A DNA stretch of 64,000 nucleotides from a bacterium. Lineage in GTDB: Bacteria; Bdellovibrionota_C; UBA2361; CALJRW01. The stretch spans positions 16,186 to 80,185 of the forward strand of contig JANNBC010000009.1 in the NCBI GenBank assembly GCA_031385045.1. The letters run 5' to 3'. A program made the translations under genes and the position numbers. Each line of letters starts with the position of its first letter. Position 1 is the first letter of the stretch. Under the pieces are notes generated by a model. The model was not told the origin of the DNA and ran no database searches. It was given only the letters and a program-made list of their open reading frames with translations. Below, piece by piece: positions 1 through 64,000 of this stretch.

Positions 1-1188
1 TGGAACTCCTAGCTTGGTACTTTGCCCAAAACCAAAATCTCGCAGGCCGTTATAAAGATTTTCTTTACCCATCTTGAAAGCAATTTTGCTCATGCCAATA
101 TTAGAAGACTGCACAACAATATCTTTAACACTTAGCTGAGCAGAACCATGCACATCTTTTACTGTTCGTCGGCCAATTCGAAAGCGACCATTTTCCGTAT
201 TAAAAATTTCATCTAATTTTACAGCCTGAAGGTTAAGCGCCATAGCTGCAACCATTGGTTTCATTGTTGAACCCGGCTCATATGATCCTTGTAGGGCAAA
301 ATTAAAAAAAGCATCTCGTGAGCTTACCTGATCTAAGTTAAAATTTTCTGATGGGGCCTGCCCGAGGGCAATAACTTCACCACTACTTGCATTAAGTAAA
401 ACGGCAAAGGCACGCTTTGCCTTATGTTCGATCACAACCTTCTCGAGTTCCTGACTTGCGAATTGCTGAAACTCAGCATCTAATGTCAGTTGTAAGTTTT
501 CTCCTACAACTTGCTGATGATTAAAATTTTCTTGGATAATTTTTTTCCCTAGTGCATCCTTATAAACGGAAACCTCTAATTGCTCTGGACTCAGTAACTT
601 TTCATGAATAGCCTCTAAGCCTGACAAGCCATTACCATCTACTCCAACTTTTCCAATTAAAGTACTTGCCGATTGCGCAAAAGGATAAACTCTTCGAGAT
701 TCTTCAATCTCACCAACCCCTTTCAAATTATAAGCACTGATCTTTTCTGAAATATGTCGATGGATCTGCCTTTTGATCCAAATAAAAGGACTATCGGATT
801 GCAACTTTTTTAAAATTAATTCGGGATCCATTCGTAGTTCTTCGGCTAGAACTTTAACTACTAAATCCTTATTTTCAAATTCAGCTGGGCGAACAAAGAT
901 TGATGATGCGGGAACAGAGACAGCGAGTTCTAGTCCGTTACGATCTAAAATCTTTCCGCGCTGTGCAGCAATTTTAATCTTGGAGAGATGTTGACGATTA
1001 GCCCATTCAATCCATTTTTCAGGGCTAAGAACTTGTAAACTTAGTAAGCGGAAAACAAGAACGACAGTCCAAATTAAGATTAGGAAACTTATTAACCGCA
1101 GGCGAAGTAGCGGATTATAACTAATCTTATTACGATTACTATCTAAACTATAAAAACTGGAATTTGCTTTCGACTTAGCAGACTTCAT
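1..1188 (-). CDS. ftsI: Penicillin-binding protein 3 / FtsI (runs off left edge, partial)
   Basis: Translated by hand from ATG at 1188, which overlaps the ftsL stop: N-terminal TM, RGKILDRNGLELAVSVP, YEPGSTMKP (SxxK), QSSNIG (SxN), DFGFGQ; follows mraZ-rsmH-ftsL. Confidence 0.93.
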   Translation of the reverse strand, partial: MKSAKSKANSSFYSLDSNRNKISYNPLLRLRLISFLILIWTVVLVFRLLSLQVLSPEKWIEWANRQHLSKIKIAAQRGKILDRNGLELAVSVPASSIFVRPAEFENKDLVVKVLAEELRMDPELILKKLQSDSPFIWIKRQIHRHISEKISAYNLKGVGEIEESRRVYPFAQSASTLIGKVGVDGNGLSGLEAIHEKLLSPEQLEVSVYKDALGKKIIQENFNHQQVVGENLQLTLDAEFQQFASQELEKVVIEHKAKRAFAVLLNASSGEVIALGQAPSENFNLDQVSSRDAFFNFALQGSYEPGSTMKPMVAAMALNLQAVKLDEIFNTENGRFRIGRRTVKDVHGSAQLSVKDIVVQSSNIGMSKIAFKMGKENLYNGLRDFGFGQSTKLGVP

Positions 1189-1499
1189 TTCCTTAGGTAA
1201 ACAATCTGCTTAGGAGAAATATTTTGCATACCAAGGGCAAGTGCTTTGGCTTTAAAATGATCGGCACGAAGTAAAATTGCTTTTTGCAATTCTAATTCAT
1301 TCTTTTCTTTAATCATTGTTTGGTTAAGTTTTTTATAATCAGCTAAATCATAACCATACTCAACAGCACTAGCTTTCAAAGAAATTTTAAAAATACACAC
1401 TACAATTAATAAACTAATAGAGAGTGCCCAAGCGGTAACTGGTTTCATCACTCTTTCACGAGGACAGTATACTGTTTGATATTGTAAGCTAATTGACAT
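1185..1499 (-). CDS. ftsL: Cell division protein FtsL-like
   Basis: Small protein with one TM helix then a coiled coil, located between rsmH and ftsI. Confidence 0.75.
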   Translation of the reverse strand: MSISLQYQTVYCPRERVMKPVTAWALSISLLIVVCIFKISLKASAVEYGYDLADYKKLNQTMIKEKNELELQKAILLRADHFKAKALALGMQNISPKQIVYLRK

Positions 1500-1507
1500 C
1501 TGCTCTC

Positions 1508-2446
1508 CTAGTGAAAAATAAAATTTCTAAGTTTAGCGCTTCGACTACGAGGATTTATTGCAATCTCGTCTTCACTTGGCGTTAAAGCTTTTTTTGTTAC
1601 TAGTTGTCCCAGCGGCCTTGCCTGCTGAGCATTCCCAGTACCCCCCCATAAAGCGGGCTTTTGTGGGGGGTTGGCCCAATTGCGCATCGCGCGAGCAACC
1701 AGTTGATCTTCGATCGAATGAAAGCTGATAATCACTAGCCGACACCCAGCTGAAGCAATTTGTGGCAAAACTTCCAAAAGACGTTTGATTTCCCCTAACT
1801 CATCATTTACTTCAATTCTGATCGCTTGGAAAGCCAGAGTTGCAGGATTTATCTTTTTTTTTGGATTAAATTTTGCAGCGGAGTTTATTACTCGAGCTAA
1901 CTGCTCGGCATTTTCGATTGGACGTGCCTTAACAATTGCAGCAGCAATTTGCATCACACTTTGAGTTACACCACCAACTCTAAGTACTGTCATTAACTCC
2001 TTCTGGGAGTATGTATTTACAAGGTCATGCGCTGTCTGCCCAGAGGTTGGATCCATCCGCATATCTAGCGAGTCTTGATCTTTAAAAGAGAATCCCCGAC
2101 CCGTTAAAAGTTGGTCACTGGAAATTCCTAAGTCTGCTAAGATGCCATCAAACTTTTGAGTCTTAAAAACTACTGGTAATTCTGAAAAGCTTGATTTTAC
2201 TGGATGAAATCGATTAGGAAATTGTGCTAAAATATCACTGGCACGGTCAATTGCTAAGGGATCGCGATCCCCTGCATAAACTATATTTTGATAATTAGCT
2301 TCAAGAATTAGTCGAGTATGACCTGCTCCACCCAAGGTGCAATCTAAGTATTTTCCAGCTAGTTCAGCCTGCAAACAATCGAGAACTTCCTTGGGCATCA
2401 CTGAGAGATGGACCGATGGTAAATTATCTGAATGTTCTGTTTGCAT
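1508..2446 (-). CDS. rsmH: 16S rRNA m4C1402 methyltransferase
   Basis: DCTLGGAGH, DLGISSDQ, LDMRMD, FQAIRIEVNDEL, ISFHSIED, NPRSRSAKLR. Confidence 0.96.
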   Translation of the reverse strand: MQTEHSDNLPSVHLSVMPKEVLDCLQAELAGKYLDCTLGGAGHTRLILEANYQNIVYAGDRDPLAIDRASDILAQFPNRFHPVKSSFSELPVVFKTQKFDGILADLGISSDQLLTGRGFSFKDQDSLDMRMDPTSGQTAHDLVNTYSQKELMTVLRVGGVTQSVMQIAAAIVKARPIENAEQLARVINSAAKFNPKKKINPATLAFQAIRIEVNDELGEIKRLLEVLPQIASAGCRLVIISFHSIEDQLVARAMRNWANPPQKPALWGGTGNAQQARPLGQLVTKKALTPSEDEIAINPRSRSAKLRNFIFH

Positions 2447-2498
2447 TACTACTGTTCAAACTTAAAAGCTTAATTATAGCTATTTACTAATCCTCACC

Positions 2499-2553
2499 TC
2501 TACCTTCGCTTCCACCTTCGCTAAAGCTACGGCGGACGAGAAAGCTACGGTGA
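2499..2553. repeat. REP-like palindrome, nested copy
   Basis: TCCACCTTCGCTAAAGCTACGGCGGACGAG (2511-2540) flanked by CTACCTTCGCT and AAAGCTACGGTG. Confidence 0.85.
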
Positions 2554-2601
2554 ATGGAGTTTAGTTAGGGAGTGTCCAAACAAACCACTACCTGCTACCA
2601 A

Positions 2602-2651
2602 TCCGCCTCCACCTTCGCTAAAGCTACGGCGGACAAGAAGGCTACGACGGA
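2602..2651. repeat. REP-like palindrome, nested copy
   Basis: TCCACCTTCGCTAAAGCTACGGCGGACAAG (2608-2637) flanked by TCCGCC and AAGGCTACGACGGA. Confidence 0.85.
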
Positions 2652-2682
2652 TGGTTATTTAATTAGGCTTGTCCAAGCCTAA

Positions 2683-3204
2683 TTAAATATCCACATCTTC
2701 AAATAGATCTGGGTTTTCCATGAGAGCAGCTTCGGCCTCAGCGAAAACCATCTCCCAGACTCGCTTATCCCAAATCCTAAAGCCATGAATAGAGGAAGTA
2801 AACGTTGCTTCCTCTTCAATCCCTGCATAAACTTTTAAATGCTTTGGAATTAAAATCCTACCTGCGGCATCAATCCGACACTCGGCTGCGCGACTAAGAT
2901 AAAAGTTCTCTAACTTTTGTAGTTTCGCACTAAAACGACTTTTTTCTCGTAAACGTTGCTCAAATTTCTCCCAATCGCAAAGAGCAAATCCCTCTAAGCA
3001 TCTAGCTCCATCACTAATATAGTTAGTTAGGACAATTTGAGTTTGAGTTTTTTCAGTTAGAACCCGACGAAAATCGGCAGGAAGGCTGATCCTTCCCTTA
3101 TTATCAATTGAATTTACGAAATTACCGCGAAAAGAAAGCGAGGAGCTAAACCCCTCACCATCTTCTCTATCAAAACCTTTTGATGAAACCTGATCATTTT
3201 TCAT
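2683..3204 (-). CDS. mraZ: Transcriptional regulator MraZ
   Basis: FRGNFVNSIDNKGRISLPADFR and IDAAGRILIP (two AbrB-like repeats); upstream of rsmH. Confidence 0.95.
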   Translation of the reverse strand: MKNDQVSSKGFDREDGEGFSSSLSFRGNFVNSIDNKGRISLPADFRRVLTEKTQTQIVLTNYISDGARCLEGFALCDWEKFEQRLREKSRFSAKLQKLENFYLSRAAECRIDAAGRILIPKHLKVYAGIEEEATFTSSIHGFRIWDKRVWEMVFAEAEAALMENPDLFEDVDI

Positions 3205-3334
3205 ACGGAGGTATTAAATACTACATGACCTTCGTTGAGACATACTGCCTTGAATACGACATCATCTCTCAACAAAGGAGAACTTATTAACCCTACTAAT
3301 TGAGTGGGGTTAGAAACAAATGTGAGCTGCCATC

Positions 3335-3413
3335 CTACCTTCGCTTCCACCTTCGCTTCCACCTTCGCTTCCACCTTCGCTAAAGCTACGGTGGACAAGA
3401 AAGCTCCGGTGGG
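3335..3413. repeat. REP-like palindrome with tandem 12-bp left arms
   Basis: CTACCTTCGCT + (TCCACCTTCGCT)x3 + AAAGCTACGGTGGACAAG + AAAGCTCCGGTGGG. Confidence 0.85.
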
Positions 3414-3583
3414 TCAAATATTTCGTGTTTGAAAACAGTTTCCCGCCTCCCATAACTTTGGGAGACGAGAATAAAACCTTAAGAAAACCTGGGTCAGCAA
3501 TAACCTCTCAAAACAAGCTAAAAAACTAGTTATATTGAAAGCTTATCCTGTTCGAAAGCCTATTAAGCTATCAGCTTAACTTC

Positions 3584-3643
3584 CCACTTAATACCACTTT
3601 CTACCACTTCTTGATTTATAGATTACAAAATCTAACACCGCAA
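3584..3643 (-). promoter_or_regulatory. Sigma70 promoter of the dcw operon with three MraZ boxes
   Basis: Minus strand TTGCGG-17nt-TATAAA followed by AGTGG x3 at 10-bp period (CCACT at 3584, 3594, 3604 on +). Confidence 0.75.
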
Positions 3644-3873
3644 TATACTTTTTTATAAAATCTTAAATTATTTTTAGAGGCTTGAATTTATTAATGAAAT
3701 TATCGAAATTAGGTTGAGGCTTAGCTCGCTGGGCGATACGATGAATAAAGCTTTAGAAGAAAAGCTGAGGTAAATGCTCCCCCTGCACATCAAGCAAAGG
3801 ATGCAACTCTCAGAACAATGCTCCGAAACAAGTATTCGAACTTATTCTCTTAGAATGTAATTTAAAATAAAAA

Positions 3874-5715
3874 TTACTCTACAGTAACACTCTTCGCCAA
3901 ATTTCTAGGACAATCAATTTCTCTACCAAGCTTACGGGCAGTTTCATAGGCAAACACCTGTAGTGGTATTGTAGTAAGAATCGGAGTTATGAAATGATTG
4001 ATAAAAGGAACAAGTATTAAATCATCAGCAACGCTTCGCAACTCTTCTTCTCTCTCAGAGGCATCACTAATTACAATAATCTTACCCTTACGAGCTTTAA
4101 CTTCGGAAAGATTACTTAGTGTCTTACTAAAATAAGGCTCCTCTTTTTGAACAACAGCAACAGTTACAACGCTTGGATCAATTAAGGCAATCGGCCCATG
4201 TTTTAACTCACCTGCAGGATACCCCTGAGCAGAAAGATAAGTTACTTCTTTTAATTTTAATGCCCCTTCTAAAGCAATTGGAAAAGCAACTCCACGACCT
4301 AAGAAAAAGTAATTTTTATAATCTAAATATTTATCAGCTAATTTTTCAACTTCAGAATTACTTTGTAAGATCTCATGAATAGTTGAGGATAATAAAGTTA
4401 TATCGCTTAACTGCTTTTCTAGTTCCTCAGGGTTAATTTGTTCACGCAACTTGGCAAACTTAAGCGCTAAAAGATACATAACTAAAGCTTGGGTAATAAA
4501 AGCTTTAGTTGAGGCGACGCTGATTTCTGGTCCAGCTTGAGTTAACATCGAGGCTTTCACTTTTCTAGATAAGCTGGAGCCTAAAACGTTAGTAATACCT
4601 AGTGTTAAACACTGGCTGCCAATCAAGTCAATCGCAGCAAGAGTATCGGCAGTCTCTCCAGATTGAGATACGCAGATTAACAAATCATTCCCTTGAAAAA
4701 TTGGCTCTTGGTAGCGAAACTCAGAGGCCACCTCGACATCGCATGGAATACGAGCGATGCGTTCGAAGTAATGCTTACCAACTTGCGCTGCGTGCCAAGC
4801 AGTGCCGCAAGCAATAATTTTAATTCGGTGAAGATCTTTAATTTGAGTTGCCCAATCAGCAATTTCCAATAGTTTAAAATCTGCATGTGAAGCAACTAAG
4901 CGCCCTGACAAAGTATCATTGATTGCTTTTGGCTGATCAAAAATTTCCTTAATCATAAAATGTGCAAAACCACCACGCTGAGCTTGAGTTAAATCCCACT
5001 TAATTGTGGAAATATCCCGAGTAACCTTTTGACCAGCGTTATAAATAGCGATTTGATTACTATCCAAAACGGCGTAGTCATTATCTTCTAAATAAATGAC
5101 TTGTCTAGTATATTCCAAAATTGCGGTCACATCAGATGCTACGTAAAACTCTTTTTCCCCAATCCCGATGATTAGCGGACTAGCTCTTCTAGCTACTAAC
5201 AGCTGATCTGGATTACGATCACAAGTAGCCACAAAAGCAAAGCTTCCTTCTACTTTCTCCATCAACTTTGCTAAAGCAATTTCCGGCAGATTATGATCCT
5301 TAATTAAATATTTATTTAAGAGATGCGCGGCTACCTCAGTATCAGTTTCTGAATTAAACTTATAACCCTCAGCCTCTAAGTTCTTTCGAAGAATTTGGTA
5401 GTTCTCAATAATTCCATTATGGACCAAGGCTAGTCCACCAGAAACATGCGGATGCGCATTAATCTCCGAAGGACCACCATGCGTCGCCCAACGAGTATGA
5501 CCAATACCACATGCGGAATCCTGAAGTTTGGCTTTAGTAGATGTATTATTTTTGAGATTAATTAAGCGACCAACGGCTCGCTCTAAGGAAATTTGATGAT
5601 TAAGATTTAAGGCAACGCCAGCAGAATCGTAACCACGATACTCTAGCTTTTCTAAACCTGATATTAAGATATTAAGTGCTGGTTTGCTACCAGTGTATCC
5701 TACGATTCCACACAT
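3874..5715 (-). CDS. glmS: Glutamine-fructose-6-phosphate aminotransferase
   Basis: MCGIVG start, GHTRWATHG, SQSGETAD, ELKHGPIALI, PRNLAKSVTVE. Confidence 0.98.
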   Translation of the reverse strand: MCGIVGYTGSKPALNILISGLEKLEYRGYDSAGVALNLNHQISLERAVGRLINLKNNTSTKAKLQDSACGIGHTRWATHGGPSEINAHPHVSGGLALVHNGIIENYQILRKNLEAEGYKFNSETDTEVAAHLLNKYLIKDHNLPEIALAKLMEKVEGSFAFVATCDRNPDQLLVARRASPLIIGIGEKEFYVASDVTAILEYTRQVIYLEDNDYAVLDSNQIAIYNAGQKVTRDISTIKWDLTQAQRGGFAHFMIKEIFDQPKAINDTLSGRLVASHADFKLLEIADWATQIKDLHRIKIIACGTAWHAAQVGKHYFERIARIPCDVEVASEFRYQEPIFQGNDLLICVSQSGETADTLAAIDLIGSQCLTLGITNVLGSSLSRKVKASMLTQAGPEISVASTKAFITQALVMYLLALKFAKLREQINPEELEKQLSDITLLSSTIHEILQSNSEVEKLADKYLDYKNYFFLGRGVAFPIALEGALKLKEVTYLSAQGYPAGELKHGPIALIDPSVVTVAVVQKEEPYFSKTLSNLSEVKARKGKIIVISDASEREEELRSVADDLILVPFINHFITPILTTIPLQVFAYETARKLGREIDCPRNLAKSVTVE

Positions 5716-5790
5716 AAAAGTTTAATTTATAAAATGATTTAAACTTTAGTAGGAAGATACAAAAAGCTCTGGCTTACTAAGATAAGCTGA

Positions 5791-5819
5791 ATTTTATCAA
5801 TCCTAGGGGCAAAGGTCAA
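5791..5819 (-). promoter_or_regulatory. Sigma70 promoter of glmS
   Basis: TTGACC-17nt-TAAAAT with extended -10 TG on the minus strand. Confidence 0.65.
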
Positions 5820-5829
5820 GAAGCCTGTA

Positions 5830-6126
5830 TCAACTAGCTTTGGAGTTACGAAGATCAACCAACCTGCCGGTTGAAAACTTATGTAAAATACTTGCTATGA
5901 AAGTCTGATACGGAAGCCCCTCTTCACTCGCTTTTAACTGTAAATCTTCCAATAACTTTGCCGAGATACGAATATTGATGCGAGAATCTTTAGCTAAACT
6001 CAATTTAGCAGCAGATCTTATTTTTTTTATTGCCGCAGTTTGGTTCTTAACTGACTTCCACTCTCCTTGCTCATACGACTTTAAAAGCTTCTGTTCTTGA
6101 ATGGTTAATTTACTCTTTTTTTTCAT
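5830..6126 (-). CDS. Antitoxin, CopG/ribbon-helix-helix family
   Basis: KDSRINIRIS...KASEEGLPYQTFIASILHK; 6 bp downstream of a BrnT-like toxin gene. Confidence 0.85.
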   Translation of the reverse strand: MKKKSKLTIQEQKLLKSYEQGEWKSVKNQTAAIKKIRSAAKLSLAKDSRINIRISAKLLEDLQLKASEEGLPYQTFIASILHKFSTGRLVDLRNSKAS

Positions 6127-6132
6127 TTTTCT

Positions 6133-6417
6133 TTATCCTAAATAATCCTTTGTTGCTTTTCTACTGGGGATAATTGTCTTTAAAAAATACCGCTCAGAAT
6201 CTTCCACAAATGGGACTAAATAAACATAATCCTGTATGTAGACAAACATTACCTTTTGCCCTCTATAACGCTCAGAATTATGATGTTCGCGCACCTCAAG
6301 CAATTGTCCCGCTTCCAATGCAACTAAAACATCATCAAATGAAATCCCTCTTTCTTTTTGAAGCTTTACATTCTTAGCTAAATCCCAAGAAATTAGTTTT
6401 TTAAAATTATAATACAA
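6133..6417 (-). CDS. BrnT-like ribonuclease toxin
   Basis: WDLAKNVKLQKERGISFDDV...YVYLVPFVED...FLKTIIPSRKATK; start codon uncertain. Confidence 0.82.
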   Translation of the reverse strand: MYYNFKKLISWDLAKNVKLQKERGISFDDVLVALEAGQLLEVREHHNSERYRGQKVMFVYIQDYVYLVPFVEDSERYFLKTIIPSRKATKDYLG

Positions 6418-6426
6418 TGTGTGCCT

Positions 6427-6438
6427 TTTGTATACAAA
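6427..6438. promoter_or_regulatory. Candidate TA operator palindrome
   Basis: Perfect palindrome TTTGTATACAAA just upstream of the toxin ORF. Confidence 0.4.
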
Positions 6439-6537
6439 TTAGAATGATTGAAATTAATCATTTAGGATCAGTGAATCGAAGATTACGGAAAGATGTTGGA
6501 TTTTTTAGAAATTTATTTGAAAAAAACTTGGAATATA

Positions 6538-6737
6538 GGGAAGTTTTACTTATAGCAAAACGATTCGGCTTTGTCCTCCCTGCGGGTAAGGGGTTCGAAT
6601 CCCGCAAAGAACTTATAAATATATATGCGACCAGAGGGAGGTTTTGCTTCCAGCAAAACTATTCGGCGTTGTCTTCCCTGCGGGTAAGGGGTTCGAATCC
6701 CGCAAAGAACTTATAAATATATATGCGACCAGAGGGA
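6538..6737. repeat. 98-bp-period tandem repeat containing the tRNA-Arg 3' end
   Basis: 6577-6639 is identical to 6675-6737 (63 bp); the preceding ~37 bp are imperfect copies with a GTTTTGC..GCAAAAC-type palindrome. Confidence 0.9.
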
Positions 6738-6797
6738 TTCGAACCCCCGACCTACTGGTTCGAAGCCAGTTGCTCTATCCAGCTGAGCTATAATCGC
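6724..6797 (-). tRNA. tRNA-Arg (anticodon TCG), CCA not encoded
   Basis: GCGATTATAGCTCAGCTGGATAGAGCAACTGGCTTCGAACCAGTAGGTCGGGGGTTCGAATCCCTCTGGTCGCA folds as a cloverleaf. Confidence 0.95.
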
Positions 6798-7078
6798 GTT
6801 AAGTTTGGACATCTTTGTATACCAACTGGAAGATGAAAAGTAAAAGGGGGAATTAGATAGAACCTGGAGGAGGTAGGTGCATGTACAAGTAACCTAATGT
6901 TATCTCTCTAAGCGGAACTTCTGGATTTACTGTTACAGGGTCCCCACCACAATGGTCACGGAGGAAAGATGCTACGCTAAGATCTACACCACCACCAATA
7001 CCTAACAGTTCCTCTTTAAAAGTTTCAGTAACTCCTGGCGAAGCAGAATATGGCTGTTGTAAACTAGCAAATCCAAAT

Positions 7079-7600
7079 TTAGTGTTTGACATACGACTTA
7101 AAGCTAAATTTTGTAAAATCCTCTTGGGCAACTAGCTTAAAGTCTTGCTCAAAGCTAGGAATATAAGCATCACCAGAGTGCTTACCAGAAACTAGTGTAA
7201 GCTCTAGTCGATCCCATAGTGAGCTAGTTAGCTCATAAATCTGAGCACCTCCAATAATCCAGAGTTGCTGAGATTCGTACTCACCTATGCCATCTTTAAA
7301 CTTCTTAATAAAGTCTACAGGATCGGTAACTATAGTTATGCCGGACTCCGACTTAAGTGATGCAGGATTTCTACTAATTACAAAATTTTTTCGATTTGGA
7401 AGTGGTCTAAACTTAGTAGGCAGTGAAAAATAGGTTTTACTGCCCATTAAGACATTATGGCCCGAGGTTAACTGCGAGAAGTGCTTTAAATCTTCAGGTA
7501 GATGCCAAGGAATTTGGTTATTTTGACCAATTAAATGCCCTTCATCACAAGCAACAATAGCAATCACTTCGCGCTTAGATTCAGAATCTTTAGTAAGCAT
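7079..7600 (-). CDS. folA: Dihydrofolate reductase
   Basis: IGQNNQIPWHLPEDLKHF, VLMG.KTYFSLP, RPLPNRKN, IIGGAQIY; next to thyA. Confidence 0.96.
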   Translation of the reverse strand: MLTKDSESKREVIAIVACDEGHLIGQNNQIPWHLPEDLKHFSQLTSGHNVLMGSKTYFSLPTKFRPLPNRKNFVISRNPASLKSESGITIVTDPVDFIKKFKDGIGEYESQQLWIIGGAQIYELTSSLWDRLELTLVSGKHSGDAYIPSFEQDFKLVAQEDFTKFSFKSYVKH

Positions 7601-7602
7601 AT

Positions 7603-8409
7603 TTATACCGCAATCGGAAATTTAATTGCTGGATCTGGATAATAATCGGTAATCTTAAAATCCTCGAATTTAAAACTAAAGATGTCTTTTACTTCTGGAT
7701 TAATTTCAATACCAGGCAATGACCTAGGGGTTCTTTTTAACTGCTCATGCACACCATCAAGATGATTGGAATAAATATGCACATCGCCAAAAGTATGAAT
7801 AAATTCATGAGCCTCATAGCCTGTTACTTGGGCAATCATTTTCAACAACAAAGCATAGCTAGCAATGTTAAACGGTACACCTAACATCAAATCAGCAGAA
7901 CGCTGATACAACTGCATACTTAATTTATTTCCTGTTAAGTAGAGCTGAATTAAAGTATGACAACCTTGGGGAGCCACTTTTGGTTGATCAGAAGGATTAA
8001 ATCCTAAGATAATATTTCTTCGACTATAGGGGTCATTCTTTAGAAGATTAATGCACCGTTGTATTTGATCTGTCTTCCCAGTTGGGCCTTCCCAATTACG
8101 CCACTGTTTTCCATAAACAGGTCCAAGATCACCATTCTCATCAGCCCATTCATCCCAAATAGAAACGCCTTGATCGTTTAAATATTTAACATTGGTATCA
8201 CCATTTAAGAACCAGATTAACTCATGGATAATTGATTTAAGATGCACCTTTTTAGTCGTGAGCAATGGAAAACCATCGGCTAAATGAAATCTTAACTGCC
8301 GGCCAAAAACAGAATAAGTACCCACTCCTGTCCGGTCTGATCTAAAATCAGTATCTGCGGGCTTACCGTTTTCCAAAACATCACGAACTAAATCCAAATA
8401 TACTTTCAT
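7603..8409 (-). CDS. thyA: Thymidylate synthase
   Basis: [44 protein letters not shown]. Confidence 0.97.
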
Positions 8410-8554
8410 ACTAATTTATTTTACGAAAATTCTCTTGCAAATCTTTAGGTTTATTGTTCATAAATATTCTTGCCAATCTTGGTGCAACCAAGTTGGAAAG
8501 AATCAATAACAACAAAGAATTGTGTCCATTTACCGATTATAATTTCTGGGTCAT

Positions 8555-10804
8555 TTAGACACAATTCAAAGCTGCACCAGCTTTAAACCATTCAACTTGC
8601 TCCGAAGTTAATGTGTGGTTTAGAATACAACTTACTTGAGTGCCGTCAACTTTTTTCACTACTAAAGTAATTTTAGATTCTGGCTGAAGTTCTTTTAATC
8701 CAATTAGATCAAAGCGGGCATCCGCCGGAATTAAATCATAATCCTTGCTACTCGCAAAAGTTAATGGCAAAACGCCTTGCTTCTTTAAATTTGTCTCAGC
8801 AATACGGGCAAAACTTTTAGCGATTACAGCTAGACATCCTAAAAAGCGCGGTTGCATAGCCGCATGTTCCCGAGAAGATCCTTCTCCGTAATTCTCATCA
8901 GCAACAGCTATCCATCCCTGCTTGGCAGCTCGATATTGGAAACCAATCTCCGGGAAAGTAAAACCACCTTGTCCAGTTAAAACATTGACCCCAAGACCAG
9001 TTTCATTGGTAAAAGCATTTACTGCCCCAAGATATGTATTCTTAGCAATATTTTCTAGGTGCCCGCGATACTTAAGCCACGGACCTGCTTGAGAGATATG
9101 ATCGGTGGTACACTTGCCCTTAGCTTTTAAGAGCAAAACTAAATCATGATAATCATCCCCGTTCCAAGCTGGAAATCTTTCTAAGAATGCTAAGCGATCG
9201 CTCTTTGAATCAATCACAACTTGAGTTTTAGAATCAACCTGTGGAGGAAGATATCCTTCCTTACTAAGCATAAATCCTTTTGCCGGAAGCTCCTGACCTA
9301 CAGGGGCAGTAAACTTAAAGACAGAACCATCTGGCTTCTTCAGCTCATCCTTAACTGGGTTAAAGGACAATTTACCACTAAAAGTCATGGCAGTTACTAA
9401 CTCCGGAGAACCAATAAACGCCATGGTTTCTTCATTTCCATCATTTCGTTTTTTAAAATTACGATTATAACTTGTGATGATTGTATTTTTTTCTCCAGGC
9501 TTAATATCCTCTCTTTGCCATTGTCCAATACATGGCCCACAAGCATTGGCCAACACTGTGGCACCAGCTTGATTTAGCACATCCATCATGCCATCACGTT
9601 TAATAGTTTGAAAAACTTGATCACTCCCTGGGGTAACCATTAGTGGAATCTTTGCTTTTAAACCAGCATCAAGTGCTTGCTTAGCAACACTAGCCGCCCT
9701 GGAAATATCTTCATACGATGAGTTAGTACAACTTCCAATTAAGGCAAAACGAATATCGTCAGGATAATCCTCTGCTTTAACAGCAGCCGACATTTCCGAA
9801 ACAGTTCGATAAAGATCTGGAGTATGCGGACCCACCCAAGCAGGCTCTAATTTACTCAAATCAATCTCCACTAATTCATCGTAATATTTAGCTGGCTCAC
9901 TTAAGACTTCTGGATCAGGAGCTAGATTAGCAAGGTTCTTGTCAGCCAGCGTAGCAACTTCTTCTCGCTCAGTGAGCTTCAAATAAGCTGACATTTTTTG
10001 ATCGTATGGAAAAACTGAAGTTGTCGCGCCAAGCTCTGCTCCCATATTTGTAATCGTAGCTTTACCTGTACAACTTAAACTCTCAGCACCTTCTCCAAAG
10101 TACTCAATAATCTTACCTGTACCACCCTGAACAGTTAGCACGCCTGCTACTTTTAAAATAATATCTTTTGGTGATACCCAACCACTTAACTTTCCTTTTA
10201 AGTGAACACCAACAACTTTAGGATTTAATAATCCCCATGGAATACCTGCCATGACATCAACAGCATCTGCCCCCCCGACGCCAATTGCTAACATCCCTAA
10301 TCCACCTGCATTTGGTGTATGAGAATCAGTTCCCACCATCATCCCACCTGGGAAAGCATATTGCTCTAGAACAACTTGATGAATAATTCCCGATCCAGGC
10401 TTCCAAAAACCAACTTGATACTTTTCTGCTGCTGTTCTTAAGAACTCATAAACTTCAGCATTTTCATCAATTGATTTTAATAAGTCAGAAGCTGAACCAG
10501 AATGTGCACGGATTAAATGATCACAGTGAATTGTGGCCGGAACCTTGGAGGACTTAAGCTTTGTCGTCATGAACTGCAGCATCGCCATTTGCGCGGTAGC
10601 ATCTTGCATTGCCACACGATCAGGCTGAAAGTTAAGCGTATCTTCACCCCGAACTGGCTGGGTCTCAGGAAACTCAGCAATGTGAGAAAATAAAATTTTC
10701 TCAGTGAGTGTTAAGGGACGACCAAAGTAATCTTTGGCTTTCTTAATCTTAGTACCTAACTCCTGATAAAACTTTCTAACTAATTCTAAATCTCTAATTT
10801 CCAT
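8555..10804 (-). CDS. acnA: Aconitate hydratase, mitochondrial-type
   Basis: PDRVAMQDATAQMA, IHCDHLI, GTDSHT, IGSCTNSSYED, ACGPCIGQW, NYGEGSSREHAA. Confidence 0.93.
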   Translation of the reverse strand: MEIRDLELVRKFYQELGTKIKKAKDYFGRPLTLTEKILFSHIAEFPETQPVRGEDTLNFQPDRVAMQDATAQMAMLQFMTTKLKSSKVPATIHCDHLIRAHSGSASDLLKSIDENAEVYEFLRTAAEKYQVGFWKPGSGIIHQVVLEQYAFPGGMMVGTDSHTPNAGGLGMLAIGVGGADAVDVMAGIPWGLLNPKVVGVHLKGKLSGWVSPKDIILKVAGVLTVQGGTGKIIEYFGEGAESLSCTGKATITNMGAELGATTSVFPYDQKMSAYLKLTEREEVATLADKNLANLAPDPEVLSEPAKYYDELVEIDLSKLEPAWVGPHTPDLYRTVSEMSAAVKAEDYPDDIRFALIGSCTNSSYEDISRAASVAKQALDAGLKAKIPLMVTPGSDQVFQTIKRDGMMDVLNQAGATVLANACGPCIGQWQREDIKPGEKNTIITSYNRNFKKRNDGNEETMAFIGSPELVTAMTFSGKLSFNPVKDELKKPDGSVFKFTAPVGQELPAKGFMLSKEGYLPPQVDSKTQVVIDSKSDRLAFLERFPAWNGDDYHDLVLLLKAKGKCTTDHISQAGPWLKYRGHLENIAKNTYLGAVNAFTNETGLGVNVLTGQGGFTFPEIGFQYRAAKQGWIAVADENYGEGSSREHAAMQPRFLGCLAVIAKSFARIAETNLKKQGVLPLTFASSKDYDLIPADARFDLIGLKELQPESKITLVVKKVDGTQVSCILNHTLTSEQVEWFKAGAALNCV

Positions 10805-10942
10805 ATTTTTATAGTAAATCTCAAAAATTCTTAACGAAATAACCGAATTTACGGCGAGTATGAATATTGGATTTATCCAATTTCATGCCGCTATAACAAC
10901 ATCATATAGTGCTTAAGATAATAATCATAACCGCAAATACGT

Positions 10943-11719
10943 TTAAGAAGCACTATCACCTCTAGTAAAAACCAAATTATTGGCAGTCGATAATTTAGCA
11001 TTAAAGCTATAATTTTGACGAGTAAACTTTTTTATTCCATTTAAATCATTAACACGATTTCGTACAATGTAATCAGTCATCTCGCCTCGGGCCTTTTTTG
11101 CTAAAATTCCAACGATCTTGTGGCTGCTACCTTTTTTCTCTTTAAAATCAACCTTAATCACAGGAAGATCAAGCTTTGAAGTGATAACTTTAAAGTATTC
11201 TTCAGATGCCAAGTTAATGATAAATTTTGCTGCTAATTTCTTGGCATCCTTGTTTAATTGTAGAGAAACTTGATCCGCCCAGAATTCATATAAGTTTTTC
11301 CCTTTTGGATTAACAAGGCAAGTACTCATCTCTAATCGATAAGGTTGCATTAAATCTAAGGGAGAAAGCAATCCATAAAATCCCGATAAAATACGAACCT
11401 TATTTTGTAAAACTTGAAAGTCTTCCGCTTGATATTTTGCAAAATCAAAAGCTTGATAAACATCTCCCTTAAAGGCTAAAATCGCCGGCTTAGAATTAGC
11501 ATTAGTATCAGAATCTTGATAATTTTTTATGAACAGCAAGACCTGTTCTGCTAATTTTTCACTAATTGACATTAACTTTTTAATCTCAGCTAAGGATAGT
11601 TTTTTTAAAACCTTGGCCAGTTCAGTAGTCTCATTTTTAAAAACTCTTTTGCTAGTTTTTAGCTTAATAGCAGACTTAGAATAATCAAGAGTCTTTGCTG
11701 GTGAAATCAAAATAATCAT
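10943..11719 (-). CDS. yaaA: Peroxide stress protein YaaA (DUF328)
   Basis: ISPAKTLD, FKGDVY, ILSGFYGLL.PLD.MQPYRLEM, NLASEEY, AKKARG. Confidence 0.93.
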   Translation of the reverse strand: MIILISPAKTLDYSKSAIKLKTSKRVFKNETTELAKVLKKLSLAEIKKLMSISEKLAEQVLLFIKNYQDSDTNANSKPAILAFKGDVYQAFDFAKYQAEDFQVLQNKVRILSGFYGLLSPLDLMQPYRLEMSTCLVNPKGKNLYEFWADQVSLQLNKDAKKLAAKFIINLASEEYFKVITSKLDLPVIKVDFKEKKGSSHKIVGILAKKARGEMTDYIVRNRVNDLNGIKKFTRQNYSFNAKLSTANNLVFTRGDSAS

Positions 11720-11727
11720 GGATTAAA

Positions 11728-12939
11728 TTATACCTTAAAGAGCTTTTTAGCATGCCACAATGCTTTTTCTAATTGTAACAAATCAGATTCCTGACTGTAG
11801 ATTCCAAAACTTATTCGAGCAGTGGAGTGGAGCCCCAAAGCTTCTAATGCGGGCATGGCACAATGATATCCAGCGCGAATCTGGACATTAAACTGATCAC
11901 AAATACTAGCTAGGTCATGCGGATGAACTCCAACTAAGTTAAATGCTAATATGGAAGAGGTAATCTGAGAATCTTTTAGGCCATAAACTTCCACCCCTAC
12001 GAAGTTATTCAGCAAATTGGTAGCATTTAAGAAAAGCTGCCGATCGTTTTGTTCAATGGTATCCCAGCCAACTTCTTCCACAAAATTAATTGCTGCTCCT
12101 AGTCCAATAGCTTCAGCAATTGCTGGTGTTCCAGCTTCAAATTTAGCAGGAATCTCCGCCCAAGTGGAACCAGCAAGACTGACTGAGCTAATCATATCTC
12201 CTCCTCCTTGATAGGGCTCAAATCTATTTAAATGCTCTGACTTACCGTACAAAACTCCAATCCCAGTTGGGCCATAAATCTTATGTCCCGAAAAAACTAG
12301 GAAATCTACATCTAAATTTTGGACATCAATAGGTCCATGTAGAACTGCTTGGCAAACATCTAAAAGAACCAGCGCCCCAGATAACTTCGCAATTTTAATC
12401 ATCTCCAGATATGGGGTGATTGTTCCAAAGGCATTGGACTGCATTGTAAAACTACAAATCTTTGGCTTAAACTTTTGAACTTTAAGTTTAAAATCAGCTA
12501 GATCAATCTGCGCCTCAGGATTGATTTTAGCATATTGAATCTCTAGCCCATTGCGCTTTGCTTGAATCTGCCAAGGGACAATATTACTATGATGTTCCAG
12601 TTCAGTAAGCAGGATAGTGTCTCCCGTGGAACATTGTTGGGTAATTGAAGAAGCTACTAAATTAATTCCCTCCGTAGCATTACGAGTAAAAATAATCTCT
12701 TTTGCACTGACCGCATTGAGAAATTTTGCAATCTTCTCTCTTGATTCTTCATATTTAAGCGTAGCAGAGGCCGAGAGCAGATATGCGCCTCGATGAATGT
12801 TAGCATACTCTCGTAAATAAAAGTTCTGTAAAGTATCCGTGACTATCTTAGGCTTCTGGGCACTAGCAGCGGTATCAAGATAAGCTAAGTTATCCCCCTG
12901 ATTAGAAAATATTGGAAACTGTTGGCGGATTTTATTCAT
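11728..12939 (-). CDS. sufS: Cysteine desulfurase SufS
   Basis: YLDTAASAQKP, ANIHRG, EHHSNIVPW, FSGHKIYGPTGIG, RAGYHCA. Confidence 0.92.
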   Translation of the reverse strand: MNKIRQQFPIFSNQGDNLAYLDTAASAQKPKIVTDTLQNFYLREYANIHRGAYLLSASATLKYEESREKIAKFLNAVSAKEIIFTRNATEGINLVASSITQQCSTGDTILLTELEHHSNIVPWQIQAKRNGLEIQYAKINPEAQIDLADFKLKVQKFKPKICSFTMQSNAFGTITPYLEMIKIAKLSGALVLLDVCQAVLHGPIDVQNLDVDFLVFSGHKIYGPTGIGVLYGKSEHLNRFEPYQGGGDMISSVSLAGSTWAEIPAKFEAGTPAIAEAIGLGAAINFVEEVGWDTIEQNDRQLFLNATNLLNNFVGVEVYGLKDSQITSSILAFNLVGVHPHDLASICDQFNVQIRAGYHCAMPALEALGLHSTARISFGIYSQESDLLQLEKALWHAKKLFKV

Positions 12940-13159
12940 CTAGCTTTTATATTATTAATAATTCTAACAAAAGAAATTATAATTGTTGTGACTTTGGACG
13001 ATTTAAGCTGTTTAAATTTTACTAAAAATCTTATATTAATGATATTAGATAAAAGGTAAGATATAGCAACTTTTCCCCCACTTCTTGAAATAATTCGCTT
13101 GTAAAAATTAGTTTCATTAAAATTGCTAATTCTTTGAAATGGACTATAAACTCTAGATT

Positions 13160-14152
13160 ATGTCATCATATACAATCAAAAAGGTTTCATCTTCTGTCGA
13201 TATTAGAAACGATCGAAGTAATAAGAATAAACAAGTTAAATTTGCAATTATCCTAGTATTTGTTGCTATTATACTCTCTCTTCTCTTCACATTCTTTAGC
13301 GTTAGTACTAACCAGGCGTATGATAAATTTGTACAAAATCTAAAAGTTAATAATTTCACAAATGCAATTGTACACTTAGAAGCCTTTGATCGAATTTTTA
13401 AATCTAAATACTCAAAATTTAACTCTAGCGATTCTGTAAACTTACCAACGGCCCGAGAGAGAAAAGATTTCGTTGTAGCTTTAATTAAGGTCTTAGGGCA
13501 ACTTGGTCATAATGACCGACAGGAACAGCGTAAAGCACTTTTGACCATCAAGGGAATAATCACTAATATCAATAAGTTAACTGCTGGAGTCAGCGGTAGA
13601 AATGCCAGATTTAAACAAACGATTAAACAACAATATGCTACCTTAGTTGCTGATTATAAAGAACTTAGGAAAAAAGAAATTGTTGGGCCATTTAGAAGAA
13701 AAGAGAACCAAAACAGGATTTATCAACAAAGTATCCTTTCTCAGGATTTAGCTAATGAATTCGGTGCCTTAATGGGCATTGCGCCACAAACACTTCGAGG
13801 CCCGACTGACCAGACGAAGTTTTACGAATCTGGCGTACTTAAAGGCCTCCCAGTTCTAAACGGACTTCCTGATAATATTAAGGATATGAAACAGCTTAAA
13901 GATGAACTGCGAAAGCTTAGTGGCGAAGTTAGTCTTCGAGGAGGTGCCGAGACTCCTGAATTATTCCTGAAGAGACTAGAGGAAATTAGGGCTAAATGTG
14001 ATGTATTTTCACAACAAATCAAGAAGCTTACAATAGAATCGGATGATTACAGTATAGATATCAGCAAACTAGAAGAAGCCTTCTTAAAATCTAGCACTAA
14101 ATTTGTAACAGAATCAAAAAATTTCCTTGTCGATTATGTTCATCCTTTATAA
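13160..14152 (+). CDS. Hypothetical membrane-anchored coiled-coil protein
   Basis: 330-aa ORF with one N-terminal TM helix and a helical remainder; no motif recognised. Confidence 0.75.
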   Translation: MSSYTIKKVSSSVDIRNDRSNKNKQVKFAIILVFVAIILSLLFTFFSVSTNQAYDKFVQNLKVNNFTNAIVHLEAFDRIFKSKYSKFNSSDSVNLPTARERKDFVVALIKVLGQLGHNDRQEQRKALLTIKGIITNINKLTAGVSGRNARFKQTIKQQYATLVADYKELRKKEIVGPFRRKENQNRIYQQSILSQDLANEFGALMGIAPQTLRGPTDQTKFYESGVLKGLPVLNGLPDNIKDMKQLKDELRKLSGEVSLRGGAETPELFLKRLEEIRAKCDVFSQQIKKLTIESDDYSIDISKLEEAFLKSSTKFVTESKNFLVDYVHPL

Positions 14153-14289
14153 TGGTAAATAAGTTAGGTTTGTTGATCTGAATCATAACTCTTTAAAAGG
14201 GCTAGAATATTGTATTTATTAATCAATATTCCAAGGGTAAATCACTTTCCCCCGAATTACTGATTTTTTTCTAGATATTTTTTTTTTTA

Positions 14290-14318
14290 TTGACTGGCAC
14301 TACCCTGTACAGTAGTAT
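14290..14318 (+). promoter_or_regulatory. Sigma70 promoter
   Basis: TTGACT-17nt-TAGTAT preceded by a T-rich UP-like tract. Confidence 0.6.
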
Positions 14319-14387
14319 GCCCATCCGGCTTCGAAAAAGTTGTAAAATTTTCGTAATTTTTTGCTATTTTAAATCAATAAAATCAAT

Positions 14388-14687
14388 ATGAAAGCATGGT
14401 CTAACTCCGACACTTCCAAGAATCTAGGTTTCGTTCCAGAAAAGAAGCTATTAGTAGCTGTTTTACAAAGAGCTGTAACTGATTTCGTAACTGGTGATGA
14501 AGAAATGAAATCTGAATCATACGATTGGATTATGGATGAAGCTTTATTTGATGAAGAGATTCCACTAACTTTCCGATTTATCTGTGAGGCTTTAGACTTT
14601 GACGTTGATAGCCTAAGAACTGCGATCAGATTACATGCTGACACGCAAGGCGCTGATGCAATCAACGCTTTAAAACTAGCGGTCTAA
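14388..14687 (+). CDS. Small hypothetical protein
   Basis: 99-aa ORF PEKKLLVAVLQRAVTD...W...TFRFICEALDFD with its own promoter and terminator. Confidence 0.75.
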   Translation: MKAWSNSDTSKNLGFVPEKKLLVAVLQRAVTDFVTGDEEMKSESYDWIMDEALFDEEIPLTFRFICEALDFDVDSLRTAIRLHADTQGADAINALKLAV

Positions 14688-14717
14688 TTATTAGTAAGTA
14701 AATTGCTTGCTTCATTG

Positions 14718-14764
14718 AGCCCGATTAGATTTTATAGTAAATCTAATCGGGCTTTTTGTTTTTT
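14718..14764 (+). terminator. Rho-independent terminator
   Basis: 16-bp perfect stem AGCCCGATTAGATTTA/TAAATCTAATCGGGCT followed by a T-run. Confidence 0.85.
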
Positions 14765-14786
14765 AAGCTTTGCTTAAAAAACATCA

Positions 14787-14841
14787 CGTCGAAGCCTTCT
14801 TGCTCGGCATAATCTTCCATGTGCAATAAGGCGAAGACGGA
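14787..14841. repeat. REP-like palindrome (same family, reverse orientation, long loop)
   Basis: CGTCGAAGCCTT...AAGGCGAAGACGGA. Confidence 0.6.
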
Positions 14842-14929
14842 TTGTCAATAAATATCATTACCTAAGTAGATACATTAAATTCTAATTTAAAAGAGTTACG
14901 ATAAACTTTAAACTGAAAAATTAATCCCC

Positions 14930-16720
14930 ATGGAACCCCTAAAAGACAACCTCTACAAAATCCGCCACTCCTTAGCCCACGTAATGGCTCAAGCCGTATT
15001 AGAGATTCGTCCTAACGCCAAGCTTGCTTTCGGGCCAGCAATCGATAATGGCTGTTACTATGACTTTGATTTCGACCAAGCAATCTCTTCTGAGGATTTT
15101 CAAGACATTGAAAAACGGATGAGAAAAATCATCAATCAAAAACAAGTCTTCGAAGCTTCTAAAAAAACTCTAGCAGATGCCGTTAATTATCTTGATGAAC
15201 AACAAGAAAATTATAAAGTAGAATACTGCCAAGAGCTTGGAGAAAGAGGTGAAACTGAGATTGGATTCTATACTAACGGATCCTTCACTGACATGTGTGC
15301 CGGACCTCACGTGGAACACACTGGACAAATCCCCCACGACTGCTTTGCAATCGATACTCTAGCTGGCGCCTACTGGCGCGGAAGTGAAAAAAATAAACAG
15401 CTAACTCGAATCTACTGTTTAGTATTTAATAACAAAGCTGAGCTGAAAGACTACTTAGCAAAACGAGAACTTGCGAAACAACGTGACCATCGAAAACTGG
15501 GCAAAGAACTGGAGTACTTCATGATTTCAGATCAGGTAGGACAAGGACTTCCACTTTGGTTACCAAACGGAAATGTAATTAAAGAATCACTAGAAGTTTT
15601 TGCTAAAGAGATTGAAGCTCGAAATGGCTACAAGCGAGTAACAACTCCAGTAATTGCTAAAGAAGATCTGTTTTACACTTCTGGGCACTTACCCTACTAC
15701 GCCGCTGACATGTACCCACCGATGGAACTGGAAGGCGAATCAAAATACTATCTAAAGCCGATGAATTGTCCGATGCACCATCAGATTTATTCTCATCGCC
15801 CGAGGAGCTATCGGGAGCTTCCATTACGCCTAGCAGAGTACGCCCCTGTTTATCGCTACGAGTCTTCAGGTAGTCTTTCCGGACTGCTACGTGTTAGATC
15901 AATCTGTCAAAATGACGCCCATATTTATTGCGCAGTCGATCAATTAAAAGCTGAGTTAATCAGAACTTTTCAAATGACAATTGATTACTATAAAAAATTT
16001 CGCTTTGATCAGATCACCTTCCGTTACTCTACTCATAATCCTGAGAAAAAAGAGAAATTCGTGGATAACCCAGAGATGTGGGCCTTTACAGAAAAAGTTG
16101 TCAAAGAAGTAATCGATGACCTAGGAGTAGACTACATTTTAGGTGAAGGTGAAGCTGCTTTTTATGGACCAAAAATTGATTTTCAAGCAAAGAGCGTTTT
16201 AGGCAGAGAAGAATCAATTGGTACAACGCAACTTGATTTTGCTCAGCCAATTAACTTTGATCTTAAATATACTGGAGAAGACGGCGCAGAGCATCGTCCA
16301 TTTATCGTCCACCGTGCCCCATTAGGCTCTCATGAGCGCGTAGTAGCATTTCTAATCGAGCACTTTGGCGGAGCATTCCCAACCTGGATGAGCCCTGTAC
16401 AGGTGAAAATTGTTCCAGTAAATGCTAGTTGTGCCGAGTATGCTGCTAAGTTAGCAGAAGATCTACAACAACAAATGGTGCGCGTTGACGTTGATTATTC
16501 AGACAATTCTTTTAACAAAAAAGTACGTGAGGCAATTATTTCCAAGACTCCTAATATTCTAATTATTGGTAACAAAGAGGTCGAGGAAAATCAGGTAACT
16601 TGGAAGAAATATGCCTCTCAGAAGGAACAAGAAACTATTAGCTTTGCCGAATTCCAAACAAGACTTCAAACGGCAATCACAGAACGTTTAATGGATAATT
16701 TTGTTGATGTAAAAGTATAG
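14930..16720 (+). CDS. thrS: Threonine-tRNA ligase (short form, no N-terminal TGS domain)
   Basis: RHSLAHVMAQAV, DMCAGPH, RDHRKLG, LKPMNCP, GEAAFYGPKID. Confidence 0.97.
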   Translation: MEPLKDNLYKIRHSLAHVMAQAVLEIRPNAKLAFGPAIDNGCYYDFDFDQAISSEDFQDIEKRMRKIINQKQVFEASKKTLADAVNYLDEQQENYKVEYCQELGERGETEIGFYTNGSFTDMCAGPHVEHTGQIPHDCFAIDTLAGAYWRGSEKNKQLTRIYCLVFNNKAELKDYLAKRELAKQRDHRKLGKELEYFMISDQVGQGLPLWLPNGNVIKESLEVFAKEIEARNGYKRVTTPVIAKEDLFYTSGHLPYYAADMYPPMELEGESKYYLKPMNCPMHHQIYSHRPRSYRELPLRLAEYAPVYRYESSGSLSGLLRVRSICQNDAHIYCAVDQLKAELIRTFQMTIDYYKKFRFDQITFRYSTHNPEKKEKFVDNPEMWAFTEKVVKEVIDDLGVDYILGEGEAAFYGPKIDFQAKSVLGREESIGTTQLDFAQPINFDLKYTGEDGAEHRPFIVHRAPLGSHERVVAFLIEHFGGAFPTWMSPVQVKIVPVNASCAEYAAKLAEDLQQQMVRVDVDYSDNSFNKKVREAIISKTPNILIIGNKEVEENQVTWKKYASQKEQETISFAEFQTRLQTAITERLMDNFVDVKV

Positions 16721-16865
16721 TGTTTTTGTAAATGCTTTTAGCTATTTAGCAACGAGAAAAACACTATTTATGTTCTTTTTGCGGTGCGAGACTGGATACC
16801 TCCAGTTTCGCACTCGCCGTAAGTTACTGTTATTTTGACAAGAATTTTTGAAATTTACTTAAATA

Positions 16866-17048
16866 ATGACTACAAAAACCTACTGCCCAAGATGTGAACA
16901 AAGAGTTATTGAATCAAAATTCTTACCCTTCTGCTCCAAACAATGTGCGGATCACGATCTGGGAAAGTGGATTAATGAGGAACATACCATAGCAGGAGAG
17001 ATTTCCTATGATGATGTTGAGATTCTAATTAATGAAGAGGAAGCCTAA
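16866..17048 (+). CDS. yacG: DNA gyrase inhibitor YacG
   Basis: CPRC...[15 protein letters not shown]. Confidence 0.88.
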
Positions 17049-17049
17049 A

Positions 17050-17080
17050 TTATTTGCAGTAGTCACCTACTGCAAATAAA
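17050..17080. terminator. Bidirectional terminator-like hairpin
   Basis: TTATTTGCAGTAG-TCAC-CTACTGCAAATAA between convergent genes. Confidence 0.7.
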
Positions 17081-17092
17081 CTAATAAGATTA

Positions 17093-17761
17093 TTAGCTCT
17101 CTGTAGATAGCGGCGCTTGTTTATTCTTTCCAAATTTAGCTCGTAGCACTTCAATTACTGCTGGAAGAATAGAAATAATAATAATTGCGATAATTACCAT
17201 TGAGAAATTATTCTTCACAAAAGGTAGTTCGCCAAAAAGATATCCGGCGCCAACCATCAAACCTACCCAAAGTGCTGCTCCAGAAATATTATAGACAGCA
17301 AATTTTCCATAATTCATCGAACCTACCCCTGCTAGGAAGGGAGCAAAGGTACGAATTATTGGAATAAAGCGAGCAATAATAATCGCCTTTCCACCATATT
17401 TTTCATAAAACTTTTGCGTCTTATGAAGGTATTCTAATTTAAAAAACTTAGAGTCCTTCCTCTGCCAAACTGCTGGCCCCATCATTGAGCCAATTTTATA
17501 ATTAAGCGCATCTCCCAGCACAGCTGCAACAAAGATAGTTAAGCAAATGAGACTCAGACTAACTGAACCTTTAGAGGCAAAAGCACCTGCCGCAAAAAGC
17601 AAAGAGTCCCCTGGCAAAAATGGCGTAACTACTAAACCTGTTTCGCAAAAAACTATCAGAAATAATATTAAGTAAGTCCAGGCGCCATAGTTGGCTATAA
17701 TCTGCGCTAAATGATCATCAATATGCAAGATGAAATCAAAGATAAATAAGATAAAATCCAT
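17093..17761 (-). CDS. dedA: DedA family membrane protein
   Basis: IVFCETGLVVTPFLPGDSLLF, ARFIPIIRTFAPF; start MDFILF at 17761 avoids overlap with pit. Confidence 0.93.
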   Translation of the reverse strand: MDFILFIFDFILHIDDHLAQIIANYGAWTYLILFLIVFCETGLVVTPFLPGDSLLFAAGAFASKGSVSLSLICLTIFVAAVLGDALNYKIGSMMGPAVWQRKDSKFFKLEYLHKTQKFYEKYGGKAIIIARFIPIIRTFAPFLAGVGSMNYGKFAVYNISGAALWVGLMVGAGYLFGELPFVKNNFSMVIIAIIIISILPAVIEVLRAKFGKNKQAPLSTES

Positions 17762-17769
17762 GGTTTTAG

Positions 17770-18846
17770 TTAGAAAGTAAAAACAAAAGCAGAGAGAACA
17801 TAGCCCAATCCTAAACAAACTGGAAGTGTGAAGATCCAAGCCCAAACCATCCGTTCCACCACTCCCCAGCTAATTGCCCGAAAGTTTTTAGCTGCACCAA
17901 CACCAGTGATAGAACTAGATATGACATGGGTTGTAGATAAAGGTATTCCTTGATTGCTAGCTAATTGAATTAAAATTGCAGCTGTTGTTTCCGCGGCAAA
18001 ACCATGGACTGGCTTTAATGTGACCATTTTATGTCCTAGCGTTTTAATAATCCGCCAACCACCCATCCAAGTTCCAGCAGCCATTGTAAAAGCACAAACT
18101 AATTTGATCCAAAGATCAATTGTTAGTGGCTGTCCTGGGGCCGAAGGCTCTATTGTTAAAAAGGAAAGCCCTGCCGGCAAGTTGGAAAGTTCCCCACTTT
18201 TTGTTGCGGCGACTAAAGTTAAAGCAATAATTCCCATCGTTTTCTGGGCGTCATTTAAACCATGAGAGTAGCCCATCCAGGCACTAGAAACTAATTGTAA
18301 TTTACCAAAGACACGATTTACCGTTTGTGGTTTCCACTTTCGAAGTCCTATGTAAAGCAGAATCATCACAAAGAATGCTAGAAAACCTCCAAGCAGTGGA
18401 GAGATAAACATCGGTAGAATTACTTTTGGTAAGATACCCTCAGCAGCACCGCTAGCACTTAGTGAATTAAATTTAACGACTGACCAATCCCCATGAGCGG
18501 AAACAATTGTTGCTCCGACAAGTCCACCTATTAAGGCATGACTAGAGCTAGATGGTAATCCAATTCTCCACGTGAATAAATTCCAGATAATACCAGCAAC
18601 TAATCCTGAGCAAATTGTGGCAGTAGTTACAAAATCAATATTAACCAAACCCTGACCAATTGTACTAGCAACCGCAGTTCCAGCTAATGCTCCAAGTAAG
18701 TTAAAGACTGCTGCCAGAACCACAGCCTGTCTTGGTGTTAAGACTTTTGTTGCCACAACAGTGGCAATGGAGTTTGCGGTATCATGGAAGCCATTAATAA
18801 ATTCAAAAACTAAGGCAACTACAATAACACCAAGCACTAACTCCAT
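17770..18846 (-). CDS. pit: Inorganic phosphate transporter, PiT family
   Basis: NGFHDTANSIAT, PSSSSHALIGG, HGLNDAQKTMG, PLSTTH. Confidence 0.95.
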   Translation of the reverse strand: MELVLGVIVVALVFEFINGFHDTANSIATVVATKVLTPRQAVVLAAVFNLLGALAGTAVASTIGQGLVNIDFVTTATICSGLVAGIIWNLFTWRIGLPSSSSHALIGGLVGATIVSAHGDWSVVKFNSLSASGAAEGILPKVILPMFISPLLGGFLAFFVMILLYIGLRKWKPQTVNRVFGKLQLVSSAWMGYSHGLNDAQKTMGIIALTLVAATKSGELSNLPAGLSFLTIEPSAPGQPLTIDLWIKLVCAFTMAAGTWMGGWRIIKTLGHKMVTLKPVHGFAAETTAAILIQLASNQGIPLSTTHVISSSITGVGAAKNFRAISWGVVERMVWAWIFTLPVCLGLGYVLSAFVFTF

Positions 18847-18849
18847 ACT

Positions 18850-19479
18850 TTATGAATTTTTTAAGATGATCTGATAAACCACATCTCCTGCATTACGACA
18901 GCGGTCAATGGCACTTTCTAAATGAGATAATAAATCTTTAGTAACAAATAGACGGATGGCATCTGTTTCTGACTTGTAAAGTCTTTCGATAGACTCATCT
19001 AATAATTTATCCGCTTCATATTCACACTGATCAAGTCGATCTTTTAGTAATTTAGCGTTTTTTAGATCCGTAATCTTTTTTAAGCAGGCAATCAGCTCAA
19101 TCAAAACAAGTGTGGCATCAGTTAAATACTCCAGCTGTTGTAAGAAATAACTTTTATCAGTTAAGTGCTGTGCCGCTTTAAATCGTTCACCAAACTTATT
19201 GATTGTCTTTGCAATCTTCAGGAGTGAGTTAGATAATGACTCGATATCTTCTCTTTCTATGGCAGTAATGAAAGTTGAAACAAGCAATTCTCGAATTTTC
19301 TCTGTCAATTGCATATCACCAAATTCAGCCTTCCGAAAATATCGAACCGATTCAATGGAATCAGGACGTTGAATCATCTGCTTTAACGACAGAGCCATGG
19401 AGTTTGTTTGAGCGGCACTACCCTCTAATAATCTGATAAATTCATCGTCTTTTGAGAAAAAAGATAAGATTGAAAACAT
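18850..19479 (-). CDS. DUF47 / PhoU-like phosphate transport regulator
   Basis: TFITAIEREDI, EYEAD, LESAIDRC; directly upstream of pit. Confidence 0.88.
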   Translation of the reverse strand: MFSILSFFSKDDEFIRLLEGSAAQTNSMALSLKQMIQRPDSIESVRYFRKAEFGDMQLTEKIRELLVSTFITAIEREDIESLSNSLLKIAKTINKFGERFKAAQHLTDKSYFLQQLEYLTDATLVLIELIACLKKITDLKNAKLLKDRLDQCEYEADKLLDESIERLYKSETDAIRLFVTKDLLSHLESAIDRCRNAGDVVYQIILKNS

Positions 19480-19503
19480 TTAGAATTTTCCTAATCGAAA
19501 GAA

Positions 19504-21393
19504 CTAAAATTCTAGCAGTGAGTTTAATTTCTTTCGTAAAAACAAAACGAAAATAAAGACTACAAAAGATGCTAACTGTAGCGCAACAAAAGGATAAGAA
19601 AATAAAACAAGTACTAGCAAGCTGGTAATTCCTAACGCCAAGATTAGATATTTACGAAGCTCAAGATATTCAATCGTTTTCTTAAACGGCAAATCCAGTA
19701 AACTTAAGGAAACTAAATTAAAGACCAAGAGATATTTGCGTTGCTCGGCAATCATCTCTGAAAAACTTTGTTCAAAGAAAATATTAATTGCATCAGGAGC
19801 AACCGTTGCTTGTTCAGCTTGAATATTGGGACTTCCTCCAATAATCTGAAGGTTTTTGCCTAAATGTTTGCGGTCAACGATGGGTAAAGTAACCTCTGAA
19901 GAAGTTGTGAGTGGCTGACTAAAACGAACTTGTGCTGGCTCATTGCGACACTCACTAAACAAGCGATCACTTACTTCTACACCAGCATAAACTTCACGAT
20001 TAAGTGCTAAATAATAGGCATGCTTGCTTTTTGCTCGCCCCATTACTTCACTCGTATTCAAGACAATCCCATTTTCTAATAAAAATTGTTCTGAACCAAA
20101 GCACAGAGCAATTCCTTCTAATTCTCCAAGAAAACCATTGGAATAAACGCGAACTTTTTCTAGGGGATTATTTAAATATTTTTGCAAATAGTTAGATTGC
20201 ATTTCTTCATGAATCGCTTGAAAGTCAGGTTCATTGCTGTAACTTGTAAGATAAAAAATTAGCAAAGCAACTCGATCTTCCGCAATTAGATCGCTTAGAA
20301 TCATTAGACTACTAACTTTTTTAATTTGAAAATCTGGTGAAATGCTTTCCCAGGAGACTGATTTTTTTCCAAGCGCTAAAAAATCATTACAAAAAATAGC
20401 CCTGGAGGCTAAGCGCTCTTTTAATGCCGGATAGGCTTTTTGAATTAAGCTAGCTAAATCTAAAAAATAAGCAAAAGATAAAAAAACTGTGTGACTTAAA
20501 ATAAAATTTGTCAGACTAAAACCTGATATACTCAAATAATAGTAAACACCTAGAATGTAGGCGCCGATCAAATAATAATAAAACTTATTAGCAAGAGAGT
20601 TGCGATCAGAGAAAAGATAGTCTTTTAGAAACGATAGGTAGGCTTCGTCTTTTAAATTCTCGACTGCTAAATCAATCTTTCCGGCAACTAAATAAGAACC
20701 AGCTGGGATGGCGTCGCCAACCGTCACGTAACTACGACTCCATCGAAAAGGTTGTTTTAGAAGTGCAAAAACTGCGGAGCCAGAATCTACTAAGCAATTC
20801 TTAGTTATAATCTGATTTTTTTGAGGTTGAAAAATTGTTCCAGTTGTTAATTCACAATGAGCTATTTTTTGAGCTTCAGAACTTAACTGTTGGTAAGATG
20901 TCAGTTCACTCCAATTAAAACGAATTAAATGTTCGTTAATTAGATTTAATAAATTTGATCTTAAAAAAATATATAAAGCAGAAAAGAGACTACTAAAAAC
21001 TGAAATTTGCCAGAAGCGATAGCTAAAATTAGTGCTGTAATCTTCTAGCGAAAAAACTGCCAAGAAAAAAACGGGAGTTAGCCCGCTAAGAATCAAGAGT
21101 ATTGGTTTTGATTGTTCTTCTTGGTAAGTAGAGAGTAAGCGAGTTAATGAAAATGCATATCCAAGAAGGAGGATAATCAGGGCAAAGAAACGGAGTGGCA
21201 CATCTACTCCAACTGGAGCAAGACTAAATCGAATACCCTGAACTAGGATTATTAGGGTGATAAAAAAAATGAAAAGTTTATATTGTTTGAGGAAGCTCCA
21301 AGATTTTATACCAACTGGACGTAAGGTCATCTGTTTAAATCCCAAAAATTTATATCGCCACCAATTTAAAAACTGGTGGCAACATCCCTTCAA
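19504..21393 (-). CDS. Membrane protein resembling a degenerate P1B-type ATPase
   Basis: Multi-TM; GDAIPAGSYLVAGKI, GFLGELEG..LCFGSEQFL, YLALNREVYAGVEVSD echo A and N domains; no TGE, DKTGT or GDGxND; alternative ATG start at 21330. Confidence 0.55.
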   Translation of the reverse strand: MKGCCHQFLNWWRYKFLGFKQMTLRPVGIKSWSFLKQYKLFIFFITLIILVQGIRFSLAPVGVDVPLRFFALIILLLGYAFSLTRLLSTYQEEQSKPILLILSGLTPVFFLAVFSLEDYSTNFSYRFWQISVFSSLFSALYIFLRSNLLNLINEHLIRFNWSELTSYQQLSSEAQKIAHCELTTGTIFQPQKNQIITKNCLVDSGSAVFALLKQPFRWSRSYVTVGDAIPAGSYLVAGKIDLAVENLKDEAYLSFLKDYLFSDRNSLANKFYYYLIGAYILGVYYYLSISGFSLTNFILSHTVFLSFAYFLDLASLIQKAYPALKERLASRAIFCNDFLALGKKSVSWESISPDFQIKKVSSLMILSDLIAEDRVALLIFYLTSYSNEPDFQAIHEEMQSNYLQKYLNNPLEKVRVYSNGFLGELEGIALCFGSEQFLLENGIVLNTSEVMGRAKSKHAYYLALNREVYAGVEVSDRLFSECRNEPAQVRFSQPLTTSSEVTLPIVDRKHLGKNLQIIGGSPNIQAEQATVAPDAINIFFEQSFSEMIAEQRKYLLVFNLVSLSLLDLPFKKTIEYLELRKYLILALGITSLLVLVLFSYPFVALQLASFVVFIFVLFLRKKLNSLLEF

Positions 21394-21429
21394 ACAAGTA
21401 TGCTAACTTAAATTAGCGACTCTGTTTGT

Positions 21430-21660
21430 TTACGCCGCTTGTTGAGCGACTTCTTTAACAACAGGTTTAAATTTTTTCTTTAAACGGGAAAGCTTTCCTT
21501 CTTTATAAAGAACTTTCTTTTGAGCGATTGGATCGTACTTCATTAGCTCTAACTTAGTAGTAACACCACCTTTACGTTTTTTATTGCGACGAATTGTGTA
21601 AAAATGACCAGTTCCGGCAGAGGAAACCAGCTGAACGCCTTCTTTAGATACTTTTGCCAT
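21430..21660 (-). CDS. rpmG: 50S ribosomal protein L33
   Basis: LVSSAGTGHFYT..NK....KLELMKYDP....VLYKE; ATG at 21660. Confidence 0.93.
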   Translation of the reverse strand: MAKVSKEGVQLVSSAGTGHFYTIRRNKKRKGGVTTKLELMKYDPIAQKKVLYKEGKLSRLKKKFKPVVKEVAQQAA

Positions 21661-21762
21661 TGTAAAAATCCAGTTTAAATTGAAATCTATTAACAATAGT
21701 TTTTTGAATATTATCAAAAACTATTATATAAAGGTGATATTATTATCAATAAATTCAACTAA

Positions 21763-23019
21763 ATGCAAATTATACAAGATCTTCAAAACCGTGGATTAAT
21801 TCAGGATATATCCCTTCCTGAGCTGGATCAAAAACTTCAAATTGGCAATAAATTCTATGCTGGATTTGATCCTACCGCGCCTAGTCTCCATTTAGGCAAT
21901 TTTGTCATAATTATGACAATGTTACGCCTGACTAAGGCGGGACTGAAGCCAATTATGTTATTTGGAGGTGCCACAGGACAAGTTGGAGACCCTTCGGGAA
22001 AGGCCTCGGAAAGACCCATTCTGGACTTAAATGAGATTAATAATAACGTCTTGGAGCAAAAAAATCAGGTCAATCAAATCTTCCTTCGCCTTGGTTTTGA
22101 GGTCGAGTTTGTTGATAATGCTGACTGGACAACACCAATTAGTTTTACCACATTTCTAAGAGAAGTTGGTAAATACCTGACAATTAATTACATGCTAGCT
22201 AAAGAGTCAGTCAAACGGCGTGTCGAAGGAGATGGTATGTCTTTTGCTGAATTTAGCTACATGCTAATTCAAGCTAATGACTTTTTGCACCTCTACCAAA
22301 CTAAGGGTGTCGTGATGCAAATCGGAGGCTCCGATCAGTGGGGTAATTTAACTTGTGGAATGGAATTAGTTCGTAAGAAGCTTCATCAAGATGTCTACAC
22401 TTTTTCAGTCCCACTACTTACTGATTCTAATGGTAAAAAGTTTGGTAAATCAGAGAAAGGAGCTCTTTGGCTTGACCCTGAAAAAACATCCCCTTTTGCT
22501 CTACATCAATTTCTACTTAACTCGGCAGATGCTGATGTCATTAATCTAATTCAGAAACTTACATTTGCTGATGGTCCCCAAATAACTAACCTTCAAAATA
22601 GTTTAAGTACTGAGCCAGAAAAAAGAATCGCCCAAACATTTCTGGCTGATGAGGTTTGTGCATTAATCCACGGACAAGAATCCGTGGAATCAGCAAAGAT
22701 CGCTGCTAAAGTTCTTTTTGGAGGAGACCCAACAGGACTTCCAGTAAAACAATTACTAGAAATATTTAGTGAAGTCCCATCACACTCGATTGCCAAATCA
22801 GAATTACTTGATACAAAATTTCTAGATTTGCTTGTGACAGTAGAAGCTTGCACCTCCAAGGGTCAAGCACGCAAGCTAATCGAAAGTGGTGGTGCCTACT
22901 TAAATAATCAAAGGATTACAGATATAGATCTAAAGATTACCTTAACTAGTTTGATTGAAGGTCAATTATTAATTCTGCGAACAGGCAAGAAATCTTATTT
23001 CTTAGTTAACGTAATTTAA
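21763..23019 (+). CDS. tyrS: Tyrosine-tRNA ligase
   Basis: GFDPTAPSLHLGN, QIGGSDQWGN, KFGKS, C-terminal S4 domain. Confidence 0.97.
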   Translation: MQIIQDLQNRGLIQDISLPELDQKLQIGNKFYAGFDPTAPSLHLGNFVIIMTMLRLTKAGLKPIMLFGGATGQVGDPSGKASERPILDLNEINNNVLEQKNQVNQIFLRLGFEVEFVDNADWTTPISFTTFLREVGKYLTINYMLAKESVKRRVEGDGMSFAEFSYMLIQANDFLHLYQTKGVVMQIGGSDQWGNLTCGMELVRKKLHQDVYTFSVPLLTDSNGKKFGKSEKGALWLDPEKTSPFALHQFLLNSADADVINLIQKLTFADGPQITNLQNSLSTEPEKRIAQTFLADEVCALIHGQESVESAKIAAKVLFGGDPTGLPVKQLLEIFSEVPSHSIAKSELLDTKFLDLLVTVEACTSKGQARKLIESGGAYLNNQRITDIDLKITLTSLIEGQLLILRTGKKSYFLVNVI

Positions 23020-23028
23020 GGAGTTCTA

Positions 23029-23487
23029 TTGAATTTTAGTAGTGGTCAAAAAGTACTCGTTAAATCCTTGAAAAAACCTGGGATTTTTTTATCTTTACTA
23101 AATACAAAATCGGCCTTGATTAGCCTCGGTAAGTTAGAATTAAAAATTCCCTTAAGCGATCTAGAAATTATTACTTCCCCTATAAAGACAAAAAAAGAAT
23201 CAGCTGTTGCTAAAAAATTTAAACCCCAGAAAAAACTTCCCGGAGCCGCTTATAAAAAATCTCTTAAAATTGACTATCATGGTTTTACAAAAGCAAACTG
23301 TCTAGCTGATTTCGAACAACGTCTAAACCAAGCTTACTTAGATCAAGTCAAAGAAATTGTTGTTGTTCATGGCCGTGGTCAAGGAGTCTTAAAACAAGCT
23401 TTAATTGCATATCTTCAAAAGATTAATCTTAAACTTAGCTTTCGTAGTAGTGCAATTAATGAGAATGAGCTTATAGTTAATTTATGA
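23029..23487 (+). CDS. Smr domain protein (MutS2 C-terminal-like)
   Basis: N-terminal KOW-like GQKVLV; C-terminal IDYHG...VVHGRGQGVLK. Confidence 0.82.
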   Translation: MNFSSGQKVLVKSLKKPGIFLSLLNTKSALISLGKLELKIPLSDLEIITSPIKTKKESAVAKKFKPQKKLPGAAYKKSLKIDYHGFTKANCLADFEQRLNQAYLDQVKEIVVVHGRGQGVLKQALIAYLQKINLKLSFRSSAINENELIVNL

Positions 23488-23993
23488 AGATAGTATTACT
23501 AATTTTCTTAATCATTTTTAATAATATAATATTTGCAGAACCACCTACTCGTTCTCCCAATCCTGGCTGGAGCGAAATGCAGGTACAAGAAACAACAAGA
23601 CCGACAGTCTTAACCCAAGTATTACTTTGGGTCCCAAATCGAATCGCTGATCTTGTGGATATTATTCGTGTCGATGTCGGCGCTGGCCCTTCAGTTGGTG
23701 CTGTTGTGCGGCTTAGTGAAAACTTTCAATTTGGATATCGCGTCATGCACCCAATGTCTGTTCGAGTTGGAGCATTTGGCCGAAACTATCCTTGGCTAAT
23801 TGAAACCTCTGATGAAATGGGTGTAACTCCCCGCTTCCAAGAATCTTTACAAAGAAAAGTTTGCGGATCGGAAATTGGAGTTGGCGCTGATTTACTAATC
23901 GTTGGTGGATATGGTGGAATTTGCCTGCAAGAAATCGCTGATTTCTTTGCCGGCGTCTTCTTTATGGACTTAAATGATGATGATTGGCAATAA
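23484..23993 (+). CDS. Hypothetical exported or membrane protein
   Basis: Signal-peptide-like N-terminus; start overlaps the Smr gene stop (ATGA). Confidence 0.75.
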   Translation: MKIVLLIFLIIFNNIIFAEPPTRSPNPGWSEMQVQETTRPTVLTQVLLWVPNRIADLVDIIRVDVGAGPSVGAVVRLSENFQFGYRVMHPMSVRVGAFGRNYPWLIETSDEMGVTPRFQESLQRKVCGSEIGVGADLLIVGGYGGICLQEIADFFAGVFFMDLNDDDWQ

Positions 23994-23997
23994 ATAA

Positions 23998-24801
23998 TTA
24001 ATCGATAGTACGCAACGCTTTAATCTCGTTAATTTTATCCATTGTTAATTCTTTGATTGATTCAATAATCATTTTTGGCTCGTAGGCATACTTCGCTAAA
24101 TGTTTACGTTGCGAGACGCCAGTCAGTGTCATGATTGTATAATAGCCCATTTGCGTTCCTCCTAGAATATCCGTAACCATTGTATCTCCAATAATTACTG
24201 TTTCCGCAGTTCGTGTTCCCAAGTAGTTTCTAGCTTGGCGCATCATTACAGGACTTGGCTTACCTACACTAAACGCTTTAACGCCGGTCGCTTCTTCCAG
24301 CATGGCAACTGTGGCTTTAATGCCGGGCTTAGTCCAGCCAACAATTTTTGGTGAGGGATCCAAATTAGTTGCAACTAATTTAGCACCCTCTAAGATCATA
24401 TCAATTGCACTACTAATCCGATCCATTGTAAAACTAACACCCTCACCAACGACAACATAATCCGGATTTTTATCAACAATTGAAAAGCCATTTTGATAAA
24501 GACTTTGAATCAAACCACCTTCACCAATAACATAAGCTGTGCCATTTGGTTTTTGTTGCGCTAAAAATTGGCCTGTGGCCATGGCACTTGTAAAGATATT
24601 ATGCTCAGCAACAAAGATTTCCATCTTCTGAAGTTTTAGGACAACCTCTCGCTGAGTGCGTTGACTATTATTTGTAAAGAACAGAAATGGAATATCATTA
24701 TCCTGCAAAGTCTTAATGAACTCGTTTGTTCCAGGGATCCGCTGAGCACCACTATAGATCACACCATCCATATCAATTAGAAATCCGATCTTATCAATCA
24801 T
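23998..24801 (-). CDS. nagD: HAD-IIA hydrolase, NagD-like
   Basis: IDMDGVIY, FTNNS, VGKPSP, IGDTMVTDILGG. Confidence 0.88.
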   Translation of the reverse strand: MIDKIGFLIDMDGVIYSGAQRIPGTNEFIKTLQDNDIPFLFFTNNSQRTQREVVLKLQKMEIFVAEHNIFTSAMATGQFLAQQKPNGTAYVIGEGGLIQSLYQNGFSIVDKNPDYVVVGEGVSFTMDRISSAIDMILEGAKLVATNLDPSPKIVGWTKPGIKATVAMLEEATGVKAFSVGKPSPVMMRQARNYLGTRTAETVIIGDTMVTDILGGTQMGYYTIMTLTGVSQRKHLAKYAYEPKMIIESIKELTMDKINEIKALRTID

Positions 24802-25088
24802 TGTATTTTACTTTTTTGAAATTTTAGAGAGAAACTGTAGCAAGTTAAAAAACTATTGCGACAAAACACTTAAGAGGGATAATTGATTAGCAAAAACCAA
24901 GACAGACAATTAAAAACCCTATGCTAATACTTATAGCATAAGTTTTTTATAGAGATAAATAGTTGTTTGATTTTTTTCTGTTTTATTTTGCTATTTTAAG
25001 AAATTGACTAAGGGTCTATAGTTAATCAAGAATCAAAGATATGGCTGATGTCTAGCGCCAGTTAATTTACTACCAAATAATAAAGACA

Positions 25089-26372
25089 ATGACTAAGAAA
25101 ACTAAATACTCCATCCCCACTCAATTGATATATGGCAAATATTCCACTGAAAAATGGAACTTTGCAAGTCATATAGTTCCGCCGATGACTCTGAGCAGTT
25201 CCTTTCGTCTTCAATCAGCAGAACGTGGAGCAGAAGCATTCTCCCACTTTGGACAATTAGACCAACCGGAAGCGCAATATTTCTATGAGCGAATGGGCGA
25301 ACCAAATAAGGATATGCTAGAGGAGACCTTGGCCATTGCGGAAGGCGGAGAATGTTGTTTAACATTTGGAAGTGGTATGGGGGCGATTTCTGCGGCAACA
25401 GGCTTTGCTCTTAATGAATCTGCTAGTGAAATTATCTCCCATAAAACAATCTATGGTTGTAGCTTTTCTCTATTCACTAATTGGTATCGAAAAATTGGAT
25501 TGAAAGTTAATTTCTGTGATTTAAAAGATCCTGAGTCCTTTCTACCTTTTGTGACTGAACGGACTCGTATTCTATATTTAGAAGCTCCAGCCAACCCAAC
25601 TCTCGATCTTTTAGATCTCGATGCCATCTCAAAGTTAGTTGCAGAGCTTAATAAAACGCGCAACACCGAAAACAAAATTATCACCGTAATGGACAATACC
25701 TTTGCAACCCCTTGGGGACAACGCCCGATGGAACATGGGATTGATGTAGTGGCTCACAGCATGACCAAAAACCTTTCTGGATTTGGAGCCTGCTTAGGCG
25801 GTGCTGTAATTACCAAGAAAGAACACTTTGCTAACCTTTCCCTCTACCGTAAAGATTATGGTGGAAACTTATCCCCGCAAACTGCTTGGCAAATTTTGGT
25901 TTATGGAATTCCAAGTTTAGGAATTAGAATTAATAAACAAACTGATAACGCTAAAATAGTTGCAAAATTTCTAGAAGAACACCCAAAAGTTGAAAAAGTG
26001 TACTACCCCGGCCTAGAATCTTTTCCACAGTATGAATTAGCTCAGCGAATGCTTAAAGATTATAATGGCAAGTTTATGCCAGGAACATTAATCTTCTTTC
26101 ATCTGAAAGGAAAAGATTTAGATTCGGCAAGGGATGCGGGAAGAAAACTAATGAATAGTCTGGCTGATAATGCTTATTGCTTAACTCTAGCAGTTAGTCT
26201 TGGACAATTAAAAACTTTAATTGAACATCCAGGATCAATGACTCATTCCGCTTATAGCTCAGAGCAACAGCTTGAAGTTGGAATCCACCCAGGAGGGATT
26301 AGACTTTCCTTAGGTATTGAAGAAGTGGAAGATATTATTAGAGATCTTACTGCCGCACTCGATACTTTATAA
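25089..26372 (+). CDS. PLP-dependent transsulfuration enzyme (methionine gamma-lyase / cystathionine lyase family)
   Basis: YERMGEP, SGMGAI, EAPANP, DNTFATP, HSMTK, AVSLG, IEHPGSMTH, IRLSLGIE. Confidence 0.9.
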   Translation: MTKKTKYSIPTQLIYGKYSTEKWNFASHIVPPMTLSSSFRLQSAERGAEAFSHFGQLDQPEAQYFYERMGEPNKDMLEETLAIAEGGECCLTFGSGMGAISAATGFALNESASEIISHKTIYGCSFSLFTNWYRKIGLKVNFCDLKDPESFLPFVTERTRILYLEAPANPTLDLLDLDAISKLVAELNKTRNTENKIITVMDNTFATPWGQRPMEHGIDVVAHSMTKNLSGFGACLGGAVITKKEHFANLSLYRKDYGGNLSPQTAWQILVYGIPSLGIRINKQTDNAKIVAKFLEEHPKVEKVYYPGLESFPQYELAQRMLKDYNGKFMPGTLIFFHLKGKDLDSARDAGRKLMNSLADNAYCLTLAVSLGQLKTLIEHPGSMTHSAYSSEQQLEVGIHPGGIRLSLGIEEVEDIIRDLTAALDTL

Positions 26373-26389
26373 GATTATTTTTCTAAAAA

Positions 26390-26902
26390 ATGAATTTTCA
26401 AGTAAATAAAAATTTATATATAATTACAGGTGCTCCGGCCTCTGGCAAAACAACCTTTGGTTATAAATTAGCCACTGAAATCAATGCCTGCTTTTTAGAT
26501 AGTGATCAAGTAACAGAGGGCTTGATTCAAGCAAGCCTAACTGCGATGAATAGAGATCCAGGAGATCGCGATAGTGATTTTTATAAACAGACTTTTAGAG
26601 ATGTGGTTTACGAAACTCTTTTAACATTAGCTGAGATTAATATCAGAAATGTTCCTGTAGTGATCGCTGCCCCATTTACCAAGGAAATTCAAAGCTTGAA
26701 CTGAAAGGAGGAGTTAGGATTACGTTTCAAGTCCGAGATTTCGATCTATTATTTATCTTGCTCAGCAGAGAAAAGACTCAAAAGAATTAAAGAAAGAGGA
26801 GCTAAACGAGATCAAGCGAAGCTAGAGAATTGGGAACAATCTCGAGCATATTATGGACTTGAGAAAGAGCCAGTCTTTGATTTTATTTTGATTGAAACCT
26901 AG
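26390..26902 (+). pseudogene. P-loop kinase (AAA_33-like) interrupted by in-frame TGA at 26702-26704
   Basis: GAPASGKTT Walker A; the same frame stays open past TGA (KEELG...RLKRIKERGAKRDQAKLENW) to TAG at 26900-26902. Confidence 0.75.
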
Positions 26903-26920
26903 TTTGCCTAGGAATATTTG

Positions 26921-27013
26921 TGGTGCTACACGAAGTGTAGCACCAGTTTTAACTTTATCTGAGAATCCGCCTACGCTTAAGCTACGGCGAGATAGTTTCG
27001 CTAGGCGAAACTA
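26921..27013. repeat. Cluster of three palindromes including a REP-like copy
   Basis: TGGTGCTACA..TGTAGCACCA; TCCGCCTACGCTTAAGCTACGGCG (26966-26989); TAGTTTCGC..GCGAAACTA. Confidence 0.7.
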
Positions 27014-29107
27014 CATTCCCATATCAGCCATTGCTTCACGTCGAGAAAGTTTGATCTTTCCGTTAGAGTCTACATTTAGAACTTTAACTGGAACTTGATC
27101 ACCTTTAGCTAATACGTCATTAACATCTTCTGTTCGCTCATCAGAGATTTCAGAAACGTGTAACAATCCATCCGTTCCTGGAAGAATTTCTACAAACGCA
27201 CCGAAAGACTCAATTCGCTTAACAATCCCTTGATAAATCTTACCAATTTCAGCTTCTGCTGTGTGTGCCTTAATAACTTTTAAACCAGCAGACATTTGCT
27301 CAGCATTAGAACCTGAAACAGTAACTGTTCCATCATCTTGAATGTCGATATTGATCTTGTAGACATCAGTAATTGATTTGATAGTTTTACCACCAGAACC
27401 AATCAAGTCGCGAATCTTACCTGGATTAATCTTAATAACTTCAATTTGTGGAGCTTTAGGATTAATAATGGATCGTGGCTCAGCCATAGCTTCTTTCATC
27501 ACAGAAAGAATATGAAGTCTTGCAACTCGAGCTTGCTCTAGCGCTTGAGTCATAATCTCTTTAGAAAGACCAGCAATCTTGATGTCCATTTGAATTGCAG
27601 TTACACCAACATCAGTTCCACAGATTTTAAAATCCATATCACCTAAATGATCTTCATCTCCTAGAATGTCAGTTAAAACTACGAAATCTTCTTCACGCTT
27701 TAATAATCCCATCGCGACCCCTGCTACTGGAGCTTTGATTTTAATACCAGCATCCATCAGTGCCATTGTTCCACCACAAACTGACGCCATAGAACTGGAA
27801 CCATTTGATTCAGTAATATCAGATACAATTCGGATTACGTATGGATTTGATTTATCAGTTGGAACAACTGGAATCAAAGCACGTTCAGCTAAAGCACCAT
27901 GTCCAACTTCACGTCGACCCACTCCGCGCATTGGCTTAGCTTCCCCAACGCTATATCCCGGGAAGTTATAATGGAGGCTAAATCTTTTTTGATAATCTTG
28001 ATGAAGAGTTTCAATTCTCTGCATACTGTCGTTACCAACAGCAAGAGTTGCAGTGACAATCCCCTGAGTTTCCCCACGAGTGAACAATGCTGAACCATGA
28101 ACTCTAGGCAAAAAACCAACTTCGATATTAATTGGGCGAACCGTTACGAAATCGCGACCATCAATTCGCACCTTTTTATCAAATGCTAAGCTACGAACTT
28201 TTTCGTAAACTTCATCTTCAAAAATTGCTTTTACTTCTGTTGTGATTTTTTCTGCATTAGCATCATCAGCCTTAACGATTGCTGCTACACATGATTTTTT
28301 AAGAGCAGAAATTGCTTCTCCCCTAGCATGCTTATGCTCAGTCATGATTGCTGTTTCTAATTTATTGCTAATTTCTGCTTTAACTTTAGCAACCAAAGCA
28401 GCATCTTTAGGAGGAACAGGAGCAATTACTACTTTTTCCTTACCACACTGCTTAGCAAGATCTAATTGCATATTAATTAATGCCTGCATCTCTTGATGAG
28501 CATAAAAAATAGCATCTAAAACTTCAGCTTCAGGAACGATCTGAGCACCACCTTCAACCATTAAGATTGCATCGCGAGAACCAGCTACAATAACTTGTAA
28601 TTCAGCTTTGTTTGACAGTTCCATTGATGGGTTAATCATTAACTTACCATTAACACGACAAACTCGAACACCAGCGATTGGGCCATTAAATGGAATATCA
28701 GAAACCGTTAAAGCAGCAGAGGCACCAGTCATTGCTAATACATCAGTTGGAACTTCAGGATCCGCTGATAACACTGTAGCAATTACTTGTAATTCATTAG
28801 ACATTCCTTCAGGGAACATTGGACGACATGGACGATCGATTAACCTAGAAGTTAATACTTCACTATCAGATAACTTACCTTCGCGTTTGAAAAACCCACC
28901 AGGAATTTTACCTCCAGCATAAGCTTTCTCGATGTATTCGATTGTTAATGGCAAGAAATCAAACCCTCTTGATTCTCCCATACAAACAGTTACTAACACG
29001 ACCGAGTCTCCACAAGTGACCAAGGCTGTTCCATTTGTTTGCTTGGCGATACGGCCAGTTTCGATTGTAAGAGTTTTTCCATGAAACTCTGTTGTTACGG
29101 TATACAT
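27011..29107 (-). CDS. pnp: Polyribonucleotide nucleotidyltransferase
   Basis: GKIPGGFFKREG, HGSALFTRGETQ, SNGSSSMASVCGG, EDHLGDMDFK, KH and S1 domains. Confidence 0.98.
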   Translation of the reverse strand: MYTVTTEFHGKTLTIETGRIAKQTNGTALVTCGDSVVLVTVCMGESRGFDFLPLTIEYIEKAYAGGKIPGGFFKREGKLSDSEVLTSRLIDRPCRPMFPEGMSNELQVIATVLSADPEVPTDVLAMTGASAALTVSDIPFNGPIAGVRVCRVNGKLMINPSMELSNKAELQVIVAGSRDAILMVEGGAQIVPEAEVLDAIFYAHQEMQALINMQLDLAKQCGKEKVVIAPVPPKDAALVAKVKAEISNKLETAIMTEHKHARGEAISALKKSCVAAIVKADDANAEKITTEVKAIFEDEVYEKVRSLAFDKKVRIDGRDFVTVRPINIEVGFLPRVHGSALFTRGETQGIVTATLAVGNDSMQRIETLHQDYQKRFSLHYNFPGYSVGEAKPMRGVGRREVGHGALAERALIPVVPTDKSNPYVIRIVSDITESNGSSSMASVCGGTMALMDAGIKIKAPVAGVAMGLLKREEDFVVLTDILGDEDHLGDMDFKICGTDVGVTAIQMDIKIAGLSKEIMTQALEQARVARLHILSVMKEAMAEPRSIINPKAPQIEVIKINPGKIRDLIGSGGKTIKSITDVYKINIDIQDDGTVTVSGSNAEQMSAGLKVIKAHTAEAEIGKIYQGIVKRIESFGAFVEILPGTDGLLHVSEISDERTEDVNDVLAKGDQVPVKVLNVDSNGKIKLSRREAMADMGM

Positions 29108-29420
29108 TATAGTTCTCCTATTTTTTGTTGATATGACTTCGATAGGTCAGGCCCAAGAAAATTATTGGGATATTGAAAACTACTTAATTTTTGACTCGGG
29201 TAGCAATTTTGATTTTTAAGCTTTGACTTAAAAATCAAAATCGCCGGCCGCTATAGACTAAGGAGTTTTGTAACTGACTAATCGAAAAGTCACTAAATTT
29301 TATGTTGTTATTGACTAGTTGGAAACCCAGTAAATTTGAATTTCCAACTAGCCCGCATTGATTATCTTGATTAATAATAGACCTGAGATCGGTATTATTT
29401 TCAAGAAATATTCTCTGAAA

Positions 29421-29690
29421 CTACTTACGAATTCCTAATTTGCCAATTAAAGCAGTATATCGCTCGTAGCTTTCACCTTTTAAGTAAGCTAACAATCTTT
29501 TACGACGAGAAATGATTGCCATCATCCCTTTCTTAGAATGGTGATCCTTAGCATTGGAATTAAAATGACCAGTAAGGTTATTAATTCTTTCTGTTAGCAT
29601 AGCAACTTGTACTTCAACTGAACCAGTATCAGTTGCATGATGACCATGATCGGCCATTACTTTTTTCTTATCAGAGTTTGTGAAAGACAT
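29421..29690 (-). CDS. rpsO: 30S ribosomal protein S15
   Basis: DTGSVEVQVAMLTERI..LT.HF...KDHHS; upstream of pnp. Confidence 0.96.
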   Translation of the reverse strand: MSFTNSDKKKVMADHGHHATDTGSVEVQVAMLTERINNLTGHFNSNAKDHHSKKGMMAIISRRKRLLAYLKGESYERYTALIGKLGIRK

Positions 29691-29968
29691 ATTTAGTTTA
29701 TGTAATTATAATAAACACCTGCAACCTAATAAATCGGCAGAGCCAGATTCAAAGCAACAGAGAGGGCAAACTACCAGGAAATACATTTTTTCTATCTAGT
29801 TTGGGCAAATTATTAACAATTTAAGGCCTTTAAGTCAATAGTTGGGCAAAGGCCTTAAAATAGCGAAGTTCTTCTTTTGCCCCTCTAATCTTACTCCCCG
29901 ACATCCCTGATACCTGAAAAACAAATCCCCTTGTCCTAATGCTAATGTCACTCTAAATTTAGCAAACT

Positions 29969-30910
29969 ATGTCCAAAAACTTCCTTAATATCCTAGACCA
30001 TGATCGCAACATATTGATTAATCTCATTAATTCTGCGTTGGAGTTTAAACAAAAAACGTCTCAGGGAACTCGTGTGGAACCGAAGTATCAGGGAATGTCG
30101 GCCGCCTTAGTGTTTGAAAAGCCCTCTTTAAGGACAAAAATTACATTTGAGCTGGCCTGTACCTATTTTGGGATTACCCCTATTTTCCTATCTAGTTCCC
30201 AGATTCTTGCCAGCGGTAATAACCAACAAGGTCGAGAGTCAATTCCCGATATTGGTCGAAACCTAGAGAGATTTGTCGATGTGATCATCGCCCGAGTTTA
30301 TCAACATGAAGGACTATTAGAATTATCGGACTCAGTGAAGTGCCCCGTAATTAATGCCCTTTGCGATCGCTATCACCCAACTCAAGCAATCGCCGACTTA
30401 ACGGCAATCAAATGGCATAAAAAATCTTTTGATAATTTAAAGGTGACGTTTATTGGAGATGGCAACAATGTCGCAACTTCCCTACTACATTGCTGTGCCC
30501 TACTAGGTATTAATTTTACGATTGCCTCACCACCAGGCTATGAGATTAACTCTAAAGAAAAAAGCTTCGTAGAAACTATCGCGGAAGAGACGGGTTCTAA
30601 ATTAGCATTTATTACAGACCCACAAGAAGCTATAAAAAATTCTGATGTAATTTACACCGATACTTTTACATCTATGGGACAAGAAGCCGAACATCAACTG
30701 CGTTTAAAAGCTTTTGCTAATTATCAAGTTAATCAAAAGTTACTGTCTCTAGCTAAGGTTGATTGTTTATTTATGCACTGCCTACCAGCACACCGTGGTG
30801 AAGAAGTTAGTGACGAAGTGATGGATGGAACGAACTCGATTATTTTTGATCAGGCAGAGTGCAAATTACATGCCGCCAAAGCTGTGATTGATTGGATCTT
30901 AAGCAAATAA
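29969..30910 (+). CDS. argF: Ornithine carbamoyltransferase family protein
   Basis: FEKPSLRT, HPTQAIAD, GDGNNV, SMG, FMHCLPAHRGEE; the C-terminal ENR motif reads ECK. Confidence 0.85.
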   Translation: MSKNFLNILDHDRNILINLINSALEFKQKTSQGTRVEPKYQGMSAALVFEKPSLRTKITFELACTYFGITPIFLSSSQILASGNNQQGRESIPDIGRNLERFVDVIIARVYQHEGLLELSDSVKCPVINALCDRYHPTQAIADLTAIKWHKKSFDNLKVTFIGDGNNVATSLLHCCALLGINFTIASPPGYEINSKEKSFVETIAEETGSKLAFITDPQEAIKNSDVIYTDTFTSMGQEAEHQLRLKAFANYQVNQKLLSLAKVDCLFMHCLPAHRGEEVSDEVMDGTNSIIFDQAECKLHAAKAVIDWILSK

Positions 30911-30918
30911 TTTAGCAC

Positions 30919-32103
30919 ATGAAAAATATTTATGACGTAATTGTAGTTGGCCTTGGGGCAGTAGGAAGTTTCACAATATTTCAACTCTCAAAAAGCAACA
31001 AGAAAATCTTAGGATTAGATCAATACTCACCTCCACATACTTTAGGCTCTAGCCATGGAGAAACGCGGATCACAAGACAAGCTATTGGCGAAGGCGCAAG
31101 TTATATTCCAATAGTCCTCAGATCAAATGAAATCTGGGCAGAACTAGAAAAATTAGCTGGGGCAAATTTGTATAAACCTTGTGGTGGATTAATCTACGGT
31201 TCCCTAGATAGTAAAGTTATCAATCATGGTTGTTCCGATTTTATGAACAATACAATTTCACTTGCAAAGGAATTTAACATTGAACATAAGCTTTTTAATT
31301 CCAGAGAACTGAAAGATAATTTCCCTCAATTTGAGTTTTCCCCTGAAGAAATAGGCTATTATGAACCAAAAGCTGGATATTTGATCCCAGAAAAGTGTAT
31401 CCAAATTCAGCTCGAACTTGCAAAACAAAATGGCAGTGTCATCTTACCAAATACGCCTATTAAATCATTTGAAACGAAAAATGGTTTAGTAATATTAGAA
31501 ACCGATAATGAAGAGTTTTATGCCGAGCAAGTAATTATCTGTTCGGGAAATTGGATGTCTTCCTTGCTTAAAATGCAAACAGCTAATATTTTTCAAGTTA
31601 CTCGGCAAATCCTCTATTGGTTTGAAGGTAAATTACCAATAAATAATTACTACGAAGATAAAATGCCAATTTTTATCAAGATTGGTAACCAATTAGAAGA
31701 TTCTTTTTATGGATTTCCCGCTGTTCAAGGGATGACACCAGGAATAAAATTGGCAACAGAGCAAAGTATATCTTCAAAAACCCCAGAAGAAGTTGATCTA
31801 GTCGTGTCGGCAGATGAGATCAATAAATTCTATGAATCATTTAACAAATCTATTAAAATTAAGAATAATTGTATTAAATCACATGTCTGTTGTTATACAA
31901 CGACTCCAGACTCTGGGTTTGTGATCGATTACCTTCCAAATCAACCGCAAGTTCTAATAGCTTCTTGCTGTTCGGGGCATGGATTTAAACATTCAGCAGC
32001 AATCGGAGAGATTCTTGCGGAAATTTCTCTTTTAGGAAAAAGTAAAATTTCTATAAAGGACTTTAGCTTAAGCAGATTTAACAATTTTACGAATAGCAAT
32101 TAA
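30919..32103 (+). CDS. solA: N-methyl-L-tryptophan oxidase / monomeric sarcosine oxidase family
   Basis: VVGLGAVGS, GSSHGETRITR, CYTTTPD, SGHGFK. Confidence 0.88.
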   Translation: MKNIYDVIVVGLGAVGSFTIFQLSKSNKKILGLDQYSPPHTLGSSHGETRITRQAIGEGASYIPIVLRSNEIWAELEKLAGANLYKPCGGLIYGSLDSKVINHGCSDFMNNTISLAKEFNIEHKLFNSRELKDNFPQFEFSPEEIGYYEPKAGYLIPEKCIQIQLELAKQNGSVILPNTPIKSFETKNGLVILETDNEEFYAEQVIICSGNWMSSLLKMQTANIFQVTRQILYWFEGKLPINNYYEDKMPIFIKIGNQLEDSFYGFPAVQGMTPGIKLATEQSISSKTPEEVDLVVSADEINKFYESFNKSIKIKNNCIKSHVCCYTTTPDSGFVIDYLPNQPQVLIASCCSGHGFKHSAAIGEILAEISLLGKSKISIKDFSLSRFNNFTNSN

Positions 32104-32113
32104 AAAAGTAATT

Positions 32114-33151
32114 CTATAAGCGACGTAACCCATCTTCTTTCATTGGATTAGGAATCTCTTCGTCTAGCTGATTAATTTTGCGAAGCATTGATTTATCAAT
32201 TTCTAAGTTGGCACCTTGCATGCTCTCGGCTAATTGGCTGATGCTATTAGCACCAACAATCGTAGAAGCCACAAAATCATGCTGCTTGCTCCAAGCAAGT
32301 GCCAAGGCTGAAACTGGTACATTAATCTCCTTAGCCAGCTCCATGATTCTAATTGTGGTAGCAATAGTTCGGTCATTTACAAAACGCCTAGCCATTTTCT
32401 GTTGGCGCTTAGCACCTTCTTTTAAGTAATGAGTGAATCTAGCTCCTTCCGGAAAAGATTCGTTATACTTACCAGTTAAAACTCCACCACCTAGCGGTGA
32501 GTAAGGTAGTAGGCTAACTCCTTCATTGCGGCAGACCTGAGCTAGCTCGCTTTCGGCACGGCGATTAATTAAGCTAAAATTATTCTGAACTGTATCAAAA
32601 CGAATTAATTTATGATTCTCTGATGCTTGTAAACTTTTCATCACCCCCCAAGAGGTTTCATTACTACATCCAGCAACACGAATTTTACCAGTTTTTTTCA
32701 GTTGATCTAAAGCACCTAAAGTTTCCTCATAGGGAATTCCATGATCGGGCCAATGGGTTTGATAAAGATCTAGGTAATCAGTATTTAAACGACGAAGGCT
32801 TCCCTCGACTGCTTTAATAATTTGGTGTTGATCTAAGGTAGTCTTGCCATTTCTAATTGGTGGAGTAAACCAACCATGAGCTGGGCCGGCAATCTTAGAA
32901 GCAATAATTACACTATCTCGAGGTTTAGTTTTAAGCCATTCGCCAATAATTTCTTCGGATCTTCCAGCATAATCAAACTGTGGTGGCACGGGATAAAGTT
33001 CTGCCGTATCAAAAAAATCGATTCCTTGATCATAAGCATAATCCATAATTGCCAGAGATTCTTTTAGATCACAACGAGTTCCAAAAGTCATTGTTCCTAA
33101 ACAAACCGAGGAAACTACTAAACCACTACGACCAAGTCGGCGACGTTCCAT
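32114..33151 (-). CDS. Aldo/keto reductase, Tas-like
   Basis: CLGTMTFG, DTAELYPVPP, DLYQTHWP, SNETSWG, YSPLGGG. Confidence 0.92.
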   Translation of the reverse strand: MERRRLGRSGLVVSSVCLGTMTFGTRCDLKESLAIMDYAYDQGIDFFDTAELYPVPPQFDYAGRSEEIIGEWLKTKPRDSVIIASKIAGPAHGWFTPPIRNGKTTLDQHQIIKAVEGSLRRLNTDYLDLYQTHWPDHGIPYEETLGALDQLKKTGKIRVAGCSNETSWGVMKSLQASENHKLIRFDTVQNNFSLINRRAESELAQVCRNEGVSLLPYSPLGGGVLTGKYNESFPEGARFTHYLKEGAKRQQKMARRFVNDRTIATTIRIMELAKEINVPVSALALAWSKQHDFVASTIVGANSISQLAESMQGANLEIDKSMLRKINQLDEEIPNPMKEDGLRRL

Positions 33152-33156
33152 AATAT

Positions 33157-34194
33157 TTACTTGATAATAAACTTTGCGGCTTCTAACAAATCCATAGAGA
33201 TGTAATCAGCTTGTACTTCATATAGATTGTCACTGCCAGCATTACCAGTCTGAACTAAAATAGTTTTGCAGCCAGCATCTCTTCCCATTTTAATATCTCC
33301 ACTGGAATCACCTATGACAACAGAATTTTTTAGATCCAGATTAAGTTCTTTTTCGGCACGTCGGATTAAACCTAAATTTGGCTTCCGACAGTCCGTACCA
33401 GCAGCTTTGGTGTATGGAGAAAAATATATTTTATCTACTAAGATACCCTCTGCACTTAATAATTTTAGCATCTTTTTATTAACTTTGAATAAGTCTTCAA
33501 ATTGGAAATATCCAAAATCTACCCCTGGCTGATTTGTAATAATCACCACTCGATATCCCGCATCTTGAAAAGCTTTAATCCCAGCAATTGCATTTGCTAA
33601 CAAAACAAATTTATCTGGTTCAAATAAATACTCAACATGCTCATTAATGGTGCCATCACGATCTAAAATTACGGCCTTAGAAAGTGGCAACTTATCTTTT
33701 GGAGTATAGGCCTGAAGACCTGCAGAATATTTCTCTAAAATAGAATTAATAATTTCAGAACTTGAGCTTGATTCCACAAGATCAATTAACTTCACTTGCC
33801 CACCATAACTTTCCACTATTGGGGCAGAGCTTAAAGTTTTCTTACTGTAATCTGCCGCCTTAATATAAAAGTCCGGCTTTAGCTGAGAAATATTTTCATT
33901 GTTATTTAATTCATCAAAAATAAAAACATAATCTACAGACTCTAGTCCAGCAACAACTTTGGCTCGTGACTCAGCTGGAACAATCGGCCGCAGTTCACTT
34001 TTATAAGCTTTAATTGAGGCATCGGAGTTAACTCCCACAACTAAGCACTGACAAAGCTCCTTAGCTTTATTTAAATAATCAACATGCCCTGGGTGAATTA
34101 AATCAAAACTTCCAGAGGTAAAGCCAACTTGACTCGGACGATTAGTTTTAAAAAGTTCTAGCAATCCTTCACGTGTAATAATTTTATTTCTCAT
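33157..34194 (-). CDS. Fused heptose-1-phosphate nucleotidyltransferase (HldC / RfaE domain II) and heptose-bisphosphate phosphatase (GmhB)
   Basis: N-half GSFDLIHPGH, GVNSDAS; C-half LDRDGTIN, ITNQPG, CRKP, IGD. Confidence 0.88.
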   Translation of the reverse strand: MRNKIITREGLLELFKTNRPSQVGFTSGSFDLIHPGHVDYLNKAKELCQCLVVGVNSDASIKAYKSELRPIVPAESRAKVVAGLESVDYVFIFDELNNNENISQLKPDFYIKAADYSKKTLSSAPIVESYGGQVKLIDLVESSSSSEIINSILEKYSAGLQAYTPKDKLPLSKAVILDRDGTINEHVEYLFEPDKFVLLANAIAGIKAFQDAGYRVVIITNQPGVDFGYFQFEDLFKVNKKMLKLLSAEGILVDKIYFSPYTKAAGTDCRKPNLGLIRRAEKELNLDLKNSVVIGDSSGDIKMGRDAGCKTILVQTGNAGSDNLYEVQADYISMDLLEAAKFIIK

Positions 34195-34532
34195 TTCTCT
34201 AGTCCTTTCTGAGCAATTTCATATAAGAGCGTATAAGGATAAATGCCACTGTCATGCCCATCTGCCCAACGAATCCCAATTGCATAATTACCAACTCCCC
34301 AAATTTCTTGGAGAGATGTCTGTTCATCTGCTGTATGCATAATTACCTTCAAACTACTTTTCTTAGGAGTGAGCGGTGTATCATGAGACAAATCTCCTCT
34401 TTCTAATTTACTATCTGCCGAGGGACAGTTTTGCCTAAGTAACTGACTAGATAGTTGGTGCACTTCACCATTTTGCCAGGTTATTTCTAATCCTTCCGTT
34501 CCTAATCTTTTAATTTTACTGGGAGTAATCAT
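34191..34532 (-). CDS. DUF971 family protein
   Basis: LRQNCPSA...VGNYAIGIRWADGHDSGIY. Confidence 0.88.
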   Translation of the reverse strand: MITPSKIKRLGTEGLEITWQNGEVHQLSSQLLRQNCPSADSKLERGDLSHDTPLTPKKSSLKVIMHTADEQTSLQEIWGVGNYAIGIRWADGHDSGIYPYTLLYEIAQKGLEK

Positions 34533-34537
34533 AACGA

Positions 34538-36013
34538 CTATTCTTGATAAGCTTCAATTAAAGCAGGCATTTCTGCTAATCGTTGCAGTGTTTTTTCCTT
34601 ACCAAGGGCTAAAATTGATTCGGAAAGTGGCGGAGTTGCTTTCTTTCCTGTTACCGCAATTCGCACTACTGGAAAAACTTGTCCAGTTTTCAATCCTGAT
34701 TCAGCAACAACTTCTTCCAATGCTTTGTGAATAGAATCGACAGTAAAAACTGCCACGCTGGAAAACTTCTGAGCAACAACTTCTACAACCTGCTTAGCAA
34801 TCTCTTTGTTAACATTCTTGTTAAAGATGGCATTCATTTCGCGAGGCAGATCATTAAGACAAAGAAACTCAATGTTTTCTATGATTTCTGGCAATGTCTT
34901 AATTCGCTCTTGAACATGGGGAGCAATAATTTCCCAAGATTTGGCAGGACAACTTGTAATATATTTATTTGCTAACTCCGTAAATTTTTCGGAACTTAAG
35001 GAACGTAGGTAGACACCATTCATCCATTGTAATTTTGCTGGATCAAAAACACCGCCAGAAGAGTTTAGACCATCTAAACTAAATTTTTGAATCAGTTCGT
35101 CCCTTGTAAAGACTTCCTGTTCATCACCAGAACCAACAGACCAACCGATTAAAGAAACATAATTTAACAAAGCTTCCGGTAAAATACCTTGTTCTTCATA
35201 TTGAGTTAAGGCATCGGCACCATGTCGTTTAGAAAGTTTCTTTCCGTCTGGACCTAAGATATGAGATAAGTGAACAAACACAGGTTTTTCCCAGCCAAAA
35301 GCTTCATAAAGCAAAATATGAATTGGCGTTGTTGGTAACCATTCCTCTCCACGAAGGACATGAGTTATTCCCATATAATGATCGTCAACAACTGAAGCTA
35401 AATGATAAGTTGGGAAACCATCGCTCTTTAAAATCACCGGATCACGCAGCGGTGGATTGTCCCAGGTGATTACCCCACGAACAGCATCGTTCATAGAAAG
35501 TTTAATTTGATCTGGCAAGCGAAAGCGAACAACTGTCTTGGCACCTGCGGGTAAATTCCTTGTACGACAATATCCACTATAACCGGGACGTTCGCGACGA
35601 GCCATTTGCTCTAAACGTTCAATCTCTAATCGTTCCGAAGAACAATCACAACGGTATGCCTTACCCTCAGAGATTAATCGCTCTACTTCTTTTTGATACA
35701 AAGAAAGTCGCTCACTTTGAATATAAGGACCGACCTTGCCCGCTTCCACTGGAGCAAATTCAGAAAATTCATTAATTGCTTTTAAATCAGCCTGATTTGG
35801 CCCTTCATCATAATCTATTCCTAACCAATGTAAGGAATCAACTAAGTATTTAATAGCTCCAGGAACTAATCTTTCCCGGTCAGTATCTTCAATTCGAAGT
35901 AGAAATTGACCACCATTTTGCTTAGCTAAAAGCCAAGCGTACATCGCGGTTCGAAAACCACCAATATGTTGAAATCCTGTCGGGCTGGGAGCGAAACGAG
36001 TTCTAACTGTCAT
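34538..36013 (-). CDS. gltX: Glutamate-tRNA ligase
   Basis: RFAPSPTGFQHIG, LRIEDTD, PTYHLASVVDD, KLSKRHG. Confidence 0.97.
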   Translation of the reverse strand: MTVRTRFAPSPTGFQHIGGFRTAMYAWLLAKQNGGQFLLRIEDTDRERLVPGAIKYLVDSLHWLGIDYDEGPNQADLKAINEFSEFAPVEAGKVGPYIQSERLSLYQKEVERLISEGKAYRCDCSSERLEIERLEQMARRERPGYSGYCRTRNLPAGAKTVVRFRLPDQIKLSMNDAVRGVITWDNPPLRDPVILKSDGFPTYHLASVVDDHYMGITHVLRGEEWLPTTPIHILLYEAFGWEKPVFVHLSHILGPDGKKLSKRHGADALTQYEEQGILPEALLNYVSLIGWSVGSGDEQEVFTRDELIQKFSLDGLNSSGGVFDPAKLQWMNGVYLRSLSSEKFTELANKYITSCPAKSWEIIAPHVQERIKTLPEIIENIEFLCLNDLPREMNAIFNKNVNKEIAKQVVEVVAQKFSSVAVFTVDSIHKALEEVVAESGLKTGQVFPVVRIAVTGKKATPPLSESILALGKEKTLQRLAEMPALIEAYQE

Positions 36014-36197
36014 AATCTAAATATAATTTAATCAGCTAGAATTATGCCCTTAAAATTCATTTACTGCAATCAATTCAAGTTATTGAAATAAATTCAAACA
36101 GCACCCGGCACTCAGCTAGTTAATTATAGATTTCAAATGCTATATTTTTAAGATTTTTTATAGAATATGGACTACCACAGCTTAAGATACTTGCTAA

Positions 36198-36602
36198 TTA
36201 TGATTTAGCTTGAACTTCCTTACCAACTAAAGATAAAATTGATGCTATTCCAATAGTTATTAAGAGCGCTGGGGCCGCCTCGATTTTCGCTAAAGCTTCT
36301 GGAAATTTCAACATTAGTCCCGTTGCAATGAAATGACCGGCGCAGATATTAAAAGATCGAGGCCCAACCTCCGGACTTCTTACTTGGAGAAATTGAGCGA
36401 TGCCTAGTACAACTACAGCATTTGCAAAGCTTTGCTCGGGGGAAATCCCTAGTTGACTATAATCTTTACCCATATATTTGATGGCAACAAGACTGATTCC
36501 AGCCCCTGAAATTACATCATTCGCTAGACAAACCAGATCATGCACCATCGACTTTGGCTTTGAGGTATGAATTAGTTGATTATAAATAATACCTTTAGAC
36601 AT
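36198..36602 (-). CDS. Hypothetical membrane protein
   Basis: 134-aa ORF with several hydrophobic segments; no motif recognised. Confidence 0.6.
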   Translation of the reverse strand: MSKGIIYNQLIHTSKPKSMVHDLVCLANDVISGAGISLVAIKYMGKDYSQLGISPEQSFANAVVVLGIAQFLQVRSPEVGPRSFNICAGHFIATGLMLKFPEALAKIEAAPALLITIGIASILSLVGKEVQAKS

Positions 36603-36907
36603 AATTTTTAATTATATTTATTGTTAATACCAAACGATCCTTATCCTTTACTTAGCTTAGGCTAAACTAGTTATAATCTGTTTTAAATCTATGTGACATT
36701 TTAAAAGTAGCCCTTAAGTAAGTCTTCTTAGGCCTTTGATCTATTTCAGTCTTTTGCTTTAAAACTCTAATCTCCCCGACTCCGTTCGTAGTGTATATAA
36801 AATGACACATCCTTAAAAAATTGTTAATAACACCTCTGCTGCTTGCAAGCCTTGGCTTTTAAAGTGCCCTATTTGTTTCAGTAATATTAGCTCATTGAAT
36901 TAATCGC

Positions 36908-38845
36908 ATGTCGTTATCGCCAATTATAGAAATTCCTACCCCAGCAATAATCCTTGCTGATATGCAACTTAATGGAGCTCCGCCTGAGGCTGGACGGCCC
37001 AAGGCTGCCCTAAAAGCAATTGAATTAATAGTCTCGGGAGCTAAGGAATATCTTCAGCAATTAGAACCTCAAGTCCAAAGAGATTTATTAATGATTGTGG
37101 ACAAGGTTAGTAAACGAGTTTTATTAAAGAAAAATCTACAGGCCTTGATCAAAGATAATTTTGACGTTACTCAAAAAACAATTGAACCCAAAGTTCATTC
37201 TAAATTATTAGAATTTGGTGCTGAACTTGCTAAGATAATTGAAAACCGTGCTCCTAAATTACTAGAATTAGGATTTAAACCGGAGCAAATAGGCAATGCT
37301 TTGGTCAAGATGAATTTCGATCAAATTGAGCAATGTTTTGTGAATCAACATTTTTTAGTTGCTGGAAAGATAGAGGCTAGTCGAGTTGATTCAATTTTAA
37401 ATGCCCGTGATGCACTAGAACTTTATCAACGCTTTGCAAAGACTTATCAGCAACCGGAGCTTGGACCTTTAGCTGTGCATCAAAGAATTGTATTAGTGCG
37501 AAGTTCCGAACTGGCAAATGAGAGGATCGCTGTAGCTAAGGATATTTTATCAGCTGGATTTGAATCCAGCATAGCTTTAGACTATGCCTTAGCAAATCAG
37601 GAAGAGCGAGCTTGGTTTAATCGAAAAATCCAAGAACCGATATTTTTCACTAGCCCCTCAGCTCTAATCCGGTTAGCAAAAACAGAGCCGGAGCAAAGAG
37701 AGAAAGACTTACAGAAAATAGTTAATTTTATCTTGCACGGGGCGACGGCTACTGATGCAATTGGAATAGTTCTACGAAAAGATCTTAAAGAGAATAGTGA
37801 AAGAGCGCTAATGGTCTTTGAGATTGCCCTTGATGCGGGACTAAACTCCACCGCAGCTCTTGATTTTGCATTATCAAAAAAAGGACAACAATCACCCAAC
37901 TCCCGCGTCGGTTCAATCAATACGCTAAAAGCATTGCCGCTTGGATTCTCTGATGAACATATTGTAGCTCTGGTAACGGGAGGACAAAAAAGATACCAAC
38001 CCAATTCAGTCAAAGACAATTCAACTAAAACCGAAGCAGAAAAATTCAAAGATCATTTAACAAAAATGGTTTTAAATAAATTTATGATTGATCGCAAAGA
38101 TCCCGAAGCTTATCAAACAAGAAGGCTATTTGCCAAGCTTGACGTTGTGGAGATGATTGATTTATACAAAGTTTTTTTTAATTCTCAAGAGTTACCAGAC
38201 TTAATTAAAAAAGCTCATCATCAAAATGGACTTTATTCATATATTGATGATCTACTGATCAATCAAGCGGCATTAGATCAACAAAATTTCCAAAAACTAT
38301 GTCGACAATATAAACAGCTAATCAATCAACCGGAACAATTTACCTCAAAAAAATTCTCTCCTGAATTTCAAGAATTAAATCAGGCCTTAAGTGACTTTCT
38401 AATTAGTATTGATCCAGATATCCGTTATCGAGCTAAGCTAACTTTTAATACTTGGCTAGTCGCTGTTGTTAAAAAATATTACACCAAAGCATTAGATCTT
38501 AGCCCTGAAGTTGTAGAAAGTATTATTGACTGGACGATCAATCATTACGATCCAATAAAGCAACAATTAAATGGGAAAAAACCAGTTAATATTCTAAAAT
38601 CATTTGGCGCAGCAATGCAACATTTCTATCATCATTTAATTGAACATAAACTGAGTGAAAACCCGAAAGCACTTAGAGCATATGTTGTCTTTAGTAGGGC
38701 TAAGACCAAGGAAAAGACTAGCGAAGAGCCGATAGCGGATCAAAAGATTTGGGAAACACTCAGAAAGCAACAACCTGGCAATGAAGTGGCAATTAATTTC
38801 GCAGAGGCTATTTATAATGAAGTCAAGGCACTCTACAAGAAATAG
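36908..38845 (+). CDS. Large hypothetical helical protein
   Basis: 645-aa ORF with weak internal xGF...A/I repeats. Confidence 0.75.
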   Translation: MSLSPIIEIPTPAIILADMQLNGAPPEAGRPKAALKAIELIVSGAKEYLQQLEPQVQRDLLMIVDKVSKRVLLKKNLQALIKDNFDVTQKTIEPKVHSKLLEFGAELAKIIENRAPKLLELGFKPEQIGNALVKMNFDQIEQCFVNQHFLVAGKIEASRVDSILNARDALELYQRFAKTYQQPELGPLAVHQRIVLVRSSELANERIAVAKDILSAGFESSIALDYALANQEERAWFNRKIQEPIFFTSPSALIRLAKTEPEQREKDLQKIVNFILHGATATDAIGIVLRKDLKENSERALMVFEIALDAGLNSTAALDFALSKKGQQSPNSRVGSINTLKALPLGFSDEHIVALVTGGQKRYQPNSVKDNSTKTEAEKFKDHLTKMVLNKFMIDRKDPEAYQTRRLFAKLDVVEMIDLYKVFFNSQELPDLIKKAHHQNGLYSYIDDLLINQAALDQQNFQKLCRQYKQLINQPEQFTSKKFSPEFQELNQALSDFLISIDPDIRYRAKLTFNTWLVAVVKKYYTKALDLSPEVVESIIDWTINHYDPIKQQLNGKKPVNILKSFGAAMQHFYHHLIEHKLSENPKALRAYVVFSRAKTKEKTSEEPIADQKIWETLRKQQPGNEVAINFAEAIYNEVKALYKK

Positions 38846-38883
38846 CATTTATAGTAAGTCCAAAAAGTAATTTCCGTTAAGAA

Positions 38884-42104
<3,221 letters not shown>

Positions 42105-42262
42105 CGGAGAATGTTATATCAAGCAAGGACTGTTTTTACCAGTCGTGCATTATTTTACTTAGTGCTTTTAATCACTTAAGAAAAGAAACTGAATATTAAA
42201 GGAATGCATCTTATCATTCTAACTACTTATATGCATTAATGATTGCTTAAAAGATCTTTTTA

Positions 42263-43948
42263 TTGGTAAAGGAGACTCCAATTTCAACCTCAATTGAACC
42301 ACAATCAAAATCTGAAAATCAGTTAATTGGCAAAGTAATTCGTGTCTCTGCTGATAATGTTGGAATTCAACATAATTTAAATTTTGGTGAACAACTAAAT
42401 CCTACGGATCATAATTTAAAGATTGGAACTTTTATCATAATTCCTGGAACTGATTATATTTCACTAGGACAAATTACAGAGCTAAAAACAATTAGCTCGG
42501 AAGAATCTAAAATTCAAACAGAGGTGATTGTCCAATTACTCCTTAGTATTCAATTAAAGACGGCCAAAGTAATCCACGGAATTATCGAACAACCGCAGAT
42601 TGGAGCAAATGCGATAGTTGCTACTGCAGAAATTCTTAAATTAATTACTAACCCTGCGGCTAGTGCCTCGATTAAGGAAAGTCCCGTAAGCTTTTTAATT
42701 GCAAACTTACAAAATGCCATTAATGTACCAGTTGCCATCTCCCCAGAAACTTTATTTGGTCGCCACTGCGCAATCATTGGTACAACAGGTGCTGGGAAAA
42801 GCTGGACTATTGCTAGAATCTTAGAAGAAGCCGCTCGTTATAATTCAAAAATCATTCTTTTTGATGCCACAGGCGAATATCAAGATATTTCTACAAAGGT
42901 AAGACATGTTTACTTAGGAAACGATCCCGAGCCTGCGCTTAATTCTCAGGAGGTTGTCCTACCCTTTTACAACCTAACAGAAAACGATCTTTTTGCTATT
43001 TTTCAACCAAATGGAGAAAGCCAAGCGCCGAAACTGCGCGCTGCAATTAAAAGCCTAAAACTTGCTAATTTAAAGCCAGAAATTGCAATTTCTGGTAAAA
43101 TTATTAAAGCCAATCGATCAAAACTAGCCTATGAAAATGCTTATCAACAATTTGCAGAAGAACTAGAAAAAAATGGTATTTACTTTGAGATTGATTCTCT
43201 TGCTAGACAAATTGAAAATGAATGTGTCATTCCAGTACAAAGCTCTGTAGAAAGTAACTCCTGGGGAGCAATTGATCCAACTGACCGTTCTGCCTGTGTT
43301 TCATTAGTCTCTCGGATGGAAGAGATGCTTCGCTCCGATACACTAGCACCAATCTTTCGACCCCAAGGTAAAAAATCACTGCTTACTGAGATTGAGGAAT
43401 TTCTAAAAGATGATTCTAGTGCCATCCTCAGAATTTCTTTGCAATATTTATCTTATGATCATCATGCTAGAGAATTAATTACAAATGCTGCTGGTCGCTA
43501 CCTTTTAAATTTAGCTCGTAAGAATTATTTTAAACAACAACCAACTCTTATCTTACTAGATGAAGCTCATCAATTTTTAAATTTAGAAATTAATAACGAA
43601 GATCTTAATTATGCCTTGGATTCTTTTGCGATCTTAGCAAAAGAAGGTCGTAAATATGGAGTAAACCTTTGTATTGCTACACAACGACCAAGAGATATTC
43701 CCGAAGGAGTCATCAGTCAGATGGGAACTTTGATTGTGCATCGTTTAATTAATGATTACGATCGCAGTCTGGTGGAACGAGCCTGTGGACAATTAGATCA
43801 CCGCACAGTTCAAATGCTACCAAATCTTACAGCGGGTGAAGCAATTTTAGTTGGCGCAGAATTCCCTATCCCATTAATGATTAAAGTTATTCCTGCCAGA
43901 TGCAAACCAAATTCAGCTGGGCCGGATTATCAAAACTATTGGAAATGA
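42263..43948 (+). CDS. HerA / DUF87-like ATPase
   Basis: RHCAIIGTTGAGKS (Walker A), FDATGEY, LLDEAHQF (Walker B), AKEGRKYG, ATQRP. Confidence 0.9.
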   Translation: MVKETPISTSIEPQSKSENQLIGKVIRVSADNVGIQHNLNFGEQLNPTDHNLKIGTFIIIPGTDYISLGQITELKTISSEESKIQTEVIVQLLLSIQLKTAKVIHGIIEQPQIGANAIVATAEILKLITNPAASASIKESPVSFLIANLQNAINVPVAISPETLFGRHCAIIGTTGAGKSWTIARILEEAARYNSKIILFDATGEYQDISTKVRHVYLGNDPEPALNSQEVVLPFYNLTENDLFAIFQPNGESQAPKLRAAIKSLKLANLKPEIAISGKIIKANRSKLAYENAYQQFAEELEKNGIYFEIDSLARQIENECVIPVQSSVESNSWGAIDPTDRSACVSLVSRMEEMLRSDTLAPIFRPQGKKSLLTEIEEFLKDDSSAILRISLQYLSYDHHARELITNAAGRYLLNLARKNYFKQQPTLILLDEAHQFLNLEINNEDLNYALDSFAILAKEGRKYGVNLCIATQRPRDIPEGVISQMGTLIVHRLINDYDRSLVERACGQLDHRTVQMLPNLTAGEAILVGAEFPIPLMIKVIPARCKPNSAGPDYQNYWK

Positions 43949-44178
43949 CAATTGTTTTGTTTTTCTGAACCTTCTGCCTAATCTTTGTTGATTAGTAAAA
44001 ACAGCAGGAGACTCTCACAAAATGCATTTATTCTATAAGAATTACTAACTAATATCTACTGTTGATCAAGTTAAAAATTACCAACATTTTAAAAATTACT
44101 TAATATAAATTACAGAAGCTTATACATTAATGACAAATCACCATTGTTCGAATTTAAGACAAGCTAAGAAAATAATAT

Positions 44179-44442
44179 TTAGTTTTTAGAAATCGCCATG
44201 CAGATTAACAAGATGATAGATCTACTTGCAAGCAATAATCCTAATAAAATAATTGGTATCCAAAAATATCCTACATTTGAATTAATTAAATAACTACAAT
44301 TCTGAGGAGCAATAGATTCGAAATCTACGCCATACTCCCGAGCACATTCATGGAGTAGAATAATTGGTGTGTATGCTTCCGCAACAAAAGCATACAGAAT
44401 CAGGCCTGTTCCGATAATTACTTGTATCAGATTTTTCTTCAT
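44179..44442 (-). CDS. Small hypothetical membrane protein
   Basis: 87 aa with two hydrophobic segments. Confidence 0.5.
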   Translation of the reverse strand: MKKNLIQVIIGTGLILYAFVAEAYTPIILLHECAREYGVDFESIAPQNCSYLINSNVGYFWIPIILLGLLLASRSIILLICMAISKN

Positions 44443-44501
44443 AAAGACTCATCCAGGAGAAACTTGGTAACTAGACTTTAAATGACAACTTTTAAATGCA
44501 G

Positions 44502-45809
44502 CTATTTGTTCCATGCTAATTCTTTAAACTGTTCTTTAAGAGTACTCTCCCAAGAAAACTCTGTGGGGAAATCTTTCATTTGCTGATTCATCAAATTAGC
44601 AACTTCATTAATCAAATTCCTCTTAGCATCATGAGAAAAGTCAGACCAATTAGCATAGAACGTTTGATAAGATGGTAAATTCTGAGTAATTAATTGTAAC
44701 AGCTCACTAGCTATTAATTCTTTTGAAAAATTCTCAGTAGCATAATTTTTTACATCAGGACTAATTAACAATTTAGGATTAACTTGAAATTCTTTAAGCA
44801 ATTGGGCCAAGGTTTCCACCTCTTCCACCCCAGGAGCAATCTTATAGATTAAATTCTCAGGCAAATAATCGATCAATCCATAATCACTGGCCAGAATGAC
44901 TTTAGAGTTAGCCATGCTCACAGCTAAATATGGGCAAGGTTGCTCATAAACACTAAACAGTAAATGCATGGCGACTGAACTAGACTCGAGAATTAGCTCC
45001 CAATTTTTCAGTGTCCGACCAAAGCTTAGCGCAACTTGAGACTCAACTCTAAATTCTTTAATTAAAGACTCAGCAAGGTCTTTTTCCGTAGGTTCAATCA
45101 ACCAATTTAATTTCCAATCTGGATTTGCTTGCAAAGATTTTAGTAATTGTGGTGTGCGCTCAGCGATTGTTGGTTTAGCAGAACTAGCCAAGGCTAAACT
45201 TTTAACTACTTGCTGATTACTAGAAATTGTCACTGGAAAAGCTAAATGCTTTGGTTCTAAATTGCACTGCCGACTAATACTATCTACAAACATAGAACGT
45301 TTATATTCGCTAAGATTTTGAGGATTAGTGAATAACGCTTGTAGTGCATAGCCTGCTTCCCGATTACCAAAAGGTCCGACCGGTAAGTATTTATTACTGC
45401 GACTTGGCCAAACAATCTCAGGTTTTTTTAACTCTGGTAATACTTTCGTCCAAGGACTATTTAGAAAAGACTCCGCTCCATAATCAACAAAATTTAAATG
45501 ATGAAAAATTACCAATCCCGGGATAAGACCTAAATGTGCTCGAGAAAAATGACTACTAGTATGGTTTTCAACTTGATAAATAAATAAGTCAAATGGATTT
45601 AGCTGATGTTCCTGAACGGCAGTTAAATAGTGAGCTGAAGGATAATTTTCATACGGTTCAAAACTATCAGTAAAAACTTTTATCTCTAGATTTAGAGACA
45701 ATATAGGTAAAAGCTCTGCCGAAAAAATTTCACTGATACTTTCTGTGGAGGACTTACTTGGTGTAAACCAAGCAATGCGCATCTTCTTTAGAACATCTGA
45801 ACTATTCAC
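44502..45809 (-). CDS. Divergent GT-B glycosyltransferase
   Basis: MRIAWFTP...FSAELLP, IYQVEN...H; overlaps the upstream GT4 gene. Confidence 0.65.
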   Translation of the reverse strand: MNSSDVLKKMRIAWFTPSKSSTESISEIFSAELLPILSLNLEIKVFTDSFEPYENYPSAHYLTAVQEHQLNPFDLFIYQVENHTSSHFSRAHLGLIPGLVIFHHLNFVDYGAESFLNSPWTKVLPELKKPEIVWPSRSNKYLPVGPFGNREAGYALQALFTNPQNLSEYKRSMFVDSISRQCNLEPKHLAFPVTISSNQQVVKSLALASSAKPTIAERTPQLLKSLQANPDWKLNWLIEPTEKDLAESLIKEFRVESQVALSFGRTLKNWELILESSSVAMHLLFSVYEQPCPYLAVSMANSKVILASDYGLIDYLPENLIYKIAPGVEEVETLAQLLKEFQVNPKLLISPDVKNYATENFSKELIASELLQLITQNLPSYQTFYANWSDFSHDAKRNLINEVANLMNQQMKDFPTEFSWESTLKEQFKELAWNK

Positions 45810-46875
45810 AATTTAAGGGTGATAATAAACGTTCAATAATTCTATCCCATCCGGTAGAATTAAGACCTGACTGATCAATCCAAGCAAGACCATTTAAACC
45901 CAAATGTTTTGCCCAATCTTTATCTTCGACAAAACGATTTATACCATGACCAATACTATCAGGATTTGGGTCAACAATTAAACCATTCTCTTCATGCTTC
46001 ACAAATTCAAGTGTTCCCCCACTATCATTAGCTGTTAGTACTGGCTTACCAGAAGCCATTGCCTCTAGAGTTACGTAACCATAATCTTCATTATAAGGCG
46101 CATAGTAAACAGCTAGAGATTTTGCAAAGAGATCTACTAAATCTTCATTACTTACCCGGCCTAAAAATTCTACCCGATCTTGCAAATGGTGTTTGGCAAT
46201 TTCGTTCTGATAGTACTCCATAATTCCAGGTTCATCTGGTAATCCAACAATTTTAAGCTTAACTTGCTTATGTACTATCGGAAGTGCCTTGAGCATCAGA
46301 TCCACTCGCTTAATACTACACAGTCTACCAACTGATAAGATATACTCCTCAGCAGGTGCATTATAGTATTTACCAACTTGTGGCAAAGGCGGATACAAAA
46401 CTTCAGCCTGTAAATGATTGTAATGATTTAGGCGGTCGACAACATTCGCAGAGATTCCCGACAAATAGTCAGCCTCAGCCAGACATTTTTGATCAGCCGT
46501 AGCTATCATTGATCTTAATGCCTCGTCTCGTGGGTCATCTGAAAAATCAGCGAAGCGAGTTCCAAATAAATCATAAATAGCTCGGTGTTGATGAACTAAC
46601 CAAACACTTTTTTTCGTATGCTTAGCAAAATAATTTGGAAATTTCGTGGCAATTACTAAATCTGTTTTAACTGCACCCAACGTTGAGAAATCAATTGATC
46701 GATAATAAGCCGCTTGATTTAAGATCGATTCTTTAGGTAACACGGTGTAAGGCAATTCAATTAAGTCAGCGTTATGACCCCGAAGCTTTAACTCTCTTAG
46801 TAGATCTCTAACTAAGACTTCCATTCCACCAGAAGTGTAAGGAACTTTAACACCAAGAACAATAATATTTGCCAT
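45802..46875 (-). CDS. Glycosyltransferase family 4
   Basis: VGRL..IKR, PYNEDYGYVTLEAMASGKPV. Confidence 0.93.
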   Translation of the reverse strand: MANIIVLGVKVPYTSGGMEVLVRDLLRELKLRGHNADLIELPYTVLPKESILNQAAYYRSIDFSTLGAVKTDLVIATKFPNYFAKHTKKSVWLVHQHRAIYDLFGTRFADFSDDPRDEALRSMIATADQKCLAEADYLSGISANVVDRLNHYNHLQAEVLYPPLPQVGKYYNAPAEEYILSVGRLCSIKRVDLMLKALPIVHKQVKLKIVGLPDEPGIMEYYQNEIAKHHLQDRVEFLGRVSNEDLVDLFAKSLAVYYAPYNEDYGYVTLEAMASGKPVLTANDSGGTLEFVKHEENGLIVDPNPDSIGHGINRFVEDKDWAKHLGLNGLAWIDQSGLNSTGWDRIIERLLSPLNCE

Positions 46876-46886
46876 GTTTTACCTAT

Positions 46887-48329
46887 CTATTTCACTGAAC
46901 CAATAATGGCATAGTCCATAAAACCATACAGTAAGTTATTTAACTGTTGGATATTAGCATTAATTGTATCCACTGTACCTTGCCAACGCGGAGGCATTTG
47001 TTCATCAAGTGGAATTGTTCTTAACACTCCAGAAACCGGTGATAAGTATTTTACCTCATCAACTTGCAAACCTTTTAACTCCATTTGATACCTTAAAGTA
47101 TCTGGATGCATTGGCCAAACGTGTGTCGGATCGCGAAAATAATTAGAAGACAAGGCTAATAATGATTGCGGATTGATTGTTTCAAAAATGATCTTAGCAC
47201 CAGGAACAAGTTTCTCTTTAGCTAGATTAATTAATTGGTCTAAATAAGTTCGCTCCAGGTGCTCAACCACCTGCACCGCAATTAAACCACCAAGTGATGC
47301 ATTTGCTTGTGTCGATAGAAATTTTACAGCATCAACTAGTTGCACATTAAAGCCTTTCGTAGCGCAATGCTCAACCATGGCAGCATCAATATCAACTCCC
47401 AGAGCTGGAATATTATTAGCTTTAAAAAGCTCTAATAATTCACCACGCCCACTTCCGATCTCCATCACCGGCTTAGAAACATTTTGGAAATAAGGTAAAT
47501 AAACTTGAAGTCGTTTAGTAATTTCTTCCTCACTACCTCGGAAGCGATTTTCTAATAAAAGATATGAGTAGTCTGGCAATTCACCAGCTTGATTCTTTTT
47601 ACTGTTTGTTTCAAAACTAGAATCTTCCGGCTTACTAGTCACCTTCGCAACAAGTCCTTCTAGGCCCCGACAAACAGAATCAACAGTTTTAAAACTCTCT
47701 TGGTTCTGCTCTGCTAATCCCCGAACAACAGTGACTTCTTTTTGTAAGTTTTGAATATGAAACTGTAAATCTTTGCCAAAATTTTTCTCAGTGGAACGAA
47801 GGCTAGCCATCTGCTCATCAGCAAGTCTTTCGATATGTTGCAAAGACTTATTAATATCATAATCAATCTTCCGGATTAGTTCCCAAAAATTTTCACCATC
47901 TCGCGCATCAATATATTTTGCCGAGTGATTTAAATGCTTAACTAAATTAATTTGAAATTCTTGTTGAGCTTGAAAATGTGGTTGAAGCAGACCCCAAATA
48001 AATGGTAATGCCTTGCGTTTTAATTTAACAATAATCTTGCCAAAGATCCCAGCACGATGAGAATTAATCCAACTAACATCAGCCTGCTTTGGGATCACAT
48101 AGTTGAGATTCAGATAGCGTAATTCATCAGAATACACTAACTCTCCAGCCTTAACCGACTTACCCTGATAACTAGCAGTCGCCGGTTGAAATTCAATCTT
48201 ACTATGCCCAACATTTGCGATATCTGCCTCTACGTTAGAACGGATTTTAGCCATTATCTCTTGGACTGTGGGCTTGGAATTACTGGAGTTTGGGGTAGGC
48301 TCCACCATATTAATTGCATTATTAGACAT
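46887..48329 (-). CDS. Class I SAM methyltransferase with N-terminal coiled coil, glycan associated
   Basis: ENRFRGS, EIGSGRGE, QVVEHL, ETINP, DPTH. Confidence 0.88.
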   Translation of the reverse strand: MSNNAINMVEPTPNSSNSKPTVQEIMAKIRSNVEADIANVGHSKIEFQPATASYQGKSVKAGELVYSDELRYLNLNYVIPKQADVSWINSHRAGIFGKIIVKLKRKALPFIWGLLQPHFQAQQEFQINLVKHLNHSAKYIDARDGENFWELIRKIDYDINKSLQHIERLADEQMASLRSTEKNFGKDLQFHIQNLQKEVTVVRGLAEQNQESFKTVDSVCRGLEGLVAKVTSKPEDSSFETNSKKNQAGELPDYSYLLLENRFRGSEEEITKRLQVYLPYFQNVSKPVMEIGSGRGELLELFKANNIPALGVDIDAAMVEHCATKGFNVQLVDAVKFLSTQANASLGGLIAVQVVEHLERTYLDQLINLAKEKLVPGAKIIFETINPQSLLALSSNYFRDPTHVWPMHPDTLRYQMELKGLQVDEVKYLSPVSGVLRTIPLDEQMPPRWQGTVDTINANIQQLNNLLYGFMDYAIIGSVK

Positions 48330-48481
48330 GCTAAATTTTTACTATCTTGAAGAATATTTGGCAATGAGTATCAAAGAAATGTTTGGATAGTAAGTCAGAT
48401 AGAGGCAATTCTATAGACCTTAATCGATTTGCATACCCAAAACACCTTAGCACTTAGCAAAAATTAGTTTTGGACTCACTC

Positions 48482-49315
48482 TTACAACTTACTAATTATA
48501 TTTGAGAGCCGAACATAGTCTTCCACCGTTAAGTTCTCAGGTCGAGCATCGGGATTAAAACCATGCTCAACTAAAAATTCTTTAGGATGTTCAATTGTCA
48601 CAGCTTTTAATTTTTTTAATGTATTCGTAATTTTTTTGCGTCGCTCAGAAAACAAGGCCAGCACCACTTGCCTAAAAAGCAAGTCATCAGCAATCTGATA
48701 CTTTGGTTCCTTGTAAAATCTAAGTTCAATTACTTGAGATTCAACTTTTGCTTCCGGGTGAAAACAATCGCCAGCAACGATCGGGCCAAGCGAGGCCGCC
48801 GCTTTAATCTGAGTAAAGATGCTTAAAGATCCATAAGCCTTAGTATCGGCTTTCGCTGCTAGTCTAGCGGCGAACTCTTTCTGCAACATCAAAATGGCAC
48901 GATTTACTGATTTAGAAAAAGTCAGCAAATGGAAAATAATTTCCGAAGAGAAACTATAAGGTAGATTTCCAAAGACGGTTAAACCTTGTTCCACGCTAAA
49001 ATCATGTTCCTTCATTAACTCTTCCAAATCTAAGAAACGAACATCTTCATTAACAATAATTAAATTAGGATATTTTTTTTGCAAGTGCTGACAAAACTTC
49101 TCTTCAATTTCTACGACAATCAAATTTTCATAATCAGCTAACTCAGCAGTCAGAGCTCCTAAGCCTGGTCCAATTTCTAAAATCTGCTCTTCCTTTTGAG
49201 GATTAGCAAATTCTACAATTTCACTGATAACACTGGGAACAATTAAAAAGTTCTGTCCGCGATCTTTATTAGGTCGAACTCGTAATTGATATAATAAATC
49301 TTTAATATCATTCAT
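48482..49315 (-). CDS. rsmA: 16S rRNA dimethyladenosine transferase
   Basis: GQNFL, EIGPGLGALT, GNLPY, MLQKE, YGSLS. Confidence 0.95.
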   Translation of the reverse strand: MNDIKDLLYQLRVRPNKDRGQNFLIVPSVISEIVEFANPQKEEQILEIGPGLGALTAELADYENLIVVEIEEKFCQHLQKKYPNLIIVNEDVRFLDLEELMKEHDFSVEQGLTVFGNLPYSFSSEIIFHLLTFSKSVNRAILMLQKEFAARLAAKADTKAYGSLSIFTQIKAAASLGPIVAGDCFHPEAKVESQVIELRFYKEPKYQIADDLLFRQVVLALFSERRKKITNTLKKLKAVTIEHPKEFLVEHGFNPDARPENLTVEDYVRLSNIISKL

Positions 49316-49350
49316 GTTGATTATTTATCTTTAAAATAAGTCCTAGCAAA

Positions 49351-50361
49351 TTATTTTTGGAGTCCACTATAGTCAGGAATTCTAGAATAAACATTGGTCG
49401 TAGGATATGCTGGCAAATCAGCATCCAGGCGAGCCGCAGCAACTAAACCAATCATTCCAGCATTATCCATACAATGCTTAAAATCTGGATAATACACTTC
49501 TTCCGCTAATTTACTAACAGCCGAGCGTAGATATTTATTGGCGGCAACTCCTCCAGTAACAACGAGCCGTTCAATCCCAGTTTGCTTCTTAACTTTCTTT
49601 AATTTAAAAATCAGATTCTCAACAATTGAGCGCTGAATACTATGTGCTAAATTAGCTTGAATCTCTGGTGTTATTGGCTGATGCTCTTTGACTAATAACG
49701 AGATTGCCGTTTTTAAACCTGAGAAACTAAAATTTGTCTGGCCTTTCATTACAATCGGCAATGTATAAAGATCGGTATTAACCGTGTCCGCAAGCTTTGC
49801 TAGTTGCGGGCCACCTGGATATGCAAAGCCTAATAAGTGTGCCGATTTATCAAATGCTTCTCCCGCGGCATCATCAATTGTCTCGGATAATATTTGATAT
49901 TTTCCCAAATTTTCAACAAGTACGATTTGAGTATGACCTCCGGATACTAATAGTGCCAAGTAGGGAAATGTTAGCTTCGGATTATTTAAAAAGGCTGCTA
50001 GTAGATGTCCTTCAATATGATTAACCCCTAGTAGTCGCACACCAGAAGCCAAACTTAAACCCTGAGCAAAGCCTAGCCCTGTGAGTAAACATCCTTTGAG
50101 TCCTGGACCAATTGTTACAGCTAGAGCATCAAAGTCAGAAAGGTTTAAATTCAAGTCGCCTAGAGTCTGATCCAATAAAATTGGTAAATTTTTGGAATGC
50201 TCTCGAGCTGCTAATTCTGGAACTACTCCCCCATATTCTACATGAATTTCATTCTGCGAAAGAATTTGTTCAGCAAGAATGGTACAATTATTAAGACTCT
50301 GAAAATCGACAACCGCAATGGAAGTTTCATCACAACTAGTTTCAATTGCTAAAACTTTCAT
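49351..50361 (-). CDS. tsaD: tRNA threonylcarbamoyladenosine biosynthesis protein TsaD
   Basis: IETSCDET, YGGVVPELAAREH, HIEGH, VSGGHT, DDAAGEAFDK, DNAGMI. Confidence 0.97.
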   Translation of the reverse strand: MKVLAIETSCDETSIAVVDFQSLNNCTILAEQILSQNEIHVEYGGVVPELAAREHSKNLPILLDQTLGDLNLNLSDFDALAVTIGPGLKGCLLTGLGFAQGLSLASGVRLLGVNHIEGHLLAAFLNNPKLTFPYLALLVSGGHTQIVLVENLGKYQILSETIDDAAGEAFDKSAHLLGFAYPGGPQLAKLADTVNTDLYTLPIVMKGQTNFSFSGLKTAISLLVKEHQPITPEIQANLAHSIQRSIVENLIFKLKKVKKQTGIERLVVTGGVAANKYLRSAVSKLAEEVYYPDFKHCMDNAGMIGLVAAARLDADLPAYPTTNVYSRIPDYSGLQK

Positions 50362-50362
50362 C

Positions 50363-51226
50363 TTATTGAATTGCTGCTAAATACTTAGCAACAGCTTGCA
50401 AATCTTTTTCTGGAGCCATCGCATAAAAATTGGTTGGACAGTAATCAGTACTGACAATCTGCCCGGCAGGTGTTTGACCTGTTTTTAAGTACCTTAAAAA
50501 ATCTGCTTCCTGCCAATTCTTTAAATTAAAATTATATTTAGACTTTAGTGCCGGAGTAATTTTTTGCTGATCTCCTTTTAAGAGAATCTTACCGCCAGCT
50601 AAATATTTAGGTTCAGAAAAAAGTGGCTCATCCTCCTGATGACATCCAGCACAATCCGCAACTCGGTCGACTAAATACTTGCCATAAATCTTGGGATTAG
50701 TATCGCTAATTTCTGAAATATAACCATTAAACTCCGAACGTTCCTCAAATAATCCAGTAGTATTTCTTTGCCAAAATTTAATTTCACGACGATTGAAATC
50801 ATTTTTGACTGGGGTTAGAGTTTGTAAATATGCATAAATTGCCGTGAGATCATCATTACTCGCTTTCTTTAAGCCACGATGAAAATAACCAGACATAAAC
50901 TCTGTTTTTTTACTCTTATTTAATCTAATGGCATCAATGAAGTCAGAGAGATTGTAGTTACCGATACCTGAAATTGAAGGAGTGAGATTAGCAGCGAAAA
51001 GCAATCCATAATTATCAACTAACTCCCGACCACCAGCTAGCGTTGAGTTGGGATTGGCATTAATTCCATGACATGATCCACAGGCTCCAAAGCCCTGAAC
51101 TAACTCTTTCCCTCGCTGAACTTTATCTTTAGTTAAATTAACTTCAAGATTAAGGTTCGGTCTTTGCCAGCAACCTGTGAGCAGAAATAAAGTGATCGCA
51201 AAAGATAAGAATCGTTTATATGACAT
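50363..51226 (-). CDS. Diheme c-type cytochrome lipoprotein
   Basis: Lipobox LTGC; heme motifs CGSCH and CAGCH; NLTP motif. Confidence 0.85.
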   Translation of the reverse strand: MSYKRFLSFAITLFLLTGCWQRPNLNLEVNLTKDKVQRGKELVQGFGACGSCHGINANPNSTLAGGRELVDNYGLLFAANLTPSISGIGNYNLSDFIDAIRLNKSKKTEFMSGYFHRGLKKASNDDLTAIYAYLQTLTPVKNDFNRREIKFWQRNTTGLFEERSEFNGYISEISDTNPKIYGKYLVDRVADCAGCHQEDEPLFSEPKYLAGGKILLKGDQQKITPALKSKYNFNLKNWQEADFLRYLKTGQTPAGQIVSTDYCPTNFYAMAPEKDLQAVAKYLAAIQ

Positions 51227-51244
51227 ATAAATCTCAGTGTCAGT

Positions 51245-51655
51245 TTAGGACTGATGCTTCAGATAAGCCAATCTCAAGTTATGTAACATTTCTTGCATGA
51301 AGTTAGCCTCTTCTGGTTCCAAGTTGCCAACTGTTTTTTCTTGAAGCATGGCAATAATATCGATTGTTTGTTTGGCACCATCTAGATCAATACTCGCACC
51401 CATACCTTCTGGAGCAGGCAGTTCTCCCATTAAAATCAAGGCTTGTGTTGCTAAGGAAGCAATAAAAGATGGGAAATTAATTTGGAAATCTTGTTCAGAA
51501 TCAGCTCTAACAAATCCATGCTCCTCTTCTAATTCATTATCAGGCTGTTTCTCTGGAGTAACTTCCATCGATATCTTTTCATTACCAGAGTCATCAAATC
51601 TACGGCGATCATTTACTTTAAAAGATTTATTTTCTTCGTTTTCGTTCTTACTCAT
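51245..51655 (-). CDS. DUF1844 family protein
   Basis: FKVNDRRRF, SLATQALILMG, AKQTIDII.ML.EKT.GNL. Confidence 0.85.
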   Translation of the reverse strand: MSKNENEENKSFKVNDRRRFDDSGNEKISMEVTPEKQPDNELEEEHGFVRADSEQDFQINFPSFIASLATQALILMGELPAPEGMGASIDLDGAKQTIDIIAMLQEKTVGNLEPEEANFMQEMLHNLRLAYLKHQS

Positions 51656-51783
51656 ATTTTCAGTTATTAAATCTTAACTACATTATCTGCTTAGCTCTAC
51701 GGAAGAACTCCAACTGCTAAACAGAATAATTGGTAATTTTCTTTACTACTAGACACTTACACATAATATTATACAATAATAGT

Positions 51784-52560
51784 ATGAAATTTAAAATTCT
51801 TGGTTCTGGCGCCTCGATGGGGGTACCAATGATTGGTTGTAAATGTGCAGTTTGTACCTCTTCTGACCCGCGAAATATCCGTAGCCGCTGTTCTGTATTA
51901 ATCGAAAGTGACCAAGGGTACCAAATCCTAATCGATACTAGCCCTGATTTGCGACAGCAGATATTGGCTAATCAAATTGAGACAATTGACGCGGTCTACA
52001 TTACTCATTGCCATTTTGATCATGTCGAAGGCTTAAATGAACTCCGACCACTAAATTTTAAAAGTGGCAAACCAATCAAATTATTTATCCATGAAGATCA
52101 TAAAGAAAGCTTAATCACTCGCTTTGACTATATCTTTGAACCAAACATCGACTACCCTGGTGCACCTGCTGTTATTTTTGAAATCCACACTTTTAAATCT
52201 TATGAAAGTTTAGAAATTTTTGACTTAAAAATTCAAACTCTCTGGGCAGATCATGGAAATATCAATGTTGCAGGAATTATTTGCAATCAGATCGCCTATA
52301 TTCCTGACTGCAGTGGGTTTTCGGTCCAGGATCGTGAATTCCTTGATGGAATTGAACACTTAATAATTGATGGCATGTGGCCAGAAGTGATTACCAGAAA
52401 TCATTTTAATATTGAGCAGGCAATTGCTTTTGGCAAAGAGATTAAAGCAAAGAAAACATATCTAACCCACCTCTCTCATCGAGTCGATTATTTGGAACGC
52501 GCCAAGTATGAAACTGAAAATATTAAACTTTGTTATGATGGTCTGTTGCTCAACGTTTAA
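51784..52560 (+). CDS. Metallo-beta-lactamase fold hydrolase, PhnP-like
   Basis: LGSGASMGVPMIGCKCAVC, IDTSPDLRQQ, THCHFDH, LTHLSH. Confidence 0.92.
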   Translation: MKFKILGSGASMGVPMIGCKCAVCTSSDPRNIRSRCSVLIESDQGYQILIDTSPDLRQQILANQIETIDAVYITHCHFDHVEGLNELRPLNFKSGKPIKLFIHEDHKESLITRFDYIFEPNIDYPGAPAVIFEIHTFKSYESLEIFDLKIQTLWADHGNINVAGIICNQIAYIPDCSGFSVQDREFLDGIEHLIIDGMWPEVITRNHFNIEQAIAFGKEIKAKKTYLTHLSHRVDYLERAKYETENIKLCYDGLLLNV

Positions 52561-52601
52561 GAGATACTAGCGTCTAAGCTTACCTACGAAGCAAATTCCA
52601 T

Positions 52602-52629
52602 AAAAAAAGGAGCTAAAAGCTCCTTTTTT
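52602..52629. terminator. Bidirectional terminator
   Basis: AAAAAAAGGAGCT-AAA-AGCTCCTTTTTT between convergent genes. Confidence 0.8.
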
Positions 52630-52649
52630 CTTTTTAATAGCCTTTACAA

Positions 52650-53153
52650 CTAAGCACAAAGACTTTGAATCTCAGACTTAACTTTATCAGAAGGTCTAGC
52701 TTTAACAACTGAAATTTCATCAATCAATAAGCCTTGAGCTAGGTCCATCATCTTTTTCTCACCAAAAGATAAATCTTTTCCATTACTTAGAATAATTAAG
52801 TCTCTAATTACTTCAGCAATTTCATAGACAGAACCAGTCTTAATCTTCTGTAAGTATTCACGATGACGACGATTCCATGTTTGGCTTGTAACTTTAGCTT
52901 TGCGGTCACTAATAATTGAGTAAACCTTGCTCACTGCACGTTTATCAATAACTTTTCTTAGACCAACTGATTCGGCTTGTGCCACAGGAACCATGAACTT
53001 CAGTCCCTTCTCATTAATCATAATTTCCAGAAAATTTTGCTCAATAGTACCAATCCTTTTACAACAGAGGGAAGCAATTTTCCCAACTCCATGACCTGGA
53101 TAAACTACCATGTCACCATTTGAGTACTGTTTTAGATTTTTATTGTTAGTCAA
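52650..53153 (-). CDS. carD: CarD/CdnL family RNA polymerase-binding regulator
   Basis: GDMVVYPGHGVG, VGLR, TWNRRHRE, KIKTGS, LSFGEKKM; TTG start. Confidence 0.92.
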   Translation of the reverse strand: MTNNKNLKQYSNGDMVVYPGHGVGKIASLCCKRIGTIEQNFLEIMINEKGLKFMVPVAQAESVGLRKVIDKRAVSKVYSIISDRKAKVTSQTWNRRHREYLQKIKTGSVYEIAEVIRDLIILSNGKDLSFGEKKMMDLAQGLLIDEISVVKARPSDKVKSEIQSLCA

Positions 53154-53317
53154 AGTGATTCTCCGAAAAGAAAAAAATTAAAGGAAGTGAAAAAACCAAG
53201 AAAAATTAGGGGTAAAGAAGAGCTAGGAGGATAATTAGTCGCGAACTAAAACGTTTATCTCTAATCTTCCTAAATTAGGCATAATTTGCGGGATTTTCCT
53301 ACTAATTAAGCAAGGAC

Positions 53318-53346
53318 ACTATAACAGATTCAGCAAGTTTAATCAA
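53318..53346 (-). promoter_or_regulatory. Sigma70 promoter of carD
   Basis: TTGATT-17nt-TATAGT with extended -10 TG. Confidence 0.55.
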
Positions 53347-53492
53347 AGGAATAATAAAAAAGACTAATAATAATTGCTGACCATCTGCCAGAACTTACTG
53401 TCAGAGTGTGTTAATATTACCTTCTCTTCTTAATCGTAATTCAAAAGTCTAAGTTTTTACTACTGGGAGAGGCAATTTAAGTAGGATAAACG

Positions 53493-53527
53493 AAAAAAGC
53501 CGCCGAACTCCAAAGGACTCGACGGCT
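53493..53527 (-). terminator. Terminator after rplT
   Basis: Minus strand AGCCGTCGAGTCC..GGAGTTCGGCGGCT followed by a T-run. Confidence 0.75.
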
Positions 53528-53548
53528 CTACGCAACTAAAAGAAGGGA

Positions 53549-53908
53549 CTAAGCCTGCTCTAGTGACTTCTTTGCTTGACTGGCAATTACACCAAAAGCA
53601 GCTGGATCGTTGTAAGCCAAATCAGCTAACATTTTACGATCCATTTCAATCTTACAAAGACCTAATCCATAAATGAATTTGCTATAAGAAAGACCATACT
53701 CTCTAGCTCCTGCGTTAATACGCTGAATCCAAAGCTGACGAAAATGTCGCTTCTTCTGATGTCTTCCAACATAAGCATGCAACATGGCTTTTTCAACGCC
53801 ACGTTTTGCAATCTTATAACATGATTTTTTACGGCCAATAAAGCCTTCAGCTAACTTTCTAAGTTTCTGGTGACGCTTTCTGCTGGCAATTCCTCTTTTA
53901 ACTCGCAT
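53549..53908 (-). CDS. rplT: 50S ribosomal protein L20
   Basis: MRVKRG, FRQLWIQRINA, YSKFI.GL, DRKMLADLA. Confidence 0.97.
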   Translation of the reverse strand: MRVKRGIASRKRHQKLRKLAEGFIGRKKSCYKIAKRGVEKAMLHAYVGRHQKKRHFRQLWIQRINAGAREYGLSYSKFIYGLGLCKIEMDRKMLADLAYNDPAAFGVIASQAKKSLEQA

Positions 53909-53950
53909 ATCAACCTCTTTAAAATTGGGTGGTAAGTATTATACTAAAAA

Positions 53951-54151
53951 TTATAAATAAGGCAAAAGTCGAGCAATAGCTTTCATTCCGGTAGCTTTAG
54001 TTACTACAGAACCTCTTAATTGTCTCATTCGCTTTGGTGATCTTTTTGCAGTATTATGACTAGTGTTAGACTGCCCTCTTAATACTTTTCCAGTTGCAGT
54101 TTTTTTTCTAAATCTTTTGGCGGCAGTTTTATTTGTTTTTATTTTTGGCAT
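53951..54151 (-). CDS. rpmI: 50S ribosomal protein L35
   Basis: MPKIKTNKTAAKRF...TGK...LLPY; upstream of rplT. Confidence 0.93.
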   Translation of the reverse strand: MPKIKTNKTAAKRFRKKTATGKVLRGQSNTSHNTAKRSPKRMRQLRGSVVTKATGMKAIARLLPYL

Positions 54152-54182
54152 AATTAATTCTCTTATTTTTTACGACAACAGC

Positions 54183-54259
<77 letters not shown>

Positions 54260-54327
54260 AAAATCATTAAGATTTTAGTCATTTTTTAAGTTTGAGACCG
54301 GAAATACCAGTACAAACAGAACGGCAT

Positions 54328-54356
54328 AAGATAGCAAATAACTTAAACTTGGTCAA
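54328..54356 (-). promoter_or_regulatory. Sigma70 promoter of tRNA-Val-rpmI-rplT
   Basis: TTGACC-17nt-TATCTT with extended -10 TG. Confidence 0.6.
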
Positions 54357-54441
54357 ATAAACAGTCTCCCCGACTTCTCTGATACCTAGCGAGTAACAAA
54401 TAATTTGATTTAAGAAAAATTTACCTGTAGCCTTATTCTAA

Positions 54442-55065
54442 ATGAAGTTATCTGACCTCCCTCTAGAACATTGGCTAGTGATCATAAGCTCCTTAATCAT
54501 TACAATTGGAGTAACTGCCTATATTCGCGATACAATTGCGGGAATTACAAAACCAAACCGAGTTTCTTGGTTAATATGGTCAATTGCTCCCTTAATTGCA
54601 ACTTTTGCTGCCCTTGATGCCAAAGCAGATATATGGGCAACAATGCGTGTCTTCCTAGCAGGTTTTCTTCCAATGTTAGTCCTAATAGCATCATTTATTA
54701 ATAAGAATAGTTACTGGAAACTAACTAAATTTGATCTGATTTGCGGGCTATTTGCAATCCTAGCGATAATTGTTTGGTTAATTGTAGATTCACCAAGACT
54801 AGCAATTATCCTTGCTGCAACGGGTGAAGGATTTGCCTCGTTGCCAACAATAAGGAAAGCTTGGAAATTTCCAGAAAGCGAAACTGGCATTGCTTACATA
54901 GCAAGTGGACTAAGCGCACTATTAGTTTTACCAGCCATCCCTGTTTGGAATATTGAGAATGCCACCTTTCAACTATATCTACTGGCCGTAAATATAGTCC
55001 TTGCGACTGCAGTTTATCGGCGACAATTAAAGATTTTTTGGGGACGAATCAAGCTAGGATATTAG
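54442..55065 (+). CDS. Hypothetical multi-pass membrane protein (PQ-loop-like pattern)
   Basis: YIRDTIAGITKPNRVSWLIW and LPTIRKAWKFPESE; about 7 TM segments. Confidence 0.8.
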   Translation: MKLSDLPLEHWLVIISSLIITIGVTAYIRDTIAGITKPNRVSWLIWSIAPLIATFAALDAKADIWATMRVFLAGFLPMLVLIASFINKNSYWKLTKFDLICGLFAILAIIVWLIVDSPRLAIILAATGEGFASLPTIRKAWKFPESETGIAYIASGLSALLVLPAIPVWNIENATFQLYLLAVNIVLATAVYRRQLKIFWGRIKLGY

Positions 55066-55084
55066 GCTTAAAAGGAAAACAGCA

Positions 55085-55117
55085 GTTCTGGGCAAAAGTG
55101 ATACCGAAGCCCAGAAC
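55085..55117. terminator. Terminator-like hairpin
   Basis: GTTCTGGGC...GCCCAGAAC with a T-rich tail on the minus strand. Confidence 0.5.
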
Positions 55118-55202
55118 CCCATAGAATCGGATAAACCCCCCGCTTATCATTTTTGAAAATAACAAAAATAATAACTGAGTGTTTGGTATTATTTTGCTCG
55201 GT

Positions 55203-55424
55203 TTATTTTAACAACAAGCAACCAAGTACTTTGCTTTCGCTAAGGTTGTTAATTTGGCGATACGCCTGATTAGCTCTAAGATCAATACGATCAACCTTAA
55301 TTTGTGCTCTTAGTGTAGAAACTGTGGCACTAGACATTGAACGTGGTGGACAATCAGAAAATCTTTTAGAAATCTCACCAAAACTTACGATAATTTGTTC
55401 TCTTAGGCTTTTATTCTTTTTCAT
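55203..55424 (-). CDS. Small hypothetical protein
   Basis: 73-aa ATG ORF in an otherwise empty interval. Confidence 0.4.
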   Translation of the reverse strand: MKKNKSLREQIIVSFGEISKRFSDCPPRSMSSATVSTLRAQIKVDRIDLRANQAYRQINNLSESKVLGCLLLK

Positions 55425-55616
55425 ATCAGTAGCTTAATAATTTAAAAAAACCTGATATAACCTAAGAAAACCCGGGTAAAATACCCTACGCAAGTATTAT
55501 GTGGTTATATCATAAACTGTTGCACAATTCTTTAGTTATTTTAGCAAATACACTAAACAAGGCAACTTCTAGAGCAGGGAGCAAGGCAACTGCCCTGCTT
55601 CCTGCTCCCGATCCAT

Positions 55617-57320
55617 TTACTTAGAACAAACACTCTGCACAACTGGAACTTGGTTAGTAAACTCCACGTTCAGGGCATGTTGAGCATTATTAGCTCTCTC
55701 CATCCGACCTAAAAGGTTCGCTGAAGCTCCAGCTTTCTTAACTTTGCGAATTACTTTTTGACCTAATTTGCGAAGCTCTTCTGAACCAGCTTGGTAGATA
55801 CCAATCCTGTCCTGATTACTTGTTGCAATACAAAACTTAGTATTTCCACAAGTCGTTACATTAACAGGAAGACTCCAAGTAATTCCCCAGTTAGCAGCCT
55901 GTAACTCAGAAGCCAAGGCATTTGTTCGTTTAATAAAACGCAGTGCTCGAGGACTTGAATCAAGCTTCTTCAAGTTACGATTAAACTTATTGATTAATCT
56001 TTCTTGAGCAAGAGAACCACCATCAATGCTATTTAGCAATGCTGACTGATCAAACGTGTCACAATTTAGACAAGACTGACCATCACCATTACAAATACCA
56101 CAACGATCTTTCTTAGCAGTACCATTTAAGATTCCTTTACAATCCGTACAAGAAGAGTTGTCACCACCACATACTCCACAGTTATCAAATTCTAATCCAC
56201 TGTTAGGAATACCGTCACAACCTTTGTCCTCTTCGCACTGATCCGATAAATCCTTTAAAGCGTCAGCATCATCACACTTAACACCTAAGTGATCCTCAGA
56301 ACAAATAATTGTACCATGGAACTCACAAAGCCCTTCTCCGATACCACAAGTAGTATCTAAGCTTGGGAATGATTCGTCGATATCACCATCACAGTTATTA
56401 TCTAATCCATCACAAAGCTCTGTGGTAGGCTCTTCATTACGCTCACAAGAACAGGAATTAGTAAAAGTTCCTCCATTACAAACTCCTTGTTCGCCATTGT
56501 CGCATAAAGTCCCTGGAAGAGATGTGCCATTTGGAACACCTAAACAGTCAGCACAAGCTGAGTTATCTCCATTACAGACTCCGCACTCATCAACTACTTT
56601 ATTATTTGCATTGGGAACATACGGACAAGAGTCTGTTCCGATTTTTTCAATCGCTAAATCGACATCTCGATTTAATCCCCAAATTTTCATTTGAATCGCA
56701 CCTATTGATTTGAAATCAACAGGAAAAGCTTTCCCCGCTGCTTTTACAAAGCTACTGTAAGGAATACTTTTTTTAGTAGCACTTGGAATCGCAACATTTA
56801 AGATGATCGAAGCCGATGATGCATGACCTTCATCTGAGTACATAATAATTTCAATCTCAGTTGGTTGCTGATTTGCATAATCAAAACTGATAATATCGAG
56901 ATCTATTGAAGTTGAACCATCTTGAGTAAAGTCGACTCCACCTAATCCCTGATAATTAACAATTGAGCCTCCAGTTTGATCACCATCCCAAGTAACTGTA
57001 GCTACGCCACTAGCGCCTTGGTCTTGAGAGAATGTTAAATATCCAATTTCACTGACCATTCGATTTGGACGATTAACTGTTCCAGCGAATGCGAAGACAT
57101 TAAATTCACGATTACTGCCAATCACTGAACTACGGCCAGTGCCATCTGCAGGAATATTGATTTGGCCAAAGGAAGCAGAACTATCGGGAGTACCATCATT
57201 GACAACGAGTGCATCGCCATCAAATTCATCAATTGTTATGGCCTGCGCAGAAGAAACAGCTAGCAAGCAGATGAATATAGAAATTAAGAACCCTGTTAAA
57301 GGAGTTACTGAGAATCTCAT
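55617..57320 (-). CDS. Secreted Cys-rich protein with CGVCxGD repeats and a putative metal-binding ELCDGLDNNCDGxxDE motif
   Basis: Signal peptide ending AQA; three CG(V/I)CxGD units; basic helical C-terminal domain. Confidence 0.85.
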   Translation of the reverse strand: MRFSVTPLTGFLISIFICLLAVSSAQAITIDEFDGDALVVNDGTPDSSASFGQINIPADGTGRSSVIGSNREFNVFAFAGTVNRPNRMVSEIGYLTFSQDQGASGVATVTWDGDQTGGSIVNYQGLGGVDFTQDGSTSIDLDIISFDYANQQPTEIEIIMYSDEGHASSASIILNVAIPSATKKSIPYSSFVKAAGKAFPVDFKSIGAIQMKIWGLNRDVDLAIEKIGTDSCPYVPNANNKVVDECGVCNGDNSACADCLGVPNGTSLPGTLCDNGEQGVCNGGTFTNSCSCERNEEPTTELCDGLDNNCDGDIDESFPSLDTTCGIGEGLCEFHGTIICSEDHLGVKCDDADALKDLSDQCEEDKGCDGIPNSGLEFDNCGVCGGDNSSCTDCKGILNGTAKKDRCGICNGDGQSCLNCDTFDQSALLNSIDGGSLAQERLINKFNRNLKKLDSSPRALRFIKRTNALASELQAANWGITWSLPVNVTTCGNTKFCIATSNQDRIGIYQAGSEELRKLGQKVIRKVKKAGASANLLGRMERANNAQHALNVEFTNQVPVVQSVCSK

Positions 57321-57650
57321 TGTTAGAACCTAAGTAAAAAATAAAAAAACCTTAGTTACTTTCCAAAGTTTTGAAAAACTTAGAGAGAACTAACTCATTT
57401 TAATCCCAAGAAATTCAAGAATTTTCACTCTTTCCTAGGACTAAAAGATGTATTTTCCGTAATCAAAGACCAGAAAACTACAGCTATAATTCACACAGCT
57501 CACTCACTCGCGCAAGAGGCATTCAACAAAAGTAATTATTTTTTAGGACCTATCAGTGCCCAACCCAGGTAAAGTTGAAGTGCTCTCAAGCTAAAAAAGC
57601 CTTGGAATCTTAGTGTATTAGCTAACTAGGCAAAAATTCGCACTAAAAAT

Positions 57651-57694
57651 AAAAAAGGGCGGAGGAACTAATCTCTTTGTCCCCCCCACCCTTT
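57651..57694 (-). terminator. Terminator after the 57772 gene
   Basis: Minus strand AAAGGGTGGGGGG...TCCTCCGCCCTTTTTT. Confidence 0.65.
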
Positions 57695-57771
57695 ATTATT
57701 TAACTAAGCAAATATACTAAGCGACATAAGGAATTACCGAAAAAGCAACGTCCTTTAGTATATCTCAAATC

Positions 57772-58575
57772 CTATCTTTGCTGACCACACTTAACAGGAT
57801 CAAAAGATGGTAAGGTGATTTGCAATTTATTGTTATGAATATCAAGCGGCATAGAACGAACCTTAGCAACTCCAACCAAGGCATTCCCTAAACCTGATGC
57901 CCCTGCAACATTTTTCTCAGTAAAGTATGATGAAATGGCCGCAGTATTAGCATCACTAACTGAATCGGATAAAATAGTGATATTCTCCCCATCAATACTT
58001 ACTAACTGCACATAGTAGACACGATCTTCTGGTTTAAATGAACGACCAGGATTTTTATACTGCTCAACAACTTCGACAACAGTAACATAAGGCTTATCTT
58101 TACAGCTATTCTTACCACTAGAATCCTTGCAGACTTTCAGTAAATACAACTCCGCAGATTCGGGCGACTTATAATCTAAAGTTAAATCTTCGCCAAAATT
58201 ACTAAGAACCTTGAAATATTTATCAAAGTCAGTCATCACATCACCGAGGCGATCCTCTTTTTTTATCGTTACCGGCTTGGATAATTTTCCCAGAACTTCT
58301 GTTACGGCCTCCTCGCCTGTCGCTATTGATTCTAAGGAAACTAATAATTTTTTATTCTCTGAGTAAAGCATATCCTGTTTGATGGCATCAAAGTCACCAA
58401 ACATACAATTATTAGTAACCTTTAAGTTCATTGGAAACTTACCTTTAAGGTACTGATCTTTTAATCCACTTTTAGCAATCGTAATCGACTTCACCGGCAA
58501 GTCGGCGAATACCGTAACCAAAGGAAGTATCGTAACAAAAAAAACTGCTAGCGTATTTTTAAATAGGTTTTTCAT
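57772..58575 (-). CDS. Hypothetical exported protein, four Cys
   Basis: Start MKNLFKNTLAVFF at 58575 gives a signal peptide; the ORF track start 58644 is less likely. Confidence 0.8.
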   Translation of the reverse strand: MKNLFKNTLAVFFVTILPLVTVFADLPVKSITIAKSGLKDQYLKGKFPMNLKVTNNCMFGDFDAIKQDMLYSENKKLLVSLESIATGEEAVTEVLGKLSKPVTIKKEDRLGDVMTDFDKYFKVLSNFGEDLTLDYKSPESAELYLLKVCKDSSGKNSCKDKPYVTVVEVVEQYKNPGRSFKPEDRVYYVQLVSIDGENITILSDSVSDANTAAISSYFTEKNVAGASGLGNALVGVAKVRSMPLDIHNNKLQITLPSFDPVKCGQQR

Positions 58576-58670
58576 ATTTGAATTAAGAAAAGAAAAAGAA
58601 TGCGTAGTAAAACTTAGCCCTTGATTTTTACAAGGATAAGACATGATTGTTTGCAGGGCAAGACAATAAC

Positions 58671-58713
58671 AAAAAGGGGCACAGATTAGACTAGCTAATC
58701 CTGTACCCCTTTT
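58671..58713 (-). terminator. Terminator-like hairpin after the Hint-domain gene
   Basis: Minus strand AAAAGGGGTACAGGATTAG..CTAATCTGTGCCCCTTTTT. Confidence 0.7.
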
Positions 58714-58750
58714 CGATTCTTTAAGAACATTGTCTCAAAGTTGCCCCAGA

Positions 58751-61700
58751 TTATTTTTTATTAATAATCTCTTGGGCTGTTAGGTCACCAGTTACAATTC
58801 CATCAGAAAGTACCAAGTGGTTTTCTAATTCATTCTCAGCATCTAAACGAATATTAATTACTCGTTGGTCAGCCTTAATTGGTAATGCTACTGCTGAAAT
58901 TACAGCAACTTCACTACCGCTTAATGTTACAACATCACCAGCGACTACTTCTCTAGCTGTAATGATACCTCTCTTAGTATACACTGGGTGTTTCTGAGTA
59001 ACCTTAACAACTTTACTGCCGGCAGTAATTGCAATGATTGGCTCTTCCTCATTTGATTCCAAGACACTCTTCACTTTCACTGCTTTACCAGTTACAGGGT
59101 TACGCACCTCTTCGCCAGCGCTAATACTTTCGATTGTTTTCTCTGTCCCATTAGCCATTAGAATTTTTGTTTCAGGAACGAAACAACCTTCTAAGCGTAA
59201 TGAAGAACAAGTCCAACAAGCTTTACTGAAGTCAGCTGGATTAGTAATCGGTGTGTTTTTATCACCGTAGTACTTAAAGGCTGTATCAAACTGACCGAAT
59301 GTATCAGACTTATTAATAAAACCATTTTCAGCATGTCCAGAGAATCCGAAATAATATTCGAAACCTGTTTTGTTAATTGGTTTATTAACAAAGCTATTCT
59401 CCATCTGTTGAGTCCAGCCTGCAGGACGTAATCTGCTAACTGTAGTTCCATTAGGACCTGCAATTTGAACTTGACTCCAACCCCAAGCAGAATCAACTGT
59501 CATGGTTTGGCCATCTTTATTAACATCAATTCCGCGAATTGCTTCAAGGATTTTAATCCCTTCATTCAATAGCGCTTGAGTTACGTTCTGGCCTTGAGCA
59601 TTTACAGCACTAGTAAAGAAGCTTGTAAAACCCTGTCCAGCAACATCCTGTTTCTTCTGGAAGCCCATCATACAAACTCTCATTTGATAGATGTCGTAGC
59701 CATCATCTTGACCAGCATAAGTAGTCTTACCATGCTGACTTTCAGGATAGCCTAAGCCTACGCAACAGTTCGGTACTCCCCAGTTTGGATCATTAACCGT
59801 ACGGTCACAATCATCAGGTCCAAGTTCACACTGAGCGTTACAAACTGCTCCTGGAAACTTATCCTTATAGATCTGACGGATATTAGTTCCATCACACATC
59901 TCTGTTGGGCTATTGATAATACCATCGCCACAAACCGGAGTTTTACACAGATTAGAACAAGCATCATTGTTGACAGTATTGCCATCATCACACTGTTCTG
60001 GGTTCTGCTTAATACCATCGCCGCAAACGGCAGTGATACATTGGTTACTACAGTTATCATTGTTAACTGTATTACCATCATCACACTGCTCACCTGCTTG
60101 TTTGATACCATCACCGCAAACCGGAACTGTACAAGTATTTGTACAAGCATCATTGTTTACAGTATTGCCATCATCACAAAGCTCTGGAGTTTGCTTAATA
60201 CCATCGCCACAACGTGGAGGCTGACAAGTATTAGAACAAGCATCATCATTTACAGTGTTACCATCATCGCAAAGCTCTGGAGACTGAACGCATCCATCAC
60301 CGCAACGAGGAGTAGTACATTCGTTAGTACAAGCATCATTGTTAATCTTGTTACCATCGTCACACTGCTCTGGACTCTGCTTAATACCATCACCACAAGC
60401 TGGAACTGTACAAGTATTTGTACAAGCATCTGTGTTGTTAGTATTACCATCGTCACACTGCTCGCCTGTTTGTTTAATACCATCGCCACAACGTGGAGGC
60501 TGACAAGTATTAGAACAAGCATCATCATTTACAGTGTTACCATCATCGCAAAGCTCTGGAGACTGAACGCATCCATCACCGCAACGAGGGGCAGTACAAG
60601 TGTTTGTACAAGCATCATTATTAATCTTGTTACCATCGTCACACTGCTCACCTGTTTGCTTAATACCATCACCGCAAACCGGAACTGTACAAGTATTTGT
60701 ACAAGCATCATTGTTTACAGTATTGCCATCATCACATAACTCGGGAGACTGAACTAAGCCATCACCGCAACGAGCATTTTGACAAGTATTAGAACAAGCA
60801 TCATTGTTTACAGTATTACCATCATCGCACTGCTCGCCTGTTTGTTTAATACCATCTCCGCAGATTGCAATTACGCATAAGTTGCTACAGCTATCATTGT
60901 TAACAGTATTGCCATCATCGCACTGCTCGCCTGTTTGTTTAATACCATCGCCACAACGTGGAGCTGTACAAGTATTTGTACAAGCATCATTGTTATTTGT
61001 ATTACCATCGTCACACTGCTCACCTGTTTGCTTAATACCATCGCCACAACGTGGAGGCTGACAAGTATTAGAACAAGCATCATCGTTTACAGTGTTACCA
61101 TCATCGCAAAGCTCTGGAGACTGAACGCATCCATCACCGCAACGAGGAGTAGTACAAGTATTAGTACAAGAATCATTATTTACAGTATTACCATCATCGC
61201 ACTGCTCATTTGATTGTTTGATTCCATCTCCGCAAACTGGAACTGTACAAACATTTGTACAAGCATCAGTGTTTACATTGTTACCATCATCGCACTGCTC
61301 ATTTGATTGTTTGATTCCATCTCCGCAAACTGGAACTTTACATGTATTAGAACAAGCATCTGTGTTTACAGTATTACCATCGTCACACTGCTCAGTTAAT
61401 TGTTTGATTCCATCTCCGCACTTAGGATTATGGCAAGTATTCGTACAATCATCATTATTAACAGTGTTACCATCATCACACTGTTCGCTAGAATCATTTA
61501 CAACGCCATCACCACACTTAGTACAACTTAAACGACAACCAGTATCATTTGGGTTAGCGTAATCACAAGTTGTTCCTGGGAAAATTTGAACATCATACTG
61601 ATTATGAACAGCATCACCGCAATATGGTAAACGACATTCTGCACGACAACCGTCAGTAGTATTAGTGTTACCATCGTCGCACTCTTCATTCCCAAGGCGA

Positions 61701-61915
61701 ATACCATCACCACAATATGTGCAGATAGTACATTCACAGTCCGAACATCCACAAAGAACTGGATCCGTAACTGTTACTAGCGTACTGCCCGGAGGACAAA
61801 AATTGTTAGTATTTCCTGCAAAATCTTGCGCGCTGACAGTAGAAAAAGCGAACAAAATTGATAAAAAAAGTATTGAAACAAAAGCCTTTACTGACTTTAA
61901 GTTTGTATTTTCCAT
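58751..61915 (-). CDS. Secreted Myxococcus-type Cys-rich repeat (DUF4215-like) protein with C-terminal Hint domain
   Basis: Signal peptide; CGDG..EQCDDGN...C...C repeats; G-CFVPETKI, VTQKHPV, DGIVTGD. Confidence 0.92.
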   Translation of the reverse strand: MENTNLKSVKAFVSILFLSILFAFSTVSAQDFAGNTNNFCPPGSTLVTVTDPVLCGCSDCECTICTYCGDGIRLGNEECDDGNTNTTDGCRAECRLPYCGDAVHNQYDVQIFPGTTCDYANPNDTGCRLSCTKCGDGVVNDSSEQCDDGNTVNNDDCTNTCHNPKCGDGIKQLTEQCDDGNTVNTDACSNTCKVPVCGDGIKQSNEQCDDGNNVNTDACTNVCTVPVCGDGIKQSNEQCDDGNTVNNDSCTNTCTTPRCGDGCVQSPELCDDGNTVNDDACSNTCQPPRCGDGIKQTGEQCDDGNTNNNDACTNTCTAPRCGDGIKQTGEQCDDGNTVNNDSCSNLCVIAICGDGIKQTGEQCDDGNTVNNDACSNTCQNARCGDGLVQSPELCDDGNTVNNDACTNTCTVPVCGDGIKQTGEQCDDGNKINNDACTNTCTAPRCGDGCVQSPELCDDGNTVNDDACSNTCQPPRCGDGIKQTGEQCDDGNTNNTDACTNTCTVPACGDGIKQSPEQCDDGNKINNDACTNECTTPRCGDGCVQSPELCDDGNTVNDDACSNTCQPPRCGDGIKQTPELCDDGNTVNNDACTNTCTVPVCGDGIKQAGEQCDDGNTVNNDNCSNQCITAVCGDGIKQNPEQCDDGNTVNNDACSNLCKTPVCGDGIINSPTEMCDGTNIRQIYKDKFPGAVCNAQCELGPDDCDRTVNDPNWGVPNCCVGLGYPESQHGKTTYAGQDDGYDIYQMRVCMMGFQKKQDVAGQGFTSFFTSAVNAQGQNVTQALLNEGIKILEAIRGIDVNKDGQTMTVDSAWGWSQVQIAGPNGTTVSRLRPAGWTQQMENSFVNKPINKTGFEYYFGFSGHAENGFINKSDTFGQFDTAFKYYGDKNTPITNPADFSKACWTCSSLRLEGCFVPETKILMANGTEKTIESISAGEEVRNPVTGKAVKVKSVLESNEEEPIIAITAGSKVVKVTQKHPVYTKRGIITAREVVAGDVVTLSGSEVAVISAVALPIKADQRVINIRLDAENELENHLVLSDGIVTGDLTAQEIINKK
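59933..61516 (-). repeat. Intragenic tandem array of 17 units (93 bp, first unit 96 bp)
   Basis: 31-aa unit like CGDGIKQxxEQCDDGNTVNNDACxNTCxxPx, counted from the translation. Confidence 0.93.
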
Positions 61916-62100
61916 TAGGGTTTTTCCTGTTAAATGAGATTAGCGCTATAAAAAAATAACACCTTTTGATTTTTAATCAACAAAATTGAAAAAATTCATT
62001 GATATTTATGGAAGTAATTTGAAGTGTGTGCCTAGATATTTTAGGGAATGCCTCAAACCCCTCTAAAAAGGACTTTTAACTATCTAAATTACTAAAAAAA

Positions 62101-63012
62101 TTACCAAATTTGCAGTTCTGTTTCTAAGGTAATGCCTTGTTTTTGGTTTACATCTTCTTTAATCAAAGAAATTAAGGCTAGGACTTCCTGAGCAAGTGCC
62201 TCCTTTGAGGGATTTACAATCCAATTGGCATGCAACTCGGATACTAAGGCATTACCTTGAGCTCTGCCCTTAAACCCAGCTTTTTCAATAATCTCTCCGG
62301 CATAAGCCTTGGGCGGATTCTTAAAAATAGACCCAGCTGAAGCTAAGGTTAAAGGTTGAGTGGCCTTTCTATAGGTCAAATGTTTTTGTTGTTCGGCAAA
62401 AATTGTTTCTGGATTTCCTGGGGTTAACTTAATTATTGCTGAAATAATAATCGCCTCTGGCGGTAATGGTGTCTGACGATAGGAGAAACTAAGACTTTTA
62501 GCATCAACAGTCTGTAAAACCGCTTGCGCATCAAAATAGCTGACCGATCTTAAAACCTGACTAATTTCTCCTAGATGTGCCCCGGCATTCATTCGGACAG
62601 CACCACCAAAAGTTGCCGGAATACCTCCAGCAAACTCCAATCCAGAAAAACCTAACTTGGAGACCTCACGAGAAAGCACCATCAGTGGCATACTACCTCC
62701 AACTTCAAAAGTATCTTCAGTCAATTGACGATAATATCGAAATCTTCGACCAAGTCTAATAACTGGTTGTTCAACTCCTTGATCTGGAATTAACAAATTA
62801 CTTCCTGCCCCAATAACTTTATAACCTAAAGAATATTCTCTAATAAAGGAAAGACAACTCGCCAACTCTTCTGGTGAGTTTGGCTCTATCAGCACAGCCA
62901 ACTCTCCACCGATTGAAAATGTTGTTAACTTTTTTCCAGAGATATCTAGTTGGACAGCACAGTTAGAAATTTTTTGAAAATCCCTAAGCCAAAGCGCTCT
63001 ATGATCAAGCAT
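62101..63012 (-). CDS. murB: UDP-N-acetylenolpyruvoylglucosamine reductase
   Basis: TFSIGG, IGAGSNLL, GLEFAGGIPAT.GGAVRMNAGA, SAGSIFKNP, HANWIVN; ATG at 63012. Confidence 0.95.
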   Translation of the reverse strand: MLDHRALWLRDFQKISNCAVQLDISGKKLTTFSIGGELAVLIEPNSPEELASCLSFIREYSLGYKVIGAGSNLLIPDQGVEQPVIRLGRRFRYYRQLTEDTFEVGGSMPLMVLSREVSKLGFSGLEFAGGIPATFGGAVRMNAGAHLGEISQVLRSVSYFDAQAVLQTVDAKSLSFSYRQTPLPPEAIIISAIIKLTPGNPETIFAEQQKHLTYRKATQPLTLASAGSIFKNPPKAYAGEIIEKAGFKGRAQGNALVSELHANWIVNPSKEALAQEVLALISLIKEDVNQKQGITLETELQIW

Positions 63013-64000
63013 ATTTATTCGCAATGTTTTTGGCAAAATTTCCGATAGAACCTGCTCCCATGCAAACTAACACATCCCCAGATCGAAACTCTGACTGCAA
63101 ACTATCATAACAATCCTCTAACGTTCCAGCATAGGAACAGTTTTGATGGGCAATACTTTGAGCTAAATTTTCAGCATTAATCTGTTCAATTTCTAACTCT
63201 CCCGCGGAATAAATATCGGAAATCATCACTTGGTCACAATGCTCAAAGCAATGCTGAAATTCATCCCAACATTCTGCAGTTCTTGTGTAACGATGTGGTT
63301 GAAAAATTACATGTACACGTCCAGCTTGTTGGCCATAGGCCTCGCTAATTGCGGAAAGTGTCGCTTTAATTTCAGTTGGATGATGTGCATAATCATTAAT
63401 AATAGTGACCCCTTGGTGACAGGCAACAATTTCCGATCTTCTAGAAACCCCTTGAAAACTACTTAAGGCATCCTTGATAATTCCCAGAGAAATTCCAAAT
63501 TCCATGGCCACAGCAAAAACACTAAGACAGTTTAACATGAAGTGTCGCCCCACTAACGGAATTTGATAAACACCTAAACTTTCCTCTTCTTTAAAAACCT
63601 CGAACTCTGTTCCTTGTGGTGAAATCTTTAAGCATTTGGCACGAAGTGTTGCCTTAGAACTTAAGCCATAAGAAATCTTCCGGCAGTTTAACTGATCGTA
63701 AATTTTACTAACTCGTGGATCGTCGACACACATTACCGCTAAGCCATAAAATGGGACTGACTTTACAAATTGATGAAAGGCTTTTTCGATCTCTTCCACC
63801 GTCCCGTAAGTGCTTAAATGCTCCTTATCAATATTAGTTACAACGGCAATCGTCGGTTTTAAGTGTAAAAAACTTTTATCAGACTCATCGGCCTCAGCAA
63901 CAAGAAAGTCTCCCTTCCCTAATTTTCCAGTGCTATTATATTTATGAACAATTCCACCGATAATTACAGTTGGATCAAACTTAGCCTCCTCCATTACAGC
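63005..64000 (-). CDS. murC: UDP-N-acetylmuramate-L-alanine ligase (5' end outside window)
   Basis: VAEADESDKSF, TNIDKEH, DYAHHPTEI, FQPHRYTRT, MGAGSI. Confidence 0.96.
   Translation of the reverse strand, partial: AVMEEAKFDPTVIIGGIVHKYNSTGKLGKGDFLVAEADESDKSFLHLKPTIAVVTNIDKEHLSTYGTVEEIEKAFHQFVKSVPFYGLAVMCVDDPRVSKIYDQLNCRKISYGLSSKATLRAKCLKISPQGTEFEVFKEEESLGVYQIPLVGRHFMLNCLSVFAVAMEFGISLGIIKDALSSFQGVSRRSEIVACHQGVTIINDYAHHPTEIKATLSAISEAYGQQAGRVHVIFQPHRYTRTAECWDEFQHCFEHCDQVMISDIYSAGELEIEQINAENLAQSIAHQNCSYAGTLEDCYDSLQSEFRSGDVLVCMGAGSIGNFAKNIANKYA

Follow-up and report, generated by a model that had tools for sequence, protein, structure and literature searches.

Hint domains of one bacterial family, which end diverse secreted proteins, almost always adjoin a second gene for an exported protein, and because of this pairing we suggest that the two genes form a processing or tagging system. 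The member described here caps a protein of Cys-rich repeats encoded in the window (the whole stretch of 64,000 nucleotides that was analysed). To judge from its sequence motifs, it probably undergoes N-terminal cleavage through a Gly910-Cys911 thioester, the splicing half of the reaction having been lost, with the partner protein controlling the cleavage or supplying the acceptor. The family offers an unusually clean handle on how bacterial Hint thioesters are resolved and on why so many surface proteins carry throw-away terminal Hint domains: it has a fixed junction motif, a fixed Gly-Asp and helix end and a dedicated neighbour gene of no known family, traits that are kept across a lineage with predatory bacteria among its relatives. 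The initial annotation had treated the gene as a lone curiosity, a view that did not survive the family search: the family comprises hundreds of clusters, the source genome holds four paralogues, and our family profile retrieved 18373 representatives at E≤1e-3, 2911 at E≤1e-10 and 493 at E≤1e-30.

The features of the locus are collected in Table 1. As read from the sequence, the N-terminus resembles a Sec signal peptide, with a K-rich n-region, AFVSILFLSILFAF and a VSA|QD cleavage site, which agrees with the signal peptide originally noted. The 17 contiguous Cys-rich repeats described there were likewise recovered: of 19 CGDG motifs, 17 stand at an exact 31-residue spacing from residue 166 to residue 662, TRF delimits the corresponding 93-bp unit, and both Pfam DUF4215 (E 1e-117, 384.7 bits) and NCBIfam TIGR02232 (E 2e-145, 472.2 bits) match above their cut-offs, each in 18 stretches. 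The approx. 230-residue region that follows had been called unrecognised, and residues 681-910, ending CWTCSSLRLEG, indeed have no family match. A word-based search with this region among shorter proteins gave no matches, and one with residues 675-1054 gave a single match, a paralogue. The region contains a Cys module, DxC…YG..NCC.G..P…C, which is also found upstream of several other Hint domains of the family (approx. ten representatives) and could be the PPS-1 domain.

Table 1. Features of the Hint gene and its downstream neighbour, with positions in the window
Feature	Positions	Strand	Description
Whole ORF	58751..61915	(-)	1054 aa, secreted Cys-repeat protein with C-terminal Hint domain
Putative signal peptide, residues 1-29 (…STVSA|QD)	61829..61915	(-)	Read off the sequence
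Array of 31-aa Cys-rich acidic repeats (DUF4215 / TIGR02232)	59917..61483	(-)	16.8 DNA copies of 93 bp; 17 in-register CGDG motifs
Junction region, residues 681-910	59186..59875	(-)	Cys module, variable insert and conserved linker C903-x3-R907-x2-G910
Hint core, residues 911-1044	58784..59185	(-)	Cys911, Phe912, Glu956, Thr973-x-x-His976; Gly1043-Asp1044 replacing His-Asn
Conserved 10-residue tail LTAQEIINKK (family motif Φ-x-Φ-Q-x-x-Φ)	58754..58783	(-)	Modelled as helix
Strong terminator-like hairpin then U-run, between Hint gene and partner gene	58670..58715	(-)	-42.4 kcal/mol for 111-nt spacer, z -6.2
Partner gene	57772..58575	(-)	267 aa from Met24 of a 290-aa ORF; exported or membrane-anchored, no known family

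The terminal Hint domain had been placed from Cys911, whose codon is TGT at 59183-59185, and structure prediction, which had been recommended as a check, bore this out. Single-sequence AF2 of residues 681-1054 gave a mean pLDDT of 33; supplied with a 130-row alignment, it gave a Hint fold with pLDDT 88-98 over fragment residues 231-374 and a tail modelled as a helix (365-373), the 230-residue junction region staying poor at pLDDT 30-80. Foldseek of the model returned 67 PDB matches at E≤0.001, of which the best 50 were all intein, BIL (bacterial intein-like), Hedgehog or Vint chains; the best of these was BIL2 (6Y75; E 3.7e-10, TMt 0.77), and TMt values of 0.83 and 0.87 were obtained for 2LWY and the gp41-1 intein respectively. 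The family profile run against PDB sequences also matched 2LWY, a bacterial intein-like domain (E 2.2e-14). On this predicted fold, the Cys nucleophile and the block-B TxxH, the domain is a member of the Hint (Hedgehog/intein) superfamily.

Conservation was counted in 150 representatives, which together contain 181 instances of the domain. The block A and B residues originally pointed out, Cys911-Phe912 and Thr973/His976, are conserved along with the glycine before the junction: Cys1 and Phe2 each occur in 176 of the 181, block-B Thr/Ser and His each in 179, and position -1 is Gly in 145 and Ser in 21; Ser replaces Cys1 in a family member. The only invariant columns of the 130-row alignment are Glu276 (E956) and His296 (H976), and its conserved N-extein positions are C(-8) and R(-4). 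At the other end the protein closes with ...DGIVTGDLTAQEIINKK, from which His-Asn is absent, as had been observed, and when two canonical neighbours are aligned with it, Gly1043-Asp1044 falls on the His-Asn of GILVHN and SIWVHN. Among instances without a gap, the terminal Gly is kept in 138/142, the Asp in 139/142 and a Gln four residues on in 139/142. The domain would thus be non-splicing, as first proposed: it cannot splice, to go by these residues, because it lacks His-Asn, has Leu and hence no nucleophile at +1, and is followed by only 10 residues. Relative to a same-genus orthologue the Hint domain is under purifying selection (dN/dS 0.12; 0.06 in the tail).

The ending GxxxGDxxxQ that had been suggested for collecting homologues served well: the pattern G...GD...Q matches 124 of the 150 representatives, and in 115 of those 124 the conserved Gln is followed by 4-17 residues. 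The profile match ends less than 15 residues from the end of the protein in 135/150, and 4-20 residues, nothing else, follow the Hint domain. The passengers vary, their N-terminal parts sharing no family except DUF4215, which occurs in 11 of 120 representatives scanned. The alignments indicate that the family is marked by the junction C-x3-R-x2-G|C-F, an invariant Glu at position 46, a Gly-Asp end and a short conserved helix.

We also asked to which described class the domain might be assigned. The HMM search proposed at the outset succeeded for DUF4215 and not for the Hint models, all of which scored below their cut-offs in hmmscan: Vint 25.4 bits (cut-off 27), intein_Nterm 21.6 (24.5), PT-HINT 18.5 (27.7) and Pfam Hint 16.6 (29.7). 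Hint_2 (PF13403, B-type BIL) gave no match at E≤0.1 for the 1054-aa protein, and of 120 representatives two gave only partial matches, at 26.7 and 28.0 bits, which fall short of its cut-off of 28.4. A six-frame search raised Vint (PF14623) to 28.4 bits, a match covering only model positions 1-68 of 166; we rejected Vint membership on this partial match, the hmmscan score and the absence of a VWA domain. Membership among inteins was rejected on the Gly1043-Asp1044 end, the +1 Leu and the 10 residues to the stop codon, which leave no C-extein to ligate, and on position, the domain being found at the C-terminus of secreted proteins that vary, and not within a conserved site of a housekeeping protein. 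A-type BIL/PT-HINT (PF07591) was set aside for its sub-threshold score and the Gly-Asp end, and Hedgehog/Hog for the absence of the approx. 60-aa sterol-recognition region, the 10-aa tail and the Pfam Hint score. The ESM Atlas returned nothing more specific than clusters labelled ‘Hint domain-containing protein’. Among described kinds the bacterial intein-like domain comes closest and, within it, probably the C-type BIL/PPS-1 known from predatory bacteria, a likeness drawn from descriptions.

Dori-Bachash et al. reportedly described in 2009 (Funct Integr Genomics 9:153) a C-type BIL with a PPS-1 domain in predatory bacteria. Its example, Bd2400 of Bdellovibrio bacteriovorus, is reported to undergo N-terminal autocleavage and to carry a PKD domain. 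Like the present domain, its BIL is the Hint of a secreted protein from a Bdellovibrio-related lineage with a conserved domain just upstream; the PKD domain has no counterpart in the top 120 representatives of our family scanned. PMC2797640 lists Bd2400 as an attack-phase membrane protein, and PMC9185962 gives BIL lengths of 130-155 aa. The A-type BIL of Clostridium thermocellum, 2LWY, which gave the strongest sequence-profile match and adopts the same fold, shares with our protein, for which we infer it, a preference for cleavage over splicing (PMC7664689). It differs in lying inside proteins and not at their very end, and in having neither a conserved N-extein motif nor a partner gene. 2LWY keeps a His-Asn end, as do the two canonical neighbours mentioned above. 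BIL2 of the Tetrahymena thermophila BUBL1 locus (6Y75, 6TMM), the best structural match, has only 19% sequence identity. In BIL2 a Lys amine resolves the thioester, forming an isopeptide with no ATP (PMC8616854). The present junction ends R-x-x-G, loosely like a ubiquitin tail; BIL2 itself is eukaryotic and cytoplasmic, is flanked by ubiquitin-like domains and has a C-terminal Asn (the entry title names an N143A mutant).

A GCF junction defines Hedgehog, and the Gly|Cys-Phe of Hedgehog/Hog type is present here as G910-C911-F912. The Hedgehog C-terminal domain (1AT0, 6TYY; TMt 0.67-0.74, with 0.74 for 6TYY) resembles ours in being a non-splicing C-terminal Hint of a secreted protein, with this junction and without Asn. 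The description ‘Hedgehog-like’ therefore stands for the junction, which is nearly invariant in the family, and fails for the sterol-recognition region, of which we found nothing similar; our protein is moreover bacterial, has a 10-residue tail and has a separate partner gene. Pretoxin-HINT (PF07591) proteins are alike in having a Hint in a large secreted bacterial protein with a small gene after it, and differ in that a toxin follows the Hint and the next gene is a polymorphic immunity gene, whereas here there is no toxin, as the initial annotation had stressed, and the downstream gene is of a conserved family.

That downstream gene is the new element here. The earlier statement that nothing lies downstream holds within the ORF and breaks down beyond it, since the next gene, which the initial annotation had passed over, is the conserved neighbour of the Hint family and provides the best lead on the resolution of the thioester. 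The partner protein has an N-terminal signal or membrane anchor, invariant C57, D61, C149, C158 and C263 and a GDxD motif; the 30 distinct sequences of its family share the invariant Cys pattern, and Lys161 is kept in 28 of them. None of 13 members had a match in Pfam, NCBIfam gave only a chance-level match (E 0.03), the best PDB sequence reached E 0.38 with the partner profile, the ESM Atlas gave no usable match, and a word-based search with the profile found only five unnamed proteins.

Linkage was surveyed in 124 genomes of the phylum, 24 of which contain a total of 42 GD-type Hint genes. For 33 of the 42 the partner follows on the same strand within 600 nt; for the other nine it lies within 4 kb (three), is arranged otherwise (four) or is not on the contig (two). 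Both genes occur in 22 genomes, the Hint alone in two, the partner alone in four and neither in 96, counts that overstate independence because members of a single phylum are related by descent; some of these loci had, in addition, gone into the partner profile. When loci were chosen by a Hint motif alone, the partner was present in 5/7 named genome loci, and in metagenomes it was directly downstream in 7/13 loci and upstream in 2/13; the pattern used, [LVE]ADGIVTGD, came from a narrower alignment, so these 7 genome and 13 metagenome loci under-sample the family. Neither of two canonical His-Asn Hint loci has the partner, no other recurring neighbour gene was found across the loci, and no fused Hint-partner protein occurs among the 150 representatives. 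As 13 of 50 partner-like genes have no adjoining GD-Hint, the partner family may have other clients, and the terminator-like hairpin means that the two genes may lack co-transcription here. Complex prediction for the Hint domain and tail with the partner scored 0.41 (runs 0.48, 0.20 and 0.41), against 0.01 for the best control, a result graded ‘weak support’; at least 34% of contacts agree between runs, and the pLDDT of the partner is at least 72. Of 80 solved complexes 58 reach the mark applied, as do 2 of 110 mismatched pairs; among those reaching it, only 7 of the 80 solved complexes, plus both mismatches, score ≤0.60, so that 0.41 falls where the tool, without a strong prior, is more often wrong than right.

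In the course of events that we favour, a stalk built from Cys-rich acidic repeats, with a BIL-type Hint as its cap, would be exported by the Sec route, and Cys911 would then attack the Gly910 carbonyl with the assistance, suggested by their conservation, of Thr973 and His976. The thioester would be resolved without ligation, cutting off the 144-residue Hint-plus-tail and leaving a passenger that ends ...CWTCSSLRLEG, and the partner would dock on Hint, tail or junction to set the timing of cleavage or supply the acceptor. BIL domains give mainly cleaved products (PMC7664689); an oxidising periplasm, which could disfavour a free Cys1 thiol, is a point against. Plain N-terminal cleavage and the transfer to an outside nucleophile that was originally envisaged explain the Hint features equally well. 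We nevertheless regard as rather doubtful a Hedgehog-like transfer in which a specific acceptor (lipid, glycan or protein Lys), and not water, resolves the Gly910 thioester, with the partner as that acceptor or as an adaptor presenting one, in trans, like the Hedgehog sterol-recognition region. A near-invariant G|C-F and a conserved C(-8) and R(-4) are seldom seen in inteins, a sign that the new C-terminus may be important, and the tight linkage of the two genes, the near-invariant Lys161 and the N-terminal signal or anchor of the partner all point the same way. In Hedgehog, D46 is a functional acid. The Glu at position 46 of our family is as conserved as the catalytic His, and the Hedgehog acid is numbered D46 in the 6TYY title, E956 being likened to it by position number only; the Lys-isopeptide conjugates that BIL2 makes without ATP (PMC8616854) also fit. 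Against transfer, the proteins lack anything like a sterol-recognition region and any fold known to bind lipid or glycan, and with one partner per cassette a regulator or chaperone would fit no less well than an acceptor. The pair might even be an ATP-independent tagging or anchoring system, in which the partner docks on the Gly-Asp and helix end and resolves the thioester by transfer onto Lys161 (as an isopeptide, like that of Tetrahymena BIL2) or onto a presented membrane lipid or envelope glycan, a proposal that we put forward only tentatively.

It seems improbable that the Hint stays uncleaved as a docking or folding module that binds the partner during export or assembly, its catalytic-looking residues being relics. 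The loss of His-Asn, a tail conserved as a helix and hence a possible binding element, and the weak predicted binding to the partner would fit such a module; yet Cys1 (176/181), Thr/Ser and His (179/181 each) and also Gly(-1) are conserved over hundreds of divergent clusters, as expected of an active site and not of a relic. Still harder to credit is a toxin-like pair, with the Hint protein as secreted effector and the downstream gene as its immunity protein. A small exported protein does adjoin a large secreted one, at about one per cassette, and Hint domains are known in polymorphic toxins (Pfam PT-HINT); yet there is no toxin domain to release, because only 4-20 residues follow the Hint, and the partner, one conserved family beside diverse N-terminal parts, tracks the Hint and not the passenger. 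Amitai et al. reportedly found in 2004 that inteins ending in Asp are active. Asp1044 stands exactly at the cyclising-Asn position of inteins and might accordingly cyclise and free the 10-residue tail, with or without N-terminal cleavage. As the main reaction this is highly unlikely: the penultimate His that aids cyclisation is Gly in 138/142, and family tails vary in length around a common 7-residue amphipathic core, a poor fit for a signalling peptide.

Should the partner control or accept the thioester, the pair would represent Hedgehog-type chemistry with a trans-encoded cofactor and possibly a compact protein-ligation tool; should it merely regulate cleavage, there would still be a large group of self-processing surface proteins that lack annotation and escape the domain libraries now in use. 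If transfer by the partner were true, diverse exported passengers would be covalently fixed to the cell envelope by a sortase-independent route, and a Hint domain with a cofactor of its own, acting in trans, would be described for the first time. Tad/pseudopilin genes, absent nearby in the source genome, were seen near the loci of some relatives.

By ORF, repeat, family and codon checks, every element that the initial annotation had listed for the cysteine-repeat protein of the window was found at the coordinates given there, and that observation is confirmed. A Sec-type signal peptide, read from the sequence by eye as MENTNLKSVKAFVSILFLSILFAFSTVSA↓QD, precedes a protein in which 96 cysteines and 19 copies of the CGDG motif were counted; 17 copies follow one another at an exact 31-residue spacing from residue 166 to 662. 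DUF4215 (Pfam; E 1e-117), one of the families proposed for searching, was matched over 18 stretches, as was TIGR02232, the 'cysteine-rich acidic repeat' of NCBIfam (E 2e-145). Of the other families proposed, Hint (16.6 bits, cut-off 29.7), PT-HINT (18.5 bits, cut-off 27.7; both by hmmscan) and Hint_2 stayed under their Pfam cut-offs, setting the C-terminal domain apart from the last two. Hom_end_hint (19.2 bits, cut-off 32.1) and intein_Nterm (21.6 bits, cut-off 24.5) also fell short by hmmscan, and Vint was borderline, scoring 25.4 bits by hmmscan (cut-off 27) and 28.4 bits in a six-frame search, over model positions 1-68 of 166 only.

Coordinates of the features in and around the Hint gene of the window
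Feature	Position	Strand	Remark
Second secreted Cys-rich protein, 567 aa	55617-57320	-	directly downstream of partner
Partner ORF	57772-58644	-	probable start Met24 at 58575, 267 aa
Hairpin and U-run between Hint and partner genes	58670-58715	-	111-nt spacer, -42.4 kcal/mol, z -6.2
Hint-protein ORF	58751-61915	-	1054 residues, confirmed as ORF
Cys911 codon TGT	59183-59185	-	read from ORF
Tandem DNA repeat in Hint gene	59917-61483	-	93-bp unit x 16.8
murB, murC	62101-63994	-	immediately upstream of Hint and partner genes

Searched against PDB sequences, a profile built from eleven relatives (A1) matched the solved BIL (bacterial intein-like domain) structure 2LWY (E 2.2e-14), the Tetrahymena BIL2 domain (E 5e-10) and Hedgehog 1AT0 (E 8.8e-4). 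An AlphaFold2 model from a 130-row alignment gave pLDDT 88-98 throughout the Hint, with the final ten residues as a helix. The top 50 Foldseek ranks listed (PDB) were all inteins, BILs, Hedgehog or Vint chains, with 6Y75 BIL2 (E 3.7e-10) among the best matches and TMt values of 0.83 for 2LWY, 0.87 for the gp41-1 intein and 0.74 for Hedgehog 6TYY. As profile match, model and Foldseek agree, the protein ends in a Hint domain, the fold whose absence would have refuted the initial annotation; with fold, Cys1 and TxxH each tested and found, this domain belongs to the Hint superfamily.

The first-step residues Gly910, Cys911, Thr973 and His976 are all there. In the C-terminal end, DGIVTGDLTAQEIINKK, GIVTGD aligns with GILVHN and SIWVHN, the ends of two canonical Hint proteins encoded in related genomes; Gly1043-Asp1044 occupies the place of His-Asn, the +1 residue is Leu and the stop comes ten residues on. 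Splicing is therefore impossible for this Hint, and its description as non-splicing stands. An intein was ruled out because Asn plus nucleophile, C-extein and conserved host site are all absent, and a Hog domain because the sterol-recognition region is absent.

The genome of the window (2.83 Mb, 61 contigs) holds four Hint genes of this type, two of them in tandem; each product has a signal peptide, repeats of the CGDG type and an end like that of the others. Of 1.84 billion cluster representatives searched, A1 matched 493 at E<=1e-30; relaxing the threshold to 1e-10 and to 1e-3 raised the number to 2911 and to 18373. In 135 of the best 150 the match stops less than 15 residues short of the protein end, and 142 have a single Hint copy. 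The other eight (P0005, P0008, P0035, P0040, P0043, P0049, P0059 and P0151; 842-4119 aa) have 4-6 tandem copies, a separate, polyprotein-like architecture; the copies of P0040 end in His-Asn. Of the 181 Hint instances of these 150 representatives, 176 keep Cys1 and 176 keep Phe2; Thr/Ser of block B and His are each retained in 179, and the -1 position is Gly in 145 and Ser in 21. The end motif singled out in the initial annotation recurs among the homologues: where Hint ends were aligned (142 instances), Gly is found in 138, Asp in 139 and Gln four residues on in 139, within a tail pattern Φ-x-Φ-Q-x-x-Φ, beyond which come a few residues that are often basic. Two loci (L038 and L042) have Gly-Asn (GIITGNLFLQ) and Ala-Asp (VVTADYYIQ) variants, which shows that Asp is not strictly fixed at its position. 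In the 130-row alignment just two columns never vary, Glu956 (position 46 from Cys1) and His976; conservation is 90% or more at C903 (-8), R907 (-4) and G910 (-1). Compared with the same-genus orthologue, the Hint has a dN/dS of 0.12 and the tail one of 0.06. Judged from these alignments, the conservation pattern looks like that of an active site. Pfam scans of 120 representatives gave near-threshold Hint matches only (Vint, Hom_end_hint or PT-HINT) and DUF4215 in 11, the N-terminal parts being mostly without assignment, and none of the Pfam-A and NCBIfam models applied captures this large family. Titled relatives at loci chosen by Hint motif are Oligoflexaceae, Oligoflexales, Silvanigrellaceae and unclassified MAGs; NCBI taxonomy places these in class Oligoflexia, Bdellovibrionota.

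The 230-residue region upstream of the window Hint (residues 681-910), without a Pfam or NCBIfam match and ending CWTCSSLRLEG, combines several parts. About ten representatives have, immediately before the Hint, a Cys module with the pattern D-x-C-G-R…Y-G…N-C-C-x-G…P…C; next come a variable insert, long in the window protein, and a linker, C-W-T-C-x3-R-x2-G, common to many. Word-based searches with this region found no additional relatives, and its AlphaFold2 model was poor.

Homologues of the partner, the product of the gene 3' of the window Hint gene, are encoded directly 3' of Gly-Asp (GD)-type Hint genes repeatedly across loci, where no other neighbour gene recurs. In 124 genomes of the phylum we found 42 GD-type Hint genes (24 genomes) and 50 partner matches (26 genomes); both occur in 22 genomes, Hint only in 2, partner only in 4 and neither in 96. 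A same-strand partner lies within 600 nt 3' of 33 of the 42 Hint genes and three more have one within 4 kb, two of these being tandem Hint genes that share a partner; four, in one genome, are arranged otherwise, and two have no partner on the contig. In a second sample, picked from genome and metagenome sets by Hint peptide motif alone, a partner was present at five of seven titled genome loci, one of the remaining contigs stopping 378 nt past the Hint gene and the other having no partner within 4 kb. At the 13 metagenome loci it was directly downstream in seven, upstream in two and absent in four, three of these with less than 600 nt of downstream sequence. As two partner proteins are identical, this sample overlaps the phylum set in part, and related genomes are not independent samples. 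The partner was absent from two canonical His-Asn Hint loci. The window Hint belongs to a large subfamily of Hint domains, marked by a characteristic end motif and accompanied by a dedicated partner gene.

Thirteen of the 50 partner-like genes do not adjoin a GD-type Hint gene, and some of these adjoin TadE/TadG-type pseudopilin genes. TadE/TadG (Tad+VWA) or N-methyl pilin-like genes adjoin L052, L053, L047, L048, L014, L015, L018 and L008, which are Hint-partner cassettes or partner-like genes from several relatives; some Hint proteins begin with a prepilin/TadE-like segment, and the three TadE genes of the window's genome are on other contigs than the cassette. Two tandem paralogous Hint genes (L002 and L004; 924 and 890 aa; G000:C43:124-6700) have one common partner gene, and their products resemble the window protein over ~130 N-terminal residues. 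One metagenome partner gene (L066:291-1094) is broken across three reading frames, a pseudogene or assembly error.

The partner itself gave no Pfam match, no meaningful NCBIfam match, no usable match in the ESM Atlas and a best E of 0.38 by profile search of the PDB. All 30 distinct partners begin with a signal peptide or a signal-anchor helix. Four cysteines (C57, C149, C158 and C263) are essentially invariant among them, and a G60-D61-x-D63 motif, E82, D184 and Y187 are also shared, with K161 in 28. No Hint-partner fusion occurred in the best 150 representatives. Complex prediction for linker, Hint and tail with the mature partner scored 0.41 (runs 0.48, 0.20 and 0.41; best control 0.01), graded 'weak support', with contacts agreeing by at least 34% between runs and partner pLDDT of at least 72. 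Among 80 solved complexes 58 reach the mark for this score, as do 2 among 110 mismatches; 7 of the 80 solved complexes, and both of those mismatches, reach it at 0.60 or under. Taken with the strong genomic prior, the prediction modestly raises the odds of a physical Hint-partner interaction but does not prove one.

The reading best supported by our analysis is that a Gly910-Cys911 thioester would form in the exported precursor and that N-terminal cleavage would then take off the Hint plus tail. BILs without a +1 nucleophile behave likewise (PMC7664689; PMC5874633). The conserved junction, Glu46, the Gly-Asp/helix end and the partner exceed the needs of self-cleavage, from which we infer that the partner may bind this end and gate cleavage or help to resolve the thioester. 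The initial annotation, whose interpretation as a whole is partly supported, had the thioester passed to an acceptor. Such transfer would agree with the Lys-isopeptide conjugates that Tetrahymena BIL2, the closest structural relative, forms without ATP (PMC8616854), and with the near-invariant Lys of the partner; we consider it less likely than plain N-terminal cleavage. A Hint serving as a non-catalytic docking module, a toxin-immunity relationship between Hint protein and partner, and tail release via Asp cyclisation are each less likely still.

Probably the closest described kind, likened by description, is the 'C-type BIL' with an upstream 'PPS-1' domain, which citing papers credit to predatory bacteria including Bdellovibrio (Dori-Bachash et al. 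2009). In the literature searched, outside which that paper's full text and supplements lie, neither the Gly-Asp/Q-tail signature nor a partner gene was found described.

At other loci, 2-100 nt separate the Hint gene from the partner gene, or the two overlap. The strong spacer hairpin in the window, missed by a simple terminator scan because its loop is long, speaks against a tight operon there and may set a high-to-low expression ratio between Hint and partner gene. The window cassette is chromosomal; the composition profile around it has no mobile-element sign, and the housekeeping genes carD, tsaD and ksgA lie farther downstream. The gene for the second secreted Cys-rich protein is not conserved beside other cassettes; its product has repeated CG[VI]C[NG]GD..SC motifs, with weak MopE-like and ADAMTS Cys-rich matches only.
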